Sequence record: DRR723986_1308
Reading direction: 5' to 3' (one strand)
Length of the DNA stretch: 44,269 nucleotides
Shown here: piece by piece, positions 1 through 44,269 of the stretch
How positions within the stretch are numbered: position 1 is the first letter of the stretch
How the letters are laid out: each line of letters starts with the position of its first letter
Notes under the pieces: generated by a model
What the model saw: the letters and a program-made list of their open reading frames with translations, nothing else
What the model was told of the DNA's origin: nothing
The model's database searches: none
Program-made: the position numbers and the translations under genes

Positions 1-51
1 ACGCGGAGTCGCTGAGGACGCGGAGAATTCGTTCCCGCAAGATCTCCGCGT
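1..51. repeat. REP-like palindromic element (ACGCGGAG ... CTCCGCGT), possibly truncated at the window edge
   Basis: ACGCGGAG occurs at 1 and 18, and its reverse complement CTCCGCGT at 44-51. Confidence 0.4.
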
Positions 52-164
52 TTCGTCTTGCCCGCAACTCCTTTCGAAGCTTCTTTGGTAAGACCTACAG
101 AACGTTGGACAAGCGGCGCTGAAAGGTTCAAGCCACTTTGCATTTGATTGATTTCATAGTCGGA

Positions 165-255
165 CACCCGAGGAGGGATTCGAACCCTCGAAGACGGTGT
201 AAAAACCGCCCGGTCTGCGTAACCGCAGACGCCTACCATTCTTGGTATCGCTGGC
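165..255 (-). pseudogene. Degenerate class II (Ser/Leu-like) tRNA or tRNA-like element
   Basis: Minus strand shows a perfect T-arm GAGGG-TTCGAAT-CCCTC (173-189), a long variable arm GGCGGT..ACCGTC and a D-loop-like AATGGTAG, over 91 nt. The anticodon-position loop is only 6 nt (GTCTGC-GGTTAC-GCAGAC) and the acceptor stem pairs about 5/7. Confidence 0.6.
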
Positions 256-428
256 CATCGCGTTCTCGAATGCCCAATGTATTCTAAGCCATTTAAGGGC
301 GACGATAACCGAGTCGCCGTAGGTGATTGTGAAGGAACACTAGTTGCCCACCGCTGCGATTTTCTTGGTTCAGGTTTGTGGACGGTACCGAGCGAACCGC
401 ACCTTTTGAATGCAGGTGCAAACGGAGG

Positions 429-1124
429 TTATTTGCTTTTTGTGGACCGCGGGATGAACGTTGCGATCGTGCGTCCGCCAGCTTCCTCACGCTCAAAGGC
501 CGCCATTATGAGATCGTTGTCAGGCAGCACATGGGCCAACCGCTGTTGCAGTGAGTTCTCATCGTCCAACTCGTTGCCAATGACGGTAATTTTGGTGAAA
601 GTGAATGTTACGTCAATTTCGAACGGCGTTGTGTTTGGTAATCCGCCTCGAGCTATAACCCGAAATTGATTCTTGTGTCTCGCGATGACCCTCAACTCCC
701 CTTGATCCACGGAGTCATGCCCGGAATGGTACGTCGAAGCGTACCAATCCCCGGTTCGAGGGTTCTCACTGTCGAACCAGCTTTGGTGAAAACCTTCCAA
801 GGCCTGCCATTGGGAGATGGCGATATCGAGTCCATCAAACGAAACGCGGGGCGATCCAAGATCGTCGGTAGGAATCGAAGCGCCCTCGATGTCCAACGAC
901 CACCGAAGTGACTTTCCCATTCCGCTGTTGAATTGATCGCACCAATCGGGATCGTCGAGCCATCCCGTCATAGTCGCGGAAGCGACTGGGTAATCGTTTT
1001 CCGAAAAATGAAACAATGGGTCAGAATCGACGATTTGTTTTGGTGTCATGTTCCGACGCGACTCGCAGCCCGCTTGCAATGGAAAGATTAAACAAATTAG
1101 TGTGAGCGAGGATACGCGATGCAT
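429..1124 (-). CDS. Hypothetical exported protein or possible lipoprotein
   Basis: 231 aa ORF with a hydrophobic N-terminus ending LQAGC. No family recognised. Confidence 0.65.
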   Translation of the reverse strand: MHRVSSLTLICLIFPLQAGCESRRNMTPKQIVDSDPLFHFSENDYPVASATMTGWLDDPDWCDQFNSGMGKSLRWSLDIEGASIPTDDLGSPRVSFDGLDIAISQWQALEGFHQSWFDSENPRTGDWYASTYHSGHDSVDQGELRVIARHKNQFRVIARGGLPNTTPFEIDVTFTFTKITVIGNELDDENSLQQRLAHVLPDNDLIMAAFEREEAGGRTIATFIPRSTKSK

Positions 1125-1145
1125 CTTTGCGGCGACAACGAATGA

Positions 1146-1550
1146 TCAGGCCGAGAAATCAAGCAGATTGAGATCTACGCTGGTCTCGCGGATAAACTCC
1201 GCCTGGTTGTTGTCGTAACTCTCAATCATTCGTGCCACAATTTTCCTGCCAGCCAAGAAGTCTTGCAGGTAGCTATGATCGGCCAGGAATATCGGAAGAA
1301 GTCGAATAACTTCAGAAACAATAAGATTCATTCGGTCGTCAGAAAAATTGCTCGACGGAGAAGCCGCGTATAAGTATGCGGGGTTTTCAGGTAAGACAAA
1401 AAACGAGATGCCTTCAAACAAAATGGCGTAACCGTTTGCAAATCGAGACAGCGCACGTTGCCGCTTGGATGCAAAAAGGTAGCGAAGTACATCCCAGAGC
1501 GTCAGCGACTCACTAGAAGAGCTTGGGGGTTGGTAGGGATTCGTGTCCAC
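1146..1550 (-). CDS. Hypothetical protein
   Basis: 134 aa ORF with an N-terminal NPYQPP motif common in planctomycete proteins. Confidence 0.65.
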   Translation of the reverse strand: MDTNPYQPPSSSSESLTLWDVLRYLFASKRQRALSRFANGYAILFEGISFFVLPENPAYLYAASPSSNFSDDRMNLIVSEVIRLLPIFLADHSYLQDFLAGRKIVARMIESYDNNQAEFIRETSVDLNLLDFSA

Positions 1551-1773
1551 GGGACAGGAGCCAAGTCTCGGTATTCAAGTGCGGCGGTGGATGACTTCGA
1601 AGGTCTGGGGCGAGTAGCGGACGCTCGACTTTATGGTCGATCGGGCCAAGCCGAGCTCCGGTGCAGTGGCTGTTCTTCGGCTGTGCTCTTCAAGAGCTGT
1701 CGTCGTATTCGGCGGCCTAAACGCCGGGGGCGGCTAGCTCCCATGAATCATCATCATACACAATCAAAGAGTG

Positions 1774-2013
1774 TTAATCTTCCGAACCGGTTGGGCCAAC
1801 TATCGTTGTTTCGTACCACGCGCATCCGTCGTCGTCGATTCGGGATATAACGACGATTGGCGTTTGCTCGATAATCCGCTCGATCGTATCAGCGGTCCAT
1901 CCTGCCATCTCGGCATTCGACTCTGTTTCGCGTTCACGTTGATTCAAGTCCGTCTCAGGAACGCGCAACAGACGAATGCGGTCGCCAACCTGTAGTTTCG
2001 ATGGGTTGGGCAA
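1774..2013 (-). CDS. Small hypothetical protein, possibly KOW/SH3-like and possibly truncated
   Basis: 79 aa; TTG start preceded by AGGA; LQVGDRIRL motif. Confidence 0.55.
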   Translation of the reverse strand: MPNPSKLQVGDRIRLLRVPETDLNQRERETESNAEMAGWTADTIERIIEQTPIVVISRIDDDGCAWYETTIVGPTGSED

Positions 2014-2151
2014 TTATCCTAGCCTTAGCGTGCGCTTAGTCTTGAGGAAGATGCACTCCGATGTCGCAAAATAGCCTCACTGGAGTATCACAATGTTTCT
2101 ACTTCTTGTCCGTCTGCCGAATAGCTACGCCCATCGAAATGCGCCATTTCA

Positions 2152-2766
2152 TCAACGTAGCCAAGACACTTCCGCCTCTAGTTCTGGTCCACGATCGTAG
2201 CTGCCTTCTTTTCGTTCAGCGTTATTTTGAAGCCACACGTCGATGCATTGAAGGTATTCCTTGCACGCTTCCGTGCCGACAAAGTTTGCGGCTGAGTCCA
2301 CATCCACTCGCGCTAGCATCCGAAAGGCAATAGACCGACATGTAGCCAGTTCTTCATCGTTGGTAAAGCGAGCCGAACCTATCAGCGCGATAAGCCTTTC
2401 TCGTACGGATTCGGGAGGGACCCCCAGATCACCTAACGTCCAAATTCCTGTCGCTCGAATGTCGTTGTCAGTTCTGTGTGTTAGCGAGAGTGTCCAATCA
2501 ACAAACTCTGCGTGAAGTTCGTTGGTTGGGTCAAAACCTGCCGAATTGATGACGCATCCGATTGAGCGAACTGCAGAAACCAGAAAACCGTAGTGCGCCA
2601 GACTGAGCTCTCCATCCAGGTCGATCTCCCGGCAGAGTCGATACACCGCCGGAAGCAGATGGTGACCCGATGCGCCAAGATTCCTGAGTTTTGCCGCCGC
2701 CAGAATACTGCCTCGCGGAGGATTCGATGAAAACGCTTTTTCAACGAAAGCAAAGTCGCTGTTCAT
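2152..2766 (-). CDS. Hypothetical helical (HEAT-like) protein
   Basis: 204 aa with HEAT-like segments such as IRATGIWTLGDLG. Confidence 0.65.
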   Translation of the reverse strand: MNSDFAFVEKAFSSNPPRGSILAAAKLRNLGASGHHLLPAVYRLCREIDLDGELSLAHYGFLVSAVRSIGCVINSAGFDPTNELHAEFVDWTLSLTHRTDNDIRATGIWTLGDLGVPPESVRERLIALIGSARFTNDEELATCRSIAFRMLARVDVDSAANFVGTEACKEYLQCIDVWLQNNAERKEGSYDRGPELEAEVSWLR

Positions 2767-2854
2767 TGTTCATTGATTGGATTGCGAGACCGAGTCTGTA
2801 GACAACTTGGATAGACCTTCAGCTTGCTATGGTAGCACTCGGGGGTAGTTTGTT

Positions 2855-3967
2855 TCACCCCGTGGATAAGATCAGTGAGTGAGCCTCCAGCCATGTTGGC
2901 GGTTCGCACTTTGCTGCTAGTTTCCGGATGACTTTCTCAGGGACGGCGTGTTGGCGGCTCTTGTTTTGGTTGAGCAGCCTGTTGAAGTGGGGCTCAACGT
3001 AGACCACTTCAATTCTTGCGTTGTAGTCGGCAAACAGATCGATCCATCGCATTCGAGTTTGCTTCAGGATGTTTGTTGCATTGAACGCAAACGACACGCC
3101 AGTGCGGAGGTACTCCCGACACCGCTCTTTGGCTGTTTGGATTACTTTGCCCTGATTGTCCGTCGGGGCGATATCGAGTTCACCGCGGATACCGTCAAGG
3201 GCGACGATCGGTAGGTCGCCGCGGTTATGCGAAAGCCAAGTGTCTTTGCCACTACCGGGTAATCCGCTCATGATTGTCACGCTGCAGGCGTGGTCCACGT
3301 AAGGAACATAATGCAAATTCGGGGCCCGCTGACGAAAAAATGTAAATCGAGCGTGATCATTTTCAAACCTATAGGGCCTGGAGTAGCAGTCGAGTTCCTC
3401 GGCCTGCACTTTCCAGTAGCTCAGGTTTTCTTCTGGTCGAGTTGTTGATTCGGTGCGACGGCCCCGAGTGTCGGCAACCGCGAATAGGTAGAGCAAGCGA
3501 TTTTCGACAATCCACGACATTCGTACAAGTTCATGAACCGGATCAGATCGCTCAGCAAGAAATGCAGGCCGACCGTGAAACCGCACCAACCGACAGATTT
3601 TTTCACGCGTATCAAGACGGCAATCTAGGTCGCGCAACACGTGACGCGCAAGGTGCTCACCCTTTACGGCGTGATTCGGTGAAGTGATGTGCCCTGATTC
3701 CGGATCAACCAGAGATGTCAGTGGTTTTGCCGCATCATGGAGGAGCGCCGTGAAGATCAGTACCGCTCGGTCGTCAGCGGACAGTTCCTGCCACTCGGCA
3801 AGCCGAGTTAGTTCGCGGCAGACCATTTGGGTGTGCGTCCATACGTCTCCCTCAGCGTGCCACTCGGCATCCTGCGCGCACTTGGCCATCGCTTGGCACC
3901 ACGACTGGGACTCCGCCCACTTCACGATGTCATCAACCGATGATCGACTGAGTTGGTTCCATTTCAT
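2855..3967 (-). CDS. HD-domain phosphohydrolase fused to a P-loop polynucleotide-kinase-like (AAA_33) domain
   Basis: HD motifs [25 protein letters not shown] and VAD; Walker [14 protein letters not shown]. The start overlaps the upstream alkB-like stop as ATGA. Confidence 0.88.
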
Positions 3968-4491
3968 TGAACTGCTCGCCATGTGAGGCTAATGCGTGGA
4001 TCTGCCGAGTCCTGTTTCTTGATCGCGTGTTGCCATTCATCCTGCACGCCCGGCCTCATGTAGAGCAGAGTCCCGGCGTTCAGGACGCAATTATGTGTAA
4101 AAAGTCGATCCGCCGAACGGAAGGTAAGCGTTCTCGTTCCGCCTAGCGAAACGATCGCAACGCCGCTGCCGGACATGAGATTGTCCGTCTCGTCGGAATG
4201 AAACCCCATGCTGTTCTGGCCGTTTTCGTACAGATTCATCAGGCAATTGTTGAACGGGATATCAAGGCGTCGGACGAGTTGGTTGCGAAGTGGTGCCAGA
4301 CAGGGGAGCAGTTCCCTCGTCATATAAGTCATTTGGGAGTAGTCGTAGGGTTTCCCAAAACTGGCGGTCTTCCTGGCGTTCATGCTTTCATCCCAAGCAA
4401 CAGACTGCATCAATTCGTCAAAGAGCGAAGCGTGGTCTACGTAGAAACCAGGATCAAACTCAGTGTCGAGTGCGTGCGTCATGTAGGTCAC
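3964..4491 (-). CDS. AlkB-family 2OG-Fe(II) dioxygenase
   Basis: [11 protein letters not shown], HxD (FHSDE), WQHAI and RISLTWR. The GTG start overlaps the ligase stop (GTGA). Confidence 0.9.
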
Positions 4492-5231
4492 TCCCAGATA
4501 TTTACGCCGTCTGCGAGCTCGTTGGGAACCATCACTTGTTGCTGCCAGTGAGTACTCTGCTTAATCTTCTCGACGAACTCAGGCCGCACGTACTTTGCTC
4601 GTCCGGTTACGATGCCGTCTGCCTCAGTTCTCATATACAAACCTTCCATCAAGTTGTCGGTTCTCTTTGTGCTGGGATTCTCGAATTGGCTGTCAAAACG
4701 TGACGCCCCAACCAAGTGACTCAGGTCCTTACGTTTTAGTGCACCCCGATGAACGACTGGGACAGTAACTATGCCTGTGCCAGCCAGAAGCTCCAGTCGC
4801 CGGTAGAGGCTAATGAAAGCTTCTGTCTCCTTGTCATAGATGTCGAACTCGAGGAAGTAATGTTCTAGTTGTCGATAGTGGATCGAATGACGAGCGTAAA
4901 CCCACTCGCCAAACAGAATGAAACGTTGCTCCAGTCTCTCCTCTAACACGTTGCGTTTCACCGACGCCCATTGTTTGAAGAGGTCGTACTGGGCATGCAT
5001 GCCTTCAGTAATCAAGTGCCCGCGGCATTGGAGCACGAGTTCGCCGGCTGTTGAAAAATGCATCCCGACGTTGGTTCCGTCGACCTTTTCTTCAACGATC
5101 AAAGAATCATCGCTGATGAAATCAAGCGACTCAGATTCCCCCAGATGCTTGTCATCGTTTGTCCCCTTTGATCCGAACAGATGCGGCGTGCGAGGGTACT
5201 TCACGAAGTTGCCGTGTGAGGCGCCCATCAT
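4488..5231 (-). CDS. ATP-dependent RNA ligase family protein
   Basis: KYPRTPHL, motif [25 protein letters not shown] and AKYVR. RBS AGGAG precedes the ATG at 5231. Confidence 0.9.
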
Positions 5232-5582
5232 ATTGCTCCTGCGGTGCGGGACTGCGAAATAATCGAGGCAATGAATTCGCCATATTGGCACTTCATCGGT
5301 AAGTTGTAGTCGGTCCGTATGCGTCTTCGGCGAGCGACTACAGCCCTGCCCGAAACGGGTTTGCTGGCCATTTTGTCGTACGCTTCCCAGTAGAAGCCGA
5401 TACCACGCTTCTGTGGGCTCCTTCTGCTGGCAAGTGGAAAACGTGAAGCAAGCGGAATCAGATGGACACATTTGGGATTCGGTGGTTCACGTTAGCGAAC
5501 CTCCGCGAGGGCTGAACTGTCGAACAGAAAAGCCAATTCGCTACGACCAACCGGGGATGTGGCGACCAGAGGGGATATAGCC

Positions 5583-6053
5583 ATGACAGAGAGACGCGTC
5601 ATCAACTTCTATAGCGTGAACGATGCGTTCGGCGAATTTTCAAACTTCGCTGCATACCCGATAAAACTGGCGGGCAAACGCTGGCCAACGTCTGAGCACT
5701 ATTTCCAGGCACAGAAGTTCAAGGAGCCGCGGCATAGTGAAGAAATTCGCAAGGCAAAGACGCCCATGATAGCTGCCAGGCTTGGAAGAGATCGCAAAAA
5801 GAAACTTCGTCGCGACTGGGAGTCGGTCAAAGACAACGTGATGCGTCAGGCCGTACTTGCAAAGTTCACTCAGCATGAAGACCTTCGGGAGACGCTGCTG
5901 GCAACCGGTGATGCGAAACTGGTGGAACACACCGTGAATGACGCCTACTGGGGCGATGGTGGTGATGGCAGCGGCGCGAACAGACTTGGACACATTCTGA
6001 TGGAAGTGCGTCAGTCGCTACGTGGGCAAGGTTTGGGGCCGAGTGAGAAATGA
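5583..6053 (+). CDS. NADAR/YbiA family N-glycosidase
   Basis: FSNF, WPTSEHYFQAQKF, RRDWESVK, KFTQH, DAYWGDG and NRLG. Confidence 0.93.
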   Translation: MTERRVINFYSVNDAFGEFSNFAAYPIKLAGKRWPTSEHYFQAQKFKEPRHSEEIRKAKTPMIAARLGRDRKKKLRRDWESVKDNVMRQAVLAKFTQHEDLRETLLATGDAKLVEHTVNDAYWGDGGDGSGANRLGHILMEVRQSLRGQGLGPSEK

Positions 6054-6299
6054 AACTGCGGCCTGTTTGGTTGTTTGCGGCCCGAGCCAATTCTCTGGCT
6101 GCGGCACTTCGCTACGGAAGCGGCTTCGACTACGTGCCACATTTCCGTTGTTCAACACTGGTGCGAACTCTGATGAACCCAAGGGAAATCCAATTCTCCT
6201 GGAGTTCGTCATTGACCGGGTCCGTGTAGAGATGAAACTTCTTTAACCATCGGAAACGATGCGAGAAGGCAACTCCTCCCAGGCGAATCAACCATGGAC

Positions 6300-6424
6300 T
6301 CTTCATAATCGGTGTCCCCACACACGGAAACCTCAAGTTGTGCACTACGCTGTAGGGGGCAATTCTAGCCCCGGCGGAGTGGTACACAACTGGTTTTGTG
6401 CGGAAATCCGCAACGATATGAAGA
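6300..6424 (+). other. Long imperfect intergenic hairpin, candidate structured RNA
   Basis: Nested pairings TCTTCATA/TATGAAGA, AAACC/GGTTT, AGTTGTG/CACAACT, CACTACGCTG/CGGCGGAGTG and GGGGC/GCCCC. Confidence 0.5.
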
Positions 6425-6565
6425 TCATCGCCGCCGAATTACCTCTGGCGGGCGGGTGTCGGCCAGTCCACCCACCGTTGAAGTTGCCGCATCGCGATCG
6501 CGGCTGCCGGTGTTGCGTATTTCCATACGCGACACGGGGGAAGCAGCTAACCCCGCTGTTTGCGG

Positions 6566-7198
6566 CTAAACAAGGCCTTTGCGAACAGCCCATACGGCAG
6601 CCTGGGTTCGGTCGGAGACACCGATCTTTCGCAAGATGTGCTGGACGTGCTCCTTTACCGTCTCGTAGCTGATGCCGAGGGCCAGAGCAATTTCTTTGTT
6701 CGTAAGGCCGTTGGCAAGCTGCCGGAGCACCTCGCTCTCGCGCTGAGTCAACGGAACCTCGACATCGGAGACTACTCGAGGAGTCGCAAGCGCGCCGGTC
6801 ACACGCCGAAGTTCCTCACGCGACCAAGCGCTTTCGCCTCGCGCCGCAGTCTCGATTGCTTCGATCAGTCGTTCTTTGGAGTCATTCTTAAGAATGTAAC
6901 CCGCTGCACCCAGAGCCACAGCTCGTGCAATGTAGGTCGGATTGTCGTAGGTCGAGAACATGACAATCGGTAGGTCGGGATAATCTAGCTTCAGACGGCC
7001 AAGCACATGCAGGCCATCGCCTTTTGGCATGCGAACATCGAGAAGCACACAACTAGGACGATTCTCAGCGACTCGTGCAATTACTTCCTCACCGGTCGTC
7101 GCTTCTGCAGTCACCGAAATGCCGGTGCCCTCAAGAACATTCGTAAGGCCCAAACGCACAACTTGATGGTCATCTGCGACCAGCAAAGATACGGTCAT
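6566..7198 (-). CDS. NarL/LuxR family DNA-binding response regulator
   Basis: REC domain (ADDH, LLDVRMP, YILK) plus LuxR HTH LTQRESEVL..GLTNKEIA..ETVKEHV. Confidence 0.95.
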   Translation of the reverse strand: MTVSLLVADDHQVVRLGLTNVLEGTGISVTAEATTGEEVIARVAENRPSCVLLDVRMPKGDGLHVLGRLKLDYPDLPIVMFSTYDNPTYIARAVALGAAGYILKNDSKERLIEAIETAARGESAWSREELRRVTGALATPRVVSDVEVPLTQRESEVLRQLANGLTNKEIALALGISYETVKEHVQHILRKIGVSDRTQAAVWAVRKGLV

Positions 7199-7427
7199 CG
7201 TTTTCTCTCTGTCAGAGAAGGATTAATGCGGCAACGGGATGACGGGCGGGGGGCAGTCTCATCCCAAAAGAACGGGTATTGCCATGTGGCAGTCCACATG
7301 CCCGTCCGGGCCAATATCCTCATTTTGAGGGATGAGCTCAAGAGGAGTTCAGCCAAACGGGTGGTTGCGAACAGGTGGTAGGTCACTACCTAAACGGGCT
7401 ACTTCCAATCTAGTCTGCTCAGCATTG

Positions 7428-9551
7428 CTAGTAAAGGTCGTCGCGGCGGATAAACCCGTCACCGTCGACATCCAGCGGCTCAAAATCTGCCTTGTCGCCC
7501 AAGAATTCATCCAAGCTAATGGCGGAATCTCCGTTCAAATCCATGGCGTCGAACCAATCTTGGATCGCAGGAGCATCCGGGCTTTCACCCGCGTTTACGT
7601 TGCCCAAACCCTCCATTCTGGTGTCCCTGCGGTTCAGTGTGAGCTGTACTACTAGTGGCAGTTCAGTCGGCGCAAGCGAATTGCTACCATCCTGATCTAG
7701 TGCGGACATCCGCAAATCTACCCCCTCTAATTCTGAGGCTTCCAAGACGCCGGATCCGTTCTGGTCGATGAACACAAACCACGGTGAATTGGCCAAAGTC
7801 CACCTTCCAAGCAGCCGGGCGCTCTGTCTGGCAGACAGCCATCGCCATACAGAATCCATTTCTATTTTCGAAATTTTTTTGTCGCCGTCCGCGTCAGCTA
7901 GCAAAATCCCGTCCGATCCAAGCTCAAGTTGCTGGCGGAGTCCGGCTCGAACCTGAGCGTTGGCGAGCCCCGATTCCAGTGCTTGTTTGAGCCGTTCGCG
8001 GTTCGATTCGTTGAATTGATCTGCAATTTCTAAACGCAGTAGGAAATCAGTAGCCCGAAGCTGCCCGTCTAGGCCGCTACTCGAAAACTCCGACTCAGCT
8101 TCGGGATCGACAAACTCGCAGTACATCTGTGCCGTTGCCGCGGTCGCACTTTTCATTGCTTGCGCGCCTGCGTCGGTTCCCATTGTGGTTTCGCCGCTAC
8201 TCTCGCTCGGCATCTTGTCGTTCGTCAAATTGCTGGGCAGCCGTATAAAAATTGTCGCGTGCGCCGGGGCATAGACAATACGCTGCATCTCATAGCGATC
8301 GACTGAGTTGTTGCCGTCCTTGTCAAGCGCAGTCCACTGCGTGTCGCTCCAACGCTGCCACTGATCCCGCGGCACCTCAGACAGAAACGTATAGTGCTGC
8401 AGTATTCTTGTCGCTGGATTGGCGAACGCCCGTAGTCGTGCTTTCTCATCTGAATCCAGGTCGGCGGCCACGCCTTCCACTTGATGGAGTGTCCGTGATT
8501 GCAACAAACTCGACTGCATCGACATCGCCGGCCGTTCGGCTGTTAGTACCGTCTCCTCGCGGGTGATCGATCCATTGCCGTCACGATCTAACTCAGATAA
8601 CGCTTCCGAGATTTGGTCGAGCTCCTTTTCCGAAAGGAGGAAGTCATCGTCGGCGTCGGCTGGTCCCCAAGGCGACAGCCCGCTGGCCGTGCCGGACTCA
8701 CTCACTTGCAAAGAGTCTGACCGTGATAGCCCGCGCGATAGGAACTGCTGCAATTCCGCTTCACCTACGATATCGTCTCGCTCCGTGTCGTACATGCCGA
8801 TCAACTGCTCTTCTTGTTCATCGTCGGCGATCAGGTTGCCGAGCCATCCTGACTGCACAAGTGGGTGATCCAAAAGGGCTTGCCAAGTCATTGGTTCAGG
8901 ACCAACCTCGGACTTGGCCATTTCTTCAGAGGGCTGCATCGTTGCGTTCATCGTGGGAGTGTCACTAACCATTTCCTCCGTCGCTCTCGGTAACTGCAGC
9001 TCTTCCGCGATCTCCGCAAGTAATCTCTCGCTGGCGGACTCTAGACTGTCGTGGCCGACCGCGACCTTCAAATCAATCACGTATGGTCCACGCCTGGCGA
9101 GAGCAATTAGTCGACGCGAGGACCAGTTCCCGCTGGTGTCGAACGTAGGTTTAGTCTCCTCGGAGCCTGATTTTTCCGACTCCGAATCGTCTTTGCTGTT
9201 GGGTGCACCTGTGGGTGTTTCTGGCACAGCCATGTCATCACCGGAAGGGGCGTTGTCGCTGTCAACGTTGTCTGATTCTGAAGCGGCCCCTGATTCTGTA
9301 GCGGCCGCGGGCGGTGAATCATCGTTGGTGTCACTGTCTGATGGTTTTGCGGGGGCATCAGAATTCTTGAAGACAGGCTTTTCTTTTTGCTTGCTGTCTT
9401 CTTCAGACGGTTGGAGAGCAAACTTGATTGTTACAATCGCCACGACGGTGACGGATAGCAACGCGACCAACAAGACCACCAAGCTTCGCCCAGCTCGTCG
9501 CGTGCGAGCGTAGGCACTTGAAGCAGATTCAGAAAACGGCAGGAGACACAT
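7428..9551 (-). CDS. Membrane-anchored multi-EF-hand protein
   Basis: N-terminal TM, acidic linker and many DxDGxGxxxxxE loops (DRDGNGSITREE, DKDGNNSVDRYE, DLNGDSAISLDE, DVDGDGFIRRDD). Confidence 0.85.
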   Translation of the reverse strand: MCLLPFSESASSAYARTRRAGRSLVVLLVALLSVTVVAIVTIKFALQPSEEDSKQKEKPVFKNSDAPAKPSDSDTNDDSPPAAATESGAASESDNVDSDNAPSGDDMAVPETPTGAPNSKDDSESEKSGSEETKPTFDTSGNWSSRRLIALARRGPYVIDLKVAVGHDSLESASERLLAEIAEELQLPRATEEMVSDTPTMNATMQPSEEMAKSEVGPEPMTWQALLDHPLVQSGWLGNLIADDEQEEQLIGMYDTERDDIVGEAELQQFLSRGLSRSDSLQVSESGTASGLSPWGPADADDDFLLSEKELDQISEALSELDRDGNGSITREETVLTAERPAMSMQSSLLQSRTLHQVEGVAADLDSDEKARLRAFANPATRILQHYTFLSEVPRDQWQRWSDTQWTALDKDGNNSVDRYEMQRIVYAPAHATIFIRLPSNLTNDKMPSESSGETTMGTDAGAQAMKSATAATAQMYCEFVDPEAESEFSSSGLDGQLRATDFLLRLEIADQFNESNRERLKQALESGLANAQVRAGLRQQLELGSDGILLADADGDKKISKIEMDSVWRWLSARQSARLLGRWTLANSPWFVFIDQNGSGVLEASELEGVDLRMSALDQDGSNSLAPTELPLVVQLTLNRRDTRMEGLGNVNAGESPDAPAIQDWFDAMDLNGDSAISLDEFLGDKADFEPLDVDGDGFIRRDDLY

Positions 9552-9693
9552 TTTGCAGTACCAAAGATAAGCGTTAAACAGACTGAGGTATGGAGGCAGG
9601 TCAGAGGTTCATTGTCGGCACGGAGCTGATCGGGTGCAGTGCGTTGTTGCGTATGTGGCCATGCTCGATTGAGCATCTCAACCTCAGCGCCAT

Positions 9694-10653
9694 TCAAGTG
9701 GATTTCGCAATCTGATCGAGGTGTTTTCTTGCCCGGACGATTTCCGCTGTCACCTCGTCGGTTGTCGGCAGGATTGGAATGCCGCGAGGAAACGGATGCA
9801 TGAAGATGGACGTCCAACCCGAATAGTTGATCTTACTGAGTGCTTTTATCAAGGGCTTGAAATCTAGCGATCCGCGGCCTGGCATCTGCAAAAGTTCGTC
9901 TTGCTTACTCATCTTGGACATGCAACCTCGACCATGCTGCCACGCATAGAAGACGCCAATGGAATCACCGAGTTGTTCGATCAGTGAGCCGATGTCACTT
10001 GGTACTTGTGGCAAATGGTAAGGTGCAAGTGCGATTCGAAGCGGCAAGTCGCGTGCTGCGTCAGCGAGCCATCTCAGGCCGTCGGCCGATTCGATCAGGT
10101 TGTTTGCATGATTTTCAATCGCAACGTGAATGCCAAGCCGTTCCGCTTTCACCAGGTGCGGCCGCATCTTGCCGACAAACTTGTTTACTTCTCCCTTAAG
10201 CTCGGTGCCTTTCAGTCCCTTGGGGCCCTTTGCTCCGGTGACGATGACCCGGCATCCAAATCGGTGCGCGACATCGAACTCGCTGTCCAACCCAAACGGT
10301 CCAAGCTTATACTGGGTGATGCAACCAATCGTTGTATCGTGGTCGTCTAGCAGTGTCTGCACAGCTTCATGCCCCAAGGTATCCATCTGCTCCCGTTGGC
10401 TGCCATGCACTTTGGGCCAAACGTCAATCGCTGACGCGCCGGTCTTGGCCACCTCACCGAGAATTTCATCCAGAGGTTGATAACCGTACATGCAACTGCT
10501 CAGCATGTATTTGAGCTTGAAAGAACTGCTAGGAGTCGTTTCCTGAGTTGGTTGCGAATCCGATGCCACAGACTGTGATTTCGCACCTGCCATGAGCGGG
10601 ATGGACGCGATCGTCCCAAGTTGCATTACGGCGCGGCGGCGACTAGTTTTCAT
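9694..10653 (-). CDS. Sugar phosphate isomerase/epimerase (xylose-isomerase-like TIM barrel), probably Tat-exported
   Basis: SRRRAV Tat-like signal; AIENH, APYHL, QMPGRGSLDF and YSGW motifs. Confidence 0.85.
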   Translation of the reverse strand: MKTSRRRAVMQLGTIASIPLMAGAKSQSVASDSQPTQETTPSSSFKLKYMLSSCMYGYQPLDEILGEVAKTGASAIDVWPKVHGSQREQMDTLGHEAVQTLLDDHDTTIGCITQYKLGPFGLDSEFDVAHRFGCRVIVTGAKGPKGLKGTELKGEVNKFVGKMRPHLVKAERLGIHVAIENHANNLIESADGLRWLADAARDLPLRIALAPYHLPQVPSDIGSLIEQLGDSIGVFYAWQHGRGCMSKMSKQDELLQMPGRGSLDFKPLIKALSKINYSGWTSIFMHPFPRGIPILPTTDEVTAEIVRARKHLDQIAKST

Positions 10654-10939
10654 TGCGATCCTCGGCGACATACTGCGTAAACGTCTCGTCTTACCTGTGA
10701 CTTTTCAGTGCATCGCCAGCAGTTGGTGCGACTTGCTAACGGAAGGCTTCCATTGATACTGGTGGCCGATTGCACCGGCTTCTAAGTGTATTGGATTTAG
10801 GGGCCGAGATGCCGCTCCGGTGGAAAAATGAGCGGTGATCAGCCACAATACTGGTTGAAAAGCTGAATCAGCGTTCCGGAGCTATCGAAGCTCGAAACGT
10901 CGCCAAGCAGATACCGTTCAACCCGATTTAAGATTGTTG

Positions 10940-13228
10940 ATGTCTTTGATGAAAAACTACTTCCTGCCCACTCTCGTTTGCCTTGCAGTTGGCGCTTCGC
11001 TTTCCACTTCCCAGGGAAAGGCTGAAGATCTACTTGTTGAAGCAGAGAGTTTCGCCGACCGTGGTGGTTGGAAATTAGACACGCAATTCATTCACGAAAT
11101 GGGCTCGCCCTATTTACTAGCTCACGGACTCGGGCGTCCGGTCAGCGACGCAACGGCGAAGGTCAGCTTTCCAGCTAAGGGGACCTACAAGACTTTTGTG
11201 AGGACCAAAGACTGGGTTGCACGATGGAATGCACCTGGAACACCAGGGCGTTTCCAGCTCCTTGTCAACGACGAGCCGATGAGTGAGACGCTGGGGACGA
11301 CAGGTCAGCAGTGGCATTGGCAGTTCGCTGGCGAAGTTGAAATCACCGATACAGAAGCACAGCTCACACTGCATGACCTAACGGGCTTTGATGGACGTTG
11401 CGACGCAATCTACTTCACAACACAATCCGATGCTCCGCCCAATGTCTCTAAGCCGCTTGCGAGTTGGCGACGTGAAAAGCTTGGCTTGACCGAGACTCCC
11501 ATTGTGAAGGAAGGGTACGACCTAGTCGTTATCGGTGGCGGTTACGCCGGCATGGGAGCTGCCCTCAGCGCGGCTCGCATGGGCTGCAAAGTTGCTTTGA
11601 TTCAAGATCGCCCCGTTTTGGGCGGAAACGGTAGTAGTGAAGTCCGCGTGTGGGCCATGGGCAATATTCGGCGTGGGCGTTTTCCGCGTATTGGAGAAAT
11701 CATTGAAGAGTTTGCGGACAAGGCAACAAAATCACCAGGTCGGGCTGAAGAATTCGGTGACGATCTGAAGGAAGCGCTCGTCCGAGCAGAACCAAACATC
11801 GATTTGTATCTAAACCATCACGCTTTCAAAGCAACCGCAGCAGATGGTTCGGTCAAGAGTGTGACCGCATTCGACACACGGACAAGTCAGCACTACGAGT
11901 TCTTCGGAAAACTGTTTTGCGATTCGACCGGACATGGAACAATTGGTTTCCTTGCCGGTGCTGACTGGGATATGACCGAGAAAGATCGCATGGGCATGAG
12001 CAACATGTGGACTTGGGGTGAGGTCGACGATGCACCTGAGTTCCCCGAAACGCCTTGGGCTCTCGACCTGAAGATGGAGGATTTCCCGTACCCACGTGAC
12101 CACCACGGCCAATGGTTCTGGGAAAGTGGGTTCAACAAAGACGCAGTTGGAGACGCAGAGGGAATTCGTGACCACAACCTCAGAGCAGTATACGGTGCTT
12201 TCAACGCGATGAAGAATCGGGACGGTGCGGAGGAACACCGACGCGCAATCCTGACTTGGGTAGCGCACATCGGCGGCCCGCGTGAATCACGGCGTTTGCT
12301 AGGCGATGTAATTCTGACTCAAGATGACGTTGTCCAGAAACGTGACTTCCCCGATGGCTTTGTCCCCAGTACCTGGTCCATTGACTTGCACTACCCCAAA
12401 GAACAGTACGCCGACAAATTTCCGGACAATCCCTTCATTAGCAAGGCTGTGCATGACCGTCGCATCGATCGGCAGTACGGATACCCTGTCCCGTATCGTT
12501 GTTTCTACAGCAGAAATATCGACAACTTGTTCATGGCCGGGCGTGACATTAGTGTGACGCACGAAGCTCTCGGGACAACGCGGGTGATGAAAACGTGCGG
12601 AATGATGGGCGAAGTTGTCGGGCGAGCGGCAAGCATCTGCGTCAAGAACAATTGCTTGCCACGCGATGTCTACGAACAGCATTTGAGCGAACTGGTTGAA
12701 CTATTGCACCTCCCAGGAAAGGCGCGGCGGTTGACCGTGGATTCAGAGATCCAAATTCCAGACGACGCCATGGATCTCGCTGGTCCTCTGGGGCCAATAT
12801 CAGGACTTGAGCCAACTCGGCTGCCCGGCTTGGTTGTCGACGATACCGAAGCGAAGAAAGTCGGCAAGTGGCAAAGTGGTACTGGCCTTAAGGGCTTTGT
12901 CGGCTATGGCTACCTCTATTCATCTGATGCGGATGCGAGGATTGTGTTCACGGCAACGGCTCCCGAGTCCAAGAACTACTCAATCCGCGTCGGTTACCTG
13001 CCACATGAGAACCGTGCCGCTCGTGCAAAAATCGTGGTCAAGATCGGAGATCGCGAGAAGACCTATCGCGTGAACATGAAGACGGCTGCAGACTTTGACA
13101 ATAATTTCCACCAACTCACTACTGAGAAACTCACCAAAGGACAGGCCTGCCAGGTCACTATTCACGCGGGCGATGCCGGTGGGACGGTGCATGCCGATGC
13201 AATTCAGCTTGTACCAATTGACAAGTAA
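10940..13228 (+). CDS. Secreted FAD-dependent oxidoreductase with a C-terminal beta-sandwich domain
   Basis: Signal peptide; YDLVVIGGGYAG..AARMG; LGGNGSSE; RESRRLLG; PYRCFYSRNIDNLFMAGR. Exact start uncertain (10934-10949). Confidence 0.9.
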   Translation: MSLMKNYFLPTLVCLAVGASLSTSQGKAEDLLVEAESFADRGGWKLDTQFIHEMGSPYLLAHGLGRPVSDATAKVSFPAKGTYKTFVRTKDWVARWNAPGTPGRFQLLVNDEPMSETLGTTGQQWHWQFAGEVEITDTEAQLTLHDLTGFDGRCDAIYFTTQSDAPPNVSKPLASWRREKLGLTETPIVKEGYDLVVIGGGYAGMGAALSAARMGCKVALIQDRPVLGGNGSSEVRVWAMGNIRRGRFPRIGEIIEEFADKATKSPGRAEEFGDDLKEALVRAEPNIDLYLNHHAFKATAADGSVKSVTAFDTRTSQHYEFFGKLFCDSTGHGTIGFLAGADWDMTEKDRMGMSNMWTWGEVDDAPEFPETPWALDLKMEDFPYPRDHHGQWFWESGFNKDAVGDAEGIRDHNLRAVYGAFNAMKNRDGAEEHRRAILTWVAHIGGPRESRRLLGDVILTQDDVVQKRDFPDGFVPSTWSIDLHYPKEQYADKFPDNPFISKAVHDRRIDRQYGYPVPYRCFYSRNIDNLFMAGRDISVTHEALGTTRVMKTCGMMGEVVGRAASICVKNNCLPRDVYEQHLSELVELLHLPGKARRLTVDSEIQIPDDAMDLAGPLGPISGLEPTRLPGLVVDDTEAKKVGKWQSGTGLKGFVGYGYLYSSDADARIVFTATAPESKNYSIRVGYLPHENRAARAKIVVKIGDREKTYRVNMKTAADFDNNFHQLTTEKLTKGQACQVTIHAGDAGGTVHADAIQLVPIDK

Positions 13229-15201
13229 TGGGCGAAGATCGTTCACTACCGGTTCTTTCTAGTACCAGCAAAAACGATGGAAGCGACTTGCGTCCTGGCA
13301 GCGGTACCGCCAAACGCTCGCCGGTGGCACGCATCCATCCCGCAGTCTTGCTGGTAGTCCGGATCACGGTTTTGTTATCAATCGTGTGGTGCATTCGCAC
13401 TTTGCACACACGGGCCGTCATTGCGCGACTGAAGAGCATCCAAGACAATGATCTTCTGACAATTGTCAAAGAAGTGCTGCCGAACGCAGAGGTGCTTCAG
13501 GGCTCGTCGTCGAAGGGAAAGCCGGCCGCTCCAACAACGCCGTCAGCAGAATCAGCCGTAGAACGAGAACGAACTCTTGTATCTAGCGATTCTCGGGAGA
13601 CGCCCACGCGTGAAGTCCTTGATGCCAATGCGGTTGCGATCGGTTGGCTTACCAAGACGATGCCAACGTCACAGCAGACCATTGGTTTCTCTGGGCCCTC
13701 GGACATCGTTTTGGTTTTCGATACCGATGATCGATTGGTCCGGGCAGAGCTCTTGCATAGCGGCGATACGATCGAACACGTTCAACAAGTCCTAGATAGC
13801 GGCTTCCTTGAACAGTTCTACTCCCAAACGGCTGCTGAGATTGAGCAATCCGATGTGGATGGAGTATCCGGTGCAACGCTAACCAGTCTTGCCATGGCGG
13901 ATGCCATTCGTCAGACGCTACGCCGAAATCCCGTGGGCGAGGCGGATGACAGGCCAACGACGAATCGAAGTGCATCTTTGAAGTTTAGGCAGCCCCCTTC
14001 AATCGATGCTGTGTCAAAGCTGTTCGCGGCTGTTACCACAATCGAGCAGATCGATGAGTTTCGTTGGATTGCGAGGGACAGCAGTGGCAATGATCTGGGA
14101 ACGTTCCTGCGAACTGCCCCTGATGCGGACAACGTCATTGGTTACCAAGGGCCCAGCGATGTGTTGATCGAAATTGCGAGCGGCGATCGAGTTGGCAGGT
14201 TGGCGCTTGACTACAGCTACGACAACGAACCTTATGTTGACTACGTTCGCGACGACCGGGTATTTCCGAAGGAGTGGCAGGACAAGTCGCTCGAGGAGGC
14301 CATTGAGGTGAGCGAAGGCGTCGAGGGAGTCTCCGGTGCAACGATGACTAGCCTCGCGGTCAGCGACAGCGTGAAATTGACCCTAGAGACATATGCGGAG
14401 CAGCAAGAGCGTCTGGCCCAGGAAGACAAGCTGACCGACGAAACTCTTGCCCCGCAGCCTAATGATTCTCGTCCGGTGTGGAACACGGTCTGGCGTAACC
14501 GCTGGCGTCTCCTTTCTTGTGGGCTAATCGCGGTACTGCTGATTCGACATTTCAGCAAGAGTACCAAATCGCGACCCGTGTCACGTCATCGCGATACCGT
14601 CCTGCGATGGGCCGTTGTCACCATCTTCGGAGTGCTAAATGGTGACCTGCTTTCGATGGCACTCTTTATCGGCTGGTCGCAGAGTGGCCTTCCGACGCAA
14701 TCACATGTATGGCTTGCAGCTACTCCGTTGATGCTGATGGCGGGAATCGCTTTTATAGCGCCTGTCGCGAGTGGGAAGAACTTGTACTGCGCCCGCTACT
14801 GCGCACAGGGTGCCCTGCAGCAGCTTCTTCGACGGCAACGCTATCTACATGTGATACTGCCTCGCCGCATCCTGGACGCGCTTAGGTACTGCAGTCCGTT
14901 TCTTCTCGTTTTGGCTCTGCTGGTTCCAGTTCTGTCAATTTCGGTTAGCACTGTTAACCTCGAACCGTTTGATGCATGGCTTTGGCGTGTTTCGGGCTTC
15001 ATTCCGATTGTTATCTTTGGCGTCAGCATCCTCGCTTCGCTATGTGTGCCGATGGCCTACTGCCGTTTCGGTTGTCCGACAGGACGCCTCCTTGACCATG
15101 TTCGCTATAGTCGCGGGACGCGGTGGAATTCGCTTGACTCATTGTTGCTGGTCGTGCTGATCGTTGCAGCCGCGAAGTGCCTATTCGTCGCCGCAACCTA
15201 G
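13228..15201 (+). CDS. FMN-binding / 4Fe-4S membrane protein (NosR/NirI/RnfG-like)
   Basis: Two flavinylation motifs, DGVSGATLTS and EGVSGATMTS; TM helices; CxxxC motifs YCARYCAQG and YCRFGCPTG; TAATG coupling to the upstream gene. Confidence 0.88.
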   Translation: MGEDRSLPVLSSTSKNDGSDLRPGSGTAKRSPVARIHPAVLLVVRITVLLSIVWCIRTLHTRAVIARLKSIQDNDLLTIVKEVLPNAEVLQGSSSKGKPAAPTTPSAESAVERERTLVSSDSRETPTREVLDANAVAIGWLTKTMPTSQQTIGFSGPSDIVLVFDTDDRLVRAELLHSGDTIEHVQQVLDSGFLEQFYSQTAAEIEQSDVDGVSGATLTSLAMADAIRQTLRRNPVGEADDRPTTNRSASLKFRQPPSIDAVSKLFAAVTTIEQIDEFRWIARDSSGNDLGTFLRTAPDADNVIGYQGPSDVLIEIASGDRVGRLALDYSYDNEPYVDYVRDDRVFPKEWQDKSLEEAIEVSEGVEGVSGATMTSLAVSDSVKLTLETYAEQQERLAQEDKLTDETLAPQPNDSRPVWNTVWRNRWRLLSCGLIAVLLIRHFSKSTKSRPVSRHRDTVLRWAVVTIFGVLNGDLLSMALFIGWSQSGLPTQSHVWLAATPLMLMAGIAFIAPVASGKNLYCARYCAQGALQQLLRRQRYLHVILPRRILDALRYCSPFLLVLALLVPVLSISVSTVNLEPFDAWLWRVSGFIPIVIFGVSILASLCVPMAYCRFGCPTGRLLDHVRYSRGTRWNSLDSLLLVVLIVAAAKCLFVAAT

Positions 15202-15495
15202 GACTCGAACATTTGTTTGTTGTCAAAAAGCGCTGGCGCGTCGCATTCGATCAGCGGCAGGCGTGGATCACAAGCCCGAAAGCCAGCGGCTGAAAGGCGT
15301 TCGCGGTTCAAGGTGCAGAACGGGCTGGTGGGAATTTGGCGTACTGCCGGGCGAAAAATTTGCATCTCAGCGATACTGACGTAGATTTCAGATGGCGAAC
15401 ATTCGGCAAAATGCCCAGGCCGTAAATCAAGTGCTCGCGGCAGGAGAATTGTGGTCAAGGTGGGCTCCGTTAGGCAGCGAACCACAGAGGGTGCC

Positions 15496-16206
15496 ATGAT
15501 CGTTGATTCTATATCACGCGACGAAATGCTAGATGCAGTCCGCATCTACTGCACTCTTCACGGTTTACCCACTGATGAGGCTCGGATTGAACAACGCGTT
15601 TCTCGATTCCTTGCCAATGAGCCCGACGATTTAATCGATTTGGCAATCGTTGCCTATCAAGAGGATCGGATGGTCGCGCCGCCGGATATCGTGATCGATT
15701 GCTGGGGTAAGAGTCGCTACTATGTACTGCGAAACACCGGAGAAGACGGGCAATTCCGACATCAGGTCTTTGAGCCCTGGTTTGAGAATGACTGTTCGTT
15801 GGCGGGACTTCTGTCGGACGAAATTCTCGTTCACTTTTGGACGGACTTTGAACGACAACGCGAAGGGCTCTTGCCGGAACGCGGGCCTGCGTCAAAATCG
15901 ATTACGGAGTACTTGCATCGCGGATTGCGGCTACGTCTGCGGGCGTCGGATGGCAGCGAGCCAATCGAAGTTCACCACTGTGACGACGGCAAACTTGGGG
16001 AGTTGTCGGAGAAGATTAGCGATGAGATTCGCTTGATCAATGAGTCTGCAGAGATTCGCTACCTACCACTGGTAGACGCACTCTATGAACAAGACGATGT
16101 TCTGAAGTGCAAGCTGCTGGTTGCGTTAGCCGGCCCGGCACATACGGCGAGTGATATCGCCGCACATGCCGAGTCGGCTTTCTTCGCAAAGCGTGCCCAT
16201 TGTTGA
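15496..16206 (+). CDS. Hypothetical protein
   Basis: About 236 aa ORF with GAGG upstream of the ATG. No family recognised. Confidence 0.7.
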   Translation: MIVDSISRDEMLDAVRIYCTLHGLPTDEARIEQRVSRFLANEPDDLIDLAIVAYQEDRMVAPPDIVIDCWGKSRYYVLRNTGEDGQFRHQVFEPWFENDCSLAGLLSDEILVHFWTDFERQREGLLPERGPASKSITEYLHRGLRLRLRASDGSEPIEVHHCDDGKLGELSEKISDEIRLINESAEIRYLPLVDALYEQDDVLKCKLLVALAGPAHTASDIAAHAESAFFAKRAHC

Positions 16207-16239
16207 GCACACTAAAGTAGGTAGAGCTTGGTTGCATGC

Positions 16240-17280
16240 CCACGCTTGCGCTCCCTGCTCCGCGTGGCTTGCCTAGTCATACGATCGTGACAAACGCATC
16301 CTGCATTGTACAATCCTGCACTCCATTGCGTGACCAATCCCTTGGTCTTCAGCGGCCGTCTTGGCATCGCCGATTTTTTCGGTGGGTTGCTTCCCTGCCA
16401 TCCGATAGAGTCTGCATCCTACAGACTCAACAGCGATCCTTCGCCTGTGACCAATCCGTGGTGAAGAACGTTGCTTCGTGCAATGTTCTTGCCGCGTTCC
16501 CTCGCAGTAAGCCAATCCTTGGCATTTTCGCTGCGTCCCAGCAGCCTTTCCAGTCGCAAATCCCTTCGACTGGGGTTGCCGACGCGGCACTCGCGGCGAG
16601 GTTCGCCGCAAATGCCGTGTCCGCTGATTTCTCGCGGGCGAGTAAGCAACCTTGCTGACTCACCGGCGGAGCGTCTTGCTCCATTTGTAGTGCAGCGTCT
16701 TGCCACACTGTTTACTAGGCGTAGCTTCTTGCCATGCCGTTGTTTTCAGCGGGCATCTTGCCACGCTGTTTTCTTGACGTAGCATCTTGCCACGCCGCGT
16801 GTCCGGGGAAGCGTCCTGCTTCGCCGTTTGTTTCAGCGAAGCATCCTGCCTCACTGTTCTGTTGAGCGAAGCATCCTGCCTCACCACACTTTTTTGCGAA
16901 GCATCCTGCCTCACAAATTTTTCGGCGAAACATCTTGCTTCACCAAATTGCTTTGCAAAGCATCATGCTTTGCACTAGTTGCAAGCGAAGCGTCCTGCCT
17001 CACTTTCGCTTCCAGTAAAGCATCCTGCTTTACCGAATCTTTTTTGGGCGAAGCATCTTGCTGCACCCAGTTTCGCCGCTGGCGTCCTTGCCAAGAGATC
17101 CAATTCCCTTGTACCGGCGAATCGTGCTTTAGCTACATCACGCGGCATTGAATTTAGCGATCCATCGCCGACCAATCCTTGGTCCATTCGTTTGCGTCGC
17201 ATCCCGGCAACTTGTTGAGAGCTTGTCGCTCTCTTGACTGCTATCCCTTGCAGCCATGTCGGTGATGTTCTTGCCAAGCA
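16240..17280 (-). ncRNA. Candidate CsrB/RsmZ-like multi-GGA-hairpin sRNA (putative CsrA sponge)
   Basis: No credible ORF. About 34 GGA on minus versus 2 on plus, most in short hairpin loops, e.g. GACCA-AGGGAU-UGGUC, GCG-AAGGAU-CGC, GCG-AUGGAU-CGC, GCCA-AGGAU-UGGC. Boundaries are approximate. Confidence 0.6.
16666..17095 (-). repeat. Tandem array of about 15 palindromic 19-nt units with mostly 29-30 bp period
   Basis: Plus-strand consensus GCGAAGCATCYTGCYTCRC. Cores at 16671, 16695, 16724, 16753, 16782, 16811, 16841, 16871, 16901, 16930, 16960, 16990, 17020, 17053 and 17082, separated by variable ~10-11 nt linkers. Confidence 0.9.
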
Positions 17281-17287
17281 CGGGATT

Positions 17288-17315
17288 ACTATAGAGGGAT
17301 TTAACGATGAGCAAA
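17288..17315 (-). promoter_or_regulatory. Possible sigma70 promoter for the GGA-hairpin RNA
   Basis: TATAGT at 17293-17288 with a weak -35 (TTTGCT, 16 bp spacer), just upstream of the first GGA hairpin. Confidence 0.3.
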
Positions 17316-17456
17316 GCGAAATAAGTCGCAACGATTGCGTATTGCGGAAAGCCGTTGAAACCGCGTCAATTCTTGCGGGCCGCCGCAGTAAGGCACCGGT
17401 GCAGGGTGTTGACACGAGCGTGTCGTTTGACTAGAGAAATCTTTGCTAATACGCAA

Positions 17457-17798
17457 CTATGCGTCGTCAAGAATGTCGATCAGATCGTCGATCGAAAATG
17501 GTTTGGCTAGCAAAGCGTCGAAGTCTGCATAGGCCAAAGCATTCTCGCTTCGTGACGCGTGATCGCCGGTAACTGCAACAACGCGAGTTGTACTGCTGAT
17601 TTCTTTCACGCGTCGTAGCACTTCGAAACCATCAACGTCTGGCATGTTGATATCGGTAAAGACAATATCGTAGCTATCTATTTGATCCGTGTTCTCAGGC
17701 CAGTATTCCATACTGTCGACGTTGTGCCCAAGCGCTTCGACACCCATTCGAAGCGCCTCTCGGACCAATGGATCGTCATCAAAAACAGCAATGTTCAT
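17457..17798 (-). CDS. Single-domain CheY-like response regulator
   Basis: VFDDD, VFTDINMPDVDG, AVTG and KPF. Confidence 0.93.
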   Translation of the reverse strand: MNIAVFDDDPLVREALRMGVEALGHNVDSMEYWPENTDQIDSYDIVFTDINMPDVDGFEVLRRVKEISSTTRVVAVTGDHASRSENALAYADFDALLAKPFSIDDLIDILDDA

Positions 17799-17840
17799 GT
17801 GCAGCCTTAATCCAACGAGAGGCGAAACAGTGATGCCTGC

Positions 17841-20492
17841 TCAATCAACAGGCTTTGATATAGAACGAACGACCTCGGACATCTGCGCTAAAGTATAAGG
17901 TTTGAAGACCACCGTATCGAAGGGGGCTGAATTAATCCGCTTAACCACGCTGGGATCGGTTTCGCCGCTGAGGGCCACCACGGCTGGGCGAATTTTTGAT
18001 GGCAACTTATGAACTTCTGCCAAGACTGAAAACCCATCCTGCTCTGGCATATTAATGTCGGTGACAACAAGATCATACTGTCGCGCGTCCAGCAACTGCT
18101 TGGCATCTTCCCAGCCGTTGCAAGAGCTGCATTCACAGCCAAGCGCTCGCAACGTGGCAACCGTGCTCTCTAGGACCAGCGGGTCATCATCAATGACGCA
18201 TGTCAGAATCTGAGTGCTGTCACAAGAACCTGAAACCGGTTCCTGCCCGCGATTTGCAATGTGCTTCGTCATTTTATTGGCTTTGGTCAATTCAACCCCC
18301 AAATCAAGATACAGACAGTTGATGCCTGTTCCGTCGCGATGTACGGCAATTTTGCCACCGAGCAAGCGAGCAATAGCCTCGACGATTCCTTGTTCAGCCC
18401 AACCGCTGTCCTCTGCGGAATCGGACGTAGAGGCGGTTGATCTTTTGCTGATGCGATTGCTGGCGGCCGATGCATCTCTTTCACTTCGCTCAATTGTTAG
18501 CGTCAGTAACAAACGGGCAGCAGTTGTATTTTCAGTCTGGTCCGCAAGCCTCGCGCCGATCAAGACGCTTCCGCCGTCGGACGCCTTTCCTGCGACGCGG
18601 CAAAGCCCTTGGATAAGTTTCGTTAGCTTCAAAGGGTACGACTTGATGTTTTGCCCCAGGCCACAAGCGTCATCGAGTGTGAAGCGAAAGGTGCAGTCCG
18701 GTTGAAGTTGACGAACATTCGCCAAAGCAGCCTTCAAGACTGAGCTCAGTTCCACGTCCTGCTTTGCTTCATCGAGCAAATCGCCTGCGCCCATCGCAAG
18801 GGCATCAGGGGCAGAGCTAAGCGCGTGAAGGATTCCGTCTAGTTCACGCGAGCCACTTTCGATTGTCTGCAATTGTCGTAGTAAGCTCTCTTCGTGCTCC
18901 TCGGAGCTAATCACACACCGGCTTGCAAGCGAGATTGCTTGCAGCGGCTCCCGTAAGGTCTCAGCGACAAGGTCCAGCGTTTGCTGCCTTTGGTGCTCGA
19001 GAGTACCAGTTGTGTCTTTAACACTCTGCAGCTCGACCAATTGTTCGTCTAGTTTATCCTGTAGCCGCCGTGTCTCTTGCCAGTTTTGCGACCAACCTAG
19101 CACAGCAATGCCGAGACAGCCCAATAGGCCGACTGCTAGGCCCCAAGAAAGCTTGCTTTGAAACGGCAGATGTGCGTCTGCCCCAATCGCACTGACGGTT
19201 GACGGTTGAGACCAACTGAGCAAAGGCTGTAGTCTATGCGCAACGCAATGCTCCAAACGCTCTCCCTGCAAGACTCGATCGATGGCCGACCGCTCGACCC
19301 CTTCAAAGAGCTTGGCTGCATCGAATTGCCCGAGCTGAATTGAGGCGATTTGGCCAATGACCGCAAGTTCGGCTGCTGCTGCAATGCACTGCATCGTCGT
19401 CGATTCAATTAGCCGAACACGAGCGATATCGAAAGCCCTGCCAAAATCCTCTGCACGGAAACTAGTAATCGCTTCATCGACGGCCAGACGCATCTCGAAT
19501 ATAGGATCCTCCGGTTCGTAGGCGTTTCCAAGTGCGATGTGTCGCGACCGCTTTGCGATCGTTAGGCTGTTAGAAATCTCGGCCAATTCGAAAAGCAGCG
19601 CCGCACTGAGCACCTTTTCCGACGGCAGCGAGTCTCCTTTGCGGGCTAGGGCCAGAATCTGTCGCGCTTTTTGGGAAGCGATTGAGGGGGCGTCCAGCGG
19701 TAGCGGTGCAAGTGCTTGCTCGATGAGGTCGTTGTCTTCGGCAATGTTGGACAAACGCATTGCAGCGTGTCGTGCAAACACATTACTGAGATTGGAATTC
19801 ACTCGCATGCAGTTGATGAGCAAGCGGTCGACCGAAATCTGAAGTGCCCGATCACCGGCAAGCTTTGCAATCGCTTGAGCCCGGACCGCGTACTTGCAAG
19901 CGATGTCCATATTGCCGACTAGACAACTGTCCTGCGCGCAGAAAGCGTGCAAAGTTGTTGCAAACTCAAGGCACGGCTGGTGGAGCGACAGTCCAAGCAC
20001 GGTGTTCAACTGAGCGTTTAGTTTGTCAGCGTGCGAATTCCGTTCTGCGGAACGGCTGTTCGAATCTGCAGAATCAGCGGTGTATAAGTTTCGTCGGCGG
20101 AGCAGCAGCTCCAGGACTGCATTTTCCACAAGAAGTCGAATCCGACCATCTCGCAGCCTGCTGCCGGGCAAAGTGACAAGCCGCGTAAGCTCGTCCGTAT
20201 CGATGGTGCCATCTAGCGAATTACCAGTTTCCTGATCGATAATTGAACGGAGATATTCAAGCCGCCGTCCAATGACTTCGCTCCGCAATCCGTTTTGATG
20301 TTCAGCGGTTTCCTGGCGTACAATCTCCGCTTCAACCGCTTGCTTCCACAACTCTGGACTGGCGGGCAGTGCGACCATCCGACCTAGAAACGCAAGCTGG
20401 TAACTTCCACCGGTTCGACCCGCCTGAACCGAATTCTGCAAGTGCAACAGGAGTGTAAGCGCTGTAAGGCAACACAAAAGGTGACGAAGCAT
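17841..20492 (-). CDS. Membrane hybrid sensor with a degenerate histidine-kinase core and a C-terminal receiver
   Basis: Signal peptide, large helical extracytoplasmic region, TM and coiled coil. The H-box-like VAETLREPLQAI has no His. The receiver (VIDDD..TDINMP..KPY) is intact. Confidence 0.82.
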   Translation of the reverse strand: MLRHLLCCLTALTLLLHLQNSVQAGRTGGSYQLAFLGRMVALPASPELWKQAVEAEIVRQETAEHQNGLRSEVIGRRLEYLRSIIDQETGNSLDGTIDTDELTRLVTLPGSRLRDGRIRLLVENAVLELLLRRRNLYTADSADSNSRSAERNSHADKLNAQLNTVLGLSLHQPCLEFATTLHAFCAQDSCLVGNMDIACKYAVRAQAIAKLAGDRALQISVDRLLINCMRVNSNLSNVFARHAAMRLSNIAEDNDLIEQALAPLPLDAPSIASQKARQILALARKGDSLPSEKVLSAALLFELAEISNSLTIAKRSRHIALGNAYEPEDPIFEMRLAVDEAITSFRAEDFGRAFDIARVRLIESTTMQCIAAAAELAVIGQIASIQLGQFDAAKLFEGVERSAIDRVLQGERLEHCVAHRLQPLLSWSQPSTVSAIGADAHLPFQSKLSWGLAVGLLGCLGIAVLGWSQNWQETRRLQDKLDEQLVELQSVKDTTGTLEHQRQQTLDLVAETLREPLQAISLASRCVISSEEHEESLLRQLQTIESGSRELDGILHALSSAPDALAMGAGDLLDEAKQDVELSSVLKAALANVRQLQPDCTFRFTLDDACGLGQNIKSYPLKLTKLIQGLCRVAGKASDGGSVLIGARLADQTENTTAARLLLTLTIERSERDASAASNRISKRSTASTSDSAEDSGWAEQGIVEAIARLLGGKIAVHRDGTGINCLYLDLGVELTKANKMTKHIANRGQEPVSGSCDSTQILTCVIDDDPLVLESTVATLRALGCECSSCNGWEDAKQLLDARQYDLVVTDINMPEQDGFSVLAEVHKLPSKIRPAVVALSGETDPSVVKRINSAPFDTVVFKPYTLAQMSEVVRSISKPVD

Positions 20493-21199
20493 TGGGACGA
20501 CCTGCCTTGTTATTTGAAAACGCAGTGGTCAATAAATTCCTTCCGGGAGCCGCGTTAAGTTTTCGCAGCCCCGCCAAACGAGTTGGTCCCTCCGCCTGGA
20601 ACCGGTCCCAAGGCTAGCCATGGGCTCGTTTGTCGCAGTTTACCGCAATTGCTGCCGCGAAGACACACTCTAAACCGCCAAACTGGGGGATATCCCAGGC
20701 CTAGCAGCGTGTCCCCCAGTCTAGGTACGGATTCCCGCAATTAGCGGCAGCCTCCAGCGCATGAGCGCAGAAATGTCCGATACTTGTTTGTGCGGCGGGC
20801 GAGCAACTGAGGCGGATCGCTTTCCCTGCTGCCGCTCAATTCAAACATCCGTACGACAAGGGTCCTCCGGCTGCTGTCTTCGTCTTATGGCGAAGCGGGG
20901 CAAACAGCACGCCGGAGGCCCTTTCGATATTTAATGGCCTCAGATTTCTTTCTGGGACGGCTCTAGCAAGCCAACAGTCAACACATGACATCCATCTCTG
21001 GATGAACTCTACGCGTTCTTCTTAAGAACACTCTTGTGCACTGCATCGCGTCAGAGATCATCAGCGAGTTGCAGTGGCAACAGCGCGGAGAAAAACGCAA
21101 GGATTCAGAGTCGTCGCAAGCGCGTTTCAGCGCTTACGAGTTTGTTCGGCAAGGCGGAACAATAAGGTGGAACAAAGTGGCGGAATGTTGCACCGGGGG

Positions 21200-22057
21200 C
21201 TAAGCCTGTTGGACAATTCCGTTTGAAAGTGTTCCGATACCTGAAATCGTGATCGAAACTACGTCTTCGGGAGCGAGTGTGAAATCGCTGTCAGGAACAA
21301 TGCCGGTTCCGGTGAGAAGAAATGCTCCACCAGGAAAACTATTGTCTCGGCCAAGCCAGGAAACCAGCTCCTCGAGTCCACGCGCCATTTCTGCAATGCT
21401 CGTCTTGCCGGAAAAGACGCTCTCGCTACCACGCCGAATATCGAGCTCGATATCAATCGTGTCACGGTCGGGCATCGCGTCGGCGAGCGTAATCCATGGC
21501 CCCAATCCACAACACTGATCGTACATCTTCGCTTGTGGCAGGTAGAGCGGATTGTCGCCTTCGATGTCGCGGGAGCTCATGTCATTGCCAACGGTATAAC
21601 CGACAATGTCTAGCTTTGGCGAAAGAACCAGTGCAAGTTCGGGCTCAGGCACGTTCCACGATGCGTCTTGTCGGATTCGAAGCTCTTGCCCTTGCCCGCG
21701 GACGCGATGCGGCGTCGCTTTGAAGAAGATTTCGGGCCTCGGCGATTGATAGACGCGATCGTAGCACGATGCAGCAGCCTCGGACTCTTCCATTCTCGCG
21801 GTTTGGCTGCGTTTGTACGTAACGCCCGCCGCCCAAACTTCCTGCGAATCGATCGGAGCTAGCAAGCGAGCTTCGCTAAGTGCAATTTCTGCTGTCCGCG
21901 GAAGCTCCGAAGCCACCTTCGCACAGTCGTCGCTTGCCAGGATACAAGAGAGCGAATTCAGCCCTGCGGCTTGCAAGTCAAGCTGCACTAGAGTTTCGCC
22001 GGTTACCTCACCGACCTGAACGTTGTCTTGAGAGTCTAAGAATTTGGCAAGCTTCAT
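21200..22057 (-). CDS. Fumarylacetoacetate hydrolase family protein (2-keto-3-deoxy-pentonate dehydratase-like)
   Basis: QEVWAAGVTY, RPEIFFKA, VPEPEL, GNDMSSRDIEGDNPLYLPQAK and LLTGTG. Confidence 0.92.
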   Translation of the reverse strand: MKLAKFLDSQDNVQVGEVTGETLVQLDLQAAGLNSLSCILASDDCAKVASELPRTAEIALSEARLLAPIDSQEVWAAGVTYKRSQTARMEESEAAASCYDRVYQSPRPEIFFKATPHRVRGQGQELRIRQDASWNVPEPELALVLSPKLDIVGYTVGNDMSSRDIEGDNPLYLPQAKMYDQCCGLGPWITLADAMPDRDTIDIELDIRRGSESVFSGKTSIAEMARGLEELVSWLGRDNSFPGGAFLLTGTGIVPDSDFTLAPEDVVSITISGIGTLSNGIVQQA

Positions 22058-22174
22058 CGTCGTGAGTTTCGATCCAAGGTTGTCTGCAAAACTGCCGGAA
22101 AGGTGAAAGAGCGAATGGTCGCACCTGAGTCTGCATGTTGGCGTGCTGACTTGCACGTGACTGAGTGCTTCTTG

Positions 22175-23095
22175 TCAGGCTGCGGCAGAGTCTCCACGTG
22201 GGTGCCTATGCTGCCTTGCCGGTATTACGTTGCTGGCAAGCCCCAGCTTCTCAAGGAACTTGATTTCGTAGTAGCTAATGTCAATTTCCCACCAACGATG
22301 CTGAACCGTAGCGGCACTGGGGTCTTCGTGGTGGTTGTTGTGCCACCCTTCGCCGACGGTTAACAATGCCACGAACCAATTGTTCTTGCTATCCTCGCCG
22401 GTCTTGTAGTTGCAGTAGCCGAACATGTGACTGAGCGAATTGACACTCCAAGTAATGTGCCAGACCGCAATCACTCGCATGATCACGCCCCACATCACCA
22501 TGCTGGCTCCCAACTGGACCGCTGCAGAGACTTCACTACTGAACGCAAAACTCAAGGCGAAACCTAGCCCAAAGTAAATCGGAAGTTGTGCAAAGATGTA
22601 GTAGAACTGCTTAAACGGATTGGTCTCTAAAGTCATGTAGAACGGATCCCGTAAAAGATCCTTCGCAAACTTTTCCAGTCCCGCAATGCTGTAGGTTTGT
22701 CGATTGACGTACATCAACCAGCCCATGTGTGACCAGAAGAAAGTCACTCGTGGCGAATGTGGGTCGGGAATTTCGTCCGAATGAACGTGGTGTTGGCGAT
22801 GCACTGAAACCCACCGCGCCGGCGTGTCTTGCATCGAACAGATTCCCAGAATCGCGAAGGTGTGTTCGACCCACTTCGGACATTTGAAACTGCGGTGCGT
22901 CAGCAAACGGTGGTACCCGATCGTGATGCCTTGGCCAAAAATGTGAATTCCAAGAATGAACGCAATGAAGCCACACCAACTAAATAGATACGGCCAGATT
23001 GCCAGCAGCCCAAGGACGTGAACGACCGCGATCGTTAACGTATAGGTCCAATTCAATTTGTAGGGCAGAACTGGAGGCGGGACGGGGTTTCCCAT
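22175..23095 (-). CDS. Delta-9-type fatty acid desaturase
   Basis: His boxes GYHRLLTH, HRQHH and GEGWHNNHH; TM segments. Confidence 0.95.
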   Translation of the reverse strand: MGNPVPPPVLPYKLNWTYTLTIAVVHVLGLLAIWPYLFSWCGFIAFILGIHIFGQGITIGYHRLLTHRSFKCPKWVEHTFAILGICSMQDTPARWVSVHRQHHVHSDEIPDPHSPRVTFFWSHMGWLMYVNRQTYSIAGLEKFAKDLLRDPFYMTLETNPFKQFYYIFAQLPIYFGLGFALSFAFSSEVSAAVQLGASMVMWGVIMRVIAVWHITWSVNSLSHMFGYCNYKTGEDSKNNWFVALLTVGEGWHNNHHEDPSAATVQHRWWEIDISYYEIKFLEKLGLASNVIPARQHRHPRGDSAAA

Positions 23096-23379
23096 GGAGG
23101 TTCACCAAGGCTTTCGAAATTGAGTTGCTGAAGGCACCGGACGTCGTGTGCGGGCCGCAATCTGCCAATCTTGCTCAGAGTCACAAATTGTCTCAGGTAG
23201 AGACTGCTTTGCAAAGGCAAAATTCACGGCCTTTTCGCAACTCTTCTCCGCACATAATTCCGAAATTGCGAGTCGGCAAAGCTATACAGCCAGATCTCCC
23301 GTCGCTAACTAGCCAGTCGCACCACCTCTAGGCAGCTATTAGGCAGCGAACTACTGCGAAAAGGCTAACGAGCCAGTAG

Positions 23380-25662
23380 CTATTGCGCGAAGAATCGAAG
23401 GTGTCGATGCGCCCACTGCTGAGCAATCTGCAGAGGGGTGCGTGATGGGCAATGAAAGACGACGTCTACGCGTTGGTCGCGGATGAAAGCACCACCGTCT
23501 ACCTGGGGCAGCGGGATCATCGCAGCGTAGCGTCCCGCACCAACGTCTGTCGCCGCTACGTTTGCATGCAAGTTGTCACTCGATGCAATTGCCTGGAGTT
23601 CCACGACCTTACTAACCTCAGCGTTGAAAACACGTGGTGGCGCACCGGGGATTCTGAGCTTCACGCTGGTCCCTGGTATTACCGACCGTTGCTGCGAGTC
23701 GCTTAAGGGCACAATGGCAACGGCATCGTCGCTGCAAACTTGGCCGAGGGCTGTTCCGGCGGGAACCGTTCTGCCCAGTTGGATCGTGTCCGACCATTGC
23801 GACCCTCTGGGCACCTTAATCGCAGTGTTTGCTCCATCGGGAGGCAACGCTACGTTCGCACGAAAGATCCCCTTTGCAGGAGACTGAATCTCTAACCGCT
23901 TGAGCTCTGATTGCGTATGTTCAGCCAAACGCCCCAACATCTGGGATTGCTCTTCGATCGGCCGCAGATCATAGTCCTCGCGGTGCATATTCCGCCTGTG
24001 ACGGGCCGCCTCCAGTCGCAATTTGGAGTTGTTCCAGTCGGCAACCCGAGAAACGTATTGTTGGGTTAGTCCTGGGTCCTGCAGCCGGAAGAGCACTTGC
24101 CCAGGTGCGACATGTTGCCCGTCGAACGTGCCGACCGCCACAAGTGTGCTCTCGGTGTGCGCGTAAACCGTTGATGCCTCTCGTGGGCGAAGGTTGCCCT
24201 GTGCAAAATGTCGCGTCGGAATCGGCAGCAAACCGATCGCAACGAGCAAGGCAACTAGACCGAACACGGGGCGGAAACGCCTGCCAGATGACCAGGCAGC
24301 GGATGTAGCTTTCCTGAAAAATCCTATCACCGGCAGCCCCCACCAACTGAAGAAGATGCTCGCGGCCAGGAAACGTCCCATCCACGGGAGATTCCATCCG
24401 GCCAGCAGAATGTAAACCGTTGAGGCGATCGCGACCGTCAAAACACTTCGATACGCCCAGCCTGCCGCCGAAAACGAGAGAAAGAACCACCTTCGCCCAC
24501 CATCGATAGCATGCAGTGGCTCATCCTGGCCTTCGCTCCTGCAGCCGCTCAACAACCGTGATGCCGCTGACGACAACATGCGGTCCGCCTTGCTCCGCAG
24601 ATTCACTTCGTCCAGCCAGTCAGCCAAAATGTAGTAGCCGTCAAAACGCATCAGAGGATTTGCGTTGATCAACAGCGTACTGACGCTACAAACCAGCATG
24701 ATCTGCAATGCAAACGTATTGGCTGGACCGGCATCGGTGAGTAGCCATGCCCAGGCGCAGACGCTCGCCAGCACCAACTCCGTGTACATGCCAGCCGCCG
24801 CAACCGCCGCCCGTTGGTAGCGACTCGGGAGCTTAGCACACTCCGTTACATCGCAGTACAAGCACGGGGCGCCCAGAATGACTAAGAATCCAACATCCGG
24901 GCAGCGAACTCCCATCCGCCGACACACGACAGCATGACCGAATTCGTGCAGGCAACGCGTCAGCAGGAACACTAAGAAAAGTGCTCCCGTAAACTCAATC
25001 GTTCCAAACCACGAAACTTCGCCCGCGAATTCAATCAGCCTTTGAAAGTCTAGGCAAACCGCCATCCAAGTCACTAACGCGAATACGAGCCAGCATACCG
25101 CGGCCGCCTTGCTATAGAGCCAATCGAAGTGAGGAGCGATAACCTTCAATGCATGGTCGGGATTGATCCCACGCACCTGCCAAACAATCGAGGAGGACAG
25201 TCCCGCTCCCATTCGTTTGATGATGCCAACACGCTGCGTGTTTGGCTGGGTGTTTAGGTCAATCGAGTCGTTCAAAGCGGCAGTGTCACCGCTGGCTGTC
25301 TGGTTGTTGGGTTTGCTACGATGGCGGATGAGGCCGTTCGCGATCAATCCGAGCACTATGCGTTGCAGCTCAGCAAGGTCCCAACTGGGCTCTTCGCGGT
25401 GCACGTCTCCCACGACTCCCGCCACCGGACGAAACTCACGACACTTCGAGAGAATTCTCCGCTCGGCCTCACCGATGCGAAACGATCGCCTTGCCACCGG
25501 ATCAAAGACACTCCACCGCGTACGCCGATTTCTGCTGGCGGAATCCAATCGCGCGAATGCCAGTTCAGGGCGAGCGGCGACGAATAGATCTCCGCCCGCT
25601 GATTGCCGGCGTGTTTGGCTCAGCGACGGTTTAACCTGCTCAGTCGTGCTTGCTGATTCCAT
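23380..25662 (-). CDS. Site-2 protease (M50) fused to an HlyD-like adaptor domain
   Basis: HEFGH, AAGMYTE and NANPLMRFDGY; C-terminal biotinyl-lipoyl/coiled-coil adaptor. Confidence 0.88.
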   Translation of the reverse strand: MESASTTEQVKPSLSQTRRQSAGGDLFVAARPELAFARLDSASRNRRTRWSVFDPVARRSFRIGEAERRILSKCREFRPVAGVVGDVHREEPSWDLAELQRIVLGLIANGLIRHRSKPNNQTASGDTAALNDSIDLNTQPNTQRVGIIKRMGAGLSSSIVWQVRGINPDHALKVIAPHFDWLYSKAAAVCWLVFALVTWMAVCLDFQRLIEFAGEVSWFGTIEFTGALFLVFLLTRCLHEFGHAVVCRRMGVRCPDVGFLVILGAPCLYCDVTECAKLPSRYQRAAVAAAGMYTELVLASVCAWAWLLTDAGPANTFALQIMLVCSVSTLLINANPLMRFDGYYILADWLDEVNLRSKADRMLSSAASRLLSGCRSEGQDEPLHAIDGGRRWFFLSFSAAGWAYRSVLTVAIASTVYILLAGWNLPWMGRFLAASIFFSWWGLPVIGFFRKATSAAWSSGRRFRPVFGLVALLVAIGLLPIPTRHFAQGNLRPREASTVYAHTESTLVAVGTFDGQHVAPGQVLFRLQDPGLTQQYVSRVADWNNSKLRLEAARHRRNMHREDYDLRPIEEQSQMLGRLAEHTQSELKRLEIQSPAKGIFRANVALPPDGANTAIKVPRGSQWSDTIQLGRTVPAGTALGQVCSDDAVAIVPLSDSQQRSVIPGTSVKLRIPGAPPRVFNAEVSKVVELQAIASSDNLHANVAATDVGAGRYAAMIPLPQVDGGAFIRDQRVDVVFHCPSRTPLQIAQQWAHRHLRFFAQ

Positions 25663-25671
25663 ATGAGCACC

Positions 25672-26685
25672 TTACCGCGCTTTCGCTCGACCACGCCGCG
25701 AAAGCAGTTGAGGTGACTGAACAACCTTGGCAGGGATCTGCAATGAAACGGTCATGTTCGGAAAGAGCACGTATCGATTTCGGTGCATTGCGTTGCCGAT
25801 CTTTGTGTGGATTCTGATCAACTCGCCGGCACTAACACGAACGTCGTAAGATGTCACAACTCCCCGCAAGGCAACTTGCTGCCCGTCGACTTCGGTGAGA
25901 ACTCGCACCTGTGAGCCAACAATTTCTCCGAGCCGAACTGAAGCTAGTGGTACCAGCGCGTCGACTTGCATCTCGGTGTACTTGTCGACTTTTGCGATGC
26001 GTTCGCCCGGTTCGACCCACTGCCCAGCTTTCTTGTCAATTTGCGTTACGATGCCATCGATGCTGGAATGAACTGCATGGCGTGCGAGTCGCTGTTGCGC
26101 GGACTCAAGTGCGGCTGCTTTGGTTTCGGCTTCTAGGCCAGCCCGAGACTGCATTTGTCTCGCCTGGATCAATCCTACTCGAGCCTTTCCGACCAAGAGA
26201 GTCAACCTGCGTATTTCGCTTTCACTTACGCTCTCGCTGATTCGGCGATTTCGCGCCAGGTTATCTTCGGCTTCTTGGAGTGCAAGCTGTTGAAAATCGA
26301 TACCTGAAGTATCCTCGGCGAGTGCCTTGGCGATTTGAAGTTCCAGTTTCGCAACTCGAACTTCTGTCTCCGCCATCTTGCTATCCAGTTTGGCGATCGC
26401 ACCACCCGCTTGAACGGGTTGATTCAGCTTTACATCGATCGACTGAAGAACACCGCGTTCCACCGCAGAAACGTCGACCGACTCAAGCAATAATACTGGG
26501 CAATCGCTGAGTGTCTGCCAAGTTTCGCTTTCGTCCCGTCCGGGCGTTTTCGCCGGGCTGCTGGACTGGCCCGTGCCAGCGGCTGTGCTCCGGTTCTCAA
26601 CCTGTCCAGCAGCGCGATCGCCAATCAGGTTCACGGCGGCGAACACAGCGCAGAACAGGGGGAGTATTGGTAGTCGTTTTCGCAT
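25672..26685 (-). CDS. HlyD/RND periplasmic adaptor subunit
   Basis: Signal peptide; VSAVERGVL; coiled coil; SSIDGIV..GQWVEPGE. Confidence 0.88.
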   Translation of the reverse strand: MRKRLPILPLFCAVFAAVNLIGDRAAGQVENRSTAAGTGQSSSPAKTPGRDESETWQTLSDCPVLLLESVDVSAVERGVLQSIDVKLNQPVQAGGAIAKLDSKMAETEVRVAKLELQIAKALAEDTSGIDFQQLALQEAEDNLARNRRISESVSESEIRRLTLLVGKARVGLIQARQMQSRAGLEAETKAAALESAQQRLARHAVHSSIDGIVTQIDKKAGQWVEPGERIAKVDKYTEMQVDALVPLASVRLGEIVGSQVRVLTEVDGQQVALRGVVTSYDVRVSAGELIRIHTKIGNAMHRNRYVLFPNMTVSLQIPAKVVQSPQLLSRRGRAKAR

Positions 26686-26690
26686 TTTGA

Positions 26691-29063
26691 TTACCACAAC
26701 ATTTTGATTCTAGAGCTTACTGCGTAGTAGGCGTCGCGAACGACCAGCCACACTGCGGGCACGCTTCCGCACTGCAACGAGGCCCGTGCGACCGCTCCGT
26801 CAGTCTTCAGTGGCAATGTCGAACTGTCGACGATCGCATCTGCAAAAATGATCGCATCACTGTCTTGTGCGTTGTCTTGCCAGGCGGCTGTCTGGCTAGT
26901 GCGAATCAATTCGGCGTGGAAAGTCTGTTCGGGATGGCTGGTAAGAGAGAATTCGATTCGCGACGGTTGGTCCTCGCCATCATGTTTCTGCAGCAAGCCA
27001 AAGCGGCGGGCAGGGATGGCAAGCCGAAGGATCCATGCCTCTTCGGGCTGGAAAGTTCCGAGCAGTAATTCGCCTCGGCCGACAGGTCGGTGCATGAGTG
27101 TGTTGTCGCTGTCCCAGGCGGAGACTCGGCCTGGGCCGCGGGCCACGATTTTCAGCCCAGCCAATCGAGCCGCCACTAGGTTCGACTCTTCATCAAGGGC
27201 GGCTTTCTTCAGGCTTAGTTGCTTTAGTTCGCTCTCGATTTGATCAAGTTCCGCGAGCTCGAGGGACGCGCCACGACGCAACTGCTGGCGGCGGTCGTCA
27301 ATCTTTTGCCGCACGATTTCTTGCTCGCCAAGCAACTGATCGAACTGGCTCTCCAGCGTTGGATTCCTTAACTGCAACAGGGGCTCACCTGTCACTACTT
27401 CCTGGCCGTCTGTCACGAATACTTGGTCGACAACTCCGTTTTCCTGCGCATAGTAGGCTTGCTTGACCGCGGGGTGCAGGGAGGCGTTGGTTATCACAGA
27501 GTCTTGCACCGGAAAGCAAGCTAGGGCGACAAGCAGTCCAACCAGAGCGCACCGCATCAGCCAAGTAGAGATACCAACCGCTAGCGAGCTCTGTTGTTTT
27601 GAACCGAACAGCTTTGCGACGAATCGCTCGCTGGGACGAAGGTGGATGGCCGGTAGCAAAAGCCCACCGATGGCTCGCAACTCGGACGCGAGTCCCGGGC
27701 GGCTTGCCTGACCAAGTCCTAGGCCCAGTATTCCGATAAAGGCTTGGTCACTTCGCAATGGGTGCACAAGCAAACGTTGGCATCCCAGCTCTTGGCCAAG
27801 GCGTTCAAATTCCTCCCGCAGCGAGTTGATTTCTCGCCCGAGGCCTGCATATTCCGTGCTGTCACTTGTGTCAGTTTCAGCTTCTACCGACACCGAGAGT
27901 AAGTTTCCATTTTCGACCGTGCCTTCAAGTCTCACAACGCATCCTTGCATCGCGGGAGGCGGTGCTTGGTTATCGTTATCCGAATTGCCTGCCGGGTCGA
28001 TCCGGCGGTCCGGTAGGTCGCAACAGAGTCTCCATTCGGCGTGGCGCAACGGGATCGCGTTTAGCGTACGCGTCAATCGCCTGCCTATCCATTCCGCGGA
28101 TTCCACAATGGAACTACGCCGATCAAAAGTGTCGGTCCCGTTGATTGCGACAACTCTGAGCCGGCCGAACGTAGCCAAGATCAACGCGTTGTTTGCCTCG
28201 GCGAGGTCGCATGCTGCATCGGCAGCTTCTGTAAGGCGTCTTGCAGAAGTCTCCTGAGCTGCGATGGATTGCAAGGCACCGGAAAGTTGGTGCAACTGCT
28301 TGCGCTGCTCTGTTACTTCCCGCAGTCGATGTTTGCGTTGATAATCAGAGAGCAAATCAGCCATCTGGGCGACGAAGCGGAGATAGCCGCGATTGGCCGT
28401 CGGTCCCCCGCTCGGCTTGTGCACGACCTCTAGCAGGAACTCAATCTCAGATTCGACGCGAACTGGGACGACAATCAGTGCTTCGCCGAGAGGATTCTGA
28501 GGCCTCTCGGACAAAATTTTCACGTTGCCTGGCGGAACTAGGATTGGCTGCCCTTCGGCAACGATGCAATCGAGTATGCGGCGATGTGCGGAGCCAGGGC
28601 CCGGGCAGTTCGCCAGTTCGGGCTGGGATTTAAACTCGGGGGCGTCGGTAAGTTCGCTTGGAAGACAATGCGATGCAACTAAAGCGTAGCTGTTGCCCAC
28701 CGACGGCTGGTGCCCGTCTTCGGGGCGTTCGCCGGGATCAGGTGAGTTGTCCTTCGCGGCTTTCTGCGGAGTTGGGCCGCCCTCGAGGTCCTGATGCTGG
28801 GTAAACCACACGGCTGCGGCGGTAGCCCCCATTGCGGTGCACACACGCAACAGGAATCCCGCGTAGAACTCTTCCGGAGCAATCGGAGCATCGGCGAGTT
28901 GAGCGATCTCAGATGCGAGCGCGCGGATTTCCGATTTCGTCTGCCGTATCAGCGACGAATCTAGTGAAGCAGCGCCCGGCGCTATGGTTTCTGCGGCTTG
29001 ATCTCCGCCACCGACCACAGCAGCGCTCGGCCAAGGTGAGTGAGGCGAGCCTGTGGATTGCAT
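26691..29063 (-). CDS. GAF-like domain plus HlyD adaptor protein
   Basis: N-terminal GAF-like region (RGYLRFVAQMADL), TM, then the adaptor ENGVVDQVFVTDGQEV..GEPLL with a coiled coil. Confidence 0.85.
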   Translation of the reverse strand: MQSTGSPHSPWPSAAVVGGGDQAAETIAPGAASLDSSLIRQTKSEIRALASEIAQLADAPIAPEEFYAGFLLRVCTAMGATAAAVWFTQHQDLEGGPTPQKAAKDNSPDPGERPEDGHQPSVGNSYALVASHCLPSELTDAPEFKSQPELANCPGPGSAHRRILDCIVAEGQPILVPPGNVKILSERPQNPLGEALIVVPVRVESEIEFLLEVVHKPSGGPTANRGYLRFVAQMADLLSDYQRKHRLREVTEQRKQLHQLSGALQSIAAQETSARRLTEAADAACDLAEANNALILATFGRLRVVAINGTDTFDRRSSIVESAEWIGRRLTRTLNAIPLRHAEWRLCCDLPDRRIDPAGNSDNDNQAPPPAMQGCVVRLEGTVENGNLLSVSVEAETDTSDSTEYAGLGREINSLREEFERLGQELGCQRLLVHPLRSDQAFIGILGLGLGQASRPGLASELRAIGGLLLPAIHLRPSERFVAKLFGSKQQSSLAVGISTWLMRCALVGLLVALACFPVQDSVITNASLHPAVKQAYYAQENGVVDQVFVTDGQEVVTGEPLLQLRNPTLESQFDQLLGEQEIVRQKIDDRRQQLRRGASLELAELDQIESELKQLSLKKAALDEESNLVAARLAGLKIVARGPGRVSAWDSDNTLMHRPVGRGELLLGTFQPEEAWILRLAIPARRFGLLQKHDGEDQPSRIEFSLTSHPEQTFHAELIRTSQTAAWQDNAQDSDAIIFADAIVDSSTLPLKTDGAVARASLQCGSVPAVWLVVRDAYYAVSSRIKMLW

Positions 29064-29075
29064 GAATTTTGAACT

Positions 29076-29555
29076 TTACCGCCAATCGAGCGAAGGTGGT
29101 GGCTGCGAGGGATTGCTAGATGACACGTTGCCGCTGAAATTTGTTGGCGCGGGCTGGAAGTTGCCTCCGGCTGTAGACTCAAATTGGCTTTGATTGGTCC
29201 ACACGTTCGGAGCGTTGTAGTTGGCCGATGTCACCTGTGAAGCGGCATTGGGTGCAACAGCTTGAAAACCCGCCGGTGCGACTCCAACTTGCGGTGCTAC
29301 GCCACCAGTCCCCGGAGCCGTCGGCGCGCCGTAGTAATTGCCGGTTGCTGGATAGCTGCCGGTCGCCGGTGGTGGGACTCGTGCTGGATTGGGCAGAGGG
29401 TAAGGGTTGTTCCACCCTCGACACCCCGGTGCGACAATCAGAAATGATGCCGCGATCAAACCGCCAACAAGTGGCCGGGCCGTGGATGCCGACTTCGTCA
29501 ATACTTCAACCCAGCGGAGCGAACGTCCGGTTTCGCTAGGACTCTTTCGATTCAT
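29076..29555 (-). CDS. Hypothetical Pro-rich lipoprotein-like protein
   Basis: Hydrophobic stretch ending APGC, followed by RVPPPATGSY. Confidence 0.6.
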   Translation of the reverse strand: MNRKSPSETGRSLRWVEVLTKSASTARPLVGGLIAASFLIVAPGCRGWNNPYPLPNPARVPPPATGSYPATGNYYGAPTAPGTGGVAPQVGVAPAGFQAVAPNAASQVTSANYNAPNVWTNQSQFESTAGGNFQPAPTNFSGNVSSSNPSQPPPSLDWR

Positions 29556-30031
29556 TGGATTGACTCCGAGATTTTCTCTTCTCAAATTTCTTGTTGGCAA
29601 CTATCGATAGCCGCGAACCTGCTGGCCGAAAAAAGGCTTCTTGGGGGAGCGGTCGCACGCATTCTTTGTGTGGACAGTACTAATGCCGACATTTCGTCGC
29701 TAGGCGAATTCGCTCCTTTGCATGCAATGGTGGCGTTCGCGACCGTCTGCAGGCGTTACTCGGCTGGTGTTCGCTTAGCTACGGTCTTGCTCAGATCTGA
29801 CGTGAAGAGCGGCAAAGGCGGGAGAGGCCGTTCAGTACCTGAGGCCGTTCGGGGGCTTAGCGGTTTTGTGACACAGCAACCGCGAACGAACCCTGCGAGA
29901 AGGGGTTTTCACCAGGAAATGCAGCGCAGAAAGGGGTGAAATAGCGAACCGGGTGCAAAAAGCTACTTGCCTCCGTGGGCCACTTAGCCGAAGATAAGGT
30001 GTTCGCAGACTCCCCGCGGAATCAATCTGCA

Positions 30032-30389
30032 GGGGGCGAAATGGTATCGACCGGATAGTTAGAAGTGAGGGTGGCGTGCCGTGGTTGGTCAGTTGGCCAC
30101 GTAAAAAGCTGACCACAAAATTTAGTTGCAGACAATAGTCTAGCAATGGCAGCCTAACACGGTTGCCCTGGCTGAGGGGGTTCGCCAGAGACGCCCGACT
30201 GCCAGTCGCAATTCTGGATCGTCCTTTGCCGCGCTCGGGCACGCAAGGGATTAAAAATTGCTCCCGGCTGGTTTGACCGGAAGCCTTGCTAATAGGCGTC
30301 TGGATGAACGAGATATAAACAATTAGCTATGCACGTAGAGGCCTTCATGGAAATATCTCGGGACGCGGGTTCGATTCCCGCCGCCTCCA
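30032..30389 (+). ncRNA. ssrA: tmRNA
   Basis: 5' GGGGGCGAAATGGTATCGAC and 3' GCGGGTTCGATTCCCGCCGCCTCCA. Tag frame 30128-30157 encodes ADNSLAMAA*. CCA is not encoded. Confidence 0.96.
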
Positions 30390-30428
30390 TTGACACGCCG
30401 TAGTGAACAACACGGCTTATCCCAAAGC

Positions 30429-30464
30429 AGGCTCGTCAGTTAATTCTGGCGAGCCTTTCTTTTT
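30429..30464 (+). terminator. Rho-independent terminator of ssrA
   Basis: AGGCTCGTCAG-TTAATT-CTGGCGAGCCT followed by TTCTTTTT. Confidence 0.85.
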
Positions 30465-30576
30465 ACCTGCCTGACGCCAATACTGTGATAACGAGTGCAT
30501 AGCCACAGCTCCGGCGCATCGTAGTGCCGACCGCCTGCCCGCAGCGACCTGCAGTCACTTCTGGACGCCGCAACAC

Positions 30577-30638
30577 ACGGGAAATCTGCACGTCCGGTTT
30601 GATGACGGGGGAGGGCCACGACCGCGGCACTCCACTAC
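30577..30638 (+). mobile_element. Probable group II intron domain V/VI remnant
   Basis: CGGGAAATCTGCACGTCCGGTTTGATGACGGGGGAG resembles the 3' half of domain V and the start of domain VI. The catalytic-triad half is missing and there is no RT gene. Confidence 0.55.
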
Positions 30639-30728
30639 CGAGCGGTAAAACGCCTCGCGAGCCAAGAGGCATTGAAGAGAAGCAACTTCGCTCGGATCGC
30701 CAGAGCTTAGGTACGTGTAAACAACACG

Positions 30729-31097
30729 TCAGAGGTTTGGGCGGTAAGGATTGCCATCGTCTCTACCAAGCGATCGCAGTGCCGCGAGGTCGTCTTCAGT
30801 TACATCTTGCTCCTTCGTGCTCGGGAGGCAATTCAGAGTTCCGAGCGCGACTACGCAGCAAGTTGCACCTGTCAATAGATTGATCAGGATACTGCAAATG
30901 AAATAGTTATCTATGGTGATGAATGGTAACCATCCTGCGCTAACCATCAACGGAAGTAACAAAAAGCTCATCAGCAATATCGGAACGTAGTAGCTCAACG
31001 CCCCAATAAGCCCCCAGAGGAGCGTGCTTCGACCTTTTTCGCGAGCGATCGACAGAAAGGCTTTGACGACCGCGATGACAATGATGACTTCTAACAT
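30729..31097 (-). CDS. Small hypothetical membrane protein
   Basis: Three to four TM segments; AREKGRS..LWG motif; C-terminal NPY; appears AT-richer than its flanks. Confidence 0.7.
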   Translation of the reverse strand: MLEVIIVIAVVKAFLSIAREKGRSTLLWGLIGALSYYVPILLMSFLLLPLMVSAGWLPFITIDNYFICSILINLLTGATCCVVALGTLNCLPSTKEQDVTEDDLAALRSLGRDDGNPYRPNL

Positions 31098-31732
31098 CAG
31101 AATTTTCCTAGGGTGTATCTTTCTTGCTGACGGTTGCTGTGTCGTCCGAGCAGACTCAATGATGGGTGCAAAGTAGAATTGCGCAGTATCTTCCACTTAC
31201 ATCAGAGGGCATCATCCGCTTACAGCAGGGGATTGTTGGTTCGCCGCTTCAGCATGGCGGGGCGCTCGTCTGTTAGGGGGCAAGATACCCGGTCTCTGGA
31301 GGGTTTGCAACTATTTTCCGCAGGGGCAGAACAACATAGAGTTTCACGCGGCCGATTTTGAGCGATGGCACAAGGTTGCGAGTCGGAGGGAGATGCCGAC
31401 TGGAAGAGAAGCCCCTGTAACCCGCCCCAGAAAATCGTCGCCAGCGGTGAGGCTGGGTGGTGATTGTGATCGCATCGCAACGCATCTGGGCCCTTCTGAA
31501 TTCGGGTTCAGGCAGTCACCAGGGCGGAGGAGCTCTCACGGAGGCACGAAGAAACACAGAGTTCCTTATGTTGAGACGGCGGCGATATACGCCTGAGAGC
31601 GTTGCGGTGGTGGGAGGTGATGGTTACCGGTGCTTGGTGATGCTGTGTGCATAACAGCATAACGTAGCTGAACAGGTCATTGTTCAGGCGACGATTGGAG
31701 AAGCTGAGCGATGCACGCTGGGAGCAGCGCGG

Positions 31733-32179
31733 TTAGTGGGGGACGGCGTTGGAGATGGATAGGCCGTGCATGCGCTTGATGACACTGAGGAATTTGTCTT
31801 CGCTGAACGGCTTGCGGATATAACTACTCACACCAAGTAGCTCGCATTCGCGTTTGTCTGATCCGTCATCACTGCTGGTGAGTACGACGACAGGGATTTG
31901 ACGCAGTTGCCCATCTGTTCGCATTTCGCGAAGTACAGCAACGCCATCCAAATCAGGCAAGAATAGATCCAGCAAGACGACATCAGGCTGCGGTGCCTTC
32001 GAGAAAGGCCCCCGCTTATAAAGAAAGTCCAGCGCTTCGCCACCGGTGCGGAAAAGAGTTAATCGGTGGTTGATGTTACACTTCTTGAGTGATTCAATCG
32101 TCAACCTTGCATCAAGAAGGCTGTCCTCAAGTAGGACAATCTCCAACGCATTTCCAGTACCTGACGATACGAGAACCAT
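31733..32179 (-). CDS. Single-domain response regulator (Rcp1-like)
   Basis: LLEDS, EALDFL, PDVVLLDLFLP, IPVVVLTSS and YIRKP. Confidence 0.92.
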   Translation of the reverse strand: MVLVSSGTGNALEIVLLEDSLLDARLTIESLKKCNINHRLTLFRTGGEALDFLYKRGPFSKAPQPDVVLLDLFLPDLDGVAVLREMRTDGQLRQIPVVVLTSSDDGSDKRECELLGVSSYIRKPFSEDKFLSVIKRMHGLSISNAVPH

Positions 32180-32292
32180 AGACCGCTTTCTTTTTCACGT
32201 TTGCGCACCGAGATGGTAAGCAACCGTGGATGATTTTCATTCGAATTAAGCATTCGTGAACGCAAAGGTCTGCGTCTAGCAACGAGTCGACA

Positions 32293-32766
32293 TTATAACG
32301 AATTCGGCCCAAGGCTGTTCCGAATCATGTCGGCTTCAAGCTTCTCGTGAGCTCGAAGAGCCGTGTCGAATTCGTCAAAATCGTCAAGCAATTTGTCCAA
32401 GTCGCGAACGATGGTGCCGCGATACTGCGACTCCTCGACCGTTTCGCAAATCTCCAACAAATGCAGGAACAACTCGCGATGCTGCTCACGTGCCGTGCGG
32501 GCTTCGCTGCACATCTTTTCCGACGGAGCAATCCCACCCACGAAACCGTAAGTTTCTTCGAGACTAAACTCCAGAGCAAGATCGTCTCGCAACTGTTCGA
32601 TCAATTTGGCAAACTCTCGTGCCTTGCGAGCTTGACTATACCGTCGATCCCGCATCCTCCGAACATCGTGAAGAACAGACCATAGATTCGGATTGGACTC
32701 TTTGACCTCCTGTAAGAAAGCCGCGTTGACCATTCCCTGGAAACCGGTTGTCGTTAGTGTCGCCAT
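32293..32766 (-). CDS. Hemerythrin-like domain protein
   Basis: RBS GGAGG; helical with the FSLEE, EQH and HEKLE pattern; VNAAFLQEVKE. Confidence 0.7.
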   Translation of the reverse strand: MATLTTTGFQGMVNAAFLQEVKESNPNLWSVLHDVRRMRDRRYSQARKAREFAKLIEQLRDDLALEFSLEETYGFVGGIAPSEKMCSEARTAREQHRELFLHLLEICETVEESQYRGTIVRDLDKLLDDFDEFDTALRAHEKLEADMIRNSLGPNSL

Positions 32767-32998
32767 TCCGGACACCTCCCTTGCAAACAACTACTTTGAT
32801 CACCAGCATCCGAGCATATGTGCCCGGCGTTTCCTCGAGTTTCACGCCTGATCAAATCAGGGTGATGGAAATAGCTGGCCGTTAACCACGTTGGGAAGCT
32901 CTACGATGTGGAATGTCACTGTAGCCGATTTTAAGGGCAAAATCCACAAAATCACCCCAGCCGAGGGGGCAGCCCATTTAAGGGCGGACAACCACGCC

Positions 32999-35900
32999 TT
33001 ACTCAGGGCGAAACTCGATGGTCAGTTCGTCTCCGGCGGCAGCAGCAGCGGCTCGGGTCGTAAGAAGAATCTTTGGCTGGGCTGTTTCCGCATCGCGAAC
33101 GATCCAAATCAGCCGCTGATCTGCTTCGCGAGTGTCAGTGACAGTCGTGACTGGGTTGCCACGTTTGGCAACTTCGGTGAGTGCATCGCGGACGGAGATG
33201 TCCGAGAAGTCGAAATCGCTAAGCTGCTGGTTTCGCGTGATTCCGCCGGCTTCAAAGGCGTCGCCGTCCAGGATGAACGCAAACTTTGGCGTACCATTTG
33301 GCAACGAGTCGTTGGCTTCGTCGCCGATGTACTCAAGCGCGACTTCAATGGGCTCTTGTGCGAAGTTGATGCGGCGAATTTTCCTGTTTAGGTACTCCTC
33401 GGTCGATAAAGGTTTCGCCTCAGCGGCACCTGCGAAACTGGGGCCCCCTGATACGGTAGCCGTTGGCTGCATGGCGATGGATGTTGCCAGCACGAGGTTT
33501 GCGGCTGCATCTCGAGGCAGGTAAGTGTTCGTGATGGCGACGCCGTTCTCCATACCGGTGCGGGTGAAACTGGCAAAGGCTCTCAACATTTGTGGGAACC
33601 GAAACGCGATGGCCGCCCAGTGAGGATCTGGCGCCTGGTCGACGAACCAGTCCTCAACCACGGTGGGCAGTTGCTTGAGTTGATCGGCCATGTCTTGCGA
33701 AATCACAGCCGCGGCCGTCGGAGACTCGCCTATCAAGAACAGTTCGCTGTACCAACCCTCATCAAGGCTTATTTGCAGCATCGCACTCCGCACGCCCTCT
33801 TCTAGCTGTTCACTTAGCAAACGAGATAGTCTGGGCGGCATTGACTCACTCAGTCGGCGACCATTGCTGAACAAGAAAGCGGGGGCCAGCAGGACGGACA
33901 TATCCGCTTGTTCGTCCGATAACTCCCAGAGGTTTTCGACATCGGATAGCATCGGAGCCGCTTCGCCGCCAAGATCGATTGCCTCTTTCATCTGCTCAAT
34001 CGACGCAACCGTAAAGCCGGTCGCGCTGCTACCCTGCTCATCGACGTGAGGCCAGAAGGCAAGGCGATCGCTCGCGAATATCTTCTGGCCAGCCAACTGC
34101 GCTGGCGGCGCGTCGCTAAGTTTCTGTCCCAGTTCTTCCAGCGTGGTTGCCTCACGCAGACTCACTCGGTATGCAACAATTGGTTGTCCTCCATCGACCG
34201 TTGGCGGATAGAAAGCAACGTTAACGGCCCGAGCTTCCGCCAGTGGGACTGCGACGTCTTGCTGGATCTGCTCAATCCAGGATTCGGTTGACGCGGCTAG
34301 TTTGGCGATGTCAGAATTCAGGAACGCGGGCTTCACATGCACGAACATCTGAGCGCCAGGTGGCAAGTGATCGACGCTCCAAGGGGACGGATCGCGTGGG
34401 GGCATCCATAGATTGCCAGAATCGCTGGCTCGTTGAACGTAATATTCACTCGTTGGCTCAGTCGGACCAGTCGGCTCAGAATTCGACGGAACGTATGCTG
34501 GTGCAGGTTTCTGAACGGTTTCTTCAGCGCCTGGCTCCAAAGCGCCGGACAGTTTCAGGATGGCCAGGAGCAAAATGATGAATCCGCACCCACCTGCGAC
34601 TGGTAGAATCCACGAATTGCCCTTCTTGCGTTTGCGTTTTTTCCGCGCAGGGCTGCCCTTGCGACCGATTTCTGAATTCGCCGCTGGAGAGGACGGGGCC
34701 TTTTTCGAAGTCGGTTTCAGCGCACGCGGCGCGTCTTTTTCGACCGCCTCCGCAGGAATTGGCCCGTTTTCAGCAAGTTGTTCGGCAGGCTTTTCTGCCG
34801 GTTGTTCAGCAGCCGCTTCGGGGCGGCTTTGTGCCAAAGGCTTGGCGGCTTCCTTCTTAACCGATTCTCGTTTCGGGGCTTTCTGTTCGCTTTCCGTCTT
34901 CGCTGCTGGCGTGGTCTTCGCCTTTTGCGGTTCAGCGTTGACGGTGTTGGGGCGTTTGGCGGGGGGGGCCGCTCGCTGCGTAGCGGGATCAGGCTCGACC
35001 TTCTTCGTTGCTTTGACGGGCGATGCACCGGTAACGGAAGCGGCGGACTTGGTGTCCGAATGGGAAGGCTTCACAACTGCCTTAGCCACCGCCTTGCCTT
35101 CGGGCTGGGATTTGGACTTGGCCTCGGACTTTCGTGTCGGCTGAGCCGCTTTCGATTGCTTCGCCTTGGCAACAGGCTTTTCGCTTGTGGTCGCTTGTGG
35201 CTTGGCCGCTGGCTTCTGTGGTGCATCTGCCTGCTTGAGGGGCTTTGCGGAGTCCTTCGAATGCACTTCAGGCTGTGCGTCCTCACTGGCAACGGCCAAG
35301 TGAGCACTGCGCACTTCGGCGAGCGCCGCCAACAGTTCGCCCGCATTCCGAAACCGACTATCCAGATTGCGTCCAAGGCAACTGCGCAGCACTTCCGCTT
35401 CGCCATCGGCGAGACTTGCATTGGCTGGCAGAGCGGGAAGAGCCTCACAATGGGCACTCATCATGCTGATCGTGTCGCTGGCGGCAACGATAGGTTTGCC
35501 AGTGGACAGTAGCCACCAAAGACAACCAAGAGCGTAGACATCAGTCGCCATCGTTGGTTTTTGCCCAGGAGTATTGAACTCCGGAGCAAGGAACTGCTCC
35601 TCGGGCGTTCGCGAGTCAAGCAGATTTGGGAATACGCCACATGACCCAGATTCATCACTGCGTGAAGTGTTGCCGCAAATTGGGTCAGCGATAACGCCCA
35701 AGCTACCGTTGTGCATTTCCAGCAGTCGATCGGGCATCACTCGCCCGTGCACGATATTCGCACTGTGCAGCGCGGCCAAGGCTCCAGCCAGGCCATGGAT
35801 GATCGTACTGGCGTCTGCACGTCGTTTGCAATTTAATAGTGAACCTTCGGCGATCGGATGCACCAACTGCATTGCTCCGTCCGCCGAAGCGATCGAGGCC

Positions 35901-36310
35901 AGTGGAAACAGGCCTGGAGCGGCGATGCGGCATAGCGTTTCGGCGCGGTTCCAGGACGCGTGAAACGCCTTTAGACGCAAGGTTGCGTTCTGATCCAACC
36001 ACTGCACGTACCGCGTCTGGCCAGCGGCTTCGGCTTCAAACCAGCCTCGCCACAGCGGCTCCGGAGCATTGCCGCGAATACGCCAAATACCGCGTTTCAA
36101 CGAAGCTGCTGTGTCGGTTTGGAGGGATTCGGCCTGGAATGGCGTTACCTTCCCGTCGGCGACCAATTTCTTGAGCAACAGCCTTCCATCGGCCAATTCT
36201 GCAGCCGAGAGCGATTGCGCGACTTCGCCAGCCCATCCTCGGGTCTGTTCATCGGTAGCAAGCCCCGATGCGACGATGCGTTTCCATAGTTCTGAACTTG
36301 TGAGCGTCAT
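32999..36310 (-). CDS. Membrane Ser/Thr protein kinase-like protein (probable pseudokinase)
   Basis: FLAPE, TDVYALG and RFRNAGEL are present but the catalytic loop reads VHGRVMPDRLL. Followed by a Lys/Ala/Pro-rich linker, TM and a large external domain. Confidence 0.85.
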   Translation of the reverse strand: MTLTSSELWKRIVASGLATDEQTRGWAGEVAQSLSAAELADGRLLLKKLVADGKVTPFQAESLQTDTAASLKRGIWRIRGNAPEPLWRGWFEAEAAGQTRYVQWLDQNATLRLKAFHASWNRAETLCRIAAPGLFPLASIASADGAMQLVHPIAEGSLLNCKRRADASTIIHGLAGALAALHSANIVHGRVMPDRLLEMHNGSLGVIADPICGNTSRSDESGSCGVFPNLLDSRTPEEQFLAPEFNTPGQKPTMATDVYALGCLWWLLSTGKPIVAASDTISMMSAHCEALPALPANASLADGEAEVLRSCLGRNLDSRFRNAGELLAALAEVRSAHLAVASEDAQPEVHSKDSAKPLKQADAPQKPAAKPQATTSEKPVAKAKQSKAAQPTRKSEAKSKSQPEGKAVAKAVVKPSHSDTKSAASVTGASPVKATKKVEPDPATQRAAPPAKRPNTVNAEPQKAKTTPAAKTESEQKAPKRESVKKEAAKPLAQSRPEAAAEQPAEKPAEQLAENGPIPAEAVEKDAPRALKPTSKKAPSSPAANSEIGRKGSPARKKRKRKKGNSWILPVAGGCGFIILLLAILKLSGALEPGAEETVQKPAPAYVPSNSEPTGPTEPTSEYYVQRASDSGNLWMPPRDPSPWSVDHLPPGAQMFVHVKPAFLNSDIAKLAASTESWIEQIQQDVAVPLAEARAVNVAFYPPTVDGGQPIVAYRVSLREATTLEELGQKLSDAPPAQLAGQKIFASDRLAFWPHVDEQGSSATGFTVASIEQMKEAIDLGGEAAPMLSDVENLWELSDEQADMSVLLAPAFLFSNGRRLSESMPPRLSRLLSEQLEEGVRSAMLQISLDEGWYSELFLIGESPTAAAVISQDMADQLKQLPTVVEDWFVDQAPDPHWAAIAFRFPQMLRAFASFTRTGMENGVAITNTYLPRDAAANLVLATSIAMQPTATVSGGPSFAGAAEAKPLSTEEYLNRKIRRINFAQEPIEVALEYIGDEANDSLPNGTPKFAFILDGDAFEAGGITRNQQLSDFDFSDISVRDALTEVAKRGNPVTTVTDTREADQRLIWIVRDAETAQPKILLTTRAAAAAAGDELTIEFRPE

Positions 36311-36669
36311 GCCGGATCAGGAAAAACGTAAAGGGTGGCTGTCAAAACCTCTCAGTATAACTGATCAAGCGAAGCGACTACACGACTTCTGTGCAGGTGG
36401 GGAGTGCTCTGAGAGTACTTACCAGTGCGGAAATAGGCTCAAGCAGCAAAAGCCCTTCTTTTGATTCGAATCACCAACAGAAAGCGGAACTCCGTGGGGC
36501 AGTTCTTGAACCTGGTTGCGTGGTCCTGCTTCTCGGCGACAATCTTCTGCTCGCGCTGTCTGGTGTAGGAAGCTCGTTGCGAAAACTGGGGCGACGTACG
36601 AGCACAAGCTACTCTGGACAAAAAGCCCACGTTGTTTAGCTATGGTTCGCCGAATTCAAGGAGGCACCC

Positions 36670-37224
36670 ATGACCACTTATGATCCTGAGAAACTGAAGA
36701 ATTTGGTCAAAGAGCATGCACTGGAGTTTGGTGATTTTACGCTCGCGAGCGGAAAAAAAGCCAGTTTCTACCTAGACTGTCGGAAGTTGACCCTGCACCC
36801 TCAAGGAGCCAACCAAATTGGTGCAGGAATGCTCAGCCTGCTCGGCGATTCACTTCCAAACGCCGTTGGAGGAATGGCCATTGGTGCGGACCCGATAACG
36901 GCAGCAACCATCACCATCGCTGGCCAACGCGACCTCGATCTGCTTGGATTTATCGTTCGCAAAGAGGCCAAGGGACACGGGACCGGCCGGCAAGTCGAAG
37001 GGCCTGTAGCAGATGGCATGACTGCCGTAATCGTTGAAGACGTCGTCACCAGCGGCGGTTCGGCCCTGAAAGCTGTTGACGCTGTGCGTGAATTCGGGCT
37101 AAAAGTGGATACGATTCTTGCCGTTGTTGACCGCTTGGAAGGTGGAAGAGAGGCAGTCGAAGCAGCCGGATTGCAACTCAAGACGCTAACCACTGTCGAA
37201 GAATTGGGCATCAAGAAGAGCTAA
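36670..37224 (+). CDS. pyrE: Orotate phosphoribosyltransferase
   Basis: FGDFTLASG, YLDCR, RKEAKGHG and the PRPP motif VEDVVTSGGS; RBS GGAGG. Confidence 0.97.
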   Translation: MTTYDPEKLKNLVKEHALEFGDFTLASGKKASFYLDCRKLTLHPQGANQIGAGMLSLLGDSLPNAVGGMAIGADPITAATITIAGQRDLDLLGFIVRKEAKGHGTGRQVEGPVADGMTAVIVEDVVTSGGSALKAVDAVREFGLKVDTILAVVDRLEGGREAVEAAGLQLKTLTTVEELGIKKS

Positions 37225-37267
37225 AGTCGGCTTCACTTACGACCCGCAACTGTCGAATAGAGCTGGT

Positions 37268-37957
37268 ATGGAAACCTCGCTTCACAAACAACTTAAACAG
37301 CGTTATGCATCCCGAGAGGATCAAACGGAAGTTGTCGTGGACGGGTTTCGCATCGATGCAATCGCCGATAATGGTGAATTGATCGAGATCCAGCACGCTT
37401 CGCTAGGGGCCTTGCGCGACAAGACAAGGAAACTGCTCAAGAGCACTCGTCATCGAGTGCGGATCGTTAAACCTGTCTTGGCCAAGAAACGAATTAGTAC
37501 GTTAGACAAACGAGATGGTGAAGTTATCAGATCTCGTATGAGCCCCAAGCGTGGGCAGTTGATCGACTTTTTCGAAGATATGGTGCACTTCAGCAACGTG
37601 TTTCCGATGAAGCGATTGATCTTGGAAATTGTGCTGGTTGAGTCTGAGGAATTCCGGCTCGATCGCGCTCGCCCAACTCGACGTCGCAAGAAGTACAAGA
37701 CAGTCGACCAAGCCTTGGTCGATGTTCGAGAATCCGTTGAGCTAAGAACAAAGTCAGACCTGCTCAACACGCTCGATCACCATTCTTTGCCGAGTGAATT
37801 TGATACCGCCCAACTCGCTGAGGCGATTGGAAAACCGCGCTGGTTTGCACAAAAAGTTGCCTACTGCTTGCGTGAAACCGAAGCAATTCGACTGCACAGT
37901 AAACGCGGCAATAACCTTATCTACCGATTCAGCGCCCGACGTCGCCGAGCCGCTTAG
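37268..37957 (+). CDS. Conserved hypothetical protein with a PD-(D/E)xK-like fold and C-terminal wHTH
   Basis: ETSLHKQLK, E..RID..IEIQ pattern; C-terminal FDTAQLAE..AQKVAYCL. Confidence 0.75.
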   Translation: METSLHKQLKQRYASREDQTEVVVDGFRIDAIADNGELIEIQHASLGALRDKTRKLLKSTRHRVRIVKPVLAKKRISTLDKRDGEVIRSRMSPKRGQLIDFFEDMVHFSNVFPMKRLILEIVLVESEEFRLDRARPTRRRKKYKTVDQALVDVRESVELRTKSDLLNTLDHHSLPSEFDTAQLAEAIGKPRWFAQKVAYCLRETEAIRLHSKRGNNLIYRFSARRRRAA

Positions 37958-38067
37958 CCAACCGCACGGGCGACAGCTATAATGGATCGTCGGCAGCGAA
38001 TTCTGCTGCAGCTTGTAGAGTTTCTTCACTGCGCGTGGATGCGAGTATCGAAAAGGGCGGAGCGACC

Positions 38068-38685
38068 ATGGTTGCACAAAGCGATGATCCCGATCAAACG
38101 CCAGCGGATGGCGATCCGCCGCAGTCCGCTGGCAGCGATCCGGCCCAGGATAGCAACAGTGAGTTTGAACAGTACCGGTCGTATCTCCATGTGCTCGCCG
38201 AGACGCAGATGCACAATCGGCTGAAAAGTAAAGTCGATGCATCGGATATTGTGCAGCAAACCATGTTGCAGGCCTACCAAGCTCGATCGCAATTCCGTGG
38301 TTCAACCAGTTCCGAGAAAGCGGCCTGGTTGCGGACCATCTTGAACAACGTGCTGTGCGGGCTCGCGCGAGGGTTTTCTCGTCAACGACGGGATGTCAGT
38401 CGTGAACAGTCGATGCAAGCCATCGAAAAGTCCTCGATTCAGCTCGCCAACCTGCTTTCTGCGGACGGTTCTAGTCCGAGTGCGGCCATGCATCGTCACG
38501 AGCGAGCCGATGAACTGGCGCGTGGGCTGCTCAAACTGACCACTGATCAACGGCAAGCGATCATGCTCAAGTATTGGCATGGGAAGACGCTGGCGGAAAT
38601 CGGTGAAGAACTGGGCAAGTCCAACGAGGCTGTTGCTGGCTTGATTTTTCGCGGAATGCAAAAACTGCGAACAACGATCAAGTAG
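38068..38685 (+). CDS. ECF sigma-70 factor, planctomycete type
   Basis: KVDASDIVQQT, FRG..WLRTIL, RRDVSRE, SSPS and a region 4 HTH. Confidence 0.93.
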   Translation: MVAQSDDPDQTPADGDPPQSAGSDPAQDSNSEFEQYRSYLHVLAETQMHNRLKSKVDASDIVQQTMLQAYQARSQFRGSTSSEKAAWLRTILNNVLCGLARGFSRQRRDVSREQSMQAIEKSSIQLANLLSADGSSPSAAMHRHERADELARGLLKLTTDQRQAIMLKYWHGKTLAEIGEELGKSNEAVAGLIFRGMQKLRTTIK

Positions 38686-38697
38686 CCGATCGACTGC

Positions 38698-40644
38698 CTA
38701 GCCCAGCGGCCAAGCCTCTTCGACGATATCGAGAACATCCTGAAACGGAATGTCAGTGCAACATCCGTATCCAGGCTCTCGCGTCAGGCGCTTGCGAATC
38801 ATGCGGGGTGAATTCATGCCGCACAAGAATCGAGCAACATCTCGCGGTGACGCCAGCAGCTCAGCAAATTTTTCTTGCGCCGCCAGCGTACTCACAGCGC
38901 GAATTGCTGAATCACCAACGCGACCATAGTCGGCTTGTGGGAATTCTCCCAGTGCGGCACCGGTGCAAGCAGTACACTTTCCGCATGCTTCATCGATCGA
39001 TTGCCCAAAATGCTCCGACAACATGGCTGACTGGCAGCGCTCAGCAACAATCAATTCGATCAGCTCGTCGAGACGGTTAACTTCGCCCTTTTCACGCTGA
39101 TCAAGGTAAGTGTGCAATTGATCGGTCAAGGCATCAATGTCGGTGATGGGCTGTGCCTTGCGATAGCCAAAAACAAGGCCGCTGACTTGCAGCTCAATCC
39201 ATCCCTTCTCAGCGAAAAAGTCTAACATCCGAACAATGCGTTCACGCGAGCAATCAAGCCGCTTGGCGGCTTGAGGGAGTGCGATATCAAACCAAACCTT
39301 CTTCTTGACGGTGAGGGCCAAGACAGATGCGGCAAACTCCCGCTTCTCCCCTTCGAAATTGCTGAGGATATCGGAGGATGTAAGCTTGGGCTTAAACTTG
39401 TAGACATCGTACCGGGGGCTGGTAGCGACCAGGTATTCATTCAGTTCCAGATAGGTCATCAGCGTTCGAACAACCGGCTCTCGGATGTCCGTTTCGTAGG
39501 CGGCCGAGTAGTAGCTGATGAAGAACTCTTTGGGCTGACCGACGATCAAGCCAACGAATCGTTCGATAGAATTTCGACTTGGTGCATCCCCGTGTGCGAA
39601 GTTGTCCAGCGTGACGCGGTCCTCGGCAACAATCAATGTTGTGCAAACTGAGTCGTTCCCGTCTCGCCCGGCGCGGCCAATTTCCTGGGCATAGTTCTCA
39701 ATCGACTTCGAGATGTTGTAGTGTATGACGGAGCGAATGTTGGGCTTGTCGATGCCCATCCCGAATGCAATCGTGGCAACAACAATGGCATCATCCGACT
39801 TGAGGAACCAATCCTGAACCTCCTCACGCTGATCAGCGTCCATTCCAGCGTGGTATGCTCGCGCGTCCAGCCCTTCAGCCTGTAGGTATTCGGCGACTTC
39901 CTCGGCCGTTCGCTGCAGCGTAACGTAAATTAACGTGGTCTGTTTTTCAGCGGTCAGCAACAATTCTGCCAAACGTTGCTTGCGATCCGCTGCAGTGGTT
40001 TGCTCGAAAGCGAGTTGCAGGTTTGGGCGATGGAAGCTAGTGCAAACACAGTCTTCCTTGGCGATCCCAAATGCCTCCTGGATATCTTCCAGGACTCTCG
40101 GAGTGGCTGTCGCCGTCAGTGCCAGCACCGATTCAGCTTCCAATTGGCGGGCAATTCGTGCCAGTTTCAAGTAGTCGGGACGGAAGCTGTGTCCCCATTG
40201 CGATATACAGTGGGCTTCATCGATCGCAAACAGGCCAATTGGGACGCCTTCGATAAAGCTGCGGAAACGCTCGTTGAAGAATCGCTCCGGAGCGACGTAC
40301 AACAGCCGTGTTTTCCCAGACCGAACGCGAGCGTTGATGTCGCGAAGTTCAGTCGGGGAAAGCGTTGAGTCGAGGCGCTCGGCCTCAATACCGCGGCCTC
40401 GCAATTGATCGACTTGCTCACGCATCAATGCAAGCAGCGGAGAGACCACTAGCGTCAATCGATCCGACAGAAGCGCGGGAAGTTGGTAGCACAGCGACTT
40501 TCCACCGCCGGTCGGGAAAATCGCGGCGGCAGACTGTCCTGCTACCAGCCGCTCGATGACAGCTAACTGCCCATCGCGGAACGTTTCCATGCCAAAGCGA
40601 GTTTGCAGCACGTCCTGCAATTCGCTCTCGTTTACGTTACCCAT
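38698..40644 (-). CDS. recQ: RecQ family ATP-dependent DNA helicase
   Basis: PTGGGKSLCYQ, DEAHCISQWGHSFRPDY, TATAT, ATIAFGMGIDK, QEIGRAGRDG and Zn-binding cysteines. Confidence 0.96.
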   Translation of the reverse strand: MGNVNESELQDVLQTRFGMETFRDGQLAVIERLVAGQSAAAIFPTGGGKSLCYQLPALLSDRLTLVVSPLLALMREQVDQLRGRGIEAERLDSTLSPTELRDINARVRSGKTRLLYVAPERFFNERFRSFIEGVPIGLFAIDEAHCISQWGHSFRPDYLKLARIARQLEAESVLALTATATPRVLEDIQEAFGIAKEDCVCTSFHRPNLQLAFEQTTAADRKQRLAELLLTAEKQTTLIYVTLQRTAEEVAEYLQAEGLDARAYHAGMDADQREEVQDWFLKSDDAIVVATIAFGMGIDKPNIRSVIHYNISKSIENYAQEIGRAGRDGNDSVCTTLIVAEDRVTLDNFAHGDAPSRNSIERFVGLIVGQPKEFFISYYSAAYETDIREPVVRTLMTYLELNEYLVATSPRYDVYKFKPKLTSSDILSNFEGEKREFAASVLALTVKKKVWFDIALPQAAKRLDCSRERIVRMLDFFAEKGWIELQVSGLVFGYRKAQPITDIDALTDQLHTYLDQREKGEVNRLDELIELIVAERCQSAMLSEHFGQSIDEACGKCTACTGAALGEFPQADYGRVGDSAIRAVSTLAAQEKFAELLASPRDVARFLCGMNSPRMIRKRLTREPGYGCCTDIPFQDVLDIVEEAWPLG

Positions 40645-40755
40645 GATGATCTTCTAGAGCGGTCCAAACTATCGCACAGCACTGCAGAATTCAGCTTAAG
40701 CAACCAAGCCGAAACAAACAATGCTATGCGTTCGTGCAACTCGCACTAGAGCAGC

Positions 40756-43665
40756 TTACTCGGGCAAGGAGTTCGTATCGCCGGAGTCTGCATCACCAGA
40801 ATCAGTTTCGCCAGAGTCAGTACCACCTGCGCCAGCGTCGTCACCTGAGTCAGCATCACTGGAGCCGGAGCTGCCCGGATCGGTAGAACTAGTGTCCGTC
40901 GAGACAGCGTCGGCTTGGTCGGCAGCAGGAACACCATCAGCGGCAATCACTTCCTCGTCGTCAACCTCGTCCTTCGGCACTTTAACAATTGCCTTCAGCG
41001 TATCGCCTCCATCGACATTCATGATCCGCACGCCTTGCGTGTTTCGGCCAATGATGCCAATTTCGGCGGCTGCGACGCGTTGGATCTTCCCAAGGGAAGT
41101 GATCATCAACAGTTCGTCTTCGTCGGTGACGGGAACGATGCCAACAACAGGACCATTCCGCTCGCTCGCCTTGATATCCATCAAGCCACCACCGCCGCGT
41201 CGCTGCGTTCGGTAGGATTGACTGGAGTTTGGCGTGTCCTCGCTGTCAGAATCACCGGCATCAGTATCTGTGGGCGCTGCTTCTGCGTCGGCTGCAGCCG
41301 CATCGTCTACAGACGGAATGCTCTCGCTCTGCCCGAACCAAGTACGTTTGCCGTAACCTTGTTCACATACTGTCAGCAATGTGGCCTCGGGGTCGGCTAC
41401 GACCATGCCCACAACCTTGTCGTCCTTTCGCAGGCGAATACCCTTTACGCCGGAAGTGTTCCGTCCCATTGAACGAGCATCTGATTCGGAGAAGCGAATC
41501 GCCTTGCCGCCAGATGTTGACATGAGCACTTCATCGTTTGGACCGACAACAACGACATCCACCAGCTCGTCGTCTTCGCGAAGCTTAATCGCAATGATGC
41601 CGCCTCGCTTGGGACGCGAGTAAGCATCCAAGGGAGTCTTCTTCACGAGCCCATCTTTGGTTGCCATCATCAGGAAGTGGCCGGGCAAGTTGAAGTCGCG
41701 AACGGCGACGCACTCGGTAATCGTCTCACCTTCGGCCAGATTCAAGAGGTTGACGACGGCGCGACCGCGGCTTTCACGGCTGAGTTGCGGGATGTCATAA
41801 ACCTTCTGCCAGTACACTTTACCTTGGCTGGTGAAAAACAGCAGGTAGGCGTGCGTGCTGGCGACGAAGAGGTGTTCGATTGGATCTTCATCTTCGACCT
41901 TGGCACCCTTAATTCCCTTGCCACCACGTTTCTGAGCGCGATAGGTGCTGGTAGGAATTCGCTTGATGTATCCACGGTGGCTGATTGTGACCACCATGGG
42001 TTCCTCGGTGATGAGGTCTTCCAGGTTGTAGTTGCCGATTTCTTCGTGGCTGATTTCGGTGCGACGATCGTCTCCGAAGCGACGAGCGATCTCCTCCATC
42101 TCGTCTTTGATAATGTTGTAGATGTTCTGTTGGTCGGACAGGATCTCTAGATAGCCGTCGATCTCCTCGAGCAACGCAGCGTGCTCGTCGGCCAGCTTGT
42201 CTTGTTCCAGGTTGACCAACTGGCCCAGACGCATCGCTAAGATCGCGTCGGTCTGGACGCTTGTCAGTGAATAGGTATCGCTTTCGCCACGTTCACGTTG
42301 GAATTCAACGAATCCACGCTCGCCCAGGGCACGAGCCATCATGCTGCCGGGCACTTCCACGCCCATCAACCGCTCTTTCGCTTCGGCTTGTGTGCGGCTC
42401 GAGCGAATGATCTTGATAATCTGGTCGATATCGGCCAGTGCCAGCAGGAGCCCTTCGACGGTGTGCTTCCGCTTGCGAGCACGCCCGAGCAGGAATTCTG
42501 TCCTACGGCGAATAACTTCGACGCGGTGCCGGACAAACTCCTGCAGCATCTCCTTGATATTCAGCTCGCGGGGTTTCCCGTCGACGAGCGCCAAGAAGAT
42601 AAGCGAGAATGAATCTTGCAGTGGCGAGAACTTGTACAGTTGATTCAGAACAACATCGGCATCGTGGCCTTGCTTGATATCAACGACCAAGCGGACGGGT
42701 TCCTTCAAATCGCTTTCGTCGCGAATGCCGGAGATGCCCTTGATTTTGCCCGAGCTGACCAGCCCAGCGATTCGCTCAACCACTCGGTCGCGAAACTGCT
42801 GGAATGGAATCTCGTTGACGACGATCCGAGTTCGATTCTTGACCGTTTCAATTGTCGTCCGAGCCCGCACAACAATGGTGCTGCGCCCGGTTCGGTAGCC
42901 CTGACGAATCCCGAAGCGTCCGCAAATGATTCCTCCGGTCGGGAAGTCGGGACCTGGAATCAGCTCCATCAACTCATCGATGCTGATGTCTGGATTATCG
43001 ACCAAAGCCGTAACGCCACTGCACACCTCGCGGAGGTTGTGCGGCGGAATGCTGGTCGCCATACCAACGGCGATACCCGTCGTACCGTTGACCAGCAAGT
43101 TTGGGAATCGCGACGGAAGCACAACAGGCTCCGTTCGAACTTCATCGTAGGTCGGCACAAAGTCGACCGTGTCGAGCTTGATGTCGTCCAACATCATTGC
43201 CGCTGCCGCGCTCAGACGCGCTTCGGTGTATCGCATCGCAGCCGGCGGCAGACCAGCGATTGAGCCAAAGTTGCCCTGCTTGTCGACCAGGACTTGCCGC
43301 ATGTTCCATTCTTGGGCCATGCGAACCAGCGTCGGGTAGATGACCGCTTCACCGTGTGGGTGGTAATTACCACTGGTGTCACCGGAGATCTTCGCACACT
43401 TGACCCGCTTGGATCCAGGCCCCAAATTCAAGTCGTTCATCGCGACCAGGATGCGACGCTGGGATGGCTTCAACCCGTCACGCACATCGGGCAGAGCACG
43501 TGACACAATGACACTCATTGCGTACGTCAGGTAGCTTTCCCGAAGCTCGGCTTCAATGGGCTGGTCGACGATGTGTCCCTCTTCGCCGTTTCCGCCGTCA
43601 CCATTACCACCGTCATCCGGCGTTGGTAGATCTTGATCTTCGTCGTTTGGAGGCACGTCAGACAA
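40756..43665 (-). CDS. gyrA: DNA gyrase subunit A
   Basis: [16 protein letters not shown], catalytic AAMRYTE, GyrA-box QKRGGKG, beta-pinwheel repeats and an acidic tail; TTG start. Confidence 0.97.
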
Positions 43666-44115
43666 GCCACAATCCTTCGCATCAGGAATGGAACCGAGCC
43701 ACGCAATGGAACTCGATCCACGGATTCAAACTTACTGGATCTTGCTAGCAACACCGCCATGTCGAACCGCCAAAGCACCTACGTGATTTCGCTAGGTCGA
43801 CGCTCGAAAGTCATCGAGAAAAGCTGCCGATCGAGAACAAATTGCGACCGCAATCTCCCCCGTTCACAGCCCCAATTTCGGGCCTTCATTGATCCAGTTT
43901 CTAGGGTCAAGAATATACCATTTGCGTCTCATACTCACAAGGAGCCAAAGCAGAACGCAAGCAGCCGTAAGTCACTGAAAACAAAGGGGTTAGGCCGCGA
44001 CTTTTCGATCGCCCAACCGCCGCTGCAGATTGGCTGTTAAAGTGGCATTAATTCACAGTAACATGCGGCATGGTCGACCGGCTACAGGTCACGTGTTTGT
44101 CGCAGCCAGAGCAAA

Positions 44116-44201
44116 GTTGGGTGGGTGAAACCCACCAAAGTGCAACCAGTATCAACCCACTAGTTCAGCCAGTTCGTGTTGGTGGGTTTCACCCACCCTA
44201 C
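44116..44201. repeat. Inverted REP pair (REPIN-like, GTAG family)
   Basis: GTTGGGTGGGTGAAACCCACCAA (44116-44138) and TTGGTGGGTTTCACCCACCCTAC (44179-44201) are near-perfect inverted copies and each is internally palindromic. Confidence 0.85.
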
Positions 44202-44269
44202 AGCGATTGCAATTGGGAAAGTGGTTGAGATTCGAAGCAGGGGCCTGCTGGTGAGTCGGGTTTTGTGCC

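Follow-up and report, generated by a model that had tools for sequence, protein, structure and literature searches.

CsrA is among the most widespread post-transcriptional regulators of bacteria, and the RNA decoys that sequester it have been characterised mainly in Gammaproteobacteria. CsrB and RsmB (Rfam family RF00018, clan CL00106), from Escherichia coli and Pectobacterium, are non-coding, purine-rich RNAs with duplicated hairpin modules, which carry many A(N)GGA or CAGGA(U/A/C)G motifs and have loops of 5–6 nt with C-G closure. RsmX, RsmY, and RsmZ of Pseudomonas and Legionella (RF00166 and relatives) are GacA-driven RNAs of 100–130 nt with 4–8 sites, built as chains of GGA-loop hairpins that sequester dimers of RsmA or RsmE, and the presence of several sponges is common in the known systems (CsrB/C, RsmX/Y/Z). 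A further RNA of this kind, RsmW of P. aeruginosa, is described in PMC4950607 as having seven GGA, three of them in outer loops, and as occurring in species of 400 and 120 nt. The A(N)GGA motif is given in PMC10729762 as a known determinant of CsrA binding.

A protein antagonist of CsrA, FliW, acts in Bacillus and Campylobacter, and Zere et al. 2015 (PMC4682653) predicted it to be present in Planctomycetes as well. Phyla other than those with described decoys, including Planctomycetes, have been predicted to rely on it (PMC4682653, PMC7652899), and according to a 2020 review it is an open question if any species combines the action of FliW with that of sRNAs (PMC7652899). CsrA itself is reported as widespread in Planctomycetota (PMC13443453, PMC10729762, PMC12316311), and COG1551 as enriched in Planctomycetia (PMC12316311). 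A preliminary description of the DNA analysed here had suggested several CsrA paralogues in planctomycetes. The part of this suggestion that concerns the presence of the protein agrees with these sources, where CsrA is "widely found" in Planctomycetota, whereas the figure that concerns its multiplicity, up to 15 copies in some genomes, is given in PMC13443453 with the phylum unnamed.

The locus and its comparison with Csr/Rsm RNAs

The window, that is, the whole stretch of DNA that was analysed, has a length of 44,269 nt and contains a chain of GGA-loop hairpins, which had been put forward as a candidate sponge of the CsrB/RsmZ type. The features of the locus are as follows:

16240–17280, minus strand: candidate non-coding RNA of ~1.04 kb (the element), with 34 GGA and 2 UCC, ends approximate
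17070–17280, minus strand: 5' module with 8 GGA, from the hairpin list and folding
16665–17067, minus strand: tandem array of 14 hairpin units with a spacing of 29–33 nt, from repeat and pairing analysis
16571–16664, minus strand: G+C-rich linker with one GGA and two long hairpins, from folding and the GGA count
16285–16570, minus strand: 3' module with 14 GGA, from the hairpin list and folding
16432–16462, minus strand: two-hairpin module, ACCA-CGGAU-UGGU then GGCGA-AGGA-UCGCU, from repeat families D5, D6, and D9
17327–17346, minus strand: terminator-like hairpin of 6 bp, then ACUUAUUUCG, located past the receiver gene and ahead of the first GGA hairpin
17288–17293, minus strand: TATAGT, a possible −10 box by inference, just upstream of the first hairpin
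16191–16212, minus strand: hairpin of 8 bp (two G-U), then UUUG, overlapping the stop codon of the convergent gene on both sides
17457–17798, minus strand: receiver-domain-only protein of 113 aa, directly upstream of the candidate RNA and on the same strand
17841–20492, minus strand: protein of 883 aa with a C-terminal receiver domain
15451–16206, plus strand: conserved hypothetical protein of 251 aa, convergent, ending 34 nt from the element

The element shares with CsrB and RsmB the characters listed above, from the non-coding, purine-rich sequence and the duplication of hairpin modules to the motifs, the 5–6-nt loops, and their C-G closure. UCC is present twice in both CsrB and the element, and CAGGA[UAC]G nine times in the former and seven in the latter. 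When the same hairpin measure was applied to E. coli CsrB, 11 of its 22 GGA were found in loops (3.5 ± 1.7 in shuffles), compared with 24 of 34 in the element. In contrast to these likenesses, the element is about three times longer than CsrB (1041 versus 369 nt), its density of GGA is about half (3.3 versus 6.0 per 100 nt), it has neither a UvrY/GacA box nor a U-tract terminator, half of the loops in its array are AAGA, and its host is a probable planctomycete. CsrB and RsmZ were the only RNA-family hints obtained from Rfam, both below threshold and on the minus strand, with 19.5 bits against a gathering threshold of 71 for CsrB (RF00018, E 0.008) and 16.4 bits against 44 for PrrB/RsmZ (RF00166, E 0.63, positions 16401–16526). 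With 19.5 bits against 71, the element is not a member of the CsrB family by sequence and structure.

The chain of GGA-loop hairpins also recalls RsmX, RsmY, and RsmZ, although the element is ten times larger than these RNAs and no GacA orthologue is evident in the window. The element is also comparable to RsmW, as this RNA is presented in PMC4950607: here the candidate RNA is found directly behind the receiver gene of the same strand and lacks a called promoter. It differs from RsmW in its 34 GGA and in the terminator-like hairpin that separates the gene from the candidate RNA. With FliW, the element would share the regulatory need, which is the control of free CsrA, but FliW is a protein and acts allosterically, whereas the element is a candidate RNA decoy.

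The element occupies a gene-free stretch of ~1 kb at 16240–17280, and the receiver gene (17457–17798, minus strand) and the conserved hypothetical gene (15451–16206, plus strand) face each other across it, in agreement with the convergent flanks described previously. The gene for the 883-aa protein precedes the receiver gene by 42 nt. Residues ~475–878 of this protein weakly resemble hybrid histidine kinases, and no close homologue was present among 5.8 billion proteins, the best match having 22% identity. For the convergent hypothetical protein, one homologue was found (P0128, 62–67% identical, encoded on a JGI contig of 1,760 bp), with conservation through the last residue. A homologue of the neighbouring FMN-binding protein, P0008, has 54% identity and is encoded on an NCBI contig of 64 kb. 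The assignment of the host to the planctomycetes received support from two neighbours: the named homologues of an FMN-binding protein belong to Pirellulaceae, Planctomycetales, or Planctomycetaceae, and the nearest cluster of GyrA is from Planctomycetota, so that the host is probably a planctomycete. The only Rfam match at the gathering threshold in the 44-kb window was tmRNA. As had been noted, csrA is absent from the window, which has no fliW either; tblastn with a gammaproteobacterial CsrA query returned no match up to E 10 along the 44 kb. A UvrY/GacA orthologue was not found in the window either, and the NarL-type regulator at 6566–7198 was rejected as such (80 bits, versus 280 for the UvrY/GacA model).

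Loop statistics, hairpin modules, and strand

The initial hand count for positions 16240–17280, about 34 minus-strand GGA and only two plus-strand ones, proved to be exact, and the 13 hairpins or hairpin groups proposed along with it were all found at their positions. A(N)GGA accounts for 29 of the 34 minus-strand GGA. If stems of 3 bp or more and loops of 4–9 nt are admitted, 28 of the 34 GGA are located in loops; the figure is 24 for stems of 4 bp or more with loops of 4–8 nt. The expected enrichment over shuffled sequence was indeed observed, as the latter value compares with 5.18 ± 2.21 (maximum 13) in 1000 dinucleotide shuffles and with a mean of 4.9 (maximum 15) in 328 other 1041-nt intervals taken from both strands of the 44 kb. 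Minimum free energy (MFE) folding with ViennaRNA (pair span ≤120) placed at least 2 nt of the triplet inside a hairpin loop for 17 of the 34 GGA, versus 3.9 ± 1.9 (maximum 10) in 60 shuffles. The excess of GGA over UCC, 32, was the highest among all the 1041-nt intervals, the runner-up among 1638 non-overlapping ones reaching 22, and the two UCC of the element compare with a minimum of four in intervals of this size elsewhere. Such avoidance of UCC fits a need for GGA to stay single-stranded. In addition, the same loop is carried by many unrelated stems, and all the GGA modules have a single orientation.

Reading the minus strand from 5' to 3', the hairpins of the 5' module include UGGCUGC-AAGGGAUA-GCAGUCA, GUUGC-CGGGAU-GCGAC, GACCA-AGGAU-UGGUC, GGCGA-UGGA-UCGCU, and UUGGC-AAGGAC-GCCAG, and the folding energy of this module is −75.4 kcal/mol on the minus strand versus −64.9 kcal/mol on the plus strand. 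In the tandem array that follows, the period shifts from 30 to 29 nt and the apex of the units reads GC-A[G/A/U]GA[U/C/A]-GC. Its 14 loops comprise six AGGAY, seven AAGAN, and one AUGAU. Positions 1, 3, and 4 are invariant (A, G, and A), whereas position 2 is G in six loops, A in seven, and U in one; therefore, the conserved word of the array is ARGA and not GGA. Pairing was found for 92% of the stem cells, compared with 36–52% in slid controls, and compensatory changes were detected as 11 double-change cells in three pairs, a value reached by none of 500 shuffles. The array stems contain many G-U pairs, and the MFE of the array is −180.3 on the minus strand versus −134.8 on the plus strand. 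The hairpins of the eight array loops without GGA (seven AAGA and one AUGA) look maintained, and canonical CsrA should not bind these loops.

Beyond the linker, the hairpins of the 3' module include GCCA-AGGAU-UGGC, CUGCG-AGGGAA-CGCGG, GGCGA-AGGA-UCGCU, GAGUCUGU-AGGAU-GCAGACUC, GACCAA-GGGA-UUGGUC, and AAUGC-AGGAU-GCGUU. In this module, the plus strand folds slightly better (−102.8 kcal/mol versus −97.6 kcal/mol for the minus strand) and has also the stronger z-score. The two-hairpin module at 16432–16462 is a diverged duplicate of 17156–17184, located ~722 nt away, which shows a growth of the element through module duplication. One 11-mer (family D10) also occurs twice, at positions 17265 and 16483. 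Within the 44 kb, the copies of the modules found at the locus are five of the six matches to GCAGGATGC, all four of the 21-mer unit, and both of the GGCGA hairpin.

Regarding the strand, the minus-strand sequence forms 24 hairpins, whose 146 stem bp include 25 G-U pairs, whereas the same sites read as plus strand form 17 hairpins with 80 bp. The MFE of the whole element is −419.7 (z −11.6) for the minus strand versus −362.5 (z −8.3) for the plus strand, and for three of the four segments the minus strand is preferred by G-U pairs as well as by folding energy. Because the 3' module goes the opposite way, the folding z-scores alone are not decisive on the strand.

Transcription signals and search for relatives

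A consensus scan called no sigma-70-like promoter on the minus strand, and no acceptable −35 box was found for the TATAGT at 17288–17293. The sole terminator-like site of the minus strand is the upstream hairpin at 17346–17327, which hints at a separate transcription unit, though it is not proof of it. No U-tract terminator was found at the 3' end of the element or in the linker; the hairpin at 16191–16212, which falls below the criteria of the terminator scan, is a possible 3' end of the RNA. For the GacA/UvrY box (TGTAAG-N6-CTTACA), none of the five matches in the window with up to three mismatches is near the element, and their total is below the chance expectation. The sigma-54 word appears at chance level in the window (27 matches versus 27.1 expected), with a GG-N10-GC word of this type at 16479–16494. 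No relevant larger inverted repeats were present upstream.

Relatives of the locus were searched for through its neighbours and through the array. The 883-aa protein matched 22 loci in genome contigs, all of them mainly or only through the receiver part (query residues 475–883), with no orthologue among them, and no match was obtained in metagenomes when the 251-aa convergent protein, aligned with P0128, served as the query. A pattern scan for three GCARGAYGC units matched at least 118 stretches, and among the matches listed none was related to the locus by flanking proteins or blastn. PLSDB plasmids yielded no match, and no Rfam match at the gathering threshold was obtained in 15 metagenomic array loci. 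No orthologous locus was found in these searches, and hence no cross-species conservation or covariation. Two other identities were considered for the element and rejected: a CRISPR array, as the 29–30-nt period leaves no room for spacers and the match to CRISPR-DR36 has an E of 3.5, and a type III toxin–antitoxin RNA of the ToxI kind, as the minus strand has no ORF beyond the element, which is followed by a convergent gene.

Proposed function and alternative explanations

Some two dozen hairpins on one strand carrying the CsrA motif suggest that the element is probably a very large decoy RNA for CsrA. We judge it moderately probable that it represents an independently evolved, CsrB-like CsrA sponge RNA downstream of a kinase-like/receiver gene pair, a putative independence for which the evidence is solely the Rfam scores below threshold. 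The previous proposal of a Csr-type sponge is thus upheld as far as the sequence features go, since A(N)GGA loops of one strand on varied stems, UCC depletion, and module duplication fit a CsrB/RsmZ-like decoy, whereas the Rfam scores stay below gathering. In the proposed mechanism, the minus strand at ~16240–17280 would be transcribed into a long non-coding RNA, which would start at a dedicated promoter shortly after the receiver gene or, like Pseudomonas RsmW, be a 3' extension of the operon. The RNA would fold into a chain of ~24–28 short hairpins, with 4–8-nt loops presenting A(N)GGA as sites for CsrA/RsmA dimers, and, as a multivalent decoy, would titrate CsrA-family protein(s) off mRNA leaders. 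If each dimer takes about two sites, one such RNA would hold roughly a dozen dimers.

The interval does contain open frames, the longest of 146 aa, and most of the inspected metagenomic matches to the three-unit pattern, among the matches listed, correspond to coding repeats (L080, L138, and L092). Nevertheless, it is extremely improbable that the element codes for protein, be it as a gene or as a tandem repeat, or that it is a pseudogene in decay: each of the six frames contains 4–11 stops across the stretch; the nine ORFs scored all have negative codon log-odds (−0.01 to −0.14, versus +0.113 ± 0.036 with a minimum of 0.051 for 19 real genes in the comparison); none of the seven ORFs tested has a Pfam family; the only match of the longest ORF among 1.84 billion representatives, to a collagen-repeat protein, is driven by composition; and the array period changes from 30 to 29 nt. 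The earlier statement that the interval holds no credible ORF is borne out by these data. We also consider unlikely a locally amplified cluster of REP/BOX/MIRU-like hairpin repeats with no dedicated function, in which the GGA loops would be a property of the repeat family and any binding of CsrA incidental. Its core would be the tandem array with its 29–30-nt period, but 25 of the 34 GGA lie outside the array on many unrelated stems, and the array units have diverged with compensatory changes instead of being near-identical young copies. The modules duplicated ~722 nt apart would equally suit such a cluster, as would the lack of a called minus-strand promoter and of a called terminator at the 3' end; however, across the 44 kb the modules occur at the locus only, and a kilobase-wide depletion of UCC (two versus a minimum of four elsewhere) is not explained by copy-and-paste. 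Moreover, every GGA loop lies on one strand, and clusters of REP usually have mixed orientations.

A structured RNA with another purpose, be it an sRNA or a long 3'UTR belonging to the receiver operon, could serve a different protein that recognises A-R-G-A-Y loops, or work as a stability or processing element or as a scaffold. The conserved word of the array loops, ARGA, and the preserved pairing of the AAGA hairpins agree with this, as does the location directly behind the kinase-like/receiver pair on the same strand. To our knowledge, no other bacterial protein has specificity for A(N)GGA loops. This possibility seems doubtful to us, given that the loops outside the array are overwhelmingly A(N)GGA, the known CsrA determinant according to PMC10729762, and that the avoidance of UCC fits GGA kept single-stranded. 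The linker at 16571–16664, with a single GGA along its 94 nt and a pair of very stable hairpins, may be an internal boundary between two RNAs. In that case, the locus would consist of two or three separate Csr-type sRNA genes, one comprising the 5' module and the array and another the 3' module, in keeping with the frequency of multiple sponges in known systems and with the presence of the 11-mer at both 17265 and 16483. The GG-N10-GC word at 16479–16494 could be counted in favour of such a division, but sigma-54 matches in the window are at chance, and the linker is devoid of a U-tract terminator; overall, we regard separate genes as distinctly improbable.

The most far-reaching form of the CsrA sponge reading, to which we attach little probability, would make the element the first CsrA-antagonising RNA of the class Planctomycetia, a 1-kb "super-sponge" of an origin separate from that of the gammaproteobacterial Csr/Rsm RNAs and with two maintained loop classes. 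A single RNA would then buffer several proteins of the expanded CsrA family, and the neighbouring orphan kinase-like/receiver pair would determine its level. In this joint scenario, the AGGAY loops would be destined for canonical CsrA and the AAGAY loops for a protein of altered specificity, either a diverged paralogue of CsrA or a second protein.

If the element is indeed a CsrA sponge, RNA sequestration of CsrA would have evolved more than once, and the locus would open a way to study post-transcriptional control in a phylum where hardly any sRNAs have been described. For the tuning of sponge capacity and specificity, both the size of such an RNA and its mixture of GGA and AGA loops would be of interest. 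Finally, a sponge in this phylum would bear on the coexistence of RNA and protein antagonists of CsrA, the question stated in the 2020 review (PMC7652899).

GGA hairpins, coding potential and anatomy of the element

The GGA-hairpin stretch, a candidate non-coding RNA at 16240-17280 (minus strand), carries 34 GGA on the minus strand and 2 on the plus strand, exactly as counted in the preliminary description, and all the hairpins listed there were found in it. Among these sites, AGGA accounts for 13 and ANGGA for 16, and CAGGA[UAC]G is matched by 7. With a simple hairpin finder permitting G-U pairs, 28 of them were loop-borne (loops of 4-9 nt, stems of at least 3 bp), and 24 at a stricter setting (loops of 4-8 nt, stems of at least 4 bp). 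The latter figure compares with 5.18 ± 2.21 (maximum 13) in the proposed test against 1000 dinucleotide shuffles, where the total of GGA was 21.9 ± 3.8, and with 4.9 ± 2.3 (maximum 15) in 328 other 1041-nt windows from both strands of the 44 kb. In an MFE fold limited to a pair span of 120, hairpin loops took in two or more bases of 17 of the 34 sites, compared with 3.9 ± 1.9 sites for 60 shuffles. The GGA-minus-UCC excess, 32, is the top value of the window (runner-up 22, 1638 non-overlapping windows), and every other 1041-nt window has at least four UCC against two here. The GGA-hairpin observation is thus confirmed, far beyond chance.

The second-largest GGA/UCC asymmetry, at 36301-37341 (plus strand; 27 vs. 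5, no hairpin enrichment), probably stems from codon usage; the interval takes in intergenic DNA and a phosphoribosyltransferase-like gene.

The earlier statement that the interval holds no credible ORF was borne out by stops, Pfam, codon log-odds, and homologue searches. All six frames are interrupted, by 4-11 stops apiece, and none of the seven ORFs tested matched a Pfam family at E < 0.01. A codon model was trained on 19 of the window's genes, which themselves scored +0.113 ± 0.036 per codon when left out in turn (the two flanking genes, +0.125 and +0.206); under it, log-odds were negative in all nine element ORFs (-0.01 to -0.14). The longest ORF (146 aa) had one match among 1.84 billion representatives, a collagen-repeat protein (E 4.6e-5), which fell to E 0.93 by BLASTP with composition correction. 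A protein gene was rejected on these grounds, and it is highly improbable that the element is coding sequence.

Features of the element and its upstream region, 5' to 3'
17457-17798, minus strand: receiver-only gene; about 110 nt follow its stop before the next feature
17346-17327, minus strand: terminator-like hairpin between the receiver gene and the element
17293-17288, minus strand: TATAGT word upstream of the first hairpins
17280-17070, minus strand: 5' module, 8 GGA on unrelated stems
17067-16665, minus strand: tandem array of 14 hairpins spaced at 29-33 nt
16664-16571, minus strand: linker poor in GGA, with two long G+C-rich hairpins
16570-16285, minus strand: 3' module, 14 GGA
16268-16240, minus strand: final stem at the 3' end, large loop with two GGA

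The two-hairpin module GACCA-AGGAU-UGGUC plus GGCGA-UGGA-UCGCU (17184-17156) recurs as a diverged copy at 16462-16432, and the RNA thus grew by module duplication. In an alignment of the 14 array units, pairing held in 92% of the cells of the 8-bp stem and in 36-52% after the partner was slid. Double-change cells numbered 11, in three pairs of the stem, and the covariation score was 0.468 vs. 0.271; none of 500 shuffles reached these figures, which are not to be read as probabilities since the units are paralogues. Loop positions 1, 3, and 4 are invariant (A, G, A), position 2 being G in six units, A in seven, and U in one, and hairpins with AAGA loops seem no less well maintained than those with AGGA.

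A sigma-54-promoter-like GG-N10-GC word, CGGCAAGAACAUUGCA, lies inside the element (16479-16494, minus strand), such matches occurring at chance level across the window; its first 11 bases (16483-16493) are exactly repeated at the 5' end (17265-17275).

Regarding the strand, the minus-strand hairpins contain 146 stem bp including 25 G-U pairs, against only 17 hairpins and 80 bp at the same sites on the plus strand. Folding energies (minus vs. plus, kcal/mol) were -419.7 (z -11.6) vs. -362.5 (z -8.3) for the whole element, -75.4 vs. -64.9 for the 5' module, -180.3 vs. -134.8 for the array, and -53.9 vs. -46.3 for the linker. The 3' module folds slightly better as plus strand (-102.8 vs. -97.6) and with a stronger z-score (-6.5 vs. 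-2.2 to -2.4), so that folding alone does not settle its strand; the one-sided GGA/UCC pattern does, as minus.

Neighbouring genes and probable host

Upstream on the same strand, 42 nt separate the genes of an 883-aa protein (17841-20492, minus strand) and of the 113-aa receiver-only protein. The former weakly resembles hybrid histidine kinases; Pfam recognized only its C-terminal receiver domain and, faintly, HWE_HK, and a search of 5.8 billion proteins gave no close homologue, the best one sharing 22% identity across 43% of the length. Downstream and convergent lies the gene of a 251-aa hypothetical protein, which is taken as real because its one JGI homologue (P0128) is 62-67% identical through the last residue. 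A neighbouring FMN-binding protein has 1263 homologues (best 54% identical, others about 40% or lower), the named ones from Pirellulaceae, Planctomycetales or Planctomycetaceae bacteria, or Symmachiella, and the nearest GyrA cluster in Atlas is mostly Planctomycetota; together, these point to a poorly sampled planctomycete as the probable host.

As noticed previously, the 44 kb contain no csrA. No UvrY/GacA orthologue was found in the window either, the NarL-type regulator at 6566-7198 scoring 80 bits against a cut-off of 280. The leader of this response-regulator gene (7199-7427, minus strand) has four GGA-loop hairpins in about 60 nt (7264-7319), a weak signal that could be chance. Elsewhere, a tmRNA gene was located at 30032-30392 (plus strand; Rfam 172.9 bits; ARAGORN tag peptide ADNSLAMAA), overlapped by a probably spurious ORF (29832-30242, minus strand), and adjacent genes at 2855-5471 (minus strand) for an RNA ligase (PF09414), an AlkB-like 2OG-Fe(II) oxygenase, and an HDIG domain fused to a kinase-like domain may form an RNA repair cluster.

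Comparison with known Csr/Rsm RNAs

E. coli CsrB (369 nt; 22 GGA, 2 UCC) served as the positive control, with 11 of its GGA held by hairpins of this kind and 3.5 ± 1.7 after shuffling. The element equals or surpasses it in loop presentation and UCC avoidance, with about half its GGA density (3.3 vs. 6.0 per 100 nt). Rfam 15 gave only hits below threshold. The Csr-type ones, all of them minus-strand, were to CsrB (19.5 bits, E 0.008, gathering 71; and 11.5 bits) and to PrrB/RsmZ (16.4 bits, E 0.63, gathering 44); plus-strand hits were chance-level (e.g., Bp1_781, E 0.026). With these scores, the element is not a member of either family by model; on every sequence-level feature tested, it behaves like them. 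Neither a GacA box, a minus-strand sigma-70 promoter, nor a U-tract terminator at the 3' end was called, which fits an unknown promoter type or a 3' extension of the receiver operon, for which RsmW is a precedent (PMC4950607).

No related locus was found in genome contigs, among the metagenome-contig matches listed, or in plasmids. Scanning with GCAGGAYGC...GCARGAYGC...GCARGAYGC returned mostly coding tandem repeats with open frames (L080, L138, L092, and most others among the matches listed), so that such matches alone are no sign of a sponge RNA. Two other arrays were seen. Locus L085 is a 575-nt non-coding array (contig MKWU01000168.1, ~3780-4340 of the reverse complement, reverse strand). 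It has 41 GGA, of which hairpin loops such as those of GGGCAGGAUGCYCC and GGGACAGGAGUCCC hold 27-35, and is preceded by a terminator and by promoter-like sequence rich in A+T. The array has the look of a CsrB/RsmB-type sponge, with no Rfam family at gathering, and adjoins uvrD and a Gram-negative-type parC, which makes a proteobacterial host probable. A second GGA-hairpin array of great length is locus L029 (contig Ga0194122_10141668, 1298 bp; reverse strand 200-1298), where ~21-nt units (CAGCAGCAGGAUGCUGGCAGA) fill the contig for over 1 kb (41 GGA, 27 in hairpins of at least 4 bp; 2 UCC; G+C 48%; not in Rfam).

Possible roles of the element

According to PMC10729762 and PMC13443453, CsrA, which is common across Planctomycetota, recognizes A(N)GGA when a hairpin loop presents it; the earlier remark that planctomycetes encode several CsrA paralogues is partly borne out. 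PMC12316311 reports COG1551 as enriched in Planctomycetia and sigma-54 promoters for csrA of Pirellula sp. strain 1, and PMC4682653 predicts Planctomycetes to be FliW users. PMC7652899 places Csr sRNAs in "many Gammaproteobacteria" and treats the joint action of FliW and sRNAs in any species as an open question. No CsrA-binding RNA in Planctomycetes was described in the titles or abstract openings of the papers listed, subscription journals lying outside this coverage.

A cluster of hairpin repeats with no dedicated role is unlikely: within the 44 kb the modules are confined to this locus, the loops all belong to a single strand, 25 of the 34 GGA are found beyond the tandem array and carried by numerous unrelated stems, UCC avoidance spans the entire kilobase, and the array units are old enough to show compensatory changes. 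The AAGA loops should not bind canonical CsrA, and these hairpins could serve as scaffolds, represent sites that have decayed, or be bound by a different protein or a paralogue; that the whole element is a structured RNA serving another partner also has a small probability. Within the CsrA-decoy reading itself, several shorter sponge genes instead of one are a rather improbable variant.

For a signature read from sequence, this one could not be stronger, the functional steps all being ones that we infer from it. We lean, with some reserve, towards the element being an independently evolved, unusually large CsrB-like decoy RNA for CsrA in a planctomycete.
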